64,000 bases of DNA from Bryobacterales bacterium (GTDB lineage: Bacteria > Acidobacteriota > Terriglobia > Bryobacterales > UBA6623), in NCBI GenBank assembly GCA_026713545.1, contig JAPOOG010000072.1, positions 17,411-81,410 of the forward strand, in the 5' to 3' direction. Numbering within the stretch: the first letter of the stretch is position 1; every line of letters starts with the position of its first letter. Below are positions 1 through 64,000 of this stretch, piece by piece. Both the position numbers and the translations under genes were made by a program. The notes under the pieces are model-generated. The model was not told the DNA's origin. It saw only the letters and a program-made list of their open reading frames with translations, and made no database searches.

Positions 1-29
1 GAGCCGCCCCGACCCATGGGAGGTTCACG

Positions 30-1367
30 ATGGCGGAACGATCGCGTCGTTTCTTCTTGAGCGTGGCGTCGGCGGCCGGGGCGGCCGGGGCGCGCATGGC
101 GGCGGCAACCCTGGGGGACAAGCCGGCCGTACTCGGCGGCAGGCCGGTCCGGAAGAAGCCGTTTCCCGGCTGGCCGATCGTCCGCAAGAGCGACGAGAAG
201 GTCTGGATGTCGGTCCTGCGGACGCTGAAGTGGAACCGCACGCGAGGGAGCGCGGTCAAGCAGTTCGAAGAGCCCTGGCCCCGCCGGCTCGGCGCACGCC
301 ACTGCCTTGCCACTTCCGGCGGGACGACAGCCCTATGGACGGCGCTGAACGCCCTCGACGTCGGGCCGAAGGACGAGGTTCTCGTTCCGCCCTACACGTT
401 CATCGCCACGGTGAACGTCGTACTGCTGCAGCACGCCTTGCCGGTGTTCGTGGACACCGACCGCGAGACGTTCCAGATCGACGCCAGGAAGATCGAAGAG
501 CGCATCACTCCCCGGACCCGCTGCATCCTGCCGGTCCACATGGGCGGCGCATCGGCGGAGATGGACCTCATTCTCGAGCTTGCCAGGAAGCATCAGCTGC
601 CGGTCGTGGAAGACGCCTGTCAGTCGCATCTCGCCGAGTGGCGCAAGCAGCCCGTCTCCACACTGGGAGACATCGGGTGCTTCAGCTTTCAAGCGTCGAA
701 GAACCTGAACTGCGGCGAGGGCGGCGCGCTGATCACCAACAACGACGAACTGATCGCCCGGGCCGAGCGCTTCCATACCAACGGCGGCTCGGTCGGCAAG
801 ACGGACAACCCGATTCCGCACCGCACGAACGGATGCAATCTAAGGATGACGGAGTTTCAAGGGGCGCTGCTCTCGGCGCAGTACGACCGGGTCGAAGAGC
901 AGGCGCGGGAAAGAGAGGACCATGCCGGCTACCTGACCGGCCTGTTCGACGACATCGCCGGCATCTCGCCGGCGCGGATGTACGAAGGCTGCACGCGCAA
1001 CGCCTACCACCTGTACATGTTCCGCTACGACCCGCATGCCTTCGCCGGACTGCCGCGGGAAGGGTTCGTCAAGGCGCTGCGAGCGGAGGGCGTTCACTGC
1101 TCGACCGGCTACCGTCCGCTCAACAAAGACAAGTTCCTCGAGCACACCTTCCAGTCGCGCGCATTTCGAACGATTTACTCCGACAAGGAACTGAGCGACT
1201 GGCGCGAGCGCAATCACACGCCCGAAAACGACCGGCTGTGCAGCGAGGCGGTCTGGCTCACGCAGAGCAAGCTGCTCGGCTCCCGCGACGACATGGATCA
1301 GATCGCCGAGGCGGTGCGGAAGATCCAGGCATTCGCTCCGGAAATCCGCAAGGCGGGGGTTGGTTGA
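30..1367 (+). CDS. DegT/DnrJ/EryC1/StrS family PLP-dependent aminotransferase with Tat-like leader
   Basis: Motifs SGGTTAL, VPPYTFIAT, VVEDACQSH, FSFQASKNL (PLP lysine), GCNLRMTEFQ; N-terminus SRRFFL. Confidence 0.9.
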   Translation: MAERSRRFFLSVASAAGAAGARMAAATLGDKPAVLGGRPVRKKPFPGWPIVRKSDEKVWMSVLRTLKWNRTRGSAVKQFEEPWPRRLGARHCLATSGGTTALWTALNALDVGPKDEVLVPPYTFIATVNVVLLQHALPVFVDTDRETFQIDARKIEERITPRTRCILPVHMGGASAEMDLILELARKHQLPVVEDACQSHLAEWRKQPVSTLGDIGCFSFQASKNLNCGEGGALITNNDELIARAERFHTNGGSVGKTDNPIPHRTNGCNLRMTEFQGALLSAQYDRVEEQAREREDHAGYLTGLFDDIAGISPARMYEGCTRNAYHLYMFRYDPHAFAGLPREGFVKALRAEGVHCSTGYRPLNKDKFLEHTFQSRAFRTIYSDKELSDWRERNHTPENDRLCSEAVWLTQSKLLGSRDDMDQIAEAVRKIQAFAPEIRKAGVG

Positions 1368-1381
1368 AGAGGGGAAAAGGC

Positions 1382-1411
1382 GTGGTTAGTTTTTAGTGGT
1401 TAGTTTTTAGT
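1382..1411. repeat. Short tandem repeat, (GTGGTTAGTTTTTA)x2, made of heptamer units TGGTTAG/TTTTTAG
   Basis: Read directly in the gap between two convergent genes. Confidence 0.7.
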
Positions 1412-1450
1412 TATTCGTGAAAACCTTTGGCGGGGGCCTGGTTCGTGACC

Positions 1451-4400
1451 CTACGAATCTCCGCTTACATCGATTACACAGACCGTTATCTTGCGCGCCA
1501 AGTCTTCCGATAGCGTCGCTTCCAGTTTCGTTTGCAACTCTTGCGGGCTGTCCGGGCGGGGACCGGAGGGGGGCGGCTGGGTGCAGGTCTTGCCGAACCA
1601 GAACACCAGATAGATCCCGTATCCGTCCGTGGCCGGGTCACTCGCGTACTGCTTGATCAACTGGTTCTTCATTGCGCTCCACAGATCCCGGTGCCCGTTC
1701 TTTTTGACCTCTATGGGCACCTGGAAATCCTCGCCTGACACTCGGATGTCGGCTCGCCGGTCTCGGGCGTACTGCCCCTCGGGCTGGGCGTCGACTCCTT
1801 CCGGGAAGCGTTCTCGCAGATCCGAAAGCAGCGCATCCCGGCAGAAGTTCTCGTGTCTAGGGGTACAAGGTTTCTCGTTCCAGTACTGGCGCCAGTCGTC
1901 GGTATTGCCTGTCCGGATCTTGACGGCAAGGTCGCAAAGCCGGTCACTCACGAGCGCCGCGAGGTCGCCCGCGTTGGCGGGTTTGCCGCCATCCAAGGTC
2001 CTGCAAATCTGATCTGTCTTGGGATGACGATATCCGGCGTCACGGCGAATTACTCGTTGGGCATCCTTCGCGTGCGCCAGTACGTCACGCCAGTAGTGTA
2101 GCGTCCTATCGGCATGAAGGCTGCCTAACGCTTTGCTTGCGTCCTTGGATGGAGACGCGGCGAGGCTTTGTATCAATTTGTCGACAAAGTCAGAAGCTTC
2201 CAATTTAGGACTAGACCACCCTTGCTCCGATCGCTGAGCCGGGCCGGCGTAGCTTCCAACAAGGCGGATGAGGAGTTCCATTCCCGGCACACCCAACCCA
2301 TCGAACGAGAACCGCACTGAGTCTTCAGGGCAAAAGAATTTCGAAAGTTGATGAATTCGATGTTCTTGGTCCTTTATGAAGTCTTCCAGGAGTTCAATGT
2401 ACGTCTCTGGCAAAACGGCGAAGCCTGCCGCCAACCAATGCACGCGCTGAGCGTCGTTCATGCTCTTCCGGGACAGCTTCCTGTCGATCAGTTCCTGAAG
2501 CGCCCGCCTGTCAGCATGCTGAATCGCAGCCCATAGCAGACAATCCAGCGACTCGATCTGCTTGAGCGCGCAACGAGTCGGAAAGGCGCGCAGCAGGGGC
2601 AGGCTCGCCTGCCGAGCGACTCCGGCGTGGTCGCGGTCATGGGCGAGTTCCCAGAGCTTGTAGATATGCTCGCTACCACTGCGGAACTCGGAAACGGCGA
2701 ATCGCACCTGAATGCCGGCGACGATCTCGGGACGCGCCAGAAGAAGCCGCAGATACCATCTGGGCCGATAATTCTCGTGGGGCGTACAGTAGTAGAATCC
2801 GATCGCCTTGCGAATCCGCCCATCGTCCCATCGGGACGGGTTTTCCGGCGCTGTTCTTTCGATTTCCTCCAAGCCCGCCAGGAAGGGCATACCGAGATAG
2901 TGAATTTGTCCCTTTTCTCTAAGTTCCAGAGTCTCATCAATGTCCGGAACGTCCTCCCGATCGACCACGCCTCGAAGACCCAGAAGAGCGGCGTCTATCA
3001 AATCACGGTCGCCTTGGAGCCATTCCTTGATGGCGTTCGGGCCATCGGCAGCTTTGAAAAAGTTCCCAAAGTACTCCCGCGCCATCCGGTAAAGCAGGGC
3101 AGGCGCGGCGCGGTTCTCCCGTAGTGCGGCTAGGTTGGAACGGACAGCATCAAGCCTTTGTTGTTTTCGCTGCTTGTGCTTTTCAAGGATCTGTTCCGTG
3201 TCCCTATCCCGATGCTTTGGAGGCGTGGGCGGCGGGTAAATCAGTCGATCCAGACTCGTCCTTAACTTTTCGTTCTCCCGTACGTGCTCTTGAAGAACTT
3301 CGAGTGACAGGCCCTCGTTACCGCTCCGATGCTTGTGCGCCTTGACTGCCTGTTTCAACAGGTATTCCGCAACCTGCGGTTTCGTGTCCGCCGTAGCGAC
3401 GGACTGCTCCAGACACCAAAGGCCGAAGTCATGCGGCGGGATGGCGTCATACAGGCGCTGTTGGACGCCCGATGCGTGATACCTGAACTCGTCGGTTTCG
3501 GGGCACCGGTCCAGACCCTCCACGATGATTTTCTTTTGGATCTCGGGACGCTGCTCCAACCAGGAGCGTATTTGACGGATCGATTCTCTCCCGTCTGAGG
3601 AGGCCTCCAGGTCCTGGTCCCATAACGAAACGCTGAGCCAGTCATATAGACGCCTCGTCTCGATTTCGTCCCCGCGTGCTTCCAGACCAGCCGCCAGGAG
3701 ATCTAGGGTCAGGCCGTGTAAGTAATGGGCATCCAAAGCAGACCGCAGGCGAGGGAGCCACTCGGCCAGAGAATCGAGAAGCTCGGCCAAGTCCTCGGGC
3801 GAGGACTTCAGGATAAGGCCAGTATCCCAGAAGACACAGTATCTTGGGAAGAATCTCCGATCCCATATCCCGGAAAGGTAGTCCCAAACCTTCTGCGGAG
3901 GCAGTTCCCGGGGATAGAGTTGAGTCAGCAGGGTTCCAAGCAGTTGGTTGATGGGATCAGAGACGCTACCGCTTCTAATGTCCGCCAGCAGCATCTTGAG
4001 GTCGCCCGTCTTGTCCTGGCTGTTGTGGAGGTGGATAAATGCATCGAGGGCCGGTACGTTGATGCGAGGCCACCAAGTGTCGTCGCGAACGATCTCGAGC
4101 AGAATCCGGGACAGGCCCTGCAGAGCCTCACCCTGTCCCAGGACCCGCAATATGAATTCGACGAGCAACTGGTGGTCACGACTGCGGCTGGAACTGGTCA
4201 GCAGCTCTTCGAGCACGAATTCCATGTCAGGCGTAGCGAGTGGTCCAAAGGGCGCGGCCGCCGGTAACACGGAACCGAGCCGGTATCCCTCACGACTCAG
4301 GGCCTTTATCCCACGGCTCAGGGCTTCCAGGAGAGCGCGTTTCTCGTCGTGCGAGAACTCGACGATGTCACCGTACAAACCGACGCCGATGGGGTCCCGG

Positions 4401-5503
4401 TCGATGAGGTCTGCCCGGGCCTTACTGCATTGGGCAGCGAGCCAAGCGGACAAGCCTCTCATCTCCGTGACCACGATGCCGTCTCCTCCCGTCATCAGAG
4501 CGAGGACACGCCGTGCCGGAAGCCCCTCGCCAATAAGCCGGGCGAGATGCCGGGAACCGAGGAATTCGGCGATGTGGCGGTGAACGGGTTCGAAGCGGTT
4601 ATTGGATGCGCTCTTGAATAACTTCGTGGAGAGAGCTTGGCGAAGCGTTTCAGGGGATCCGTAGTTGCAGGCATCCATGAGGGGATAGTCGTCGCCCGCA
4701 TCGTTGTGCCGCAGCGAGTAGCCAGCGGTTCCTGCGAGAAGTTGAACGGCGCAGAGACGCCCGGCGGCATCCATCAACTGATCGGGCCTGTATGGCTGTC
4801 CTCCAAGCTGGTGTTCTTCATTGTGCTCGCGGACCATTTTCGAACAAGCCTTCTCGAAAGTTTCCAAGCGGCTTTTGGGCCAGCTTCCGCCTTCGTCCAC
4901 AACATCAGCCAGCATGGTCAGGCTCTGAGGGTTCCTGAGCAATCCTTCGACTCCGCGCTCTCGGGCCTTTGTGATGAACTCCTGGGCATCCCCGTCGCCC
5001 AAGCGATCATTCACGATCCGGATCACGTCCGAATCCGTCAGCGGATCGAGACGCAGGACCGTCACCTTCGAGTCCTGCGACACGGACTCCAAATGCCTCC
5101 GATCGTTGTCTTCCAGCCAATCCGCGGCACGGCACGAGAGTCGAAAACGCGGACGGCCCAGCTTGTCCAAGCGCCGGCGGACCTGGTCAAACGGCGTACG
5201 CGCATCGGGCGCACCGGCCCGGATTTCGTCGAGGCCGTCAATAAAGAGCGTCTTGTTGCGCCATTCGGGACGACGGTCCAAGTTCAAGGTGAGAAAGTCG
5301 CGGGCGGTGATCTTGAGAGCTCTTTCCCCAAGTGCTTTGGATTCGGCTTTGAACGCTTCCGTCTTGCCAGAGCCGGGGTCGCCGAGCAGCACGCAGGCCG
5401 CCGCGGACCGGAACTCTTTCAGGGACCGAAGACCGCTCTCCTGATTCTGATCCCCATCCCGCGGCACTATCTCGGTGCACGTGCGGGGGACAATGAGGTT
5501 CAT
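1451..5503 (-). CDS. Large NACHT/STAND NTPase with helical middle region and C-terminal PD-(D/E)xK-like nuclease domain; probable defence protein
   Basis: Walker A GDPGSGKT, Walker B LFIDGLDE, RLSCR, NPQSL, HRHIAEFL; C-terminal RADIRV...PIEVKK...GYGIYLVFWFG. ATG at 5503 overlaps the upstream stop (ATGA). Confidence 0.8.
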   Translation of the reverse strand: MNLIVPRTCTEIVPRDGDQNQESGLRSLKEFRSAAACVLLGDPGSGKTEAFKAESKALGERALKITARDFLTLNLDRRPEWRNKTLFIDGLDEIRAGAPDARTPFDQVRRRLDKLGRPRFRLSCRAADWLEDNDRRHLESVSQDSKVTVLRLDPLTDSDVIRIVNDRLGDGDAQEFITKARERGVEGLLRNPQSLTMLADVVDEGGSWPKSRLETFEKACSKMVREHNEEHQLGGQPYRPDQLMDAAGRLCAVQLLAGTAGYSLRHNDAGDDYPLMDACNYGSPETLRQALSTKLFKSASNNRFEPVHRHIAEFLGSRHLARLIGEGLPARRVLALMTGGDGIVVTEMRGLSAWLAAQCSKARADLIDRDPIGVGLYGDIVEFSHDEKRALLEALSRGIKALSREGYRLGSVLPAAAPFGPLATPDMEFVLEELLTSSSRSRDHQLLVEFILRVLGQGEALQGLSRILLEIVRDDTWWPRINVPALDAFIHLHNSQDKTGDLKMLLADIRSGSVSDPINQLLGTLLTQLYPRELPPQKVWDYLSGIWDRRFFPRYCVFWDTGLILKSSPEDLAELLDSLAEWLPRLRSALDAHYLHGLTLDLLAAGLEARGDEIETRRLYDWLSVSLWDQDLEASSDGRESIRQIRSWLEQRPEIQKKIIVEGLDRCPETDEFRYHASGVQQRLYDAIPPHDFGLWCLEQSVATADTKPQVAEYLLKQAVKAHKHRSGNEGLSLEVLQEHVRENEKLRTSLDRLIYPPPTPPKHRDRDTEQILEKHKQRKQQRLDAVRSNLAALRENRAAPALLYRMAREYFGNFFKAADGPNAIKEWLQGDRDLIDAALLGLRGVVDREDVPDIDETLELREKGQIHYLGMPFLAGLEEIERTAPENPSRWDDGRIRKAIGFYYCTPHENYRPRWYLRLLLARPEIVAGIQVRFAVSEFRSGSEHIYKLWELAHDRDHAGVARQASLPLLRAFPTRCALKQIESLDCLLWAAIQHADRRALQELIDRKLSRKSMNDAQRVHWLAAGFAVLPETYIELLEDFIKDQEHRIHQLSKFFCPEDSVRFSFDGLGVPGMELLIRLVGSYAGPAQRSEQGWSSPKLEASDFVDKLIQSLAASPSKDASKALGSLHADRTLHYWRDVLAHAKDAQRVIRRDAGYRHPKTDQICRTLDGGKPANAGDLAALVSDRLCDLAVKIRTGNTDDWRQYWNEKPCTPRHENFCRDALLSDLRERFPEGVDAQPEGQYARDRRADIRVSGEDFQVPIEVKKNGHRDLWSAMKNQLIKQYASDPATDGYGIYLVFWFGKTCTQPPPSGPRPDSPQELQTKLEATLSEDLARKITVCVIDVSGDS

Positions 5504-6756
5504 ATTTCCTCGAACCATTGATGGGCCGGCGCCGTGAGAAACTCATCGAGCGGTATGTGGCCTTCACCAACAATCAGCGAACGACGGGGGCGAAAACGCT
5601 GCTCGAACGCGGCCATGCCTTGCAAGCTTCTCGGCTTCGCGCCGCTCTTCACCTCGACAGGAATGAGTTGAATCCCGCGTTGAAGGACGAAGTCGACCTC
5701 GAAGGGCGTATCCCGCCAGTAATGGAGGCGGATGTCGGATGCGGCGGTGTTGAACAAGTGAGCGCCGACCGCGCTTTCGACGAGGCGTCCATGAAAGGTG
5801 CGGTCCGCCTTGGCTTCATCGAAGGAATATCCCGAGCCGGCCGTCATCAGGGCCGTGTTGAGCACATTGAGCTTGGGGCTCGAGCCTCTGCGCAAATGCG
5901 GCCGGTTGGAATACTTCGGCAGGCCGGCGAGCAGGCCGGCGCTCGAGAGCAGGTCGAGGTAGCGCGCCAGAGTGGTCGTGTTGCCGGCGTCCTGAAGTTG
6001 GCCCAGCATCTTGGTGTACGACAGGATCTGTCCCGAGTAGGCGGCGCCCAATTCGAAGAGCCGTTTCAGAAGCGCCGGCTTGTCCACCCGCGTCATCAAT
6101 AGCAGATCCCGCTCGATATTCGGCTGGACCAGGGAGCCGAGAATATAGTCACGCCACCGGCCCTGATCTTCTCGAACGTAGCGAGCAGCGCCCGGATAGC
6201 CTCCGAAATAGAGGTATTGCGACAGGTCGAAACCGAAAGCCTCGGACATTTCGTTGAACGACCAGTGCGGGACACGGATCAATTCAAAGCGGCCGGCGAG
6301 GCTTTCATGCAACCCCGATTGCACGTGCAGAGGGGCCGAGCCCAGGATCACTACGCGCAGGGGAAGTCCCCTGGCGCGGTCGGCATCCCACAAACCCTTG
6401 ACCGTCTCGGCCCACCGGGGAATCTTCTGAATCTCGTCGAACACCAGCACGTATCCACGTCCCAACTGTTCCGTCTCGCGCCGGGCTTCTTCCCACTGCC
6501 GCACCAACCAATCCGTGTTTCGCACCTGGGGAAAAGGGAAGATTGCCTCGGTCGCGTCGGATGGAACGCGGAGAGTGGGAGAGTCGGGTTCGTCGACGGC
6601 CAGGTAACGACTCCTGAGATCGATCCGCGAGAGTGCTTGGCGAACGATGGTGGTCTTGCCGGTTTGGCGCGGGCCGAACAGTGCGATGAGCTGGTGGGGC
6701 TCTTCGGCCAGCCGGTGGCAGACGGTGGTGGCCTGAGAGCGCTGGAAAGACTTCAC
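5500..6756 (-). CDS. AAA+ ATPase (AAA_14 + DUF4143 type) with C-terminal EVDF...EVK motif
   Basis: GPRQTGKTT, VFDEIQK, ILGSAP, ESLAGRF, GGYPG, YWRD...EVDFV...PVEVKSG. Confidence 0.88.
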   Translation of the reverse strand: MKSFQRSQATTVCHRLAEEPHQLIALFGPRQTGKTTIVRQALSRIDLRSRYLAVDEPDSPTLRVPSDATEAIFPFPQVRNTDWLVRQWEEARRETEQLGRGYVLVFDEIQKIPRWAETVKGLWDADRARGLPLRVVILGSAPLHVQSGLHESLAGRFELIRVPHWSFNEMSEAFGFDLSQYLYFGGYPGAARYVREDQGRWRDYILGSLVQPNIERDLLLMTRVDKPALLKRLFELGAAYSGQILSYTKMLGQLQDAGNTTTLARYLDLLSSAGLLAGLPKYSNRPHLRRGSSPKLNVLNTALMTAGSGYSFDEAKADRTFHGRLVESAVGAHLFNTAASDIRLHYWRDTPFEVDFVLQRGIQLIPVEVKSGAKPRSLQGMAAFEQRFRPRRSLIVGEGHIPLDEFLTAPAHQWFEEI

Positions 6757-6792
6757 GAAACTAAATTTACTCTATTGAGTAAAAACAGTCAA
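6757..6792 (-). promoter_or_regulatory. Sigma70-type promoter, probably leaderless, with a palindromic operator
   Basis: Minus strand TTGACT-17nt-TAAATT-7nt-GTG start; inverted repeat TTTACTC-n4-GAGTAAA at 6766-6783. Confidence 0.65.
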
Positions 6793-7417
6793 TACTTACA
6801 AATCAACCTATTCGATGATCAAAAGAGGGCCAGGAAGCCGCCGGAGGAGGTATTGACCTCCTGAGTACCGGAGGCATCCACTTGATGAATGCGTCCTGAT
6901 CGGAATCATGCTTCAGCAGCTTGAGCAACTGCGATTTTCAAGCACCGCCTCGGCCTGCTCAGGTTCTCGACGGCACCGGATACGTCCAGTTTGTCATCCT
7001 TGCCGGAAGTCATCCACAAGACGAACATTCCGACGCGGAGCACGTTGTGAGACCAGCGTTGGGCGAGGCTGAACTGACCTGAAACATTCTCCTATTCAAT
7101 CGGCATTGCTGTCCGGGATCCGAGCTTTTGATCGAAACAGTGAACTCTTCTCTGCCGGCGTCGTCTACAGATTGCAGTGAGTTTCGTGCGGACGGAAGGG
7201 CAGGTTCCGGTTGCCCGCGGGTCTGAGCCTGATCCGAAGGAGCGGCCATGGGTTTTCTCAAGAGACCTTCGTTACCGCTTGCGGATGTTGACAAACACCG
7301 AGATTGCGGCTGCTGGGATGGACATGCGTGGATGGGTCGGGATGGGGGCGAAGATCGTTTCGGCTGGCCGCGAAGATCGACCCGACGGCCGGAGCTCGAC
7401 ACGATCAGGGCGAAAGC

Positions 7418-7456
7418 CGTCCCGATATTGGGACGCGGCCGTCCCATTAGCGGACA
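7418..7456. promoter_or_regulatory. Tandem palindromic upstream activator sites for a sigma54 enhancer-binding protein
   Basis: CGTCCC-gatatt-GGGACG (7418-7435) and CGTCCC-attagc-GGACA starting 22 bp later. Confidence 0.55.
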
Positions 7457-7531
7457 GCCAACGATCTACAGCGGCAAGGGAGATGTCGCCAAGTCCTTCC
7501 ATCTCAACAGGTTCCGCAATCTCCGGGCAAA

Positions 7532-7548
7532 CGGCTCGCCACGTGCAT
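7532..7548 (+). promoter_or_regulatory. Sigma54 -24/-12 promoter
   Basis: cGG-ctcgccacgt-GCat = GG-N10-GC upstream of the exporter operon; a GAFTGA activator is encoded in the same cluster. Confidence 0.6.
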
Positions 7549-7594
7549 CAATGTGGTGTCGAGATGGCGGCAACGTATCGAAGAGGAGTCCGGT

Positions 7595-8845
7595 TTGGAT
7601 ATTCCGCGTAAAGATCTCGTCCGAAAGCGCCGGATTCGCCGCATCGTTTATTCCGTCGCGGCCGCCGCGGCGCTGGGGGTGATCACGTTCGGACTCTCGC
7701 GGCTCGAGCCGGCCGCACCCACGGTCGACGGCGCGCCCTTCATCGACACGGTCAGGCGCGGCGACATGGTGCTCGACGTCCGCGGCCTGGGCACGCTGGT
7801 GCCGGAGAACGTTCTCCTGGTGCCGGCCCGGGATGAGGGCCGGGTCGACCGCCGCTTCCTGTTGCCCGGCGAGCAGGTCGAGGCGCGCACGGTGCTCTTC
7901 CAGCTCAGCAATCCGCAGCTCGAGCAGGATGTGTTCGACACCGAATCGGAGATTCGCGCCGCCGAGGCCGAATACGCCGACCTCGAAGTGCAGTTGGAGA
8001 ACGAGACGCTGACGCAACGCGCCGGCGCCGCAACGGTGGGAGCGAATTACCAGCAGGCGCGGACCGAGTACCTGGCGCAGAAACAGATGGCGGAAAAGGG
8101 TCTCACCGATCAAGTGACGCTCACCAAGGCCCGGGTTACGGCCGAGCAACTGGAAATCAGCGTCCGCTTGGAGAAGGAGCGGGCCGCGATCCGAGAGAAG
8201 GCCGTCGAAGCGCAGTTGGCGGCGAAGCGGGCGCGCATCGAGCAGCAGAAACGCCTGTTGCGCTTGCGCAAGCAGAAGCTGGAGCGTTTGATCGTGCGCG
8301 CCGGGGCAACGGGAGTCTTGCAACAGCTCGAAGTCGAGGTGGGTCAACTCGTCTCAGCGGGGACCGTGCTGGCGCGCGTATCGGACCCCCGCCACCTCAA
8401 AGCCGAGCTGCGCATCGCCGAGACACAGGCGAAGGACATCACGTTCGGCCAGCGGGCCGAGATCGACACCCGCAACGGCGTGATCCCGGGCACGGTGACG
8501 CGCATCGATCCGGCGGCGGAAGAAGGCACGGTGACGGTGGACGTCCGTCTCGACGGAGAACTGCCCAAGGGCGCGCGGCCCGACCTGAGCGTCGACGGCA
8601 GGATCATTCTCGACCACCTCGTCGACGTCGTCAAAGTCGGGCGGCCCGTCTACGCGCAGCCCGACGCGGCGATCTCGCTGTTCCGCGTGGAGCCCGACGG
8701 GGAACATGCCTCGCGCGTGCGGGTCGCCGTGGGCCGCACTTCCGTGAACGAAATCCAGATCCGGCAGGGACTGCAACCCGGCGACCGGGTCATCTTGTCG
8801 GACATGTCAGCGATGGACGCGTACGACCGCGTCCGATTGGACTAG
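7595..8845 (+). CDS. Efflux periplasmic adaptor (HlyD/MFP family)
   Basis: N-terminal TM, coiled coil, lipoyl-like segment, GELPKGARPDLSVDG; TTG start at 7595 after GAGGAG. Confidence 0.88.
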   Translation: MDIPRKDLVRKRRIRRIVYSVAAAAALGVITFGLSRLEPAAPTVDGAPFIDTVRRGDMVLDVRGLGTLVPENVLLVPARDEGRVDRRFLLPGEQVEARTVLFQLSNPQLEQDVFDTESEIRAAEAEYADLEVQLENETLTQRAGAATVGANYQQARTEYLAQKQMAEKGLTDQVTLTKARVTAEQLEISVRLEKERAAIREKAVEAQLAAKRARIEQQKRLLRLRKQKLERLIVRAGATGVLQQLEVEVGQLVSAGTVLARVSDPRHLKAELRIAETQAKDITFGQRAEIDTRNGVIPGTVTRIDPAAEEGTVTVDVRLDGELPKGARPDLSVDGRIILDHLVDVVKVGRPVYAQPDAAISLFRVEPDGEHASRVRVAVGRTSVNEIQIRQGLQPGDRVILSDMSAMDAYDRVRLD

Positions 8846-8858
8846 AAGGAACATCCCC

Positions 8859-9590
8859 ATGAACGAATCCGTCACGAACGACCCAACCCTGATCCGTCTC
8901 CACAACGTCAAGAAGGTGTTCCTGGCCGAGGAAGTCGAGACCCACGCGCTCTCGAACATCAACATGGAGATCCGCCGCGGGGAGTACGTCGCCATCTCGG
9001 GGCCGTCGGGGGGCGGCAAATCGACGCTGCTGTCGATCCTGGGCCTGCTCGACACGCCCTCGGAGGGCGAGCACTTTCTCAAGGATGAGCCGGTCGAGAA
9101 CCTCTCGGCGAGCCAGCGAGCGCGCGTCCGCAACCGCGAGATCGGGTTCATTTTTCAGGCTTTCAACCTGATCGGCGACCTCAACGTGTACGAGAACGTC
9201 GAGCTGCCGCTCACCTACCGCGGGATGCCCTCGAAGGAGCGCAAGGAGCGGGTGAAAAACGCTCTCGAGCAAGTGGAGATGGCGCACCGGATGAAGCACT
9301 ATCCGTCGCAGCTCTCGGGCGGCCAGCAACAGCGCGTGGCGGTGGCGCGGGCGCTGGTGGGGGACCCGGCGATCCTGCTGGCGGATGAGCCGACCGGCAA
9401 CCTGGACTCGAAAAACGGCGAGGCCGTGATGGACTTGATGCGGGAGCTGCATCAGAACGGCGCGACGATCTGCATGGTCACGCACGACCCGCGCTATGAG
9501 AAATACGCCGAGCGCACCGTGCACCTGTTCGACGGCCGCATCGTGGACGAGAGCGAGGCGCCGGACTTGAACCTTACGACAGACGGGTAG
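8859..9590 (+). CDS. ABC transporter ATP-binding protein (LolD/MacB type)
   Basis: [35 protein letters not shown]. Confidence 0.95.
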
Positions 9591-9692
9591 GTTTCAGATG
9601 GCGGATTCACTGTGGAATGAACCCGATGCAGGGACGGCGATGACGAGCGGGCCGGTTCAGGATTTGCGCCATGCCGTCAAGGGGGCAACGAG

Positions 9693-12137
9693 ATGAGCAG
9701 GTTGATATAGGACCTTCGCTATGCGGTTCGCATGCTCGCGAGGACTCCGGGGTTCACGGCGGTGGCCGGGATCTCCCTGGCGCTGGGCATCGGCGCCAAC
9801 ACCGCCATCTTCAGCCTCACCTATGCCGTTCTGATGCGGCCTCTTGAGGTGGACGACCCTGACCGGCTGGCAGTGGTTTTTTCGCGCCACGAGGGCGCAG
9901 GTCCCTACGGCACGTCCTCCTATCCCGACTACAGAGACTTTCGGGATCAAACCGACGTCTTCTCCGGACTTGCCGCCCACACGGTGGCGCCCGTCAGCTT
10001 GAGCGGCGGTGACTCGGCGCAAGTCGTTCTCGGCAAAGTCGTCACGGCGAACTATTTTTCGGTTCTCGGCGTGGACGCGGCACGCGGGCGGATGTTCCTG
10101 CCCGAGGAGGGCTATCCCTCCCGGGCGGGCGACGTTTGCGTGATCAGCGACGGGCTGTGGAAGCGGCGGTTCGGCGTCGACCCGGCCGTCGTCGGGCGCA
10201 ATCTGGTCGTCAACGGCTCGCCGACCACGGTGGTCGGCATCACCCCGGAAGGCTTCCGCGGGACATGGGCCGCTCTGGAGATCGACATCTGGACTCCGAT
10301 GTCGATGGTCGAACGGATGGTCCCCTTCGGGGTCGACATGGAGCGGCGGGGGAACGAGTGGCTCGCCATCGTCGGCCGGCTCAAGCCCGGCGTCATGCTC
10401 AGCCAGGCGTCTACCCGGCTGCAGGTCATTTCGAACCGGCTTGCCGAAGAGCATCCCAGCAACCGCAACAAGCGATCGGTCGTCGCCGGATTTCATCAAG
10501 ACCGGGTGCCGTTGGTCAGCGGCGCCGCCGACGCCGCCCGCGGGGTCCTGGTGATGCTGTTGGCCGTGGTCGGATTTGTCCTGCTGATTGCCTGCACGAA
10601 CGTCGCCAACACGCTACTGGCGCGGGGCGTGGCCCGGCGCAGAGAGATCGCTGTGCGGCTCGCGATCGGGGCGGGGCGAGGGAAAATCGTCAGGCAACTG
10701 CTGACCGAAAGCGTCCTGTTGGCGCTGCTCGGGGGGGCCGCGGGCCTGGTGGTGGCTCGCTGGGCCATGGATGGCCTGCTTGCTCTGATGCCGACCCTGC
10801 TGGTGCCCGTGCGCTTGGAGATGGGGCTCGATGTCCCGGTGTTGCTGTTCACGCTTGCGGTATCGGTGGTAACGGGTGTTGTGTTCGGGCTCTTTCCCGC
10901 ATTGCAGGCGACCAGACCGGAATTGATCCCGGCGCTGAAGGACGCCGGCGCTTTGGCAGCGGTCAGCGGCTCTCGATCGAGGCTGCGTCACGCGCTCCTG
11001 ACGGCGCAAGTCGCGCTGTCGCTGGTTTTGCTCATCGGCGCGGGACTCTTTCTGAAGAGCCTGTGGAACGCGAGTACGATCGATCCGGGTTTCAATCCCC
11101 AAGGCCTGTTGCGCGCCGGGATCAGCGTGGGACTGCAAGGGTACGACGAATCGGAAGGGCGGCGATTTCACCAAGCCCTGCTCGAGAAAGTCCGCGTGAT
11201 TCCCGGCGTGCGATCAGCCGCCTGGGGCGCCCAAGTGCCGCTGGGGCCGATGGCGCGCAGCCGCAGCATTTCCGTTCCCGGGTATGAACCGAGGGAGGGG
11301 GAGTTCATGTCGTTCGGTTTCAACGGCGTCGGCCCCGGGTATTTCGAGACCATCGGCACCCCGATCCTCTTTGGCCGCGGCTTTCTGCGGAGCGACACGG
11401 CCGACAGCGAGAACGTGGTGATCGTCAACGAGGCGCTGGCGCAGCGCTTCTGGCCCGGCCGGAATCCGGTTGGAAACGCCATGGGCGTCGGCGGCGTGGA
11501 ACATCGCATCATCGGCGTCGCCAAGACCGGCAAGTACCGAACCCTGGGGGAGGACCCGACTCCTTATTACTTCTTGCCCTTGGACCAACACTACGAGCCC
11601 TTGCTGTATCTGCACGTGCGCACAGCGGGCAACGCGAGTTCCGTGGTGGCGGCCATGCTGGCGGAGATGCGCACGCTCGACCCGCATATCCCTGCGTTCG
11701 ACGTGCAAACGATGAGCGACCACTTGCGCTACGCCCGCTTCCCGGCCACTCTGGCCGGCGCGATGTTCGGGGTATTCGGCGCATTGGCTCTGGTGCTGTC
11801 GGTCGTGGGAATCTACGGAGTGATCTCGTACTGGGTCAACCAGCGAACGCGGGAAATCGGCATTCGCACAGCCCTGGGCGCCGCGCGCGGCGATGTCATC
11901 AGGATGGTGCTCCGGAGGGGCCTCGTGCTCACCTGCGGAGGAATCGTCTGCGGGCTTCTCGCCGCCGCCGCGCTGAGCCGGCTGGTTGCCCGGTTTCTGT
12001 ACGAGGCGGACCCGCTGAACGCGGAGATGTTCCTGGGCGCGTCGCTGGTGTTGGTGCTGGTCACACTTGCGGCTTGCTATGTGCCCGCGCGGCGGGCGAC
12101 CAAGGTCGATCCGATGACGGCATTGCGATACGAGTAG
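9693..12137 (+). CDS. Duplicated MacB/FtsX-type ABC permease (ADOP); amber stop at codon 6 of the natural N-terminus, open from 9732
   Basis: MSRLI*DLRYAVRMLARTPGFT...LALGIGANTAIFS; LLIACTNVAN; QRTREIGIRTALGA; ends VDPMTALRYE. Confidence 0.88.
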
Positions 12138-12177
12138 CCATGTTCCTGACAAGCGATTTCCGGAGTTTGTTTTGCCG

Positions 12178-14091
12178 ATGAACCTGACAAAGCTGTGCGC
12201 CGTCTTTCTCGCAACGCATCTTGCTTTCGCGCCGCTGATGGCGCAGATGCCGGCGACTTCCGGCGAGCGGGACTACAGCATCGGTCCGGACACCTGGCCG
12301 AACCTCTTCCACGCTTTCCGGATGCCCGACGTGCCCTACGTAGAGGAGGGGAACTCGCCGCGGCTCGACGAGCTGATCCATGACGGCAAGCTGTACCTGT
12401 CGCTGAGCGACGCTATCGCCCTGGCGCTGGAAAACAACCTGGACGTGGCCGTCTCGCGCTTCTCGCGAAAGATCGCCGAAACGCAGCTCCTGCGCGCGAA
12501 GACGGGCGGGGCCGTATCGGGGGCGCAGGGCGGCGTCAGCGCGGCCTCGACCGGGGCCTCTTCGGCTGCCACGAGCGGCGTCGCGGGCCGGGGGGCCGTT
12601 TCCGGCCGAGCAACAACCGATGGGAGGGGCGCGGCCGGCGTTGCCGGCTCGGGCGCCTCCGGGGGACTCAACCTCGATCCCGTCCTTTCGGCGCGCTTCG
12701 CCCTGCAACACAACAGCGCCCCGACTTTCAGCGACTTCACGACCGGCACCAACTTCCTGGTCAACGACGACACTTTCTCACGGATCTCCATCGGCAAGAG
12801 TTTTTGGAGCGGCGCTTCCGGTTCTCTTTCATGGACCACGCAGCGCTCCTTCTCCAACTCCCTTCGCTCGAACTTCAACCCTTTCTCGACTTCCGATGTG
12901 CGTCTGGATTTCCGACAACCGCTCCTGCAGGGATTCGGCCGAGTGAACAAGATCAGCCTTCGAGTCGCCCGCAACAACCTGGAGTCCTCGGATCTGCAAT
13001 TCCGAGAGCAAGTGATCTTTACCGTGGCATCGATTCAGCGGCTCTATTGGGATCTCGTCCGGTTTCGCGCCGAGGTCGAGAGCAGCCTCGAGGATCTACG
13101 GCTGGCCCGACAGCTCTACGAGGGCAACCGGGAGCGTGTGGAGATCGGCAAGCTGGCGCCCATCGACCTGATCGAGTCCGAAGCCGAGGTCGGGCAGAGG
13201 GAACAGGAACTGACCATTGCGCTCACCGCGGTGCGGGAACAGGAAGGGACTCTGAAGACCGCGCTCAGCAAGAACGGTCTGGCGAGCCCCTTTCTGCTCG
13301 AGGTCGAGGTCATCCCCACCGATCATGTGGAAGTGCCCGCAACTCTCGAGATCAAGCCCCTGCGGGAACTGATGAACATGGCGCTAACGTCACGCCCGGA
13401 TATTGCGCAGGCCCGTCTGCAACTCGAAAACGCCGATATCCTGCTCAAGGGGACCCGTAACAGCCTGCTGCCATCGGTCGACCTCGTCGCCAGCATGACG
13501 AACAACGGGCTGGCCGGAGATCTGAATCCCAACCTGATGCTCTTGCCGGGGCAGGTCCCGAACACTCCGGATTTTTTCATCGGGGGGCTCGGCAAGGCGC
13601 TGGGGCAGGTGTTCCGCCGCAATTTCCCCGACTATTCGGTTGGCTTGTCCGTCTCGATACCGCTCAGGAACCGCCGCGCGCAGGCGGACGCGGCCAACGC
13701 CTTGTTGCGGCGCCGGCAGAGCCAACTGCGGATGCACCAACAGGTCAACGAGATTCGGCGCGAGGTTCAGTCGGCGGTGGTCGGCTTGGAACAGGCGCAT
13801 GCGCGCTACCTGGCGGCGCGAGCGACACGTGAACTCCGCGAAAAGATGCTCGACGGCGAGGAGCAGAAATTCAAGCTCGGTTACTCGGACACATTCAAGG
13901 TTGTCCAACGGCAGCGCTCCCTGGCGCAGTCGCGGGCCGGCGAGATATTGACCCGGAACGAGTTTGTGATCGAGCGGACGAACCTGGATGAAATCACCGG
14001 CCAAACGCTTGCCGCAAACAACATCTCGATCGATGAAGCACTTGACGGCAGAGTGTCCAAGAGGCCGGATCCGATTCCCGTTTCGCGGTGA
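12178..14091 (+). CDS. TolC-family outer membrane efflux protein
   Basis: Signal peptide, LSLSDAIALALENNLD, QPLLQGFG, SIPLRNRRAQAD. Confidence 0.85.
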   Translation: MNLTKLCAVFLATHLAFAPLMAQMPATSGERDYSIGPDTWPNLFHAFRMPDVPYVEEGNSPRLDELIHDGKLYLSLSDAIALALENNLDVAVSRFSRKIAETQLLRAKTGGAVSGAQGGVSAASTGASSAATSGVAGRGAVSGRATTDGRGAAGVAGSGASGGLNLDPVLSARFALQHNSAPTFSDFTTGTNFLVNDDTFSRISIGKSFWSGASGSLSWTTQRSFSNSLRSNFNPFSTSDVRLDFRQPLLQGFGRVNKISLRVARNNLESSDLQFREQVIFTVASIQRLYWDLVRFRAEVESSLEDLRLARQLYEGNRERVEIGKLAPIDLIESEAEVGQREQELTIALTAVREQEGTLKTALSKNGLASPFLLEVEVIPTDHVEVPATLEIKPLRELMNMALTSRPDIAQARLQLENADILLKGTRNSLLPSVDLVASMTNNGLAGDLNPNLMLLPGQVPNTPDFFIGGLGKALGQVFRRNFPDYSVGLSVSIPLRNRRAQADAANALLRRRQSQLRMHQQVNEIRREVQSAVVGLEQAHARYLAARATRELREKMLDGEEQKFKLGYSDTFKVVQRQRSLAQSRAGEILTRNEFVIERTNLDEITGQTLAANNISIDEALDGRVSKRPDPIPVSR

Positions 14092-14129
14092 GGGACAGGA
14101 GCAATGCTTAGGGTATTGGGAGGTTAACC

Positions 14130-16502
14130 ATGAGAGGAGCCCTTCGTGGTTTTTGGAGAAGCCCGCTTGTCGTGGCCCTCGCCGTGGTTACGCTGGCCCT
14201 AGGCCTGGGTGTCGCCACGGCCGTATTCGGAGTCGTCGACGTCCTCCTCATCAGGTCTCTGCCTTACCCGAACTCCGAAAGGCTCGTCGAGCTATGGTGG
14301 GAACGAGTCCCGGGCAGTACCACTCCCAACTTAAGGGGTGCTGAGATCGTTGATGCGCTCCGTGAAGAAGCACGATTGTTCTCCACCGTTGAGAGCTATC
14401 AGTTGGGAGGCGCGACCATCACGGGGGCAGGCGAACCCGAATTCGTTACCGCCCCTCGTATTTCACCCGGCCTCCTCCACCTGCTCGGCGTCGCGCCGCG
14501 CAGAGGGCGGCTCTTCTACGATGAGGATGCCTTGCCGGGCGCACGGGTCGCCTTGATCAGTGAACGACTCTGGCTGAAGCGGTTCGGGGGCGACGCTTCG
14601 GCTGTGGGCGGCCGTATTTCGATTGATGAAGAACCGCACACGATCATTGGAGTGTTACCTGGGGATTTCGGGTTCCCTGTACAAAGAGCGGACGTGTGGC
14701 GGCCTTTGGCCATGGATTCACGCCGCCCCTTCATGGCGATCGCAGCCTTGCAGCCGGGCGTGCCGCGAGAAGGCGCCGGGGATCGACTGCGTGCCGTTTC
14801 CGGGAACTTGCGGCAAGCCGGCGTGCTGCGTGGCGACTCCGGCGACTTGCTGATCAAGGAGTTGCTGCAGTTGAGGCAGTCCCGTCGACGCGCCGCCGCT
14901 TTCTATGTGCTGTTGGCTGCCGTGGCGCTGGTCTTGCTGGTGGCCTGCGGGAACGTGGCGAACCTTTTTCTCGTTCGGGCGCACGGCCGCGAGAGCCGCT
15001 TCGCCATCATGAAGGCGCTCGGCGCGAGACGGTCCGACCTTCTGCGCCAGTCGGTCTGGGAGGGCCTTGTCCTGGCGCTGCTCAGTGGATGCGGCGCTCT
15101 CCTGGTTGCCGAAGCGTGCCTCGCAGGTATCGCTCGGATCATGCCGCCGGAGATGACCTACTTTTCCAGCGCCGCCGTGACGGTCGATGGGCGTTTCCTC
15201 GGGTTCGCGGTGCTGCTCTCCACGGTGACCTGTCTGGCCGTAACCGTCATCCCGTCATTCAGGGTTTCGGGAACTCATCTGGTCGAGTCGCTGAAAGGCC
15301 GGACTGTCCAACAAGCAGGCGCGCATAGCCGGTGGCAGTCGGCTCTGGTCGTTGCTCAGCTTGCGGTTGTCCTGGTCCTGTTGGCGGGTTCCGGCCTGCT
15401 CTTACGGAGCTTCGTGCGGTTAGTGAACGTCGACCCCGGATTCGACACGGAAGACCTGCTGGTCTTCGAGCCTCTACTCCGGGGTGACCGCTATCGGGCT
15501 CCGGGCGCCAGGCTCAGCTTTCTCGAACAGTTGGATGAGTTGGTGGAAGACTCGGGCGGCGTGCGAAGCGCGACTTTTGCATCCAGTGCGCCTCCTGACA
15601 GCGACCATTCCTTCGGCATTCAGCCCGAGGCGGAAGGCCGACAGGCCGTCGACGCGTCCGGCCTCAACCTGCCGCACGTGGATGTGGCTCCGGACTACTT
15701 TGCCACGATGGGCATCCCGCTCATCGCGGGGCGCACGTTCAGCAGCGACGATCCGGATACCGTCGTGATCGTGAACGAGGTCCTGGCAAGGCGCTACTGG
15801 GGAAACGACTCCCCTCTCGGCCGCCGTTTCCGCCTCGATGCGGACGAGCCGTGGCACACCGTTATCGGCGTTGCCCGGGACGTCAAGCAAAGCGGGCTCG
15901 ACGACCCGATGGGTGACGGCATGGAATTGTATTTTCCTTACTCGCGGACGAAAGGGAGGGAGAGCTCCGACTTCATCGTCCGCACGGATGGGACGGACGC
16001 TGCCGTCGTGGCGCGGCAGGTGAAGGAACTCTTGTGGAGGCTGGACCGAAATCTGCCCATCCGTCAGGTGATGACGATGGAGCGGCGCCTCGGCGAATCG
16101 GTGGCGAGACCAAGGTTTTTGATCGTGCTGGTGAGCATCTTCGCTTTGCTCGGCGTCCTTCTGGCGGGTATCGGGGTTTACGGCACCACGGCGTACTGGG
16201 TGGCTCAGCGAATACGGGAGATCGGTCTGCGGATTGCGCTGGGCGCGACACGCAGGCAGATTGTCGGGCTCGTTCTGGGGCGAGGCCTGCGGCTGGCGGC
16301 GCTGGGTGTGGGCATCGGCCTGTCGGGCGCAATGGCGACGCTGCACGTTCTGGAGTCTTTCCTGTTCGCCACTGACCCAAGCGATGCGGAGACGCTGACC
16401 GGCGTTACGGTTCTGCTTGTGTCCCTGGTGCTCATCGCCTGTTACTTGCCGGCTCTAAGAGCCGGCAGACTCGATCCCGCTGACGTGCTGCGGAGTGAGT
16501 GA
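14130..16502 (+). CDS. Second duplicated MacB/FtsX-type ABC permease (ADOP)
   Basis: TLALGLGVATAVF, LLVACGNVANL, VDPGFD, QRIREIGLRIALGA, LDPADVLRSE. Confidence 0.88.
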   Translation: MRGALRGFWRSPLVVALAVVTLALGLGVATAVFGVVDVLLIRSLPYPNSERLVELWWERVPGSTTPNLRGAEIVDALREEARLFSTVESYQLGGATITGAGEPEFVTAPRISPGLLHLLGVAPRRGRLFYDEDALPGARVALISERLWLKRFGGDASAVGGRISIDEEPHTIIGVLPGDFGFPVQRADVWRPLAMDSRRPFMAIAALQPGVPREGAGDRLRAVSGNLRQAGVLRGDSGDLLIKELLQLRQSRRRAAAFYVLLAAVALVLLVACGNVANLFLVRAHGRESRFAIMKALGARRSDLLRQSVWEGLVLALLSGCGALLVAEACLAGIARIMPPEMTYFSSAAVTVDGRFLGFAVLLSTVTCLAVTVIPSFRVSGTHLVESLKGRTVQQAGAHSRWQSALVVAQLAVVLVLLAGSGLLLRSFVRLVNVDPGFDTEDLLVFEPLLRGDRYRAPGARLSFLEQLDELVEDSGGVRSATFASSAPPDSDHSFGIQPEAEGRQAVDASGLNLPHVDVAPDYFATMGIPLIAGRTFSSDDPDTVVIVNEVLARRYWGNDSPLGRRFRLDADEPWHTVIGVARDVKQSGLDDPMGDGMELYFPYSRTKGRESSDFIVRTDGTDAAVVARQVKELLWRLDRNLPIRQVMTMERRLGESVARPRFLIVLVSIFALLGVLLAGIGVYGTTAYWVAQRIREIGLRIALGATRRQIVGLVLGRGLRLAALGVGIGLSGAMATLHVLESFLFATDPSDAETLTGVTVLLVSLVLIACYLPALRAGRLDPADVLRSE

Positions 16503-16562
16503 GCCCGTTTTGTAAGCCCTGACGTTGCTGCGATACAAGTCAAGGTGAAGTCTGGACCAACT

Positions 16563-17236
16563 ATGATCAAACTCAGAGACCTTGAGAAATTCCATGTCAG
16601 CGGCTTCGGCAAGACGTTCGTCCTGCGCCGGATCAACCTCGATATCAGCGAAGGCGAATTCGTTACGATCATGGGCCGTCGGGGGCCGGGAAATCGACCT
16701 TGCTGGGCATCCTGGGCATGCTGGACGGCGACTTCGAGGGAGAGTTTCACTTTCTCGATCAACACGTCCACAAGCTCAAGCCGCGCCAGCGGGCGGAACT
16801 CAACAAGCAGTACATCGGTTTCGTCTTCCAGAGCTATCATCTGCTCGACGACATGACGGTCTACGAGACCCTCGCCCTGCCGCTCTCCTACCGCAACATC
16901 AGCCGCAAGGAGCGTCAGTCGATTGTCGCCGACGTGCTCGACCGCTTTCACATCGTCGCCAAGAAAGACCTTTTCCCGAACCAACTCTCCGGCGGTCAGC
17001 AGCAACTCGTCGCCGTGGCGCGAGCCATCGTGGCCCGTCCGAAACTGATTCTGGCCGACGAGCCGACCGGCAACCTGCATTCCGCACAAGGCAAGGAAAT
17101 CATGGAGTTGTTCAAGAAACTCAACGAGGAGGAGACCACGATCATCCAGGTCACGCACTCGGAAGACAACGCCGCGTACAGCAACCGCATCATCAACCTG
17201 CGCGATGGTTGGGTTGTGGACACCGAAGATGTCTAG
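16563..17236 (+). pseudogene. ABC ATP-binding protein with a 1-nt frameshift in Walker A (pseudogene or sequencing error)
   Basis: ATGGGCCGTCGGGGGCCGGGAAATCG near 16671: adding one base restores MGPSGAGKSTLLGILG and joins ORFs 16545..16856 and 16700..17236. Confidence 0.8.
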
Positions 17237-17298
17237 TACCGGCTTGTCGTTCTTCGTTGCGCCGCCGCGCTACCGTCTCTGCGTACCACCGCACCGCC

Positions 17299-18648
17299 AT
17301 GCCGAAAGTTCTTATCGCTGACGACCAACCGGACGTCCTCACGGCTTTGCGTCTCCTGCTCAAGGGAGAAGGCTACGAGACGAAAACGGCGGCCACGCCC
17401 GCGCAGGTCCTCGAGTCGGTCTCCGCGGACGAGTTCGATGTCGTCCTGATCGACTTGAATTACACGCGGGATACGACCTCGGGACAAGAAGGGCTTGACC
17501 TGCTGTCGCAGCTTCGGGCGATCGACTCCACTCTGCCGGTGGTCGTGATGACGGCCTGGGGGAGCGTCGAGCTCGCCGTGGAGGCGATGCGCCGCGGCGC
17601 CCGAGATTTCGTGCAGAAGCCGTGGGACAACACGCGGCTCTTGAGCATCGTCCGCGCACAGGCCGAACTGGCGCGTGCGCTTCGGAGCGAGCGCCGCCTG
17701 CGAGTGGAGAACGAAATCCTGCGCGGCGGCGGCCTGCCGACCCTGATCGCGGAGTCGGCTGTGATGAAGCCCGTCCTGGAGGTGATCGCACAGGTCGGCC
17801 CCTCCGACGCCAACGTGCTCATCACCGGCGAGCACGGCACGGGCAAGGAGGTCGTCGCGCAGACCCTGCACCAGATCTCGCCGCGCGCCGGGAACGCCAT
17901 GATTTCCGTCAACGTCGGCGGCCTGGCCGAGGGGGTGTTCGAAAGCGAGATCTTCGGGCATACGAAAGGCGCGTTTACCGGCGCAGCTTCGGACCGCATC
18001 GGCCGCTTCGAGTTGGCTCATCAGGGAACGTTGTTCCTCGATGAAATCGCCAATATCACTCCGGACCGGCAGGCGCGTCTTCTGCGCGTTCTCGAGACCG
18101 GTGAAGTCGAGCGCGTCGGCTCATCGAAGACCCGCAAGGTTGACGTGCGGGTGCTGTCGGCGACCAACGCGGACCTGCGCCGCGAAGTCGAGCAAGGACG
18201 GTTTCGCGATGACCTGCTGTACCGGCTGAACACGGTGGAAATCCATCTACCGCCGCTGCGGGAGCGCGCAGACGACATCCCCGCGCTTGCCGCGCACTTC
18301 CTCGAGACGGCCAGAAGTCGCTACGGCAAGCGGCCGGAGCGATTCGATGCGGCGGCGATGGATTCGCTGCTACACCATCCCTGGCCGGGCAATGTGCGCG
18401 AATTGAATCACGTCGTCCAGAGGGGAGTGCTGATGGCAAAGGGCGAACAGGTGACCGAAGCGGACCTGGGCCTTGCCGCTCCCGTTTCCGGCGCTCTCCG
18501 GCTGGAGGAGATGAGTCTGGAAGGGGTCGAGCGATACCTCATCAAGAAGACGCTCGAAAGGTGCAAGGGCAGCGTCAGCGACGCGGCGAAGGAGCTGGGC
18601 CTGAGCCGCAGCGCCATGTACCGGCGGCTGCAAAAACACGGCCTTTAG
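17299..18648 (+). CDS. Sigma54-dependent response regulator (NtrC family)
   Basis: REC domain (IADD, LIDLNY, MTAWG, KPW), [28 protein letters not shown], Fis-type HTH; true start ATG 17299. Confidence 0.93.
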
Positions 18649-18667
18649 GCGCAAGGAAGCGAGTCTC

Positions 18668-20050
18668 GTGCTGTTCCATCGCAATGATCCGAAGGCGCCG
18701 CCGCGGCATGAGCGGCGCGTGCTCGTCTATGCGCTCCTGGCGGGGTTTCCGGCCGTGGCGCTTTCGACCGCGCTGCTGTTCGCCAGCGAGTACAGCGACA
18801 AGACCCGCTGGACACTGATGATTCTCGTCGCCGCGGCGTGGATCGGGTTTTCTCTCGCCGTACGGCAGCAAGTCGTATTTCCGTTGCGAACGCTTTCGAA
18901 CCTGCTGGCGGCCTTGCGCGAGGGCGACTATTCGCAGCGGGCCCGGGCTGCGAAGGAAGACGTGCTGGGCGAAGTGATGAGTGAAGTTAACCTGATGGGG
19001 CAGATGCTACGGGAGCAGCGCCTCAGCGCTCTGGAAGCAACGAACCTGCTCCAGAAGGTAATGCAGGAAATCAACGTGGCGGTCTTCGCTTTCGATGAAG
19101 AGAACCGCTTGCGTCTCGTCAACCAAGCGGGGACGAAACTCCTGGGAGCGCCCCAGGAGCGCCTGCTGGGCCGCACCGCCGGCGAACTTGATCTGATGGA
19201 TTGCCTCGCCAAGGACGCGCCACGGACTCTGCAGAAGACATTCGCCGGCGGGTCCGGGCGCTGGGGAATCGCTTGCACCGGGTTCCGCGAGCAAGGCGTG
19301 ACGCATCGATTGCTTGTGCTGACGGATCTGACGCTCGAGTTGCGCGAGGAAGAACTACAGGCCTGGCAGCGGTTGGTCCGCGTTCTGAGCCATGAGCTGA
19401 ACAATTCGCTGGCGCCGATCAAGTCGATAACCGGCAGTCTGCGGTCTCTTCTGCGCCGGCCGGCATCCGACCCGGATTGGCGACACGACATGGAGCAGGG
19501 ACTTGGCGCCATCGGGTCGCGCACCGAGGCTCTCGGCCGTTTCACCAGCGCCTATGCCCGGCTTGCCAAGCTTCCACCTCCGACTCTTGAACCGGTAAAC
19601 CTTCGTGATTGTGTCGAGAGGGTCGCCGAGATCGAGCGAACACCCGAGCTTCAGATCGAAGCAGGACCCGACCTGATGGTCGACGCCGACGCGGCGCAGC
19701 TCGAGCAGTTGCTCATCAACCTCGTTCAGAACGCCGCCGAGGCTTCGGAACAGACGGGCAGGCGCATTCGGATCAGGTGGATCCGAAATGGAAAGGCGGC
19801 CTGCGTCGACGTGCTGGATGAAGGGCCGGGACTCTCGAGCGATGCGAACCTGTTTGTGCCTTTCTTTACGACCAAGCCTCATGGAACGGGCATCGGACTC
19901 GTGCTTTCCCGCAAGATCGCCGAGAACCACGGCGGCGGACTGACGCTTCGGAACCGCGAAGATCGCCCGGGCTGCATCGCCCGACTCGAGTTGCCGTTGC
20001 GCTCGGGTCATGATCAAGAGCCGGCCGAAGAGCAACTGACCTTGGAATGA
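18668..20050 (+). CDS. Sensor histidine kinase
   Basis: Two TMs, HAMP/PAS-like region, SHELNNSL H-box, QLLINLVQNA, DEGPG, FFTTKPHGTGIGL. Confidence 0.92.
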   Translation: MLFHRNDPKAPPRHERRVLVYALLAGFPAVALSTALLFASEYSDKTRWTLMILVAAAWIGFSLAVRQQVVFPLRTLSNLLAALREGDYSQRARAAKEDVLGEVMSEVNLMGQMLREQRLSALEATNLLQKVMQEINVAVFAFDEENRLRLVNQAGTKLLGAPQERLLGRTAGELDLMDCLAKDAPRTLQKTFAGGSGRWGIACTGFREQGVTHRLLVLTDLTLELREEELQAWQRLVRVLSHELNNSLAPIKSITGSLRSLLRRPASDPDWRHDMEQGLGAIGSRTEALGRFTSAYARLAKLPPPTLEPVNLRDCVERVAEIERTPELQIEAGPDLMVDADAAQLEQLLINLVQNAAEASEQTGRRIRIRWIRNGKAACVDVLDEGPGLSSDANLFVPFFTTKPHGTGIGLVLSRKIAENHGGGLTLRNREDRPGCIARLELPLRSGHDQEPAEEQLTLE

Positions 20051-20073
20051 CTCGATCAACAAGCGGGCCTTAG

Positions 20074-21753
20074 TCAGCGCCCGACTCGGATCTCGTCGGG
20101 GGTCAGGAAGCCGTCGGCGTCGGCGTCGATGGCATCGAATCGCCGGCTGAGCTGAGGCGGCGCCTCCTCTCTGCTGATTTTGCCGTCGCCGTCGGCATCG
20201 GAGCGCATCATCCTTGCCGCGCGGTCGCCGCCCCCTCGTCCGCCCATCCGCCCACGCATCGCGGCGAGCTCCTGTTCGTCCAAGAGCCCGTCTCCATTCG
20301 CATCGAGCTGCTCGAAACGCTCCTGCAAACGCGCTGGAACCTCATCGATGCTCAGCTTGCCGTCGCCGTCGGCATCACGCTGGATCCAGGCGCCGCGGCC
20401 TCTGCGCGAGGCTGCGCGCTGCATCATGGTCTCGATCTCGGACGGTTCGACGTAGCCGTCGCCATTCTCGTCCATGCGGTCGAATCGCCGGCGCATCGGC
20501 TCGGGGAGCTCCTCCGGCATGAGGCGGTCGTCGCCGTCGGTGTCCATCGCAAGCAGACGCTCGATCATCCCCTCCGGGTTGCCGAAGCCGCCCGGCCCAA
20601 ACGGCCCTGCTCCCCTGCCGGGCCGGCCGCCGCGTCCGCGCCCGCGGCGGGGGCCGTCGCTGTTGAAGTCCATGCGGCGCGAGACGACGCGGCCGGCGTC
20701 GCGGTTCACGTTCCAGGAAATCAGATACTCCTGGGTGACCGGCCGGCACCACTGCTTCGTGCAAGCGAAGTACCGGATCTTCAGTCCCAGCGGCTCACGC
20801 GCTTCGTCGAGCTTCACGTCAACCAGAAACTCGCGCGGGTCGGCGTCGGCGTCCTCTTTCACATCCGGCCCCTTCATTCTTGTCGGAGAAATCCCGATGC
20901 CTTCCGGCGGCGTCAACTCGACATCCATCGCCGGCGCACGGTTGTTCCAATACACGCCGTGGATCGGATCCGGCAGGATGGTCAAGTAGAGCTTCCCTTC
21001 CCCGGTGCTCAGCAGCTTCCGCTCGGCTTCGGCGCGCAGTTTCGCGTAGAACGGCTCGCTGGTCTTTTCCTGGCGGGGCTCGGTCCGCAAGGTGCGGAAG
21101 AACCCTTGCTTCCGGATGCGCGGAACCACCCCCGTCGGAGCATGATCCGGCGGGGGCTTGATCTTCATGTTCAGTTCCGCAACCTCGGTCGGGTTATCCA
21201 CAGGCCCGACGAATTCCTCGAGATCTTTCCGAAGCTGCGACGGATTGCTCCACGCACGCACGCGCAGCACCTTGCCCTCGGGGTCGAGAAGATACTCGGA
21301 ATTCGGCCGGTCTCCGATGGCGTGCCTGAGATCGTTCGTCATCGTGTCGGCGATCCAGGGAATCTCCGATCCCAAGGTGCGCCTGGCCTCCTGGATGTGC
21401 ATCAGACGCTCTTCGAGCGTCAGCGGATTGACGTAGCCGTTCAGCTCCGGGTGCGCCAGGGCCTTGTAGAGATAGACGAACCGCACTCCTTTCGGCGAAT
21501 AATCCCGATAGATGGTCTCCAACCTGGAGACGTTGCGGATGAACGGCGGTCAGGTCAAACAGCCGTTGACGATGACCGTGTACTTGCCCTTGAGGCTCCG
21601 TGTGTTGAATCTTTTGCCCGCGGCATCGTGGACGTCGATTTCCGGGAATGGATCTCCGGGGGCCAGCGGCATCGGACCGCGATTCTGGGCGGCCCCCGGC
21701 GCGGCCGTCAACAGCATTCCCAGCATGAGCGCCGCGAAATGAGAAGGTTTCAT
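20074..21753 (-). CDS. Putative selenoprotein: signal peptide + deiodinase-like/redoxin CxxU domain + DsbD-alpha-like domain + EF-hand repeats (559 aa with Sec)
   Basis: ORFs 21550..21882 and 20074..21522 are in the same frame across one TGA (21552-21550): VIVNGCLT-U-PPFIRNVSRLETIY...YKALAHP; ATG 21753 follows AGAGAGGT. Confidence 0.82.
21515..21531 (-). promoter_or_regulatory. Candidate bacterial SECIS hairpin
   Basis: GUCUCCA-GGU-UGGAGAC, perfect 7-bp stem starting 18 nt after the UGA, G first in the loop. Confidence 0.65.
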
Positions 21754-22057
21754 CTTTGTGTGCGACCTCTCTCTTCTTGATAACAGCCATTGGCTTGCAT
21801 GGGTGTTAAACACAGGTAAAATTTCCCAGGCTTGCTGCGAAAGTACCTGGATTGGGGGGCAGGAGGTCTCTTGCCGAGCCAATAGGAGTCTTCCGGCGAC
21901 TTTTTCCGCTTCTCAGCATCCATGATCCTGCGCTGCATCCGGCCCGGAAACTCACCCCGCCAGGTAAACCAACTCCCGCGGAATGCTCCGAGGACAAGCA
22001 CAGGGCAGCAGATGGACATGGCTTGACATGATCTGCCTGATCTTCAATCCTGGTCAT

Positions 22058-22297
22058 GTGGAAACCATCGACGCATCCGACTTCAAGGCCCGATGCCTGG
22101 CGATCCTCGATGGCGTGCAGGCTACCGGAGAGCGGGTGGTCATCCTGAAGAGCGGGCGGGCGGTGGCGGAACTACTTCCCGCAAGCCGACCTCATGCCGA
22201 GTTCCCGCAGTTGGAACTCAAGAGGACCGTCATTGAGAGCGGCGACATCGTCGGGCCGGCGGTCCCGGAAGAACACTGGGAAAGCCTCGGGCGATGA
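22058..22297 (+). CDS. Phd/YefM-family antitoxin
   Basis: VETIDASDFKARCLAILDGVQATGERVVILKSGRAVAELLP; TTGACA at 22023 upstream. Confidence 0.8.
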   Translation: METIDASDFKARCLAILDGVQATGERVVILKSGRAVAELLPASRPHAEFPQLELKRTVIESGDIVGPAVPEEHWESLGR

Positions 22298-22430
22298 CGG
22301 CCCTGTCCGACTTCTTTCACGCGATCCGGCAGACCGAATCCTCGTTGCGACCGCCCGGGTACTCGGCGCGACGCTGTTGACGCAGGACCGCAGAATCGTC
22401 GATGCGGCACTGGTCAACACGTCACCCTGA
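22294..22430 (+). pseudogene. Truncated VapC/PIN toxin remnant
   Basis: ATGA overlap with antitoxin, then only the PIN C-terminus DPADRILVATARVLGATLLTQDRRI, out of frame with the ATG. Confidence 0.7.
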
Positions 22431-22532
22431 CCGCAGGTCGGAGAGCGCGACAGCCATGGGCCTCAGCAGCCGACGGCCCTGGCGCTCGGGCGCGGGCATC
22501 GACAATGAAGTCAGGGTCTTAGCACGGCTTCA

Positions 22533-23657
22533 TCACGCACCGCTCTCGGCCACTAGAAACTCGCGCACGCAATCCTCGTTGAGGGTCACGCCCAGTCCGG
22601 GCCGGTCGGGCACGGTGATCAGGCCATCCGAGTCAGCCTGCAACCGCTCGACCGCCAAGTCGTGGCGCAGCGGCGAATCCTCGACGCAGTCCTCGAAGAT
22701 GAACGCGGAGGGCGCCGTGGCCAGCCAGTGCAGACAGGCCGCCACGCTGACGGGCGTCTTGTAGCAATGGTTCACGACTCGTCCCCCCGAGTCCTCGACC
22801 TGGCGGCGTATGACCTGGCCGTCGGTAAAACCGTTTCGCGCCAAGTCGACCTGATAGATGTCCAGGGCATGACGCTTGATCCAGGGATGGTAGGCCCAAC
22901 GGCCGCACTCCCCCTCGCCGGCGGCAATGGGCACCGGCGAACGATCGCGCAGCCACACATAGCCGTCGAGATCATCCTGTGAAAGAGGCTCCTCGAGCCA
23001 GTCGATGTCGAACTCGGCAAACTGGCGCGCACGCCGCAGAGCGGTGCGGGAGTCCCAAACACAGCCGGCGTCTATGAGCACCGTATGGTCGCCGCAACCG
23101 GCGCGGGCGCCGCGGACCAGATCCAGGTCCACCGCTTCCGATGTCCCCATGGGCGCCCATCCGAACTTGACCGCCGTGTAACCGGCCTCGATCCAGCGGC
23201 GTCCGATCTCGCTGGTTTCCGAACCGTCCCGGCCGAACAGGATGGACGCATAGGCGCGAATGCGGTCGTGCCGCTTGCCTCCGAGCAGTTGATGGACCGG
23301 GGCGCCGGCATGTTTTCCCTTCAGGTCCCACAGAGCCAGATCAACCCCGGCCATAGCCGTAATCGCGACGCCGCGCCTTCCGAAATAGATGCAGCCGTGG
23401 TACATCTTGTCCCAGAGCCGTTCCGTGTCGAGAGGATCCTCGCCGATCAACAACTCGCGCAAGCCGCAGACCTCGGAATGACTGAAGGGTGCATCGATAA
23501 CCGCCTGGGCCACTTCCGGGCTGGAATCGACTTCGCCGATACCCTCGAGGCCGGAATCGGTCCGGATGCGGACGAGCAGGGTATCCTGGGTGCCGGCAGT
23601 CTTGTCTTCCACTTGGCGCAGCCGCAGTATCTGAGTGATCACACGTTCAATCTTCAT
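22533..23657 (-). CDS. Mandelate racemase/muconate lactonizing enzyme family protein
   Basis: GVDLALWDLKGK, AVKFG, LIDAG, WLEEP, IAAGEG, VPDRPGLGV. Confidence 0.9.
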   Translation of the reverse strand: MKIERVITQILRLRQVEDKTAGTQDTLLVRIRTDSGLEGIGEVDSSPEVAQAVIDAPFSHSEVCGLRELLIGEDPLDTERLWDKMYHGCIYFGRRGVAITAMAGVDLALWDLKGKHAGAPVHQLLGGKRHDRIRAYASILFGRDGSETSEIGRRWIEAGYTAVKFGWAPMGTSEAVDLDLVRGARAGCGDHTVLIDAGCVWDSRTALRRARQFAEFDIDWLEEPLSQDDLDGYVWLRDRSPVPIAAGEGECGRWAYHPWIKRHALDIYQVDLARNGFTDGQVIRRQVEDSGGRVVNHCYKTPVSVAACLHWLATAPSAFIFEDCVEDSPLRHDLAVERLQADSDGLITVPDRPGLGVTLNEDCVREFLVAESGA

Positions 23658-23839
23658 TTTCAGGATGTTCTTTTGCCGGGCCGGAGGCCACGGCTTGTGA
23701 TAAGCCCAGGTACAAGCTTAACGAACCGGCAGAGGTTTTTTGCGGAGTGGTACGGACTCAGCGGAGGCTTGACAATCTGCAGTCATCTTCTCGTGAGAGG
23801 GCCGAACCGAGCCACCGTGGTACTATCGCCTCATTGCTG

Positions 23840-24439
23840 GTGGGAGGATACATCCTGGTTGGCGGGAAGAGCTCCCGCCTGGGGCAGGACAAGGCGCTGC
23901 TGGAGATCGAGGGGCAGCCGCTTGCCGTCCGCATCGCCGCATGCATGCGGCCGGTGGTCGATTCGGTGACACTCGTCGGACCCGCGGCGAAGTACGGCCG
24001 GCTGGGTCCACGGGTCATTCCCGATGCGGTTGCGGATTTCGGGCCGCTGGGCGGGCTGCTGGCGGCGCTCGAGGACTCGACGCACAAGTGGAGCCTGATC
24101 GCGGCCTGTGATATGCCCTGCGTCACGACGGAACTGTTCCGGTCGCTCGTCGACCGGACGGCGGATTGCTCCGAAGACGTGGTGCTGCCCTATGACGGCG
24201 AGGGACGGCCTGAACCGCTTTGCGCCGCCTACCGATCGACCGCTCGGACCGCAGTCCGGAGGGCGGTCGCAAGCGGCGTACACAAAGTCATGAGAGCGCT
24301 GGACGGTTTGAAGGTGTTGCGACTGATGCCCGCCGACTACGCGGCTGTCGACCCCGATGGCCGCGCTTTCACCAACCTGAATCACCCCGGCGATCTCGAA
24401 CAGGCCGGCCTCGGCGGCAACAGCCGGCGGACGCGATGA
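23840..24439 (+). CDS. mobA: Molybdenum cofactor guanylyltransferase (start uncertain)
   Basis: ILVGGKSSRLGQDKA, GPLGGL, ACDMP, EPLCAAY, FTNLNHPGD. Confidence 0.85.
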   Translation: MGGYILVGGKSSRLGQDKALLEIEGQPLAVRIAACMRPVVDSVTLVGPAAKYGRLGPRVIPDAVADFGPLGGLLAALEDSTHKWSLIAACDMPCVTTELFRSLVDRTADCSEDVVLPYDGEGRPEPLCAAYRSTARTAVRRAVASGVHKVMRALDGLKVLRLMPADYAAVDPDGRAFTNLNHPGDLEQAGLGGNSRRTR

Positions 24440-25599
24440 ACGCTGCACGGACACGCTCTTTCCCGCCTCATCTCGTCCGCACGCGTTTGCGCACCCTCGG
24501 CGGCCGCCGCGTCACACCGCCGTTCCTCACTCTCTACGTGACGACGCGCTGCGACGAGCAGTGCATCCATTGCTACTACTGGGACGAGCTGAACCCCAAG
24601 CCGAACCGCGACTTCACTCTGGAAGAGTTCGACAAGACGCTCGCCTCGATGGGCGAAATCTTCAACCTCTTCATCGGCGGAGGCGAACCTTTCCTGCGCG
24701 CGGACTTGGCCGACATCCTGCTTGCCGCCGCCCGCCGGAACGACGTTGCGAACGTTTACGTTCCGACCAACGGCCAGCACACCGGGCGCACGGTCGAGAT
24801 TCTGGAAGAGACGCTGACAAAAGCACCGGCCATGCGCTTCCATCTGAACCTCAGCGTCGATCACGTCGACGAAGAGATCCATGACCGGATTCGAGGCAAG
24901 ACCCGGGGGCATCAGCGCCTGCTTGAAACGCTCGATGCGATCCGGCCGTTACGGAAGCGGTTCAGCAACCTGATCGTTCACACCCTGACGACGGTGATGA
25001 AAGAGAACCAGAACCGCATCATGGAGATCTATGAAGAGCTGCAACGCCGCTTTCAGCCAGATGGAACTTCGTTCAACTATTGCCGCGGGCATCCGCTCGA
25101 ACCTGAGCAGACCGAAGTCGATCCGGCGATCTACCGGCGGCTGATGGATCGCATGGAGCAGGACTTCAAGGCGGGTCGCATCTCGCACGCCGGCCCAAGC
25201 GAGTACACCGGCGCGAACCACATCCTCGACCAGGAGGTTCGCCGTACCGTCGAGCGGACCGTAGTCCGGCAGCGGGCGCAGTTCTCGTGCGTGTCGGGGC
25301 GGCTGGCCGGCGTCATCTACAGCAACGGCGATGTGACCGAGTGCGAGATCAACAACTCGAAGCTCGGAAATCTGCGTGATGTGGACTACGACTTCCGGCG
25401 TTTGTGGTTTACGGATGAGGCGCGCGAAGTGGCGCACAAGGCCGCGGACGGCTGCTTCTGCACCCACGAATGCGGACACTACGCTTCGACGATCTATCGT
25501 TTCCCGAAAGTGGTGAAGATTGCGGCCAAGGCTTTGGCAGAGCGTCCCCGACTCGAAAAGGGCAACACGTTGGTCGAGCAGGATGGCCCGCAAACTTGA
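24436..25599 (+). CDS. Radical SAM protein with SPASM/twitch-type C-terminus
   Basis: CDEQCIHC, GGEPFLR, CVSGRLAGVIYSNGDVTEC, CFCTHEC; ATGA overlap with mobA. Confidence 0.88.
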   Translation: MNAARTRSFPPHLVRTRLRTLGGRRVTPPFLTLYVTTRCDEQCIHCYYWDELNPKPNRDFTLEEFDKTLASMGEIFNLFIGGGEPFLRADLADILLAAARRNDVANVYVPTNGQHTGRTVEILEETLTKAPAMRFHLNLSVDHVDEEIHDRIRGKTRGHQRLLETLDAIRPLRKRFSNLIVHTLTTVMKENQNRIMEIYEELQRRFQPDGTSFNYCRGHPLEPEQTEVDPAIYRRLMDRMEQDFKAGRISHAGPSEYTGANHILDQEVRRTVERTVVRQRAQFSCVSGRLAGVIYSNGDVTECEINNSKLGNLRDVDYDFRRLWFTDEAREVAHKAADGCFCTHECGHYASTIYRFPKVVKIAAKALAERPRLEKGNTLVEQDGPQT

Positions 25600-26230
25600 G
25601 CTGCAGGTCGCTCTCGACTGCCTGAGGATCGAGGAAGCCCTGTGGCTGATGGAGCAGGTTCACCCGTACGTGGACATCGTCGAGATCGGCACCCCACTGA
25701 TCTTCGAAGCGGGCTTGGCGGCAGTCGAACAGATCAAGTCGCGATATCCGGACAAGAGCTGCGTTGCCGACCTCAAGATCATGGACGCCGGCGGGGTCGA
25801 GGCCAGCAGCGGCTTCAAGCGCGGCGCAGATATCGTAACCATACTCGGTGTCGCAGCCGACGTGACGTTTCAGGCGGCCCTGGAGGCCGCCGCGGACCAC
25901 GGCGGCAAAGTGATGGCCGACCTGATCAATGCTCCCGACCCGATTCGCCGCTGTCGGGAACTCGAGCTGATCGGCGTTCCGATCCTCTGTCTGCACACCG
26001 CTTTCGATCGACAGGGCGTTCAAAAGGCCTATGCACAGCCGCTGGCCGAAGTGCGCCGGCAAACGACGTGCCGGCTTGCTGTCGCCGGAGGCATTACCCT
26101 CGATACCATGCCCGCGGTCATCCAGAACGGCGCCGACGTCGTCATCGTCGGCGGAGCCATTGCCCGCGACCCCAATCCCGGCGAAGCGGCCGCCGCGATG
26201 AAGCAACTCGCCGGGAGCCTGACATCGTGA
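25583..26230 (+). CDS. hxlA: 3-hexulose-6-phosphate synthase
   Basis: LQVALD, IVEIGTPLI, ADLKIMDAGG, AVAGGI, IVGGAI; adjacent to PHI. Confidence 0.85.
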   Translation: MARKLELQVALDCLRIEEALWLMEQVHPYVDIVEIGTPLIFEAGLAAVEQIKSRYPDKSCVADLKIMDAGGVEASSGFKRGADIVTILGVAADVTFQAALEAAADHGGKVMADLINAPDPIRRCRELELIGVPILCLHTAFDRQGVQKAYAQPLAEVRRQTTCRLAVAGGITLDTMPAVIQNGADVVIVGGAIARDPNPGEAAAAMKQLAGSLTS

Positions 26231-26793
26231 ATACCCTGAAAAGGACCCTGGCCGAGATGCAGGCGGAAATCCGCGATTGCCTCGATGCCGTGTCCGATCA
26301 AGCCGTCGAGCAGGCCGTCGAGGACATCCTGTCCGCCGGCAAGATCGTGCTTGCCGCCGCCGGCCGGAGCGGTGCGGCCCTGCGAGCCGGAGCGATCCGG
26401 CTCAGACACCTCGGCCTCGACGCCTACCTGAGCGGCGAGACATCGACTCCTCCCGTCGGTCCCGGCGACTTGCTGATCGCCGGTTCCGGCTCGGGACGCA
26501 CGCAGAGCGTTCTCGCACAAGCCGGGAAGGCCCAACAAGCCGGCACGAGGCTGCTGCTGTTTACTATCGACCCGGCTTCGCCCCTTGCCGAGTCGGCAGA
26601 CACGGTCGTAGTGATTCCCGCCTCCTCGCCGAAAGCCGAAGGTCCGGCTCAGGCCAAAACGTCCATTCAGCCCATGGCCTCACTGTTCGAACAGTGCCTT
26701 TTCCTGTTGATGGATGCAATGGTGATCCTGCTGATGAAGCGGCTCGGAGCGACCTCCGAAGACATGTTCAAGCGCCACGCCAACCTGGAGTGA
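26227..26793 (+). CDS. hxlB: 6-phospho-3-hexuloisomerase
   Basis: SIS fold: AGRSG, GSGSGRT, QPMASLFEQ, C-terminal HANLE; GTGA overlap. Confidence 0.88.
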   Translation: MNTLKRTLAEMQAEIRDCLDAVSDQAVEQAVEDILSAGKIVLAAAGRSGAALRAGAIRLRHLGLDAYLSGETSTPPVGPGDLLIAGSGSGRTQSVLAQAGKAQQAGTRLLLFTIDPASPLAESADTVVVIPASSPKAEGPAQAKTSIQPMASLFEQCLFLLMDAMVILLMKRLGATSEDMFKRHANLE

Positions 26794-27092
26794 GCGATAA
26801 GGCCTAAGTGGCCGCATCGAGCAAGACACCATGAGATGTCCCTATATGAGTTCGCGCTCATCGTGACGAGCGCGCATAGCTCCATCGCGATATGAGCCGG
26901 TAGCGAGAAAGCGGAGCCTCATGACTGCTCCGATGCCGCTGTTCCGACGGTGTTCGACTGCTCGAAGAAGGGATCGGACGGGGATCGATTTTGCGGATCA
27001 CCTGCCCTGCGCAGCCGGACTTGAAGGCCGAATTCAGCGCCGTGCAGCGTGCTAGAGTGATGAGTCACCTCAGCCTTCACTTGCGCCTCGCC

Positions 27093-28973
27093 ATGGATCG
27101 AATCGGACGATACGAGATCGTTTCAGAACTAGGCCGCGGGGCCATGGGAATCGTCTACCGCGCCCACGATACCCGCATCGCGCGGGACGTCGCGATCAAG
27201 ACCATCAAGCTCGCCGATCAAGTGGCCCCTGACGAAATGCAGGGTCTGCGGGAGCGGCTTTTCCGCGAAGCGCAATCCGCCGGCCGGCTCTCCCATCCCG
27301 GTATTGTCACGATTTACGACATTGCCGAGGAAAACGGCATCGCCTACATCACGATGGAGTTCGTCGAGGGCCGCACGCTGGAAGAGTTGATGAATGCCGG
27401 CGAAGTCGGTGACTTGAAAGCCGTCGCACAGTTGGTCGATCAGATGGCGGGGGCTCTCGACTATGCGCATGCGCGGGAGATCGTTCACCGCGACACCAAG
27501 CCCTCGAACATCCTCGTAACGCCCGATGGCCATACCAAGATCACGGACTTCGGCATAGCGCGCATCGAGTCGTCGCAGATGACTCAGACGGGCACGGTGA
27601 TGGGCACGCCCAGCTACATGTCACCGGAGCAGGTACGCGGCGAGTCGATCGACGGACGATCGGACCAGTTCTCTCTCGCGGTGATGGCCTACGAACTGGT
27701 CACGGGGCGCAAGCCGTTCATCGGCGACGGCCTTACGGACGTGATCTTCAAGATCGTATCGGAGAAGCCGGAGCCGCCCAGCGCCATCAACACCGCTCTG
27801 CCTACGGAACTAGACAGAATCATTCTCAAAGGTTTGGCGAAACGCCCCGACGAACGTTTTCGGGATTGTCATGCGTTCGCAGCGGAGTTCAATGCTTGTC
27901 TGGCCGGTTACGAAACAGCGTCAACAATGGGTTCCGCTGCGACCAGGACGACCCTCCGGGAGCCATCTTCCAACATCGTTTCCACGCTCGATAAAACCGC
28001 TCCGATCAGCGGCACATCGACGGTAAAGAGCGGCGAAAAGCAAGAGAGCGTTCTCGCCGATCCCACCGAGGCACACAAGCTGCCGCCCTTGCGTTCAAGA
28101 GCCGCCACGGGGGACGGCGGCGCGCCGAGTTCCCAGGACGAGCCGTCCCCGCGCAGGAGGCGCGCCCGCTTCGTGCTCGTAGCCTCGTTGGCCACGATAC
28201 TGGGCGTTGCAGCCACGGCGATCGCCATGAACCCATGGTTGCTGGACGACCCGGTGGGATTGTTGGGGCTGGTCGCCGCCGACATTCTCGAACAGGTCGA
28301 GTCAACTCCCGAAAAGGACGCTGGCGCCCCTAGTGAACCTGAAACCAGAATCAGCAGCTTGAGCAAGTCTGCGCCCGCGATAAGCAGGGGTGCGTTGGGT
28401 CAGGTCCAGTCAACCGCACAGAGTTTGGACAACCCCGCTGTCGTCAAAGAGGTCGAAGAGCCCAGTCCACCGCCGCCGGAAGAACCCTCCGAGACGGAGG
28501 AGGAGGCCGAAGCCGTCGAGAAGACCCTTCCGGCGCGTCCGGACGCGCCGTCGAGCGTGGTCGTCTCTTTCGCAGGCCAGCCCGGCGGAGCCACGGTCGT
28601 CGTTGACCAAAGCGAGGAATGGACTTGCACATCGCCCTGCAACGTGGAAGTGCCGCCCGGCGATCATGCAGCAAATATTACTTTGGACGGATACTTCCCG
28701 CACCGAAGAGCGTTCACGGTGGATTCAGACCCGTTGAAGGTGCACTTCTCGTTGGAGGAAATTCTGGGCACCCTCAATGTAACAACCGAGCCTTCCGGGG
28801 CCGCGATCTACGTAAATGGCAAAAAGCGCCCGGAAACCACGCCCGGCAGGATCAAGTTGCCTCCCGGAAAACATGTTGTGCGCGTCGAGAGCAAGGGGAA
28901 AACTCCGCTCCAGCGGACCATCGAGATCGAGCCCAATACACTAAGATCGATCCGATTCGCTTGGGGCAGATAG
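27093..28973 (+). CDS. Hanks-type Ser/Thr protein kinase with TM and C-terminal PEGA domains
   Basis: LGRGAMGIVY, VAIK, HRDTKPSN, DFG, GTPSYMSPE; TM; VTTEPSGAAIYVNG. Confidence 0.92.
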   Translation: MDRIGRYEIVSELGRGAMGIVYRAHDTRIARDVAIKTIKLADQVAPDEMQGLRERLFREAQSAGRLSHPGIVTIYDIAEENGIAYITMEFVEGRTLEELMNAGEVGDLKAVAQLVDQMAGALDYAHAREIVHRDTKPSNILVTPDGHTKITDFGIARIESSQMTQTGTVMGTPSYMSPEQVRGESIDGRSDQFSLAVMAYELVTGRKPFIGDGLTDVIFKIVSEKPEPPSAINTALPTELDRIILKGLAKRPDERFRDCHAFAAEFNACLAGYETASTMGSAATRTTLREPSSNIVSTLDKTAPISGTSTVKSGEKQESVLADPTEAHKLPPLRSRAATGDGGAPSSQDEPSPRRRRARFVLVASLATILGVAATAIAMNPWLLDDPVGLLGLVAADILEQVESTPEKDAGAPSEPETRISSLSKSAPAISRGALGQVQSTAQSLDNPAVVKEVEEPSPPPPEEPSETEEEAEAVEKTLPARPDAPSSVVVSFAGQPGGATVVVDQSEEWTCTSPCNVEVPPGDHAANITLDGYFPHRRAFTVDSDPLKVHFSLEEILGTLNVTTEPSGAAIYVNGKKRPETTPGRIKLPPGKHVVRVESKGKTPLQRTIEIEPNTLRSIRFAWGR

Positions 28974-29207
28974 CGTTGTGAAGGGCGAGGGAGTCCGATA
29001 AAATCCCGCTTTTCACGCTCCCCGGCTTTCACGGTATGCAATAATGGGGCGACGTAAGCAGCTCGTCCTGGGCTGCCTGACTGTTTCTCGCGGAATCGAA
29101 GGACGCCCTCTCGCACTCCACGAATTCGCCGGCGATAGATTAAGCAGCCCGGAGCGAGCCACCCCGAACAGAAGTGAGTACTCAAGTGAGCACTCAGGAG
29201 TTTTGAA

Positions 29208-29423
29208 GTGAGAGAGCAAGGCACTGTAAAGTGGTTCAACGACGCCAAGGGATTCGGATTCATCCAGCGCGCGAGCGGAGAGGATGTGTTCGTACATTTC
29301 TCGGCTATTCAAGCTGAAGGATACCGCAGCCTCCAAGAGGGATCGGAAGTCGAGTTCGACGTGCAACAAGGCCCAAAGGGCCTGCAAGCCGTCAACGTGA
29401 TGCCCCGAGGAGCCAGCGAATGA
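29208..29423 (+). CDS. Cold-shock protein (CspA family)
   Basis: [31 protein letters not shown]; AGGAG RBS. Confidence 0.95.
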
Positions 29424-29534
29424 GGGATGGGATTGGGTAGGCGCCCCCCCATCGCTTCGGGAATCGAGTTAACAGGGAATCGAGTCAGGCTACGTTTGGA
29501 AGACAGACGGAACCCTGTCCAGCCAACTACCAAG

Positions 29535-30839
29535 CTACCAAGCGACGAGAAGCCGGAGATCGCGGACATTGTTGCCTGTGGGACCGGTTGTCAAATCGTC
29601 TTGCAGCCGTTCAAAAAAGTGATACGAGTCGGACCGGCGGGCGAAATCTCCGGGGTCCAAGCTCGATAACTGCGCCTGCTCGAGTGTTGACCCGTCCGCG
29701 ACAGCCCCTGTCGCTGGCGAGTTGCCGTCAACGCCGTCCGTGCCCGCGCTGACAACAGCGATGTCGTCGCCAGCGATCTTTTCGACGCAATCGAGAACAA
29801 AAGCCTGATTGCGGCCTCCCTGCCCGTCACCGATCACCGGACAACTCAACTCACCGCCCGTCAACACGGCGACCGTGCGTCCGGGATGGTTCGAGCGGAG
29901 CTCGCGCAGTCTCGCGAGCAGATGGTCAACGGCCCTCTCGAGGGGCCAATCATCGACGGAGATATCCGTCTCGACGACCCAGCCTTTAGACCGCACCTGG
30001 TTCTCGAGACGATTCAACCCGTCATGGTTATCCAGGAGGCAGAACCAGGAGTTACCGTGAAAGGCCTCGTGGCCCGGTTTCGGTGTTTCGGGGATACGGC
30101 GGTCGCGGAAGAAACCGCGGATCGATGCCGGCAGACTTTCGACGATGCCGAGCTTCTCGGCAATCTCGACAGTGTCGCCGACCGTCGATTCGTCCGGCAT
30201 CGTCGGACCCGACGCGACGGTCGATGGTTGCTCGGGAGGAACGTCGGAAACGTAGAAAGTGACTTGTCTGGCAGGGAAGGCCCGTTCAGCGAGCCGGCCT
30301 CCCTTGATGGACGAGAAATGCTTGCGAAGCACATTCATCTGCACAATGTTCGCTCCGCACGTCACGAGCACGCGGTAGAACTCTCTCAGGTGGTCAATCG
30401 ATATTTCATCCGCGATCGGTTTTTCACAGATCGCGGACCCACCACCGGACAGAAGATAGACGACGAGGTGGTGCGGCTCAAGATCACTCAGCGCCTCGAG
30501 CGCACGTTCGGCGGCCTGCACGCTTTCCAAATTCGGATACGGATGCCCGCCTTGGCAAGTTACGAAATCGGGCTGATGCGGAGGCGAAAGAGAACTGACC
30601 GCCAAGCCGCCGGCGGTTCGCGGCCGAACCGTCTCCGTAAAGACTTCGGCCATCTGAAAAGCCGCCTTGCCGATCGAAATCGTGACGATCTTCTTGTAGC
30701 GCTCCAATTCGATCTGCTCATCACCCCAACAGAGCACACCCTCGCGGCACTTGATCTTCTCGTTCATCACGCGCCGGAGCGACAAATCTTCCAGCGCCGC
30801 GAGGAACAGTTGACGGAGTGTCTCCTTCATGAGAGTCAT
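29535..30839 (-). CDS. Glycerate 2-kinase (DUF4147/MOFRL)
   Basis: IGKAA, GGHPYP, LSGGGSA, IKGGRLA, GGRNQ, GTDGVDG, TGPTGNNVRD. Confidence 0.9.
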   Translation of the reverse strand: MTLMKETLRQLFLAALEDLSLRRVMNEKIKCREGVLCWGDEQIELERYKKIVTISIGKAAFQMAEVFTETVRPRTAGGLAVSSLSPPHQPDFVTCQGGHPYPNLESVQAAERALEALSDLEPHHLVVYLLSGGGSAICEKPIADEISIDHLREFYRVLVTCGANIVQMNVLRKHFSSIKGGRLAERAFPARQVTFYVSDVPPEQPSTVASGPTMPDESTVGDTVEIAEKLGIVESLPASIRGFFRDRRIPETPKPGHEAFHGNSWFCLLDNHDGLNRLENQVRSKGWVVETDISVDDWPLERAVDHLLARLRELRSNHPGRTVAVLTGGELSCPVIGDGQGGRNQAFVLDCVEKIAGDDIAVVSAGTDGVDGNSPATGAVADGSTLEQAQLSSLDPGDFARRSDSYHFFERLQDDLTTGPTGNNVRDLRLLVAW

Positions 30840-31099
30840 CCGGACTCACCCTGTCCGGGCCAGATCCTCACGCTCTACCGACCGGCATAGCTTGGAGAAC
30901 CACATCGAATCTTGACCGAAAACCTCTTGACATTGCAGGCAATCACTAGCCTGTCCCGACCATCTTCTCATGCGACGCGCCTTGAAGCGTTCGAGGCCGC
31001 AATACGACGTAGAAAATGGTCTTACGAGTGTTGCGCCAGGACAAGGAAGAGGCGGCGGGTGCGTGAAGAGCTGTTGGGTTCCAGATCTCGGATACGCAG

Positions 31100-32073
31100 T
31101 CAGGCTGACATTCGGTCGGCAGCGCGGGCCGCAGTGCTTCTGCCTTGCGGCATCGCGACCCAGCCGGCATAGCGCTCGAGGTAGCCCATCCAACGCTTCT
31201 CCACCCCCTCACCAGCGAAGTGGCTTTGCCAGTAAGCGAACAAGTCAGCCCGCTCGCTTGTGATACGGCGTTTGAGAGCGTCCCGTAATCGCCGGGCCCC
31301 CTCCTGTTCGCGGAGACCGGGCCTCCTCAGCAGGGCCAGCGTGGCGGCGTAATCGTTCATCGTTCCCAAGCGGTCCTGGAGCCGCCTGATGGCGGCGATG
31401 TGCTTGTCGAGGGTGGGTCCGTAGCAAGGCTTGAACAACTCCAGGGTGTATCGAAAGCGTTTCGCCCGCAGTCGAAAGTCGTGCAGCTTCTTGTCGGGGG
31501 TCTTCACCTGAATCAGCTTGCGGCCCCTGCTTAAGAACTTCTGCGTCAGTCTCGGCAGCACGACGGCAGCGTTCTCCGAGCTTGTGAGGGTGGGGTCCCA
31601 AGTCGACTTGGCGCTTCCACGCCGATCCATATGCGAGCCTACAACGAGACGCCGCCGCCACTTGCCCGACGGATTGCGCTTGCTCCACCGCTTTACATCC
31701 TCTTTACATCCTCCTGAAAGCTTTTCACGAGCTCCTGCCGCTGTTTGGAGAGGACACGAACCAAAGGAGTATCTGGTGTCAGCCCCGCCTCGCTGGCGAG
31801 TTGCAGGGCTATATCCCGATCGCGCACGCTGCCCGCCGGTTTAAGGATTTCCCGCAAGCGTTTATCGAACTTGCGAACCGGGCGGGGCGGGAAGAAACCA
31901 TTGAACGCATCCACACAGCTTTCATAGCGACGGATCGAGACTCGCAGGTCGTGCACCGTATGCGCATCGGTCGATTTGCAGCCACGTCCAAGCTCGAAAG
32001 CAAAGCGATCGAGACGAGCTTCGCTCTGGCGAGCCACATACTCCTTCATGGGGGACATCGCTTCAGAGGACAT
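31100..32073 (-). pseudogene. CHAD domain protein split by an 11-bp tandem duplication
   Basis: HDLRVSIRR/GSVRDRD in the 5' part, LHDFRLRAKRFRYTLE/LQDRLGTMND in the 3' part; removing one CTTTACATCCT copy (31691-31712) fuses the frames. Confidence 0.8.
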
Positions 32074-32413
32074 CAGTACTCGCGGTTGACTTTCAGAGAG
32101 ACAGACGCACCGGAGATCGGGTTTCAGCCCATTGAGTCCAACGGACGATACAGCAGGGGCGCGCCTGCTGTCAAGGCAAGTCCAGCGGGCGGCGAACAGC
32201 GGCTCTTCCGCAGCGTGCAAATAACCATCATCAGATTGTCCGGGTTTTCGGCGGATATCACTCCTTCAATGACCCGCGCGACGCCTTCTTTCCGTCGAAC
32301 TGAGCGAGCGGCAAGGGTCTGACTCGGCCCTCGCTGTTTGCTTTGGCGATCCGTCCACAGATACCGACCCGTCTGCTCGACTAGAATTAAAGTACGTTCC
32401 GGACAACATCCCA

Positions 32414-33739
32414 ATGAGCGCGACGAGCAGCGGCGGCACGAACGGAGACGCGACGACCGTCGGCAACTACTTCGTCTCCAACTATCCGCCGTACAGCTTC
32501 TGGAATGCGCAGGCTGCCGAACAGGCCGTGGCCGCCCTGGACCATCCGCCGAGCATGGAAGGGCCTTTTGGGCTGTATCTTCACATCCCGTTCTGTCGCA
32601 AGCGCTGCCGTTTCTGCTACTTCAAGGTTTATACCGACAACGATTCGTCGGAGATCACCCGGTATCTCGAAGGCGTCGCGAAAGAGTTGGCGCTCTACTC
32701 CAACAAGCCGGCCGTTAGCGGGCGCAAACCAAAGTTCATCTATTTCGGCGGCGGCACTCCGTCGTACATTTCGACGCAACAGTTATCCCGGCTCGTGAAT
32801 GCCATCCAGCCGCTCTTCCCCTGGGATGAAGCCGAGGAGATCACCTTCGAGTGCGAACCGGGCACGATCACCAAACATAAACTCGAGATCCTCCGCGACA
32901 TCGGCGTGACCCGCCTGAGCCTCGGAATCGAGAACTTCAACGATGAGATCCTCGAAGTCAACGGCCGCGCCCATGGATCAAGGGAGGTCGACCGGGCCTA
33001 CGGTTTCGCGCGCGATACCGGCTTTCCGCAAATCAACATCGACCTGATTGCCGGGATGATCGGCGAAACCGATTCCAACTGGGAAAAATGCGTCCGTAAG
33101 AGCATCGCGCTACAGCCTGACAGCATCACGATCTACCAAATGGAGCTGCCCCCGAACACCGTCATCTCCAAGGAGATGCGCATCAATGGGCAGCCCGCTC
33201 CTGTTGCGGACTGGAGGACGAAGCGCCATTGGACGGGCTACGCGTTCGCAGAGTTCGAAAAAGCCGGCTATACGCTGACGAGCGGCTACACGGCTGTCAG
33301 GGACACGGCGACGGCCACCTTTCTCTACCGCGACCTGCTCTGGAGCGGCGCTGACATGTTAGGCATCGGGGTGTCCTCCTTCGGCCATCTGCAGCGAGTG
33401 CACATCCAAAACGAGCATCACATGCAGCCCTATCTCGAAGCCGTCGAGGACGGTGAGATTCCGATCCGCCGCGCGCTCCCGACGACTGCAGAGGAGCGGA
33501 TGATCCGTGAGTTCATTTTGCAAATGAAGAAAGGCCGTGTCGACAAACTGTACTTCCAATCCAAGTTTGGGGTTGACCTACAGGACCGCTTCAGTACGGC
33601 CCTTGAAGAACTGTGCCGGAGAGGTCAGGTCGAGATCGACTCCGCCAGCATCACGCTCACCCGCGAGGGGTTGCTCCGCGTCGATCAGTTGCTGCATCGA
33701 TTCTTTCTTCCCCGTCATCGAGTCGCGAACGCCGCATAG
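32414..33739 (+). CDS. HemN-like radical SAM protein
   Basis: YLHIPFCRKRCRFCYF, YFGGGTPS, RLSLGIE, NIDLIAG, LGIGVSSFG. Confidence 0.88.
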   Translation: MSATSSGGTNGDATTVGNYFVSNYPPYSFWNAQAAEQAVAALDHPPSMEGPFGLYLHIPFCRKRCRFCYFKVYTDNDSSEITRYLEGVAKELALYSNKPAVSGRKPKFIYFGGGTPSYISTQQLSRLVNAIQPLFPWDEAEEITFECEPGTITKHKLEILRDIGVTRLSLGIENFNDEILEVNGRAHGSREVDRAYGFARDTGFPQINIDLIAGMIGETDSNWEKCVRKSIALQPDSITIYQMELPPNTVISKEMRINGQPAPVADWRTKRHWTGYAFAEFEKAGYTLTSGYTAVRDTATATFLYRDLLWSGADMLGIGVSSFGHLQRVHIQNEHHMQPYLEAVEDGEIPIRRALPTTAEERMIREFILQMKKGRVDKLYFQSKFGVDLQDRFSTALEELCRRGQVEIDSASITLTREGLLRVDQLLHRFFLPRHRVANAA

Positions 33740-33753
33740 GTCCCGCATCTACG

Positions 33754-35001
33754 ATGAACCGCTACGACGCCATCGTGATCGGCGCAGGGCCTTCCGGTTC
33801 CACCGCCGCGGCAGTTCTGGCTTCCAAAGGCCGCCGCGTCCTCGCCATCGAGCGGGAAAAGTTTCCACGGTATCACGTCGGGGAGTCGCTCATCCCGTAC
33901 ACCTATTTCCCACTCGAGCGCATCGGCATGATCGAGCGCATGAAGAAATCACACTTCCCCAGCAAGTACAGCGTCCAGTTCGTCGGCCGCAGCGGGAACC
34001 TCTCGCAGCCGTTCTACTTCTTCGAGCACCTCAACCACGAGGCAGCCTGCACCTGGCAGGTGCTTCGCAGCGAGTTCGACCAGATGCTTATGGACAACGC
34101 CCGCGAAAAGGGCGTCAAAGTTCTGGAAGAAACAAAGGTCACAGAGACGATCGATGAAGACGGCGCCGTTACCGGCGTGCGTGCGAAAGCCAAGGACGGG
34201 AGCATGCGGGAGTTCCGCGCACCGATCACCATCGACGCCTCTGGGCGCGACTCACTCTCGATGCTCCGCAACAACTGGCGTGTGCGGGACGACCAGCTCA
34301 AGAAGATTTCGATCTGGACCTATTACAAAGGCGCTCTTCGCGACCCCGGCCGTGATGAAGGCGCAACCACCATCGCCTCTATTCCTGAACGCGGTTGGTT
34401 TTGGTACATCCCTCTCCCCGACGACATGGTCAGCGTCGGTGTCGTCGCGGAAAGCGAATACCTATATCGCGACACACGCGACCTCGAAGAAATCTTCCTT
34501 CGCGAGGTCACCAACAACCGCTGGATCGAGAAGCATCTTGCGATCGGTCGAAGAACGGAACCCTTGCGGGTCACCGGAGAGTTCTCCTATCGCTCTCGCT
34601 ACACTGCGGCCGACGGGTTGGTCCTGACTGGAGACGCCTTCGGTTTCCTCGACCCCGTGTTTTCCTCGGGACTCTTCTTCGCGCTGCGGGGCGGAGAACT
34701 CGTCGCCGACGCCGTCGACGCGGCGCTCACTGCAGGCGACTACTCAGCCGGGCGCTTCAACGACTACGCCAACGAGATGTGCAGCGGTATGGAAGCAATG
34801 CGCCGCCTGGTCTACGCTTTCTACGACCACGGCTTCAGCTTCGCTGACCTGATGAAGGAGCACCCTGAACTCAGCCCCGACCTGACCGATTGCCTGATTG
34901 GAAACCTATCCCGCGATTTCGAGCCACTCTTCAAAGCAGTGTCGAAGTTCGCCGCCGTCCCGGATCCGCTGTCCCACGGCCGTCCGCTGGCGGCCGCGTG
35001 A
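33754..35001 (+). CDS. FAD-dependent oxidoreductase, flavin halogenase-like
   Basis: GAGPSG, FPRYHVGESL, FPSK, WFWYIPL (WxWxIP), GDAFGFLDPVFSSG. Confidence 0.82.
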   Translation: MNRYDAIVIGAGPSGSTAAAVLASKGRRVLAIEREKFPRYHVGESLIPYTYFPLERIGMIERMKKSHFPSKYSVQFVGRSGNLSQPFYFFEHLNHEAACTWQVLRSEFDQMLMDNAREKGVKVLEETKVTETIDEDGAVTGVRAKAKDGSMREFRAPITIDASGRDSLSMLRNNWRVRDDQLKKISIWTYYKGALRDPGRDEGATTIASIPERGWFWYIPLPDDMVSVGVVAESEYLYRDTRDLEEIFLREVTNNRWIEKHLAIGRRTEPLRVTGEFSYRSRYTAADGLVLTGDAFGFLDPVFSSGLFFALRGGELVADAVDAALTAGDYSAGRFNDYANEMCSGMEAMRRLVYAFYDHGFSFADLMKEHPELSPDLTDCLIGNLSRDFEPLFKAVSKFAAVPDPLSHGRPLAAA

Positions 35002-36326
35002 ACGGCCGCCGGTATGTTGTTGCCAACCGCATGAACTCATTGAAGACGCTGCATCTCGACAGAGGCGCGCTCAAAGCGCACCAGTTGAAGAAACTGCATG
35101 CTCTTCTAAAGACGACCCTTGTCGATAACTCCTTCTACAAGGCGAAGCTGCGGGCCGCTGGTACCGATCACCTGCCCGAGAGCCTCGACGACTTCATCGC
35201 CCGGACACCCATGACGACCAAGCGGGAGCTGGTCGACGATCAACGACGGAACCCACCGTACGGGTCCAACCGTGCCTTCCCGATCGAGCACTACTGTCGG
35301 TACCACCAGACCAGCGGTACGACCTCCACTCCAGTTCGCTGGCTTGACACGCGCGAGAGTTGGAACTGGATGGTCGACTCCTGGAAGCATATCTTCGAGT
35401 CCGCCGGAATCACGGCACAAGATCGGATCTTCTTCCCCTTCTCCTTCGGTCCGTTCCTCGGTTTCTGGTCAGCCTTTGACGCGGCGAACCGGATGGGCAG
35501 TCTCACGATTCCCGGCGGCGGACAGCGCAGTGCGGCACGGCTCACCACCATCATCGACAATGCCGTCACCGCAATCTGCGCCACGCCTACGTACGCGATT
35601 CATCTTGGGGAAGCGGCCCGCGAAGAGAACATCACCCTCTCGGCCTCGAAGGTTCGGGCGATCATCGTTGCCGGCGAACCGGGCGGCACGATCCCGTCAA
35701 CTCGCGGGCTGATCGAAAAACTCTGGCCGGGCACCCGCGTGTTCGATCACTACGGCATGACTGAAGTCGGGCCTGTCAGCTACGAATGCCCCCGCCGCCG
35801 GGGCGTCGCCCACGTGATGGAATCGGCCTACCTTGCCGAGGTCATCGATCCGGAAACACTCGCGCGGGTGAAGCCGGACGACATCGGCGAACTTGTCCTT
35901 ACGCCCCTCGGCCGCCTCGGGTCACCCGTGATTCGCTACCGGACGGGCGACCTCGTACGACCCGCGAACCCCGCACGCTGCGAGTGCGGCAGCTACGAGC
36001 TGTCTTTGGAAGGGGGCATCCTCGGGCGGACAGATGACATGGTGATCGTGCGCGGAGTCAACCTCTACCCCAGCGCCGTCGAGGACGTGCTGCGAGCTGA
36101 TGGCGGGATCGCGGAATTCCAAGTTGATATCAGCACCAACAACGACTTGACGGAGCTGCGGCTTCGGGTCGAGCCTTCCGCCCCGGTCACGGACCCATCT
36201 CGTTTCGCAATTCATGTCGAGCAGGCCCTTCACCGCGCGTTCGGCCTTCGCTTCTCGGTGGAATGCGTCACCCCCGGCACACTTCCTCGATTCGAGATGA
36301 AAGCAAAGCGCTGGAAACACAAATGA
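34998..36326 (+). CDS. Phenylacetate-CoA ligase (PaaK) family protein
   Basis: QTSGTT, AGEPGG, DHYGMTE, RYRTGD, GRTDDMVIVRGVNLYP, LPRFEMKAKR; GTGA overlap. Confidence 0.85.
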   Translation: MNGRRYVVANRMNSLKTLHLDRGALKAHQLKKLHALLKTTLVDNSFYKAKLRAAGTDHLPESLDDFIARTPMTTKRELVDDQRRNPPYGSNRAFPIEHYCRYHQTSGTTSTPVRWLDTRESWNWMVDSWKHIFESAGITAQDRIFFPFSFGPFLGFWSAFDAANRMGSLTIPGGGQRSAARLTTIIDNAVTAICATPTYAIHLGEAAREENITLSASKVRAIIVAGEPGGTIPSTRGLIEKLWPGTRVFDHYGMTEVGPVSYECPRRRGVAHVMESAYLAEVIDPETLARVKPDDIGELVLTPLGRLGSPVIRYRTGDLVRPANPARCECGSYELSLEGGILGRTDDMVIVRGVNLYPSAVEDVLRADGGIAEFQVDISTNNDLTELRLRVEPSAPVTDPSRFAIHVEQALHRAFGLRFSVECVTPGTLPRFEMKAKRWKHK

Positions 36327-36571
36327 ACCGGAGTCCGGAAGCCTCCTGCCGAATACCCTGTTCTTCCGAGCCCGAGCACAAACCGTAACGCGCAGCTCGC
36401 CCGGAAGCCTTCCTCACTGACGAGCACTTATCTTGGCGCCACGGCGAGCAGACGACACGCAACCCATCCCAACGGGATGAAAGGTTAGCAGACGCCGTAG
36501 AAGCGGACCCCGAGACAGAGACGATATGCCGACGAAGCGCCGATGATACAATGAGAGCCGCTCAGCACAGG

Positions 36572-36604
36572 AAAGGCCGCGCGCACTCGGCGCGCGGCCT
36601 TTTC
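36572..36604 (+). terminator. Intrinsic terminator-like hairpin
   Basis: 13-bp stem AAAGGCCGCGCGC/GCGCGCGGCCTTT, loop ACTCG, short T run. Confidence 0.55.
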
Positions 36605-36635
36605 AGAAACCAAGCCTTTAGTTATTTCCCCTTCC

Positions 36636-36711
36636 GGGCGCGTAGCTCAATTGGTAGAGCAAGTGACTCTTAATCACTAGGTTCGGGGTTCGATTCCCTG
36701 CGCGCTCACCA
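36636..36711 (+). tRNA. tRNA-Lys (anticodon CTT)
   Basis: GGGCGCG acceptor stem, D arm AGCTCAATTGGTAGAGC, anticodon arm AGTGA-CTCTTAA-TCACT, GGTTCGATTCC, encoded CCA; 76 nt. Confidence 0.97.
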
Positions 36712-36761
36712 TTTCTTTTCAACAACTCACTGGATAAACGCCCTTGCCGACATCATGCTCG

Positions 36762-36780
36762 TGTCAGCACTATGTCAGCA
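36762..36780. repeat. Direct repeat TGTCAGCA x2 at 11-bp period; possible integrase arm sites
   Basis: Located about 50 bp downstream of the tRNA 3' end. Confidence 0.4.
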
Positions 36781-36954
36781 TAAGCTCCCCGTCACCTCTG
36801 TCAATCCATACCGACCGACGAGAATGGTGCTCTTCAGCGACGTGACACATGCCGCAGGGCAGGCTTTGCTCCCGATCCAGCATTCTCGTAAAGACTCAAA
36901 CTTCGGGGATCTGGAATTTACGGATCTTGCGGAAGTGGATGTTGAAGGGTACGG

Positions 36955-39339
36955 TTATTCCTCAGCCCGTTGCAGGAAAACGTCACTGGTGACGATCGCG
37001 GTGACCGCCGCAGAGAACCGGTATCCGTTGTCTTCCAGAGCACGGCGTATCGAGAGCAACGTATGGAAGTCGCCGGATTGCAGATTGCGAGTCAGGGCGT
37101 ACGTCATGAGGCGTTTGGAAAAATTGTCGACGAACTTCCGCCGTTGCGGACCTTGCAGAAGATAACGTTTGAGATCTTCGAGTCCGTGCAGCGTGGTGCC
37201 ATCCGGCAATTCGGCCCAGTCAGCAAGCGAGCCGCCGTTTACCGATTTCGAGTTCGTCCGACGGCCAATCCCGTCGAACTCTTCCAGCGAGAGCCCCAGA
37301 GCATCCATGCGGCTATGACAGCCGGCACAACGGGTTTCTCGACGGTGCCGTGCCATCATTTCAGCCAAGGTCAACGGACGTCCGTCATCGGCTTGGACGT
37401 CCTCCAGTTTGTCGACCGTGACGGGCGGCGGCAACGGTGGCGTGCCAAGAATCTCGCGCAGTATATAAGCGCCACGTTCCACGGCGCTACGCCGGTCCGG
37501 ATGCGAAGTCAGACTCAGAATCCCGGCCATACCCAATAAGCCGCCCCGACCGTCGCGATCCGTGAATCGGACTCTCTGAAAACCCTCACTGGTGACGTCT
37601 GCCATTGCATAGTACGCCGCCAGTTCGCGATTCACAAACGTGAAATCAGAGTCGATGAGGTTCAGGATGCTCAGATCACGGCGAATGATTTCCTCGACGA
37701 AATAAAGCACTTCGTCATACATCGCCCTTTGCAGCGATTCGGTGAACTCCGGAAAGCGCTGAGGGCTGATGTCGAGATGGTCGGCGATCTTGTTGAACTT
37801 GAGCCAATACCCGGCGAACTGCGTCGCCAGGGCGGCAGCCTTCCGGTCCGAAAGCATTCGCCTTACCTGAGCTTTCAGCACCTCAGGATGGTGCAACCGC
37901 TGCTCGAAGGCTAAACGAGTCAGTTCCTCATCCGGCGGCCCGGACCATAGAAAATACGACAGTCGGGACGCTACTTCGTGATCGGACAACGGAGCGGTCG
38001 CTTCGGATTTCTCCCGTTTCTTGTCACTCCAGTTGATCACCATTCTTTCCCAGCGGTGCTCCTCGGGCAAGTAGACAAACTGCGGCGAGGCCAAGATACC
38101 CTGCAATACCTGTCGACAGGCGCCCTCGAAATTCTTGCCGCTTTTGATCTGTTCGTCATAAAGGCCCTTGAGGCCGGCAGTCTCCTCTTCGTGCAGAGGT
38201 CGGCGGTAGGCCCGGGCGGCGAAGGCGGACAGGTGTTGGTAGGCCGCAGCTTGCAATTCGGACGGCGGAGTCGGGTACGAGGAGTCGAGCCGAGCCGGTC
38301 GCGGCTCTGGGTGAAAACGGATGCCCTTGTCAGGATCGACTGAGGCGTGTACGACAATCTGATCTGCTGCCAGCAGATAACGCGACAACTTCGAAGGGGA
38401 TAACTGCATCTCGAGCCCCTGGTTCACAAAGCCGCCGTCACTGGCTGTTCCACCTGGCTGCGTAAGGCTACCGAGGCCCAGGTCGAGACCGGTCAATTCG
38501 CGCACCGTGTTGTCGTACTCGAAAGGCGTCATCTGCCGCAGCCGCGCATTGCTGGCGCGGGACGAGTCGGGTGTGATGCGCGATTCCATCTCCTTTTCGA
38601 ACCACAGGCCGAAGAGTTCCCGTTCTTCTTCGGAGGGTTGGCGTTTCTGGCTCGGATGAGGCATTGCGCCGGTGGTGATGGCGCGTGCAATCTTCTCCCA
38701 CTGCTGATGCCAACTACTGAGATCCTCACCTGGCCACTGATCCGTGTATTCCTCAATGGCAAGTCCGCCTTCACGGCTCTGTTTGCCGTGGCAGTCGTAG
38801 CAGTAATGCCGCAGGAAGGGATGGATCTCCTTTTCGAATGTCAACTCTTTAGCCGGCCCGGACAGAACTTGATATGCCACAGCCACAGGTTGTTCCGGCG
38901 CCATCTCTAACGCAATGTCCCCTTCCTGCTTGTCCGCCGGCCAAGCACCCTCGTCGATCCATCTTGCAATGACCCTGATTTGTTCCTCGCCAGGTCTGGG
39001 ATTGCCCTGGGGAGGCATCGCGAGGCTGTCCGCGGGAGGAGCCGACAGACGTTGTATCAGCAGACTTTGGGAAGACTGTCGGGCAATGATCACCCGGCCG
39101 TTGTCACTGCCCTGCAGTGCAGTTTCACGGCGGTCCAGCCGCAGGCCGGCCATCTGGGTTTCCGAGCCGTGGCACCGCAAACAAAATTGCTCGAAGATCG
39201 GTCGAACCTTCGTATCCCATTCCTGGGGTTGATCATTGTTCGCCGCGAGGGCGGGAAAATAAACCATCCCGACACCAAGGAAAAGAGCGAGTCCGCGGGC
39301 ACTGATGACGGGCCGGATGGCGAAGCGGGCAGGCTGCAT
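36955..39339 (-). CDS. Planctomycete-type cytochrome c / DUF1592-family protein
   Basis: Three CxxCH motifs (CLRCH, CYDCH, CAGCH), EVASRLSYFLWSGPPDEEL, RGGLLG. Confidence 0.85.
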   Translation of the reverse strand: MQPARFAIRPVISARGLALFLGVGMVYFPALAANNDQPQEWDTKVRPIFEQFCLRCHGSETQMAGLRLDRRETALQGSDNGRVIIARQSSQSLLIQRLSAPPADSLAMPPQGNPRPGEEQIRVIARWIDEGAWPADKQEGDIALEMAPEQPVAVAYQVLSGPAKELTFEKEIHPFLRHYCYDCHGKQSREGGLAIEEYTDQWPGEDLSSWHQQWEKIARAITTGAMPHPSQKRQPSEEERELFGLWFEKEMESRITPDSSRASNARLRQMTPFEYDNTVRELTGLDLGLGSLTQPGGTASDGGFVNQGLEMQLSPSKLSRYLLAADQIVVHASVDPDKGIRFHPEPRPARLDSSYPTPPSELQAAAYQHLSAFAARAYRRPLHEEETAGLKGLYDEQIKSGKNFEGACRQVLQGILASPQFVYLPEEHRWERMVINWSDKKREKSEATAPLSDHEVASRLSYFLWSGPPDEELTRLAFEQRLHHPEVLKAQVRRMLSDRKAAALATQFAGYWLKFNKIADHLDISPQRFPEFTESLQRAMYDEVLYFVEEIIRRDLSILNLIDSDFTFVNRELAAYYAMADVTSEGFQRVRFTDRDGRGGLLGMAGILSLTSHPDRRSAVERGAYILREILGTPPLPPPVTVDKLEDVQADDGRPLTLAEMMARHRRETRCAGCHSRMDALGLSLEEFDGIGRRTNSKSVNGGSLADWAELPDGTTLHGLEDLKRYLLQGPQRRKFVDNFSKRLMTYALTRNLQSGDFHTLLSIRRALEDNGYRFSAAVTAIVTSDVFLQRAEE

Positions 39340-39349
39340 GGGGATCTTC

Positions 39350-40699
39350 TTATCCCGCTAACGACGAACCATACGACTCGGTCGCCTCCTGAAACCCGTC
39401 CAGCGGGGCGCCCATGGTTTCTGCGATAGACAAAAAGAGCCGAGACATCGAGCCGCCTTGGAAATCGATGGCCCGCCCGGTCTTGATCCTGCCGCCGCCA
39501 CCGCCAGCCAGAAGCAATGGATACTGCGTGCAGGTATGGCGGTTTCCGTCCCACATATCGGATCCGATCATGACCATCGAATTGTCCAGCAGCGTGCAAT
39601 CCCCTTCCTGCACTTCGTCCATCTTCTGCAGCAAATAAGCGTATTGAGAGATATGCCAGCGGTTGATGAGATGGTATTGGTGCAGCGAAATCGGTGTTTC
39701 CTTGTGGTGGCTCAATGCATGCCACTGGCCAGAGACGCCAGGCAGGAAGCTGAAGTCCATATATTTTGGGCCGTAGCTGTCAAACATGAACGTCAGCACG
39801 CGGGTCTTATCCATTCGCAAGGCCAGCACGATCAAATCAAGCATCAATCGGGTGTGTTTGCGGAAGTTCTCCGGCTGATAGAGAGCAAAATCCGGTGTCT
39901 CGCCGGCACCGCTCGGGTCATCAGCGTGATAACGCTTGGAGATGGAAGGGGCAGTCGCCTGTTGACGTTGCCAAGCGTTCTTTTCCTGCTCCAGGCGCTC
40001 GATCCGCAGCTCCAATTCGCGAATGCCCTCGAAGTATTCGGCCAAAGTCTGGCTGTCTTGCGCACTGATGCGTTTTTCAAGATCCTTGGCCTGACCGAGC
40101 ACAAAGTCGAGCACGCTCTTGTCCCGCTTCAACCAGGACTTATCGGAGAACAAAGCCGCGAACGTCATGGCGGGATCGATTTCCTTGGAAAGAGGCTTGT
40201 CAGGACCTCTCCAAGAGATGCTGGAATCATAGAAGGCACGGCCGTTTCTTGAGGGAGCAATGCCCAGCACGAGCGAACGAAACTCGGTTTGGTCGCCGAT
40301 CCGAGCGGCGATCTGCTGATCGAAAGAAATGCCTGATCGGTTATGGTCCCGCCCTCCTGGTTCGCCTGTCAGAAAGGCGGCGACCTTGCCGGCATGTCCG
40401 CGCACTTTGCTCAGATGCAGATGGGACATGTCCTGAAGGACATTGACCTTGTGCTTGATCTCTTCCAGCGGCTCAAGAGTAGGCTCGAGCTTCAGATCTT
40501 CGCCCGAACCGGAGGCTCCCCATTGATGCGTATTGACACCGAGCGGGAAGAAAGTCGTCACAAAGCGAATCGGGGCCTGAGCAGCCGCCTGCTTTGCCGG
40601 AGCCGCAGTGAGCGTCGAGACGGATTCCAGCCAAGGCAGAGTGAGGCTCACTCCCGCAGCTTTCAGGAACGACCGGCGATTCGCTTGATGGTGTCTCAT
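39350..40699 (-). CDS. DUF1552-family protein with Tat-like leader
   Basis: NRRSFLKAAGVSLTLPWLES, ISFDQ, DKSVLD, WHALSHH, TLLDNS, LLAGGGGG. Confidence 0.87.
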   Translation of the reverse strand: MRHHQANRRSFLKAAGVSLTLPWLESVSTLTAAPAKQAAAQAPIRFVTTFFPLGVNTHQWGASGSGEDLKLEPTLEPLEEIKHKVNVLQDMSHLHLSKVRGHAGKVAAFLTGEPGGRDHNRSGISFDQQIAARIGDQTEFRSLVLGIAPSRNGRAFYDSSISWRGPDKPLSKEIDPAMTFAALFSDKSWLKRDKSVLDFVLGQAKDLEKRISAQDSQTLAEYFEGIRELELRIERLEQEKNAWQRQQATAPSISKRYHADDPSGAGETPDFALYQPENFRKHTRLMLDLIVLALRMDKTRVLTFMFDSYGPKYMDFSFLPGVSGQWHALSHHKETPISLHQYHLINRWHISQYAYLLQKMDEVQEGDCTLLDNSMVMIGSDMWDGNRHTCTQYPLLLAGGGGGRIKTGRAIDFQGGSMSRLFLSIAETMGAPLDGFQEATESYGSSLAG

Positions 40700-40871
40700 G
40701 GATGATTCCCTTGGAGAAACGTCAACATGTTCGTCTGGCAGCGTTCAAACGACCGTCTCAGACAGAGCGAAGTACGCTCACATACTTGGCTAAAGTATAC
40801 ACCGGTCCAGATCTCCGAGGAAGTCGTAAGTGTGTGGTATCATAACCAGTCTGTAAAGTGAGAGGGCTGTC

Positions 40872-41459
40872 ATGTGGGGACACAAAGAAGAACCGTTACC
40901 AACGAAAACCACTACGCCGACAACCGGCCAACCAGTTTCCCGTTCCGACACGGCACAACCTTCAGGCTTGAGCGCGGCCGTCAGTCCGGCGGCCGATGTT
41001 GATCGCTCCGGGCAAGCCCAAGCGAAGATCGGAAAGACCCTCAAGCTCAAGGGTGAAATGACCGGCAGCGAAGACGTTTACGTCGATGGAGAAGTCGAAG
41101 GAACGATCGAGTTGCCTGAAAACACCTTGGTGGTCGGACCGAGCGGCAACGTTCGTGCGAAAGTGAAAGCCCGCTCAGTCACCATATTTGGTCATCTGGA
41201 AGGGAAAGTGCAGGCTGGCGAAAGGATTGAGATTCGCAAGACCGGATCGCTGGAAGGCGACTTGGTGACGCCTCGAATCGTCATCGAAGACGGCGCAGTA
41301 TTTCGGGGAAGCATTGATGTCATGAAACCTGAAATCAAAGAGAAAGTACCGCCGAAAGTGAGCAAACCCTCGCGGAGCAGACCACCGGTTGTAGCGGCAT
41401 CAAGACCCGATCGGCCAACAATCTCCACGGTCGGATCAACTGGCAACTCGGGTTCCTAG
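40872..41459 (+). CDS. Bactofilin (polymer-forming cytoskeletal protein)
   Basis: IGKTLKLKGEMTGSEDVYVDGEVEG...IVIEDGAVFRGSID beta-helix. Confidence 0.9.
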   Translation: MWGHKEEPLPTKTTTPTTGQPVSRSDTAQPSGLSAAVSPAADVDRSGQAQAKIGKTLKLKGEMTGSEDVYVDGEVEGTIELPENTLVVGPSGNVRAKVKARSVTIFGHLEGKVQAGERIEIRKTGSLEGDLVTPRIVIEDGAVFRGSIDVMKPEIKEKVPPKVSKPSRSRPPVVAASRPDRPTISTVGSTGNSGS

Positions 41460-41513
41460 GCAGCGCCCGGCAAGATCAGTCACGACAACATCAGGGAATG
41501 CAGGGAGAACAAG

Positions 41514-42191
41514 TTGGCGGAGTTCTCCGACAGGTTAGTTGATAACAGCCAGCGCGCGGCCTCACCGGGTGCGTCCATCGGGGCGGATCCGTTCGATTCA
41601 ACTCTCGCGCCAAGCTCCTCGAAGCGTTACAGCCGAGGTCTCAGATACTGCCTCTCTTCGCTGCCGGACACAGAGCACCGCCAAGTGCTTGACTTGGGCG
41701 GCTTGAGCGAATCGAGTGTCAGTTTCCTCAGTTCCTTAGGTTGCAGAATCCACGCGCTTGATTTGCTATCGTTGTTCGACGCTTATCAGGAGAAATTGCC
41801 GGGACAAAGGTTTAGTCCAGCCGACGCCAATTCATTCATCAAAGAATATCTCGGATACCCACCCGCGACCTTTGACATCATCCTCGTCTGGGATGTGATC
41901 GAATTCTTTGACACGGAAGTGCTCAAGCTTGCCGTGTCTCAATTCGGCCGGATTTTGCAACCCGGCGGGTCGCTGTTAACCTTTTTTCACACCAGGTCAA
42001 AGGGAATATCCGTCACGTCGAACCAGTATCAGATCGAAGATGCAGACTATCTCCGGATCCGGGAACGGCATCGAAGGCCGCTGTCCCATACCTTCAATAA
42101 TCGAAGTCTGGAGCGACTGTTCGGCGGTTTCGGTTCGCTGAAGTTTTTTTTGACACACGACAGCATCCGAGAGGTAATCGTAATACGCTAA
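41514..42191 (+). CDS. Class I SAM-dependent methyltransferase-like protein
   Basis: VLDLGG, FDIILVWDVIEF, ILQPGG. Confidence 0.65.
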   Translation: MAEFSDRLVDNSQRAASPGASIGADPFDSTLAPSSSKRYSRGLRYCLSSLPDTEHRQVLDLGGLSESSVSFLSSLGCRIHALDLLSLFDAYQEKLPGQRFSPADANSFIKEYLGYPPATFDIILVWDVIEFFDTEVLKLAVSQFGRILQPGGSLLTFFHTRSKGISVTSNQYQIEDADYLRIRERHRRPLSHTFNNRSLERLFGGFGSLKFFLTHDSIREVIVIR

Positions 42192-42209
42192 CCTGCGTCA
42201 TACAGGTTA

Positions 42210-43214
42210 GTGGAGCACGCGTTCCCCAGAATCCGGCTTCTGTTTCTTCTGGCGATCACTGTCTCACCGGACCTCCCGGCAGCAGCATCGGACAGAGTCG
42301 ATGATCGCGTCCTCGGGCACGATCATTTCTATAACCTCGAGTATAAGGAAGCGATTGAAGCGAACCGTCGGCTCGTTTCACAACAGCCGGATGATCCGTC
42401 TGCGCACAATCGCTTAGCGACAGCGATTCTCTACAAAGAGCTGCTGCGACTGGGCAAGCTGGAAACAAAGGCTTTCAAAGGAGACACTCAATTTCATGCC
42501 TGGGAGAAGCCAAACGCCGACCCCAAGGTCTGGAACGAATTCAAGGGCGTTTTGCTGCGTGGACGACAGATCGCCGAAGACATACTCGAGGCGGACTCAC
42601 AAGATGTCAAGGCCCTTTTTGCGCTGTCAACCAACCATGGGCTCGAGAGCACCTATCAATTCATGGTGCGTACATCGTATTTCAGAGCACTGCAGAGCAG
42701 TAACCGCGCGGACAGGCATAGCCGTGAATCGATCAAAACTCATCCCGAGTTCATCGACGGCTATCTCATCGCAGGCACACACGAATATGTCGTTGGCAAC
42801 CTACCCTGGGCTTTGCGATTCATGGTGGCTGTGGGGGGCGTACGAGGTAGCAAGAAGAAGGGGGAGGAATATGTTCGACTTGTCGCCGAGAACGGCGATT
42901 TGGCGCGAGACTCTGCCCGTGCCTTGCTTGTGCTGTTGCTGCGCCGCGAGCAGAGGCCTCTCGAAGCCGTTCCAGTTCTCGAAGGCATCATCCGCGATTT
43001 TCCGCGCAACTACCTCATGCATCTCGAGCTTGCCGGGCTATATGAAAATGCCGGTCAAGACAACACGGCGCTCGACATCTTCCGAAATATACAGGTCAAA
43101 GTGAAGACGAACACGGACCGATTCGGACGCATGCCCACCCGCGTGCAAGAAGCGCTCGCCCGCCGAATCGCGAAAGCCGAAAGGGAAATGGGAGTCAGGT
43201 CCGGCGGCTCATAG
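42210..43214 (+). CDS. Secreted TPR-like hypothetical protein
   Basis: Signal peptide, helical repeats (PDDPSAHNRLA, FPRNYLMHLELAGLY). Confidence 0.6.
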   Translation: MEHAFPRIRLLFLLAITVSPDLPAAASDRVDDRVLGHDHFYNLEYKEAIEANRRLVSQQPDDPSAHNRLATAILYKELLRLGKLETKAFKGDTQFHAWEKPNADPKVWNEFKGVLLRGRQIAEDILEADSQDVKALFALSTNHGLESTYQFMVRTSYFRALQSSNRADRHSRESIKTHPEFIDGYLIAGTHEYVVGNLPWALRFMVAVGGVRGSKKKGEEYVRLVAENGDLARDSARALLVLLLRREQRPLEAVPVLEGIIRDFPRNYLMHLELAGLYENAGQDNTALDIFRNIQVKVKTNTDRFGRMPTRVQEALARRIAKAEREMGVRSGGS

Positions 43215-43351
43215 CACAGCCAATCGCCAACTTCTCCATGGCCTCGCCCTCATCTCTCGAATCGGCGACCCATTCACACACTCGGACTCCTGTGAGCCAC
43301 ATTGATCAACGCAAGCAGGATTGTTCCTGCCTTTCGTATGGAGGAGGGGAT

Positions 43352-43798
43352 TCACACCTGCCAGAAGGCTGCTAGTTTCCGCATCACTCGCTTCGCGTGT
43401 TGCGGGCTGCTTGCTGCGGCGAAAATGGTGTTGTCACCAGCGATCGTTCCGACTAAGCCGAGGTCGGTTTCGAAGTCCAATGCTTCTGCGACCGTTCCCG
43501 CACTTCCGGGGAGCGTCTTGACAACGATGAGGTTGCTGGCGAGCTGAAGGTCGCGGACGAGCTTTCCCAGAACCCGCCGCAGCGTGTCGCGGTTTGCTTC
43601 CGAGGGTTGGAGCACGTCGCGCTCGCGGTAGCCCTCACGGGTCTTGACAACGCCCAATTCCCGCAGATCGCGGGAGAGCGTTCCCTGGCTGGCTTGGACA
43701 CCGACGGACTTCAGGTGTCTGGCAAGGTCTTGCTGCGTGGTGACGGACCGGGAGCGTAGTATCTTTTGAATCTGCGCTTGCCGGAACGTCTTGGTCAT
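43352..43798 (-). CDS. argR: Arginine repressor
   Basis: SQGTLSRDLRELG, VKTLPGSA, GTIAGDNTIF. Confidence 0.95.
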   Translation of the reverse strand: MTKTFRQAQIQKILRSRSVTTQQDLARHLKSVGVQASQGTLSRDLRELGVVKTREGYRERDVLQPSEANRDTLRRVLGKLVRDLQLASNLIVVKTLPGSAGTVAEALDFETDLGLVGTIAGDNTIFAAASSPQHAKRVMRKLAAFWQV

Positions 43799-45183
43799 TG
43801 TGTGCGCCGCATCGCCGCCAGACGTTTGTCGGCTTCTTCGAGCGCATCGAGAAGTACGGAGGAGGCCGTACCTCCGGGAACGACGTGATTGCTCAGCGCA
43901 CTCCGTGCCGTGAGAAGATCGCGCGCCTTGTCGTCGAACTCAGAGGCGATCTCCTTCAGCTCATCCGTCGTCCAGTCCTGGGGTCTGTTGCCGGTGCGAA
44001 CGCTCTCGAGTACAAGCTTGCCCACGATCTGATGGGCGCGGTGGAAGGGGACTCCTTTTTTTGACAACTCCTCCGCGAGTGCAGTCGCGGAAACCCAGCT
44101 TTCATCAGCCGCAGCTTCCATGCGGTCAGGATGGATGGCGGCAGTCTGAACGGTAAGCTTCATGACAGCCAGGCAGCCGGAGAGCTGCGCGGCGGCGTCG
44201 AAGACAGGTTCCTTGTCTTCTTGCAAGTCTCGGTTGTAGGAAAGAGGGAGACCCTTGAGCGTCATCATCAGTGAAAGCAGGCTCCCGCTGACGCGTCCGG
44301 ATTTGCCGCGCACCAGCTCACAGGCATCGGGGTTCTTTTTCTGGGGCATCAGGCTGGAACCGCTGGTGACCTCGTCGCCCAGCTCGAGGAAGCCGAACTC
44401 CTCGCCGGAATAGAGAATCCAATCCTCGGCCAAGCGGCTGAGGTGGAGCATCGTGCCGGCCGCGGCGTAAAGGAAGTCCAAGGCGAAGTCGCGGTCGGAG
44501 ACGGCATCGATGCTGTTGGCGGAAAGCTTGCTGAAGCCCAGCTCGTCGGCCATCGCTTGCCGGTCGAAGGGGAATCCGCTGCCGGCGAGCGCACCGCTGC
44601 CGAGAGGAAGAACGTCAGTGCGGCGATAGGCGTCGTCGAAGCGCTGCCAATCGCGTGCGAACATCTCGAAGTAAGCCAGCAAATAGTGAGCCCATAAGAC
44701 AGGCTGCGCGCGCCTCAAGTGCGTGTAGCCGGGAAGCAAAGCGTCGGGCTCGCGCATTGCGAAGTCGAGCAGCACGCCCATCAACCCCACGAGAAGCTCT
44801 TGGATGGCATTGATTTCGGTCTTCATCCAGAGGCGGAAGTCGGTGGCGACTTGCTCGTTGCGGCTGCGTCCGGTGTGGATCTTTTGGCTCAAGGCGCCAG
44901 CCTTCTCGTCGAGCTTTCGAATGACGAAAGTGTGAATGTCTTCGTCTTCCGCCTCGCCGAACATATCTGTTTCTCGCGCTTCCGAAAGGATTTCGTCGAA
45001 TGCCCGGTGAACGATCTCGCGCTCCTCGCAGGTGAGAATACCGACACTCGCCAAAGCCGAAGCGAATGCTTTCGAACCGAGGATGTCCGCCTCGAGGAGC
45101 CTGCGGTCAAAATCCAACGAGCCGGAGAACTGTTCGAACAGTTCGGCCGGACCATGCTCGAATCGACCGCCCCAAAGCTTCAT
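43795..45183 (-). CDS. argH: Argininosuccinate lyase
   Basis: KLWGGRF, HTGRSRNEQVATD, GSSLMPQKKNPD, YNRDLQEDKE. Confidence 0.97.
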   Translation of the reverse strand: MKLWGGRFEHGPAELFEQFSGSLDFDRRLLEADILGSKAFASALASVGILTCEEREIVHRAFDEILSEARETDMFGEAEDEDIHTFVIRKLDEKAGALSQKIHTGRSRNEQVATDFRLWMKTEINAIQELLVGLMGVLLDFAMREPDALLPGYTHLRRAQPVLWAHYLLAYFEMFARDWQRFDDAYRRTDVLPLGSGALAGSGFPFDRQAMADELGFSKLSANSIDAVSDRDFALDFLYAAAGTMLHLSRLAEDWILYSGEEFGFLELGDEVTSGSSLMPQKKNPDACELVRGKSGRVSGSLLSLMMTLKGLPLSYNRDLQEDKEPVFDAAAQLSGCLAVMKLTVQTAAIHPDRMEAAADESWVSATALAEELSKKGVPFHRAHQIVGKLVLESVRTGNRPQDWTTDELKEIASEFDDKARDLLTARSALSNHVVPGGTASSVLLDALEEADKRLAAMRRTQ

Positions 45184-46400
45184 GATTCATCCACGCCGGT
45201 CATCACACGTGAGCGCGCTTCGATCGGCAGACCGATCAGGTTGATGAAGCCACGTGCGTCCTTCGGTTCGTAGTCTGCGCCCATGGTGAAGCTGGCGATG
45301 TCGAGTGAGTAGAGCGAATACGGTGAAGTACGGCTGAGCACATCGATGCGGCCCTTGTGGAGCCGCAAGGTGACTTCGCCGGAGACATTCTCCTGGGTTT
45401 TGTCGACGAAAGAGTCGAGCGCCTCACGGAGAGGCGTGAACCACAGCCCGTTGTACACAAGGTCGGCGTAGTCAAGCGCGAGTTTCCGCTTGCAATGAGC
45501 TGTGGCTCGATCAAGCGTGAGCGCCTCGAGCTCGCGATGGGCCGTCATGATCGAAGAGCCGCCGGGCGTCTCGTAGCATCCGCGCGACTTCATTCCGACG
45601 AAGCGGTTTTCGACCAGATCGACTCGGCCCACTCCGTTTTCGGAGCCAAGGCGGTTCAGATTCGCAAGAAGATCGGCCGCGCCAAGCGCCTCGCCGTCGA
45701 TAGATACCGGGATCCCTTTTTCGAAGCCGATCGTCACCTCGGCGGGCTCGTCGGGGGCGTCGTCCGGATCGACCGACCACGTCCAGACGGAGTGGCTCGG
45801 CGAGTTGACCGGATCCTCCAGTTCGCCGCCCTCATGGGAGAGATGCCAGAGATTGCGGTCGCGGCTATAGATCTTGGCTTTTGTGGCATCAATCGGAACG
45901 TTGTGCGACTGGGCGTAGTCGATGGCGTCCTCGCGGGATTGGATGTCCCAGATTCGCCAAGGAGCGATGACCTTCAGATGGGGTGCGAGGGCCTTGTAGG
46001 TCAGCTCGAAGCGGACTTGGTCGTTGCCTTTTCCGGTGCAGCCGTGGCAGAGGGCGTCGCAGCCGGTTTCGAGTGCGACCTCGACTTGCCGTTTCGCCAA
46101 CAGAGGCCGGGCGATCGAAGTACCAAGCAGGTACTTGTCTTCATAGACCGCGCCGGCGCGCACCACCGGCCATACATAGTCGCGCACGAACTCTTCTTGC
46201 ATGTCGTCGACAAAGATCTCGGAAGCGCCGCTGTCCTTGGCCTTCTGCTGAATACCAGCTAGCTCCTCGTCACCCTGGCCGATGTCGCCGCACACAGCGA
46301 CTACCTCGCAGTCGTACTGCTCACGCAGCCAAGGAATGATGATGGATGTATCAAGGCCCCCGGAATAGGCGAGGGCGATTTTTTTCGGGTTTTTCTCCAT
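45180..46400 (-). CDS. argG: Argininosuccinate synthase
   Basis: LAYSGGLDTS, HGCTGKGNDQVRFE, KSRGCYETP. Confidence 0.97.
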   Translation of the reverse strand: MEKNPKKIALAYSGGLDTSIIIPWLREQYDCEVVAVCGDIGQGDEELAGIQQKAKDSGASEIFVDDMQEEFVRDYVWPVVRAGAVYEDKYLLGTSIARPLLAKRQVEVALETGCDALCHGCTGKGNDQVRFELTYKALAPHLKVIAPWRIWDIQSREDAIDYAQSHNVPIDATKAKIYSRDRNLWHLSHEGGELEDPVNSPSHSVWTWSVDPDDAPDEPAEVTIGFEKGIPVSIDGEALGAADLLANLNRLGSENGVGRVDLVENRFVGMKSRGCYETPGGSSIMTAHRELEALTLDRATAHCKRKLALDYADLVYNGLWFTPLREALDSFVDKTQENVSGEVTLRLHKGRIDVLSRTSPYSLYSLDIASFTMGADYEPKDARGFINLIGLPIEARSRVMTGVDES

Positions 46401-46495
46401 GGCAACCTGTGCTTCACATGGCAGTAGAAGATTTATTTTGCTTTGCTATCTCGAAAGAATCGCTGGGAAGGCTCGTTGGTCGCCACCGTGATCCC

Positions 46496-47461
46496 TCAGC
46501 CATCCTCCTCGGTCAAGAACATCAGCAATAGAGCCTTCTGGGCATGCAACCGGTTCTCGGCTTGATCAAACACGACCGAAAAGGGCGACTCGATAACCGA
46601 GTCGGTCACCTCTTCTCCGCGAGACGCCGGGAGGCAATGCATAAAAACCGCGTTGGAAGCCGCGTGCGACATCAGTTCGTCATCGACTTGAAAATCGGCA
46701 AAGGCGGCGCCGCGTTGCTGCGTCTCGGCTTCCCAACCCATGCTGGTCCAGAGGTCGGTGTAGACCGCCGAGACACCCGACACGGCTTCGCGTGGGTCGA
46801 ACGAAAGCTCGATCTTGGCAGAGGACGTCCGCGCCAACTCGCAAGCCCTCGTGACGACTTCAGGATCGGGCCCATACTCGGGTGGAGTCGCCACGATGAG
46901 TGACACCCCCAGTCGAGCGGCGCACAACAGAAGAGAATGGCAGACATTGTTGCCATCACCGACGAAGGCCATCTTGAGGCCTTCGAGTTGGCCAAAGTGT
47001 TGCGTCAAGGTCTGAAAGTCCGCTATCGCCTGGCAGGGATGATATTTGCCACTCAGCGCATTGATGACGGGTACCGACGACCATTGTGACAACTGTTCGA
47101 GGGTCTCTTGCTTGAACGTGCGGGCCACGATCGCATCCACCCAGCGGTCTAGATTCCGCGCGATGTCCTTGACCGGCTCGCGCTCGCCGATGCGGCCGTC
47201 ACGGTGATCCTGGAACACGGTGAAGCCCCCAAGTTGCCGGATGGCGAGCTCGAAGGTCAGTCGGGTGCGCAGCGACGGCTTTTCAAACAGTAGCGCGATC
47301 GATCGCCCGGTCAAGCTTGCTGCGTAGTCGCACGGCGCATTCTTGACTCTGGAAGCTAGCCCAATCAGCGCTTGCAACTCTCCCGAGGTCAGGTCCGTGT
47401 CCGTGAGCAGGTGCGGGGCCTGTATTGATTGAACGGGGCTCTTGCTCACAGCGGAGGTCAT
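46496..47461 (-). CDS. argF: Ornithine carbamoyltransferase
   Basis: FEKPSLRTR, HPCQ, GDGNNV, YTDLWTSMG, HCLPA, QAENRLHAQKA. Confidence 0.95.
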   Translation of the reverse strand: MTSAVSKSPVQSIQAPHLLTDTDLTSGELQALIGLASRVKNAPCDYAASLTGRSIALLFEKPSLRTRLTFELAIRQLGGFTVFQDHRDGRIGEREPVKDIARNLDRWVDAIVARTFKQETLEQLSQWSSVPVINALSGKYHPCQAIADFQTLTQHFGQLEGLKMAFVGDGNNVCHSLLLCAARLGVSLIVATPPEYGPDPEVVTRACELARTSSAKIELSFDPREAVSGVSAVYTDLWTSMGWEAETQQRGAAFADFQVDDELMSHAASNAVFMHCLPASRGEEVTDSVIESPFSVVFDQAENRLHAQKALLLMFLTEEDG

Positions 47462-47480
47462 GGGATCGGCCAGCGGTCAG

Positions 47481-47518
47481 AATTAATAAATTGACACTGT
47501 AATGAATAATTACACGTT
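47481..47518. promoter_or_regulatory. Two tandem ARG-box-like operators upstream of argF
   Basis: AATTAATAAATTGACACT and AATGAATAATTACACGTT, 18 bp each, 2 bp apart, AT-rich; argR is in the operon. Confidence 0.65.
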
Positions 47519-47594
47519 CAGGCCCGCATTGCAAGCGCCTCTTGGTGGAGCGTGACAGATGCGGGACGCCGCGCCGTCGAGAACCGTCAGATCT

Positions 47595-48896
47595 TCATGC
47601 CTGAGTGATCTGGTCAAGCAGATCGTAGAACTCGGGAAAGGAAACGGATGCGGCATCGGCGTTTCGCAGTTCGGACTCGCGGTTCGCCTTCAGAGAAGCG
47701 ACCGCAAAGGCCATAGCAATTCGATGGTCGCCGAATGAATCAAGCCGAGATGCGCGGAAGGATTGCCGGCCGGGGATGCGAAGGCCATCGGGACCGACCT
47801 CTGCAAGCACACCCATGCGCGCAAGGTTGTCGGCGACGGTGGTGATGCGGTCCGTCTCTTTCAGCCGCAGCTCGCCGGCATCGCGGATGATCAACCCGTC
47901 GGCACTGGCTGCTCCGAGCACAGCGAGCATCGGGATTTCATCGATCACTGCGGCGGTCATGTCTCCTTCGATGACTCCGCCTTGCAGCGGCGCCTGTCGG
48001 GCTGACTCAGGTCCGCAAACAAGGATTCCCCCAATCGGCTCGCCATACTTGCGGCTACGATCGAGGATTTTGATGTCGGCGCCCATGCCGCAGAGCACGT
48101 CGAGTAGGGAGGTCCGTGTCGGGTTGAGCCCGAGACCTTCGATCTTCAACTCGGAGCCGGGGAGCAGCAAGGCGGCGCCAATAAAGAATGCGGAGGAGGA
48201 GATGTCGCCCGGCACCGTTAGTTCCCGAGCGGTCAACCCGGGTTGACCGAGAAGGCGGATTTCGTTGCCTTCGACCTCGACATCGGCTCCGAACTCGCCG
48301 AGGGCGATTTCGGAATGGTCTCGCACAGGGAGGGGCTCGCGCACGCTGGTCCATCCGGGTGCGGATAGGGCGGCGAAAAGAACGGCGGTCTTGACCTGGG
48401 CACTGGCAACAGGGAGTTCGTAGTCGATGGCGCTGAGCCCGCCTCCGAGGATGCGGAGGGGAGGGAAGTTGCCCTCGTGGGCATCGATGCGGGCGCCCAT
48501 CTGCTCGAGCGGAGTGATGATGCGCTTCATGGGCCTCCGGGAGAGTGATGCATCACCGGTTATTTCCGAGATGAATGGTTGCCCCGCGAGGATCCCGGAG
48601 AGCATTCGGATCGTCGAACCGGAGTTGCCGGCATCGAGTATCCCGGCCGGGGCCTTGAGCCCGGAGAGGCCGCCTCCTTCGACGATCACCTCGTTCCCGT
48701 CGCGGTCTATTGGGACGCTCAGTCTGCGGAGGCATTCGAGCGTTGCGGCGCAATCGGCGCCGGTGGAATAGTTTCGGATGACGCTGCGGCCCTCGGCGAC
48801 GGCGGCCAATATGGCGTAGCGATGGGAGATCGACTTGTCACCGGGGAGCCAGATGCGACCCTTTACGGAGCGGGCTGGTTGCAGTTTGCGCGTCAT
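47595..48896 (-). CDS. aroA: 3-phosphoshikimate 1-carboxyvinyltransferase
   Basis: PGDKSISHR, DAGNSGST, ASAQVK, IDEIP, ELRLKETDRI, GDHRIAM. Confidence 0.97.
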   Translation of the reverse strand: MTRKLQPARSVKGRIWLPGDKSISHRYAILAAVAEGRSVIRNYSTGADCAATLECLRRLSVPIDRDGNEVIVEGGGLSGLKAPAGILDAGNSGSTIRMLSGILAGQPFISEITGDASLSRRPMKRIITPLEQMGARIDAHEGNFPPLRILGGGLSAIDYELPVASAQVKTAVLFAALSAPGWTSVREPLPVRDHSEIALGEFGADVEVEGNEIRLLGQPGLTARELTVPGDISSSAFFIGAALLLPGSELKIEGLGLNPTRTSLLDVLCGMGADIKILDRSRKYGEPIGGILVCGPESARQAPLQGGVIEGDMTAAVIDEIPMLAVLGAASADGLIIRDAGELRLKETDRITTVADNLARMGVLAEVGPDGLRIPGRQSFRASRLDSFGDHRIAMAFAVASLKANRESELRNADAASVSFPEFYDLLDQITQA

Positions 48897-48906
48897 CGGG
48901 AAACGG

Positions 48907-49308
48907 CTATTGTGGGGCCTTCACCGCCCGCGATGCGAGACGGCGAACGAAGTCTACGTCGCCGTCGAGGAAGTCAAACGCCGGCAGGTCACTGCGTTGC
49001 GCCCAGCGAACCTCGGCGAACTGCTCATAGCACGGTTCGCCGTCGAAAGAAGTCACCGCGAAAAAGATCAGCTCCATCGGCTTTCGTCCCGGGTATTCAT
49101 AGTGGTAGCGCTCGATTTCCGAATCGATCCGCGCTTCGATCGACAGCTCTTCGCGCAACTCCCGCAGCAACGCCTCGGCGGGCAGCTCACCGTCTTCCAA
49201 CTTGCCTCCCGGGAACTCCCACTTGCCGTCGTAATCCTGATCGGCGCGGCGGCGGCAGATAAGAACGCGGCCATCACGCTCGATGACAGCGGCAGCGACG
49301 GTAATCAT
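48907..49308 (-). CDS. mutT: NUDIX hydrolase, MutT-like
   Basis: KWEFPGGKLEDGELPAEALLRELREEL Nudix box. Confidence 0.85.
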   Translation of the reverse strand: MITVAAAVIERDGRVLICRRRADQDYDGKWEFPGGKLEDGELPAEALLRELREELSIEARIDSEIERYHYEYPGRKPMELIFFAVTSFDGEPCYEQFAEVRWAQRSDLPAFDFLDGDVDFVRRLASRAVKAPQ

Positions 49309-49346
49309 GTCAGGAGTGCGCGGACGAGCAGAGTCCGGAGCGGCGT

Positions 49347-49616
49347 GGGCGACCCGCCCCTCGCGGCGTGAACCCCGGGCGAGAAAGTCGTTCTTGAGTC
49401 CGGCGACCGGTCAGGGTTCGCCAGAGAACGCAGACTCCAGGCTCGAGTACCGTCGGCCTGAAAGCACCGTCCTACCGTAGCCCCGAGGGGCCGGGTGCGA
49501 ACGAGTTGCCTCCGGCTACGGATTGTAAAACAGAGTTCCCCCCGGGTTTCGAGCGGGGCGTGCATCCATTCCCCAGCCTGTCGTCCCAGGGTTCACACCG
49601 CGAAAGGCGGCCGCCC
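49347..49616 (-). ncRNA. Unassigned ~270-nt structured RNA candidate
   Basis: 35-bp terminal helix plus three abutting internal hairpins; non-Watson-Crick pairs are G-U on the minus strand. Confidence 0.6.
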
Positions 49617-49629
49617 TGCACACTCAGTA

Positions 49630-51708
49630 TTACATCACTTTGGGCGAGGGAATACCCATCGTGTCAAGTACGCGGGTGAGTTCGCCGAGGAAGAACTGAG
49701 CCATCCACAGCAGGAAGGTTTTCCTGAAGTCATCGGGCTCATTGAGAATGTGGTGCTGATGATAAAAGTTGTTGAACATCTGTGCGAGCCGGAAAGCGTA
49801 GCGGGCGAGTTGGGCGGGCTCTTCGGCAGCCACAGCGCGATCGATGGCCCACTCTCCGCGCGAGGCCTCGAGCAGAAGTTGCCAGCAGTCCTCTTGGGCG
49901 AGTTGCTCTTCAAAAGCCGTCCGATCGAGTTGCTTGTCGAAATCGGGGAGCGACTCGCCGCGCTCTGCAAGCGTTCGCAAAATGTTACGGGCACGAACCG
50001 ACGCGTATTGAACATACGGCCCTGTTTCACCGTCGAAGCTGAGTGCTTCTTGAAGGTCGAAAGCGATTACCGTCGTCCGTGTGAAGCGCAGCATGAAGTA
50101 GCGCAGGGCGCCGACAGCGATTTCCGAGGCAATCCTGTGCTGCTCTTCTTCCGGCGTGTCGGCGTGGCGGCTGTGGACTTCTTCGAGCGCCTTGTCGATC
50201 AGCATATCGATCAGGTCGTCGGCCTTCACGCCGAGTCCCTTGCGGCCCGACACCTCGACGAACGAGCGCCTCTTGTCTTCGTCGGTCAGTTCAATGCCAA
50301 GTTCGGCGCAGCAGCGCGGCGTCAGCGCCACCATCTCGTAGGAGAAGTGGACCGAGTCACGCGCCTGCTGCTCGAAGCCGAGTGATCGCAGCCCGGCTCG
50401 AACGACATCCTGAAGGTAAGACTGCCGTACGTCGATGACGTTGTAGATTTTCTCGCCGTGTCCGAAGCGCGGCGCACTCGCGTCGCCTTCACCGGCAGAG
50501 GAGGCCCATAGCTCGCGGCCGTCCGTGTAGGTGCGGAAGGACACGTAGCGGAAATCCTTGTCGATCAGGCCGAACTTCCAAAGCTGGTAGGCAATGTCTT
50601 TCCCGACGTAAGTGACAGTACCGTTCGAGCGGACAATAACCTTATCCTGATCCTGGTCCTCCGTGATTTCCGATTGGTTCACAGCGGAACCCTTCTTGCT
50701 GAGTTTCCGGGTCGTCTTCAGTGACTCTTGGAAGAGGCGAGCGGGCATGATCCAGCAACCCTTGTTCTTGCCCTCGGCTTCGAGGACGATCGCGCCATGC
50801 TCTTTGAGAAGTTCAAAGGCTGAATCCCAGAAGCGTAGATGCAGAATCTCACTCTCGCGCGGCAGTACATCGTACTCGACGCCAACGCGCCCCATCGTGT
50901 CAAGGTGCTTGTTCACGATGGCGTTTGAGACGATACGGCCCGTCTCGGCGAGTTCACCTTCATCGGATTCAATGGCGTGAAGAGTTGCGGCGCGCCACTC
51001 TAGAGATTCGGGTTCGGCTTTATAGTGCTGCGAGGTGCGGGCGTAGAGGTCCCAGCAGCGATAATCGAAGCGAAGATCGCGGTCGTCGACAAGGGCCTGC
51101 ACTTGCCCGGGTGTTTTCTTTTCCAGGAAGTGGAATCCCACGACGACGTCGGCGACCTGCACGCCGGTGTTATCGATATAGTTCTGGACTTCGACGGTGT
51201 GACCGAGCCGGCGAAGCATGCGAACGAGCGTGTCGCCCATGACGGCGTTGCGCAGGTGTCCGATGTGCGCCGCTTTGTTGGGATTAATGTTCGTGTGCTC
51301 GACGATGATTTTGGGGGTGCTTGACTCCGGAGCAGTGGCGGTTCTGCAAAGGAGGCTCTCTCCATAGGCGCCGCGGTCGAATCGGACATTGATGTAACCC
51401 CCAGCGGCGACTTCGAATAAGGCGACACCCTCGATAGGCGGAAGTTCGGTGACCATCTCCTCGGCGATCCGGCGGGGGGCTCGCTTCAGCGTCTTCGCCA
51501 ACGAAAAGCACACCGGCAGCGCGAGTTCGCCAAAGTTGGATTGCCGCGGCTGCTCGATGACGACGGAGATGTTCGCGTCATATCGTTGCCGAATGTGCGC
51601 TGCGACCGCGTCGCGTACACGATGGGCGAGAACAAGGAACACGGGAAGCTGACTGGGCTGGGGTGGCGCGGCGGTGTTCGGCGAGCCCTTCGAGGGAGTA
51701 GAATTCAT
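49630..51708 (-). CDS. argS: Arginine--tRNA ligase
   Basis: EHTNINPNKAAHIGHLRN, SGRKG, FDGETGPYVQYA. Confidence 0.95.
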   Translation of the reverse strand: MNSTPSKGSPNTAAPPQPSQLPVFLVLAHRVRDAVAAHIRQRYDANISVVIEQPRQSNFGELALPVCFSLAKTLKRAPRRIAEEMVTELPPIEGVALFEVAAGGYINVRFDRGAYGESLLCRTATAPESSTPKIIVEHTNINPNKAAHIGHLRNAVMGDTLVRMLRRLGHTVEVQNYIDNTGVQVADVVVGFHFLEKKTPGQVQALVDDRDLRFDYRCWDLYARTSQHYKAEPESLEWRAATLHAIESDEGELAETGRIVSNAIVNKHLDTMGRVGVEYDVLPRESEILHLRFWDSAFELLKEHGAIVLEAEGKNKGCWIMPARLFQESLKTTRKLSKKGSAVNQSEITEDQDQDKVIVRSNGTVTYVGKDIAYQLWKFGLIDKDFRYVSFRTYTDGRELWASSAGEGDASAPRFGHGEKIYNVIDVRQSYLQDVVRAGLRSLGFEQQARDSVHFSYEMVALTPRCCAELGIELTDEDKRRSFVEVSGRKGLGVKADDLIDMLIDKALEEVHSRHADTPEEEQHRIASEIAVGALRYFMLRFTRTTVIAFDLQEALSFDGETGPYVQYASVRARNILRTLAERGESLPDFDKQLDRTAFEEQLAQEDCWQLLLEASRGEWAIDRAVAAEEPAQLARYAFRLAQMFNNFYHQHHILNEPDDFRKTFLLWMAQFFLGELTRVLDTMGIPSPKVM

Positions 51709-51992
51709 TGTGCCACACGGGATCAGTACCGACGCGTGTTCCGAACTGGGAGTGCGATGCGCTGTAATGACTTACCGTTTCTCCATGCAGGACGACCTTT
51801 CGTTGCTGGAGAATCGGGAAGTCGGCGATGAAATGGCTCAAGACGAATGCCTGGAAACTCGAGACGGGCGGCTCCGATTGACGTGCTGATTGGCCAAGCA
51901 AGGGGAATTGCCTTCCAGCGATGGCCGCTACTCTGTGATCCATTGCATCACGATGGCCATGGACCTTAGCTCCGACCGAGGATTCTTCCACC

Positions 51993-53180
51993 ATGCCTGA
52001 GAACTTTCTTGCCTCGATCTACACCTATTCCTGGGATCTCACTGACGAGGGCCTCGACCGCTCACTCAACCGCATTGCGGACATCGCACATTGCGACGAA
52101 GTGATGCTTACACCCTCGTACCACGTATCGACATACTTTCTGCCTCACAACCCGACGCGGCCTCTGTATTACGGCGAGGATGGAGCGGTTTACTTCCATC
52201 CGGACTACAAGCGGTACTTCCGTACTCGTATCCGTCCGCATGTCAGCGATGTGGTGGATCAAGAAGGCTATTTCGAGCGGGTTGTCGAAGCGATCAACAA
52301 GCGCGGACTCAAGTTCAGCGCCTGGATTGTCTATTGTTACAACCACTATCTGGCCCGTACGTATCCTGAGTTCGCGAAGCACGACGCTTTTGGCAATCCG
52401 TATCTCGCGCAGCTCAGCACGGCCCCGCCGGACACTCAAGAGTACCTGGCCGCGCTGACGGAGAACATCGTTCAGGTTTATAAGCCGTCCGCAGTGCACG
52501 TCGAGTCGCTGTCTCGCCTGCGGTGGCGCTACGGGTTTCGTAATCCCAAGGTGCTGTCGGAGATCACCGATCGGGTGGAGTTTCTAATGGGATTGGATTT
52601 CAATCCGGCGGCGGTGGCTTACTGCACCAAACAAGGCTTTGACGGTCCGGAGTTCCAGAAATCGGTGGTGAACTGGCTGCGGCCGCGGTTGGCGCGTCTC
52701 CCCACAGAGAGTGACCGCGATCCGGCGGATGAGGCCTGGATCAAGGAGGCTTTCGACGGGCGACTCAATGACTGGCTGCATCTTCGGAGAAAACAAACGA
52801 CGGCACTCTGGACAAGGATCGCGAATATCATCCATGACGGCGGAGCCAAGATTCAGTCCGTCTTGGCTACGAGTGAATCACAGCAGAGGACGGACATCAG
52901 CCCTTCTGCGAACCGCTATCTGGACCGTGTGACGGTAGGTCCGTTCCAGTCCATAGTAGAAGGTAAAGCCGGCGTCCAGCACATCAAAGGTGCGATCAAC
53001 GAAGGTGGGGGCGTGATGGTTTCGACTCAGCCCGGACGAATGACGCGAGCTGAGCCGTTGGAGGAGGAGGTCAGCATCGCCAAGAAGTCAGGCGCGGGCG
53101 GTTGCACTTTCTACAACTATGGGTTGCTTCGTGAAGAGCAGCTCGGGTTCGTAGGCTCGGCGATCAGAAGAGTCGCATGA
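51993..53180 (+). CDS. Hypothetical protein, possibly glycoside-hydrolase-like TIM barrel
   Basis: 395-aa ORF with RBS; YSWDL...SYH...AVYFHP pattern; family only tentative. Confidence 0.55.
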   Translation: MPENFLASIYTYSWDLTDEGLDRSLNRIADIAHCDEVMLTPSYHVSTYFLPHNPTRPLYYGEDGAVYFHPDYKRYFRTRIRPHVSDVVDQEGYFERVVEAINKRGLKFSAWIVYCYNHYLARTYPEFAKHDAFGNPYLAQLSTAPPDTQEYLAALTENIVQVYKPSAVHVESLSRLRWRYGFRNPKVLSEITDRVEFLMGLDFNPAAVAYCTKQGFDGPEFQKSVVNWLRPRLARLPTESDRDPADEAWIKEAFDGRLNDWLHLRRKQTTALWTRIANIIHDGGAKIQSVLATSESQQRTDISPSANRYLDRVTVGPFQSIVEGKAGVQHIKGAINEGGGVMVSTQPGRMTRAEPLEEEVSIAKKSGAGGCTFYNYGLLREEQLGFVGSAIRRVA

Positions 53181-53365
53181 AGCCTGCCGCCAGAGTGAGT
53201 GTCGAGAAAAACGTCAGTCCACTTTCGGGAAAGCTGACCGCACAACCAAAGGATGGAGTCGTCACGGGAATTAGAGCAGCGATCCAAAACTGGCATTCGA
53301 CATGGGTTTCTTCGATCTGTTTGAGACCCACGCTCTCACCCATGCGATAATCTACGCCGACAAGC

Positions 53366-54316
53366 ATGACAACCATGAATCACCTGTCACGCCGTGACTT
53401 TCTGGCCGCTGCGAGTGGCGCCGCCGGTTACCTTGCCTGCGGAGGTGGAGAAGGACCTCTCTCTCCTGAAAAAAAGGAAGAAGCACAGGCACGGGACTAC
53501 CCGATCATCGACATCCATCAGCACTTGCCCTTTTCGGGGAGGCAGGCGGATACCCTGCTGGATCATCAGCGGACGATGGGGATCTCGAAGACGGTGATGC
53601 TTCCTGCTGGGCGCAAGTACGCCTTGGCGGCGGAGGCCGGGGGAAACGAGATCGTCTATCCGTTCGTACAGAAGCACCTGGACGAGTACTCTTTCTTCGC
53701 AAATGAGCTGCCCGACATACCCGAGACGAGGGAAGTGCTGGAGAAATATCTGAAGTTGGGCGCCATCGGCATCGGCGAGCAGAAGTTTCCGGTCGACTGT
53801 GACTCGAAGCACATCGAGCTGGTGGCGTCGATCGCGCAAGAGTTCGATGTGCCAGTCCTGATGCACTTCCAGCACGAGGCATACAACTTCCACATCGAGC
53901 GCTTCCACAAGATTCTCGAGAAGTTCCCCAAGGTGAACTTCATCGGGCACGCGCAAACCTGGTGGGGCAACATCGACAAAAATCACGACCAAGCCGTGAT
54001 GTATCCGAAAACGCCGGTAACGCCCGGCGGCATCTCCGACCGCTACCTGAGCGACTACGAGAACATGTACGGCGACCTTTCCGCCGGATCGGGACAGAAC
54101 TCCTTAAAGCGGGACGAGGAGCAGGCCCGGGGGTTCATCGAGCGACATCAGCACAAGCTGTTGTTCGGAAGCGATTGCAGCGATTCCGATGGCCGGGGCG
54201 AAAACTGTATCGGCGCCAATACGTTGGCCATCCTCAGGCGGTTGGCGCCGGACGACATGGCATTGAAAAAGATCCTGCACGACAACGCGGCGCGCATCAT
54301 GCGCGTCGGGGTGTGA
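53366..54316 (+). CDS. Amidohydrolase family protein with Tat lipoprotein-like leader
   Basis: SRRDFL...LAC; IDIHQH, IGEQK, LMH, IGHA, LFGSD. Confidence 0.87.
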   Translation: MTTMNHLSRRDFLAAASGAAGYLACGGGEGPLSPEKKEEAQARDYPIIDIHQHLPFSGRQADTLLDHQRTMGISKTVMLPAGRKYALAAEAGGNEIVYPFVQKHLDEYSFFANELPDIPETREVLEKYLKLGAIGIGEQKFPVDCDSKHIELVASIAQEFDVPVLMHFQHEAYNFHIERFHKILEKFPKVNFIGHAQTWWGNIDKNHDQAVMYPKTPVTPGGISDRYLSDYENMYGDLSAGSGQNSLKRDEEQARGFIERHQHKLLFGSDCSDSDGRGENCIGANTLAILRRLAPDDMALKKILHDNAARIMRVGV

Positions 54317-54523
54317 GCAACGCGCAGCGGTTCTGTAGCGTTCACGAAGCTGCAGGTCTGCCTCCCCTGCGGCCATGAAGGGGTCGCCAGCGATGAGGAG
54401 CTTACCGACTTGCCACAGCCCCAACAGATGTATGCGAGGATGCGTACTGACGAGATGTTTTTTACAACTCACGGCGCGAACCTGCTGATAAACATCCGCG
54501 GCTCCGTTGCTTCTGAATGACAT

Positions 54524-55846
54524 ATGCCCAGCCTCGAGAGAAGAACCTTCCTTTCCTCTGTAGCAATGGGTGCGGCTACAACGATTGCTGGTCCGGGCGC
54601 CACACAAGACGGTTCATCGAGCAAACGATTCCGGGTCGGATGCATCGGCATGGGCCGTCGCGGACGGGGCGTGATGAGAACGGCGCTTCGGAACCCGGAG
54701 ACGGAGGTCGTCGCCATCAGCGAAGTCTACGAGCCGAACATCGAGTTGGCTCTCAAGATGGCGCCCGGCTTGAAGGTGTACCGAGACTTCCGCGACTTGC
54801 TGGCGGCCAACGACATCGATGCGGTGTGCATCATGACGCCCGACCACTGGCACGCCTATATGACTGTCGAGGCCTGCAAGGCCGGCAAGGATGTCTACGT
54901 CGAGAAGCCCGTCTCGGTGACCGTCCATGAAGGCCGGATGATGGTCAAGGCCGCCCGCAAGTACAAGCGCATCGTACAGGTCGGCACGCAGCAACGGTCC
55001 GGCAAGCACTTCGAGAAGGCGGTGGAGATTGTACGAAGCGGCAAGCTCGGCGACATTAGCTTCGTGCGGACATGGAATTACGGCAACGAGTTCCCCGAAG
55101 GCATCGGCAATCCGCCAGACACCGACCCGCCCGGCGACCTCGACTGGGACATGTGGCTCGGCCCAGCTCCCAAACGCGCATTCAACAAGAACCGCTTCGG
55201 CTATAACCCGAATCACTACTCATACTTCCGCTGGTTCTGGGACTATGCCGGCGGAATGATGACCGACTGGGGCGTCCATTTGCTGGATATCGTTCTGTGG
55301 GCGATGGACGAGAAGGGTCCGCGCGTCATCACCACCATTGGTGGCAAGTACGCGCTCCAGGACAATCGTGAAACGCCCGACACCATCCAAGCTACGTACG
55401 AGTTTCCCGGTTTTGCATGCGTCTACGAAAACCGCGTCTCGAATGCACAATCAATGTGGGACCAAGGCTACGGCATTCTTTTCCACGGCACAGAGGGAAC
55501 GTTGTTCTTGGACCGCAGCCGTTGGGAGATCATCCCGGAGACCAGGCCCATCGCTGTCGGCAGCCGCCAACGCATGGCGAGATTGATCGGTGAAAGCGGC
55601 GTCCGCGAGAACGAGACCACGACCGACCACTGGGCCGATTTTATCGAGTCCATGAAGACCCGCAAGCCGTCCAGGAGCGACATCGAGAACGGTCACCGCT
55701 CCACCGCAACCTGCCTGTTGGCAAACGTGTCTCTGCGGAGCCGCCAGCGCATCGAGTGGAACCCCGAAACCGAAACTACGGATAACAAAGAGGCCCGGAC
55801 TTACCTGAGGCGTGAATACCGGCCGCCTTGGAAACTGGAATTGTAG
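54524..55846 (+). CDS. Gfo/Idh/MocA oxidoreductase with Tat leader
   Basis: ERRTFL; IGMGRRG, TPDHWH, YVEKP, QVGTQQRS, DWGVHLLD. Confidence 0.92.
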   Translation: MPSLERRTFLSSVAMGAATTIAGPGATQDGSSSKRFRVGCIGMGRRGRGVMRTALRNPETEVVAISEVYEPNIELALKMAPGLKVYRDFRDLLAANDIDAVCIMTPDHWHAYMTVEACKAGKDVYVEKPVSVTVHEGRMMVKAARKYKRIVQVGTQQRSGKHFEKAVEIVRSGKLGDISFVRTWNYGNEFPEGIGNPPDTDPPGDLDWDMWLGPAPKRAFNKNRFGYNPNHYSYFRWFWDYAGGMMTDWGVHLLDIVLWAMDEKGPRVITTIGGKYALQDNRETPDTIQATYEFPGFACVYENRVSNAQSMWDQGYGILFHGTEGTLFLDRSRWEIIPETRPIAVGSRQRMARLIGESGVRENETTTDHWADFIESMKTRKPSRSDIENGHRSTATCLLANVSLRSRQRIEWNPETETTDNKEARTYLRREYRPPWKLEL

Positions 55847-55892
55847 GCGGGGGCACGGCATCCGGAATGGCTATGGGCTGCGGCGCTCCGCG

Positions 55893-56480
55893 CTACGCAG
55901 CTTTCGCTCGCTGGTATAAGGTGTCGAGGGTCAGGCCGGAGGCGGCTCGGATAGAGAAGCCATAGCGGCGTTGCGGATCGTTGTCTCGCTTCATGTCGCA
56001 ACCTCCCTCCCCAAAAAGCGTATTCAAGGCGGCTTCGATGGCGGGTCGAAGCATGCCATCCGTCACGTCGTTGTTCGGAAACTGAAGCCGGTCGTTGACG
56101 CAGAACTCCCATGCTTCCGGCCTGAGTTGCAGTTCAGCGGGATAGGCCGGTTCCGCAACCAAGGCCTTCGCCAAATCCAGGCAGCGCCGGAATGCCTCGA
56201 CGATCCGTTCGTCATTCGATCCGCCGAAGTCTTTCTTCCCGGCGTAGAGCACCCCGAGTCCAGGACGGTTGAGGTCGATCGCGAAGTTGCCTTGATGGCC
56301 GGCCAGAAGGATTCCCGGGCCTCGCGCCATGTGCGCATAGTCGGCGAGGTCGACCCACTGTGCAGGATGATTCTTGTCCTGCCTCCATTGGCCGAAGATC
56401 ACCAGGAATGGGTCCAATCGGAAGCCGGGCGGCGCTTGGGCAAGCATCTTTACATGGATACGTTGAAGGTCGGCGCTCAT
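55893..56480 (-). CDS. Hypothetical protein
   Basis: 195-aa globular-looking ORF downstream of and co-oriented with the reductase. Confidence 0.65.
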   Translation of the reverse strand: MSADLQRIHVKMLAQAPPGFRLDPFLVIFGQWRQDKNHPAQWVDLADYAHMARGPGILLAGHQGNFAIDLNRPGLGVLYAGKKDFGGSNDERIVEAFRRCLDLAKALVAEPAYPAELQLRPEAWEFCVNDRLQFPNNDVTDGMLRPAIEAALNTLFGEGGCDMKRDNDPQRRYGFSIRAASGLTLDTLYQRAKAA

Positions 56481-56766
56481 CTTGAAAAAGCTTATCGGAT
56501 TCCTTGCTGAAAAAAAATCGAGCCGGCGACACCGAATCGGTATCGATCAAGTGACCGACGGCTTGGGGCTCTATGTTGGCGGAGAACTGGCCGGCATTTC
56601 TCACCGCGCGGCGAGACGAAATGTGTGAGAGGGCCGTCAGGACGAGGCACGAACTGCTTGGCGCGCACAGGTGTACTTGAAAGTACATCGAGCACGGCAA
56701 GCAAGAGCAACGAAGTCATGGCGGTCTTACCGCGCGCTTCGGCCGGCAGCCGGTGAGAAAAGCAGG

Positions 56767-58899
56767 TCAGGACTGTGTGTAAACCGTCTGGGCTTGCTCG
56801 ATGAAGAGCGTCGTTTCTTCGACACGCTGGCGAGCCCTCTCCGGCGTGACGCCCTGGATCGGCTCATCGACCGCCCGGAAGAAGTTGTCCGCGAACGGTT
56901 TGAAGAACTGACCCGTGTCGTAGAAGTGTTTGCGGAACTCCGCGACCGTATCGTAGCGGTCCGACAATAACAGTCCACGGGTAGAGAGCAACCCATCGGA
57001 CGCCTTCTTCGACGCTTCGAGCGACTTTTCCGCGGCGTTGCTCCAATTGCCTGCATCGAGAGCCAGGGTCGCTTCGAAGTTGAGCCGGTCGGCGTCCTCG
57101 AGCATGAACTCGGCTTGATCGACAACCTCGCCGGCGCACTCCCCCACGCCCAGCGACTTCTTGTATTCCCACGGTTGGCGGTTGTCTTCGTAAAGCTCCG
57201 GCGACTGCTCATAGGCAGTCTTCACGGCGTATTCTGCGAGTTCCTCCTTCATCCGTGAGCGGCCCATGCGCTCGACAAAGTTGTTGAAGCTCTCGCCTTG
57301 CATCTTCCCCGCCGTATACAGATCGGTCAGCTTCGCGATCGCATCCGGAGCGTTCTTGGCGGCCACTTTGCCCACAGCCAAACCGTAGGAGGCGGCGTTG
57401 TTCTTCGTCGTGCCGCCAACGGTGATCTGGAAGACCGGCGCCGAGTGGATTCCCTTGCGCTGCACGGATCCGAACAGGCCGATGTCGGCGATATGATGCT
57501 GGCCGCAAGAGTTGAAACAGCCGCTGATCTTGATCTTCAGGTCGTCACGGTCGGCAAGCCGCGACAGGCCGTTCGCGAACTTCTCCTGCAGCACGGCCGC
57601 AAGACCACGCGAAGACGCAATGCCTAGCTTGCAGGAGTCCGTGCCCGGGCAGGCCGTCACGTCCGCCATACGTCCCGCTCCGATGTCGGAGAGTTCCAGT
57701 TCCTTGAGGCCTTGATAGAAATCCAATACGTCGCCGTTGGGAACCCAGCGAATCAGAAGGTTCTGCTCGACCGTTGTACGGATGGTGTCTTGCACGTAGC
57801 GGCGGCAGAGGTTCGCCAAGTCCCGCAACTGATCGGACGAAATATCTCCAAGTGGAAGGAAGACCTCGACCGTCGAGTAGCCCTGTTGGGCCTGCGGCCG
57901 CACGTTGACATCGAGCCAACGTAGCAATTCGGGGGAGGCGCCTTCGGGTATCTTCAATTCTGACGGATCCCTGAGCGGCTGATCGTGGTAGTCGACCATC
58001 GCGTCGTCGATTTGTGCCTGCCATTGTGGGTCGTGCGGCAGCTTCTTGAACTCGAACTCGACCTGCCGCTTGAATTCATCGAAACCGAGCTTGGCGATCA
58101 AAAACTTCATGCGCGCCTTGGCACGATTCTGCTTCTCGCCCAGCCGCGCAAAAACACGCGATATCGCCTGCGCCAGCGGCATCAGGTCTTCCGCGGGAAG
58201 GAAATCGCTATAGAGCTTGGCCTGGAAGGGTAGCGCGCCCAGGCCGCCGCCGACAAACACCTGGAAACCCTTGACCTGCGTGCCGCCGCTTTCCTGCACC
58301 TTCGCAATGGCGCCAATGTCATGCATGCGGGCCAAGCCACAAGGGTGATCCTCGCAACCCGAGAAGGCGATCTTGAACTTTCGGCCGAAATTCTGGGCGT
58401 CGGGGTGCCGTAGCAGGAAGTAGGCCATCGCTCGGGCGTAGGGCGTTACGTCGAAGATCTCGTCCGTGCAAACGCCGGCCTGAGGGCAAGCCGTGACGTT
58501 GCGGACAACGTTGCCGCAAGCTTCTCTGGTGGTGATGCCCACACCGGCCAGCCGCCGCATCAGATTCGGGGTGTCGTTGATGTCGACGTAGTGGTATTGG
58601 ACATCTTGGCGCGTCGTGATGTGAGCGACACCGACAGCGTATTCCTCCGCCAGGTCTGCCAGGCGAATCATCTTGTCGGTGCTCAAAACCCCCATTGGGA
58701 TCTTGATACGCTGCATTTGAACGCCGTCTTGCCGCTGTCCGTAGACGCCGTGCCGCAGCCGGAACTCGAGGAACACCTTCTCCGGCATCTGCCCCGTCTG
58801 CACCCGGCGAAGCTCGGTTTCAAATACGTCGATCTCCTGACGAACCGACTCAGGCAGCTCAGCCCAAAGATCACTTGTGGTGGTTTCCGCGCTAGCCAT
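56767..58899 (-). CDS. Nitrite/sulfite reductase (siroheme-[4Fe-4S]) with C-terminal HEPN-like extension
   Basis: RHGVYGQRQ, ITTRQDVQ, RKFKIAFSG, CPGTDSC...SGCFNSCG; ATG 58899 after GGAGG. Confidence 0.9.
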   Translation of the reverse strand: MASAETTTSDLWAELPESVRQEIDVFETELRRVQTGQMPEKVFLEFRLRHGVYGQRQDGVQMQRIKIPMGVLSTDKMIRLADLAEEYAVGVAHITTRQDVQYHYVDINDTPNLMRRLAGVGITTREACGNVVRNVTACPQAGVCTDEIFDVTPYARAMAYFLLRHPDAQNFGRKFKIAFSGCEDHPCGLARMHDIGAIAKVQESGGTQVKGFQVFVGGGLGALPFQAKLYSDFLPAEDLMPLAQAISRVFARLGEKQNRAKARMKFLIAKLGFDEFKRQVEFEFKKLPHDPQWQAQIDDAMVDYHDQPLRDPSELKIPEGASPELLRWLDVNVRPQAQQGYSTVEVFLPLGDISSDQLRDLANLCRRYVQDTIRTTVEQNLLIRWVPNGDVLDFYQGLKELELSDIGAGRMADVTACPGTDSCKLGIASSRGLAAVLQEKFANGLSRLADRDDLKIKISGCFNSCGQHHIADIGLFGSVQRKGIHSAPVFQITVGGTTKNNAASYGLAVGKVAAKNAPDAIAKLTDLYTAGKMQGESFNNFVERMGRSRMKEELAEYAVKTAYEQSPELYEDNRQPWEYKKSLGVGECAGEVVDQAEFMLEDADRLNFEATLALDAGNWSNAAEKSLEASKKASDGLLSTRGLLLSDRYDTVAEFRKHFYDTGQFFKPFADNFFRAVDEPIQGVTPERARQRVEETTLFIEQAQTVYTQS

Positions 58900-58938
58900 C
58901 GATGCCTCCCCCAAGCAATCTCTACTAATTCGATGGGT

Positions 58939-58947
58939 ATTATAGCA
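58939..58947 (-). promoter_or_regulatory. Extended -10 promoter of the reductase gene
   Basis: TGcTATAAT on the minus strand about 40 nt before the start. Confidence 0.55.
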
Positions 58948-59236
58948 TTTGAATCGGACTGTTCCTACATCCTCCCGTGAATGGCCGCTCCAAGGAGCAC
59001 CGGGATGTATAGACAGATCGAGAGATCACGCGGGCGCAAACGATCCCGTGGACCGACCGGACTCCGCGGGCAACCTCAGCAGATACGACGGCGATCAGCG
59101 GCTTGGAGCCCGTCGCGGCGAAATCCTCGTTGGCTCACCAACCCGAACAATCCTCTCCACACCCCTACTCCGTCGGATCAGGAGTATGTCGGAGTAAGGA
59201 TTTCGCCACCCAACCGCCTATAATAGAGCCTTGGCC

Positions 59237-60517
59237 ATGCAACTCCAAAAGCTTGTTCCCATACGACAGAACTTTCCGGACCGGGGGTTGCGGGACATTC
59301 CCCTGGCCGTGCACGAGACGATGGGAGCTGCCGAGTGGACAAACGGGGTTCCAGTCAGAAGCCGTATCGCAGTGGGCGTGGGCAGCCGCGGCATCACGAA
59401 CATCGACATGATCGCCAAGGCCGTCGTGGACTTCTGGAAGTCGCGCGACTGCCTGCCGTTCATCATTCCCGTCATGGGGAGCCACGGGGCGGCGACCGGA
59501 CCGGGGCAGGCCGAGGTTCTGGCTCATTACGGAATCCATGAAAAGACGATGGGTTGCCCGATCGTCAGTTCGCTCGATGTCGAGCCGATCGGCACAACGC
59601 CGGACGGCATCGAAGTCGTCATGGCGAAAGATGCCCTCGAAGCCGACGGAGTCATGCTGTGCTCGCGTATCAAATGGCACACTGACTTTGAAGGCAAGCT
59701 CGAAAGCGGCATCCACAAGATGATGGCCATCGGGCTGGGCAAGCGTGCCGGAGCACAGGTCTATCACACTCACGGGCTCAAGCTCGGCTTGGAGCATGTC
59801 ATCCGCACCGTAGGCGCTGTTGTGCTTGGTACGGGTAAGATGCTCGGCGGATTGGCGATCCTGGAAGACGCCCATCATCACACCGCCGAAGTTCACGCTG
59901 TCGGCGCGGCGGGCATGGTCGAGGAAGAAGAAGAGTTGCTGGCGCGCGTGAAATCGTGGAAACCGAACATTCCGGTCAAGGAACTCGACATTCTCATCGT
60001 CGACGAGATCGGCAAGAACTTCAGCGGCTCCGGCATGGACACCAAGATCATCAACCGCAGCGGACGCCGCGGCCCCAACACCTGGGAGGATGTTCCAACG
60101 ATCCACCGCATCTTTTCTCGCGACTTGAGCCCGCTCAGTAACGGCAATGCGGTTGGCATCGGTCTGTCGGATGTAATCTCCGACAGGCTCTTCAACAAGG
60201 TCGACTTCGAGCCGACTTGGATCAACAGCCTGACCGCATCGAGCCTCACCGCCTCCTACGTTCCGCTGCACTTCGCTGACGACCGCACCTGCATCGAGAA
60301 AATCGCTCCCACCTGCGGCAAGCTCGACCTGAGCGAGGTCACGATCGCCTGGATCCGCAATACCATGGACATCAACGAGCTCATGATCAGCGAGAACCTT
60401 CTCGATGAAGTACTCCGGAATCCGGAAGTCGAGATTCTGGGTGAGGCGCGCGAGATCGAGTACGATGCGGACGGCAATCTGGCCGTCGTTGGGGAAGCGG
60501 AGGCCATCGCGCACTAA
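59237..60517 (+). CDS. LarA-like N-terminal domain (DUF2088/DUF362-type) protein
   Basis: IAVGVGSRGI, PVMGSHG, RIKWHTDF, KMMAIGLGK, SGSGMDTKII. Confidence 0.7.
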   Translation: MQLQKLVPIRQNFPDRGLRDIPLAVHETMGAAEWTNGVPVRSRIAVGVGSRGITNIDMIAKAVVDFWKSRDCLPFIIPVMGSHGAATGPGQAEVLAHYGIHEKTMGCPIVSSLDVEPIGTTPDGIEVVMAKDALEADGVMLCSRIKWHTDFEGKLESGIHKMMAIGLGKRAGAQVYHTHGLKLGLEHVIRTVGAVVLGTGKMLGGLAILEDAHHHTAEVHAVGAAGMVEEEEELLARVKSWKPNIPVKELDILIVDEIGKNFSGSGMDTKIINRSGRRGPNTWEDVPTIHRIFSRDLSPLSNGNAVGIGLSDVISDRLFNKVDFEPTWINSLTASSLTASYVPLHFADDRTCIEKIAPTCGKLDLSEVTIAWIRNTMDINELMISENLLDEVLRNPEVEILGEAREIEYDADGNLAVVGEAEAIAH

Positions 60518-60525
60518 CTCCCTGA

Positions 60526-61368
60526 ATGCCGCTCTTGCAAGTGGTCATCCTGGCGCTCGTCCAGGCAGCCACGGAGTTTCTACCGGTCAGCAGCACCGCC
60601 CATCTGGTGCTCGTCCCCTGGGCTCTGGGCTGGAAGGATCCCGGTTTATTCTTCGACATCGCACTGCACTTCGGTACGCTGATCGCGGTACTGGTCTACT
60701 TCGCCCGGAGTTGGATTCGGCTGATCTTTTCAGGCCTTGGCAAGCAGGTATTACGCCCGAGCCCCGATCATCCGGACGCGGCGCTGTACGACAACCCGCG
60801 GCTGTTCTGGTTTCTGGCGGCGGCAACCATTCCGGCAGGCATCGCAGGGATGGCGCTCGAGGATTACGTCGCGACCACGCTACGCAGTCCGGTCGTCATC
60901 GGTGTCATGCTGATCGCGGTAGGATTCTTGATTTGGTGGGCCGAACACCGCGGACGCCTCGATAACGATCTCGACCGCATGAGCCTGCGTCAAGCCATGC
61001 TCATCGGTTGCGCGCAAGCCATTGCACTGATCCCCGGAACCTCGCGATCCGGCATCACCATAGCCACTGGACTGTTTCTGGGCTTCAAACGTCCGGCGGC
61101 GGCCCGGTTTTCCTTCCTGCTCTCGGCGCCTATCATCGCCGGCGCTTCCGTCAAAGCCACATTCGACGTCTTGGGAGACGGAATCCCGACCGATATGCAA
61201 GTCCCTTTCCTGGTCGGCATCCTGGTCAGCGCCGTTGGAGGCCATGCGGTGATCGCCTTGTTCCTACGCTATCTCCAGCACTCGACGATGAGGGTCTTTG
61301 TCTATTACCGCCTGATTTTTGGCATAATAGTATTGGCCTTGGCGTTATTCTTCCGCTTCCCCGTTTGA
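60526..61368 (+). CDS. uppP: Undecaprenyl-diphosphatase
   Basis: TEFLPVSSTAH, HFGT, PGTSRSG, ARFSFLL. Confidence 0.95.
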   Translation: MPLLQVVILALVQAATEFLPVSSTAHLVLVPWALGWKDPGLFFDIALHFGTLIAVLVYFARSWIRLIFSGLGKQVLRPSPDHPDAALYDNPRLFWFLAAATIPAGIAGMALEDYVATTLRSPVVIGVMLIAVGFLIWWAEHRGRLDNDLDRMSLRQAMLIGCAQAIALIPGTSRSGITIATGLFLGFKRPAAARFSFLLSAPIIAGASVKATFDVLGDGIPTDMQVPFLVGILVSAVGGHAVIALFLRYLQHSTMRVFVYYRLIFGIIVLALALFFRFPV

Positions 61369-61430
61369 GCGGTCTCCGTCAATAGGCGCGGACCAACCGG
61401 AGCGTCGGGTGAGAACGAGGGTGGAGAGGA

Positions 61431-63737
61431 ATGCGCTTCTTACAACCCACTGGCATCCGACGGCTGAATGAGCCGGTAGGGTTCATTGCGCTCATCCTGG
61501 CTGTCGCGCTATGCCTCAGCCTGATTTCCTATCAGCCGTTCGATCCCTCCTGGAACGCAGTCGGTACAACGGAACCGGCAAGCAACCTGATCGGCTTTCC
61601 AGGGGCGTATCTCAGCGATCTGCTTTTGCAATCGCTGGGCTGGGCGGCCTTTCTTCTCCCACTTTACCTGGTGGTGCTGGGCTGGTGCTGGGTGTGCTCG
61701 ACGCCGCTTGCCATGCCGATCGGCAGGACGACCGGAGCGCTATTGCTGTTGGTGGTCTTGGCAACGGCATTCAGCCTGAGTAACACCTCCCCCTGGCGAG
61801 GAACGATCGCAGTAGGCGGCGTGGTGGGGACGCTGTTGTCTGAATTACTGATTTTCTATCTCAACCAGGCGGGCCTGGTTTTGGTCTTGGCGATGTCCGT
61901 GATCGTCTCCGTGTATCTGATCACGTCGTTCGAACTGCGCGCGGGCAAGGGTTGGTTCATCGGGGGGCCTCGCCGATTTGGCGTTTTTGCGAATCCCTGG
62001 AGGGCTTGGCGGAAGAGACGAAAGGCCCCGGCAACCGAGAAAAACCCACAGCGGCATACCCTCATAGACCCCTCTGTGGCTTCACCGGTCAGCGAAGCTC
62101 CAGAGGAGCCTCGGCTTCCCGTGGATCCCATCGAATCGGGTCAGGACGCACCTGAAGACTTGGGACTGCCGCCGATCATCCCATACGAGGCGGATGCGGA
62201 ACCGGAGGAATCCGCCAACTCGCTGGAATCCGAGTCGGAGCCCGCTGCGCCGATCCCTGAGGAGCAGCCCAGAACCTACCATCTTCCGTCCACGCTGTTG
62301 CTGCGCCGTCCGGATCCGAGAAGCGCTTACGATCCCGATGAACTCCATGCCATTGCCCGGCAGATCTGCACCAAGTACCAAGAGTTCGGTGTCGGAGGGA
62401 GCGTCACTCAGATCAATCCCGGTCCGGTTGTCACTACCTTCGAGTTCAAGCCCGATCCGGGCATCAAGTACACCAAGATCGTGAACTTGTCAGAGGACCT
62501 CTGTCTGGCCCTCGAATGCGAATCGATCATGGTGGAGCGCATCCCCGGTAAGTCCACTATCGGCATCGAGGTTCCCAACCGCAGGCGGGAAGTGATTTCG
62601 TTCCGGGAAGTGATCGAAGCTCCGGAGTTCAGCGAATCCGACTCGCTGCTGACGATGGCGATGGGCAAAGACATCGATGGACGAATCAAGAGCGCCGATC
62701 TCGCCTCGATGCCCCACCTGCTGATTGCCGGTTCGACCGGATCCGGCAAGAGCGTCCTGATCAACAGCATCATCATGTCCGTGCTGTACAAGGCCACGCC
62801 GGACGAGGTGCGCTTCATCATGATTGACCCCAAAACCGTGGAATTGGGGCTGTACGTCGATATCCCGCACTTGCTCACGCCCGTGATTACCGACATGAAG
62901 AAGGCCTCGCATGCGTTGAAGAACGTAACGCGCGAGATGGAGCGCCGTCTCAAGTTGCTCGCCGAGTTCGGGGTTCGGAACCTGGCCCAATACAACCGCA
63001 AGGCGGGCATGCTGACTTCCCACTCGAACGGGACAAACGGGACAGCGGCGTTCGAAGGAGAAGTGCCCGGCAAACTGCCTTATATCGTGATCATCATTGA
63101 CGAGTTGGCCGACCTGATGATGGTCGAAGGTCGTCAGATCGAGGAGGCGATCACGCGACTGGCGCAGATGGCGCGCGCAGTAGGGATTCACCTCGTCCTG
63201 GCGACGCAACGGCCGAGCGTCGATGTGATTACCGGCCTCATCAAGGCCAACATTCCGTCGCGGATCTCGTTCCGGCTCGCGACGCGCGTCGACTCGCGGA
63301 CGATCCTCGATGCGATGGGCGCTGAGTCGTTGCTCGGACGCGGCGACATGCTCTTCCTTCCCCCTGCTTCATCGCGAATGCAGCGTCTCCACGGACCCCT
63401 CGTATCGGAGGAAGAGATCGATGCCGTCGTCCGCTGTTGGAAAGAACAGGGCGAACCGTGCTACGAGGATCAGTTCCTGACGCCCCCGGCGGAGGAAACC
63501 GAAGGCGTCGACGAGGACGACGACCCTGACGACCCCGCCTACGCGGACGCCGTGCGCATCGTGCTCGAGATGGGCAAGGCGTCGACATCGATCCTGCAAA
63601 GGCGTCTGCGTCTGGGGTACGGCCGGGCAGCCCGCATCCTCGACGCAATGGAGCGTGAAGGCATCATCGGGCCTCCGGATGGAAGCCGGCCTCGAGAGGT
63701 GCTGAAGAGGCCGGACTGGCAGAACGTGGAGAGTTGA
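61431..63737 (+). CDS. ftsK: DNA translocase FtsK
   Basis: N-terminal TMs, PHLLIAGSTGSGKS, IIDELADLM, ATQRPSVDV, gamma domain LQRRLRLGYGRAARI. Confidence 0.96.
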   Translation: MRFLQPTGIRRLNEPVGFIALILAVALCLSLISYQPFDPSWNAVGTTEPASNLIGFPGAYLSDLLLQSLGWAAFLLPLYLVVLGWCWVCSTPLAMPIGRTTGALLLLVVLATAFSLSNTSPWRGTIAVGGVVGTLLSELLIFYLNQAGLVLVLAMSVIVSVYLITSFELRAGKGWFIGGPRRFGVFANPWRAWRKRRKAPATEKNPQRHTLIDPSVASPVSEAPEEPRLPVDPIESGQDAPEDLGLPPIIPYEADAEPEESANSLESESEPAAPIPEEQPRTYHLPSTLLLRRPDPRSAYDPDELHAIARQICTKYQEFGVGGSVTQINPGPVVTTFEFKPDPGIKYTKIVNLSEDLCLALECESIMVERIPGKSTIGIEVPNRRREVISFREVIEAPEFSESDSLLTMAMGKDIDGRIKSADLASMPHLLIAGSTGSGKSVLINSIIMSVLYKATPDEVRFIMIDPKTVELGLYVDIPHLLTPVITDMKKASHALKNVTREMERRLKLLAEFGVRNLAQYNRKAGMLTSHSNGTNGTAAFEGEVPGKLPYIVIIIDELADLMMVEGRQIEEAITRLAQMARAVGIHLVLATQRPSVDVITGLIKANIPSRISFRLATRVDSRTILDAMGAESLLGRGDMLFLPPASSRMQRLHGPLVSEEEIDAVVRCWKEQGEPCYEDQFLTPPAEETEGVDEDDDPDDPAYADAVRIVLEMGKASTSILQRRLRLGYGRAARILDAMEREGIIGPPDGSRPREVLKRPDWQNVES

Positions 63738-63832
63738 CCTGCCTTTCTCGCCAGGGTTCCTGAAATAACGCAAGCCCCTCTGAGAAAAACCCCGTAAGTT
63801 CGGCTCCTCGTTGGCGATCAGGCCAGATCTCG

Positions 63833-64000
63833 TCAGATCTTGCTCAGCACGTCCTGCACGTGACCTCTCACCTTGACCTTTTTGTAGACCTCGGCGACCT
63901 TGCCCTGCGGATCGATCACAAAGGTCGAGCGGACGATGCCCATGTACTTGCGGCCGTACATGGACTTCTCTTGCCAAGCGCCGTACTGCTCGGCGATCTT
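63833..64000 (-). CDS. bcp: Peroxiredoxin Bcp, C-terminal part (runs off the window)
   Basis: Manual translation [55 protein letters not shown]. Confidence 0.88.

Follow-up and report, generated by a model that had tools for sequence, protein, structure and literature searches.

The window analysed here, a stretch of 64,000 nucleotides from the genome of a Bryobacterales bacterium (Acidobacteriota), contains a genuine, single-copy structured RNA element on its minus strand, located between argS, the gene for arginine-tRNA ligase, and a gene for a MutT-like NUDIX hydrolase (Table 1). The argS stop codon lies 13 nt before the long closing helix P1 of the element in this genome and the NUDIX start codon 38 nt past it, with aroA, argF and argG downstream of the NUDIX gene, all of them on the minus strand (Pfam). 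The element is referred to below as the argS-3' RNA.

Table 1. Genes, RNA-library contigs and structural features of the argS-3' RNA locus (positions within the window).
Feature	Position	Strand	Basis or remark
argS (arginine-tRNA ligase, 692 aa)	49630..51708	-	Pfam; TIGR00456 292 bits, above the 261.65 cut-off
argS-3' RNA, whole element as encoded (precursor form)	49347..49616	-	fold z -6.07; model R1 287.8 bits at 49345-49617
Putative mature RNA, ~235 nt	49364..49598	-	RNA-library contigs X1 and X3; flanks without cover
P1 5' strand	49585..49616	-	minimum-free-energy fold and alignment; outer 49616-49599 predicted to be removed, inner 14 nt retained
P2 5' strand (CAGGC)	49576..49580	-	pairs with 49438-49442
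P2a hairpin (GGGG...CCCC)	49555..49574	-	stem conserved without covariation
G-run motif CC-GGGGGG-AACUCU	49532..49546	-	invariant columns in 25 sequences
P3 (49521-49514 with 49458-49450), internal loop, P4 hairpin (49504-49467) within	49450..49521	-	covariation
P2 3' strand (GCCUG)	49438..49442	-	pairs with P2 5' strand
P5 domain, extended imperfect hairpin	49385..49437	-	covariation and single-sequence folds
P1 3' strand	49347..49379	-	minimum-free-energy fold and alignment
X1 contig	49364-49598		RNA library, 100% identical
X3 contig	49365-49598		RNA library, 100% identical; other study than X1
X10 contig	49373-49569		RNA library; shorter, inside element
X12 contig	49435-49588		RNA library; shorter, inside element
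MutT-like NUDIX hydrolase gene	48907..49308	-	Pfam; present downstream in 16/26 loci

A sequence-only reading had described the element as a multi-branched minus-strand RNA, and comparison with homologues confirms this description in part: the closing helix, the strand bias, a GGGG...CCCC element and the third of three interior hairpins are upheld, whereas the first two hairpins and a GUUUU/AGAAC closure around them are not. The minimum-free-energy fold of the minus strand between 49340 and 49625 pairs 49616-49585 with 49379-49347, giving the closing helix as 32 consecutive 5' positions with one bulge on the 3' side (about 32 bp), and a hand count from the sequence finds the five G-U pairs that had been reported for it. 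This fold reaches -161.2 kcal/mol, whereas shuffled sequences average -128.6 (sd 5.4; z -6.07) and none of 200 is as good, while the plus strand reaches -133.8 kcal/mol with a z of only -2.56, as expected from the asymmetry that had been noticed between the strands. The same bias is seen with R1, a covariance model built from 12 sequences, which gives 59-292 bits on the sense strand and at most 38 bits on the antisense strand. Pairing between 49609-49585 and 49379-49355 is supported across homologues, together with an outer extension of P1; the consensus of this helix holds 23 pairs, of which 16 show compensatory change, is 98.3% paired in 25 sequences, and in none of these sequences, which come from six genera, is shorter than 23 bp.

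Inwards, P1 opens into a three-way junction with P2 and P5. P2, of 5 bp, leads on to a second junction of several helices, formed by P2a, the G-run motif and P3-P4, the junction nucleotides of which are nearly invariant. P2 itself hardly varies, and its two compensatory cases are a change from C-G to U-A and one from A-U to C-G. The GGGG...CCCC element is present as P2a, pairing 49574-49571 with 49558-49555, and the G-run motif that follows is a possible mini-hairpin (P2b) or tertiary contact; for P2b, one-sided changes occur but no two-sided ones. The P5 domain has a base pairing 49437-49434 with 49388-49385 and a tip, P5a, pairing 49425-49421 with 49403-49399, to which the third of the proposed hairpins (49424-49400) corresponds. 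In place of the first two abutting hairpins, the 25 homologues share a conserved and covarying nested fold in which P3 encloses P4. The first of these hairpins, pairing CCGUAGCC with GGCUACGG, is possible in the genus of the window (g1 among the genera of the host family, numbered g1 to g12), and its second strand is missing in g2, g4 and g11. The AGAAC that had been assigned to a closure with GUUUU pairs locally with GUUCU inside the P5 3' hairpin domain, and neither this closure nor the first two hairpins are conserved outside g1.

The consensus fold was obtained from two kinds of alignment. In an unfitted MAFFT alignment of the 25 sequences from six genera, the RNAalifold consensus comprises 46 pairs with 97.1% of cells paired, as compared with 83.4% in shuffles and 38-51% when the partners are slid, and 26 of the 46 pairs show compensatory changes. 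The model-fitted alignment, which like all such alignments leans towards its model, extends this to 71 pairs with 94.3% of cells paired (80.5% in shuffles) and compensatory changes in 43 of them, these covariation counts being drawn from six genera only and including inherited changes. Compensatory changes occur in five helices, P1, P2, P3, P4 and P5; within the interior they affect 3/7 pairs of P3, 11/14 of P4 and 6/9 of the P5 helices in the model-fitted alignment. When ten representatives are folded as single sequences, the long P5-domain hairpin forms in all ten and the full P1/P2/P3-P4 layout in six (from g1, g7, g3 and g2), with g11 and g4 differing in the interior. A helix search of the MAFFT alignment for pseudoknots and extra helices passed only P1 and the mini-hairpin, so that no pseudoknot is supported. 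No conserved reading frame was found inside the element either: close relatives have their stop-free stretches in different frames and at different places, which argues that it is not coding. In the alignment the hairpin tips are variable and often capped by UNCG-type loops, which are stable tetraloops, whereas the junction nucleotides are nearly invariant, as would be expected of an RNA that works through its folded core.

The argS-3' RNA is restricted to part of one family. R1 finds a single sense-strand copy in each of 26 of the 77 genomes of the host family (f1), spread over six of its twelve genera: g1 (7/7, including the window's genome), g2 (7/7), g3 (1/1), g4 (4/5), g7 (4/4) and g11 (3/3). 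The only g4 genome without a match measures 1.8 Mb and is 74% complete, whereas all near-complete genomes of the clade retain the RNA. Among the 50 genomes of the other six f1 genera, R1 has no match (g10 0/31, g9 0/7, g6 0/5, g8 0/4, g12 0/2, g5 0/1), and the regions 3' of argS, searched with filters off in a single genome from each of g5, g6, g8, g9 and g10, do not contain the element. Low-scoring matches to short hairpins, none of them downstream of argS, were all that the filter-off search returned from RNA-less genera. R2, a 149-position core model built from all six genera, gives the same bimodal picture across the order, with matches in 23/72 genomes of f1, 0/71 of f2 and 0/7 of f3, that is, in none of the 78 other genomes of the order, and R1 has no match in 150 other Acidobacteriota. 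BLAST against 60 relatives recovered the element in ten. Among GTDB species genomes, a pattern scan gave 11 contigs, all from MAGs, of which ten are named Bryobacterales bacterium and the eleventh Acidobacteria bacterium, and a metagenome scan added three further contigs, all g1-like and with the same synteny. A maximum-likelihood tree of ArgS with 27 rows groups the 22 that bear the RNA into one clade (support 97/93), with g5, g6 and g8 as its sister and g9 and g10 outside, the tree being one of the linked gene itself, midpoint-rooted and with one representative for each RNA-less genus. Since the RNA-bearing rows fall into one clade, a single origin followed by retention is indicated, and the tree points to the argS-3' RNA having arisen once, at the base of a six-genus Bryobacterales clade, and having been kept since.

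Within this clade, argS is the sole constant neighbour of the RNA. In 25 of the 26 loci it precedes the RNA on the same strand, separated from it by no more than about 106 nt in 23 of them, by 228 nt in one and by ~880 nt in another, L051, where DUF4145 ORFs have been inserted between the two; the one locus without argS upstream, L055, carries a Tn3 transposase gene there. The argS-3' RNA is intact in both of these disturbed loci. On the other side, the NUDIX gene is present in 16 loci (g1, g3, g7 and g4) and missing in ten (g2 and g11), and each of the three g11 loci continues with a convergent long ORF, which in L053 is a gene for an AMP-binding enzyme. A position between argS and mutT, as first described, thus holds for this genus but does not define the context of the RNA. 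The same variation bears on the idea that the element is a riboswitch or leader controlling the downstream NUDIX-aroA-argF-argG genes, for which the short distance to the NUDIX start codon in this genus and the operon with aroA, argF and argG could be cited. The downstream gene varies, and the argS-3' RNA is therefore no leader for a particular downstream gene; moreover, no terminator or anti-terminator is seen, and, as judged from RNA-library contigs, the RNA builds up as a piece of its own. A riboswitch or 5' leader would have a constant place ahead of a functionally coherent set of genes, together with an expression platform. A riboswitch leader was accordingly rejected as very improbable, given a downstream gene that is variable and in g11 convergent and the lack of a terminator consensus.

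The long terminal inverted repeat formed by P1 might be that of a mobile or repeat element of the MITE type, which would occur in many dispersed copies, and an RNA-structured mobile repeat had been among the first suggestions. BLAST against the window's own 5.6-Mb genome, however, finds one full-length copy, the other 23 matches being at most 25 nt long with E values of 0.0047 or higher. The best of these secondary matches, 23 nt on contig C3 of the same genome (E 0.005), has no Rfam match, is apparently coding and looks like a chance match. Plasmids and viral contigs likewise hold no match to the element. A single copy per genome, fixed synteny, a clade-wise and vertical-looking inheritance and the lack of plasmid or viral matches lead us to reject the mobile repeat, and a mobile element, a retron or a Y-RNA type are together given a negligible probability. 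For a retron, no reverse transcriptase is encoded among the neighbours argS, NUDIX, aroA, argF and argG (Pfam). Bacterial Y RNA was considered as a further candidate and rejected: the Ro (TROVE) domain occurs in two of the 77 family genomes, both from g8, and in none of the 26 that bear the RNA.

Transcription of the element is supported by RNA libraries. Part of the stretch is contained in 16 RNA-library runs, eight of which, from two studies, contain one third of the sampled words. Four runs, each from a different study, were mapped, and all four contain contigs of the element, in each case a single contig of 154-235 nt that lies wholly within it, while argS and the NUDIX gene have zero cover in all four; this absence of contigs is no proof that the genes are silent. 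The two longest contigs end at opposed positions within P1, where 49598 pairs with 49366, so that their ends give a 3' overhang of 2 nt (X1) or 1 nt (X3), at the level of contigs with a depth of 5-8. These RNA ends are those of assembled low-depth contigs (4.8-7.9) rather than of reads. Neither the strand nor the true termini nor the abundance of an RNA can be told from contigs, and the coincidence of the contig ends is a weak hint. The nearest differences between g1 strains lie 5-7 nt beyond the contig ends, and the ends are therefore not obviously assembly break points. RNase III leaves a staggered cut with a 2-nt 3' overhang, and its substrates are about two turns, or at least 20 bp, of double-stranded RNA, a length which P1 exceeds with 32 bp here and 23 consensus pairs; a homologue of the enzyme (rnc) is encoded in the genome (PF14622, 116 bits, contig C72). 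The RNA is probably cut out within the long P1 stem, a processing model which we consider likely, and the nuclease would most likely be RNase III. As far as contigs allow, a stem of at least 23 bp, contig ends that lie opposite each other and an rnc homologue thus support the earlier suggestion that RNase III processes the element out of the argS transcript. The region 49200-49900 contains no sigma-70 promoter or intrinsic terminator consensus. In g2 and g4, 70-106 nt between argS and the RNA leave room for a promoter, and because of this space co-transcription with argS may not be general.

Stable RNAs matured by RNase III include those released from rRNA and tRNA precursor stems, and 3'-UTR-derived sRNAs are cut from the 3' ends of mRNAs. 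The argS-3' RNA resembles such RNAs in the long, imperfect double-stranded stem made of its flanking sequences and in the apparent, contig-derived ends, which are opposed with a 2-nt 3' overhang, and 3'-UTR-derived sRNAs in being co-oriented with, and directly after, an ORF. Typical 3'-UTR sRNAs usually act through short seed pairing, whereas the argS-3' RNA is much larger and more intricately folded, with a product outside known families. It could also be that nothing beyond processing takes place: the element would then act in cis only, governing processing and stability from an intercistronic or 3'-UTR position, its long stem an RNase III site that sets the 3' end of argS mRNA and uncouples argS from the downstream genes, and its interior without a function of its own. 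The location directly past the argS stop codon in 23 of the 26 loci, the long and conserved double-stranded stem, the failure to find a promoter or terminator consensus of its own and the contig ends inside the stem would all fit such a role. A processing stem, however, needs no conserved and covarying branched interior of ~200 nt with near-invariant junction motifs, it is the excised piece and not the mRNA that assembles from the RNA libraries, and the RNA stays intact where insertions have split it from argS. A purely cis-acting role is on this evidence unlikely.

No known RNA family fits the element, and its novelty lies in this question of family membership. Large structured bacterial RNAs without an assigned role include OLE, raiA, ROOL, GOLLD and HEARO, all of which are in Rfam. 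The argS-3' RNA is like them in its size of more than 200 nt, in having several junctions with invariant nucleotides and variable, capped tips, in being detectable in metatranscriptomes and in its orphan biochemical role; it differs in its occurrence in six genera of one family only and in its strict linkage to argS, which has no counterpart among them, and the five models have no match to the element. With Rfam 15 at gathering thresholds, the whole window yields only a tRNA at 36636-36708, and the region 49200-49750 searched at E values up to 10 gives two short sub-threshold matches of 17.4 and 11.8 bits. The sequence-only reading had recognised no hallmarks of tmRNA, RNase P RNA or SRP RNA in the element, and the genome encodes all three elsewhere (on contigs C159, C86 and C46, with 179, 292 and 72 bits, respectively). 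Searches of the full-text literature on argS, RNA motifs, Acidobacteria and 6S brought up nothing relevant, and term look-ups in PMC5737381, 10.64898/2026.10.21.760802, PMC11109978, PMC8632094 and PMC2864571 gave no argS-linked motif. Table 1 of PMC2864571 lists two motifs, 'Solibacter-1' and 'Soil-1', without Rfam accessions; they are described in the supplements of that paper and are not excluded by the Rfam scan. The suggestion of a novel ncRNA class is thus backed by the absence of further Rfam matches up to E 10, by strong covariation and by literature searches that brought up no counterpart, and the argS-3' RNA family is apparently undescribed as judged against Rfam and these literature searches, a comparison in which Solibacter-1 and Soil-1 do not take part.

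A divergent 6S-like RNA had also been proposed, and the host family does seem to lack canonical 6S. Rfam 6S was detected in none of 36 f1 genomes, as compared with 14/17 of f2 and 1/7 of f3, and its model (RF00013) has no match in the window's own genome at E values up to 1, in a search of limited sensitivity whose control was positive in 5 of 14 reference genomes. The 6S loci of f2 and f3 lie directly upstream of ymdB in four of six cases, one of these with zapA on the other side, and in the window's genome the gap between zapA and ymdB is only 93 nt with no RNA in it. An RNA of 6S or Ms1 type, binding RNA polymerase, could be imagined to have replaced the missing one; 6S itself binds the sigma-70 RNA polymerase holoenzyme and is a template for product RNAs. 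Like 6S RNA, the argS-3' RNA is single-copy, apparently stable, a few hundred nucleotides long and held with its 5' and 3' ends in a long stem, and it likewise has a protein gene next to it and is probably processed out of a longer transcript. However, RF00013 has no match to it even at E values up to 10, covariation supports three-way and multi-way junctions rather than the 6S rod of closing stem, large central bubble and terminal stem, its length of 235-270 nt exceeds the ~185 nt of 6S, and it stands beside argS instead of upstream of ymdB. The RNA is also missing from 50 genomes of six f1 genera, in which Rfam 6S is likewise lacking as far as their genomes were searched for it, so that losing 6S and gaining the argS-3' RNA are not coupled. 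With its branched fold and its presence in six of the twelve genera of a family in which 36 genomes gave no Rfam 6S, a 6S-like identity is improbable.

The constancy of argS as a neighbour raises another option, namely that the RNA tunes argS expression or ArgRS activity as a regulator that binds ArgRS or tRNA-Arg, for example as a tRNA mimic or a T-box-like sensor. An invariant CGUAG in the 5' strand of P3 is the reverse complement of CUACG at anticodon loop positions 32-36 of tRNA-Arg(ACG). Within the argS-3' RNA, the CGU of this motif pairs with ACG in the 3' strand of P3. A 5-mer match of this kind is expected by chance, the estimate being ~0.7 for at least one of the five tRNA-Arg isoacceptors somewhere in 235 nt, and CGUAG is placed in a helix and not in a loop. 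A UGG able to pair with the CCA end of a tRNA has been lost in three members of g1 (G001, G003 and G008), and all five tRNA-Arg genes have a discriminator G. With T-box leaders the element shares the attachment of a structured RNA to an aminoacyl-tRNA synthetase gene, and, within an invariant block, a CGUA made up of an Arg codon and the A after it. T-box leaders carry the specifier codon in a loop and a UGGN bulge that pairs with NCCA. Unlike them the element is found 3' of its gene and not 5', with the codon in a helix, without a conserved UGGN and with no terminator or antiterminator in its region, and neither T-box nor tRNA models match it at E values up to 10. Little probability is therefore attached to a role as regulator through tRNA-Arg or ArgRS.

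The explanation that we favour, with moderate confidence, is that the locus holds the gene of a new, lineage-specific and stable structured ncRNA, the argS-3' RNA, which is co-transcribed with argS, cut out in P1 and acts in trans. In this genus the RNA would have no promoter of its own and would be transcribed together with argS, after which a nuclease, most likely RNase III, would free it by cutting both strands halfway along P1 in a staggered fashion. The predicted product, ~235 nt long and closed by a terminal stem of 14 bp that carries a 3' overhang of 2 nt, would outlast the flanking mRNA, and the outer half of P1 would serve as a processing stem only. The conserved junction core of the mature RNA would then mediate a function in trans, the most plausible being that of a scaffold for protein binding, a role suggested by the pattern of conservation. 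Of the earlier interpretation, the novel class and the processing by RNase III are thereby supported, while a 6S-like RNA is unlikely and a mobile repeat is rejected. More tentatively, and as something possible rather than probable, the argS-3' RNA might found a new class of bacterial ncRNA, large and complex in fold, that was born once, is matured by RNase III from the argS transcript and has a role unlike those of the catalogued families, a dedicated ribonucleoprotein or a catalytic RNA being one possibility.

Large bacterial RNAs in which several junctions are conserved are rare, and those whose function has been solved have repeatedly revealed new biochemistry; to our knowledge, OLE and raiA are still orphan classes awaiting an assigned function. 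For a candidate found by computation only, the evidence for the argS-3' RNA is unusually clean, combining one origin, retention, compensatory changes and four RNA-library studies. Its hosts are little-cultured Acidobacteriota, the RNA runs being labelled as sponge metagenomes, and we know of almost nothing on RNA-based regulation in such bacteria; that this lineage is without a recognisable 6S RNA is a separate puzzle. The strict attachment of the RNA to an aminoacyl-tRNA synthetase gene provides a concrete first hypothesis. In the boldest version of the reading as a new class, the anticodon loop of tRNA-Arg(ACG) may compete with the RNA's internal ACG for the CGUAG of P3, and if this were true, the argS-3' RNA would report the status of tRNA-Arg to ArgRS or to argS.

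In the window's genus (g1), a NUDIX gene, aroA, argF (ornithine carbamoyltransferase) and argG (argininosuccinate synthase) come after argS, all in one direction, and the structured RNA 3' of argS (argS-3' RNA) is thus surrounded by an arginine-related cluster. The ORF divergent from argS has no match in Pfam or NCBIfam, and it is retained in g1 relatives at 75-97% identity. Coordinates of these and other features are collected in the table.

Features of the window and of related loci
Feature	Position	Strand	Remark
395-aa ORF	window 51993-53180	+	divergent from argS
NUDIX, aroA, argF, argG	window 45180-49308	-	run after argS
tRNA gene	window 36636-36708	+	Rfam match, 71.9 bits
tRNA-Arg(ACG) gene	G000:C85:13439-13515		anticodon loop with CUACG
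Tn3-family transposase	L055:1863-3269	-	genome G027, upstream of argS-3' RNA
DUF4145-containing ORFs	L051:654-1421	+	genome G018, upstream of argS-3' RNA
Conserved non-coding stretch of g2	first ~100 nt after the RNA in L050, L052, L054, L055, L059, L061

In g2, another genus bearing the RNA, foreign genes occupy the expected place of argS upstream of the RNA in two genomes (G027 and G018), and the RNA is intact in both. A conserved non-coding stretch, common to this genus and lying directly 3' of the RNA, starts ...AGGCGCATC(A/C)TTTCGCAA...; no obvious gene lies in the 200-500 nt beyond it. This stretch may represent either a further element or the region of a terminator.

The anticodon loop of the genome's tRNA-Arg(ACG) contains CUACG, the reverse complement of the invariant CGUAG in the 5' strand of helix P3 of the RNA (window 49514-49521). 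The CGU of this invariant motif is paired, within the RNA itself, with ACG of the P3 3' strand. The complementarity to the tRNA may be a chance match.

The sole Rfam match at the gathering threshold in the 64-kb window is a tRNA gene. Such a scan cannot exclude 'Solibacter-1' (Solibacter usitatus) and 'Soil-1', two motifs for which Table 1 of PMC2864571 gives no Rfam accession.

An Rfam-detectable copy of 6S RNA was found in none of the 36 host-family genomes searched. Of six 6S loci examined in sister families, four (L032, L035-L037) have ymdB directly downstream of 6S RNA, and one of these four also has zapA on the other side. In the window's genome, a gap of only 93 nt separates zapA from ymdB (L073, G000:C86:56366-60145; region 1120-1522), and this site therefore looks like the ancestral 6S locus, emptied of its RNA.
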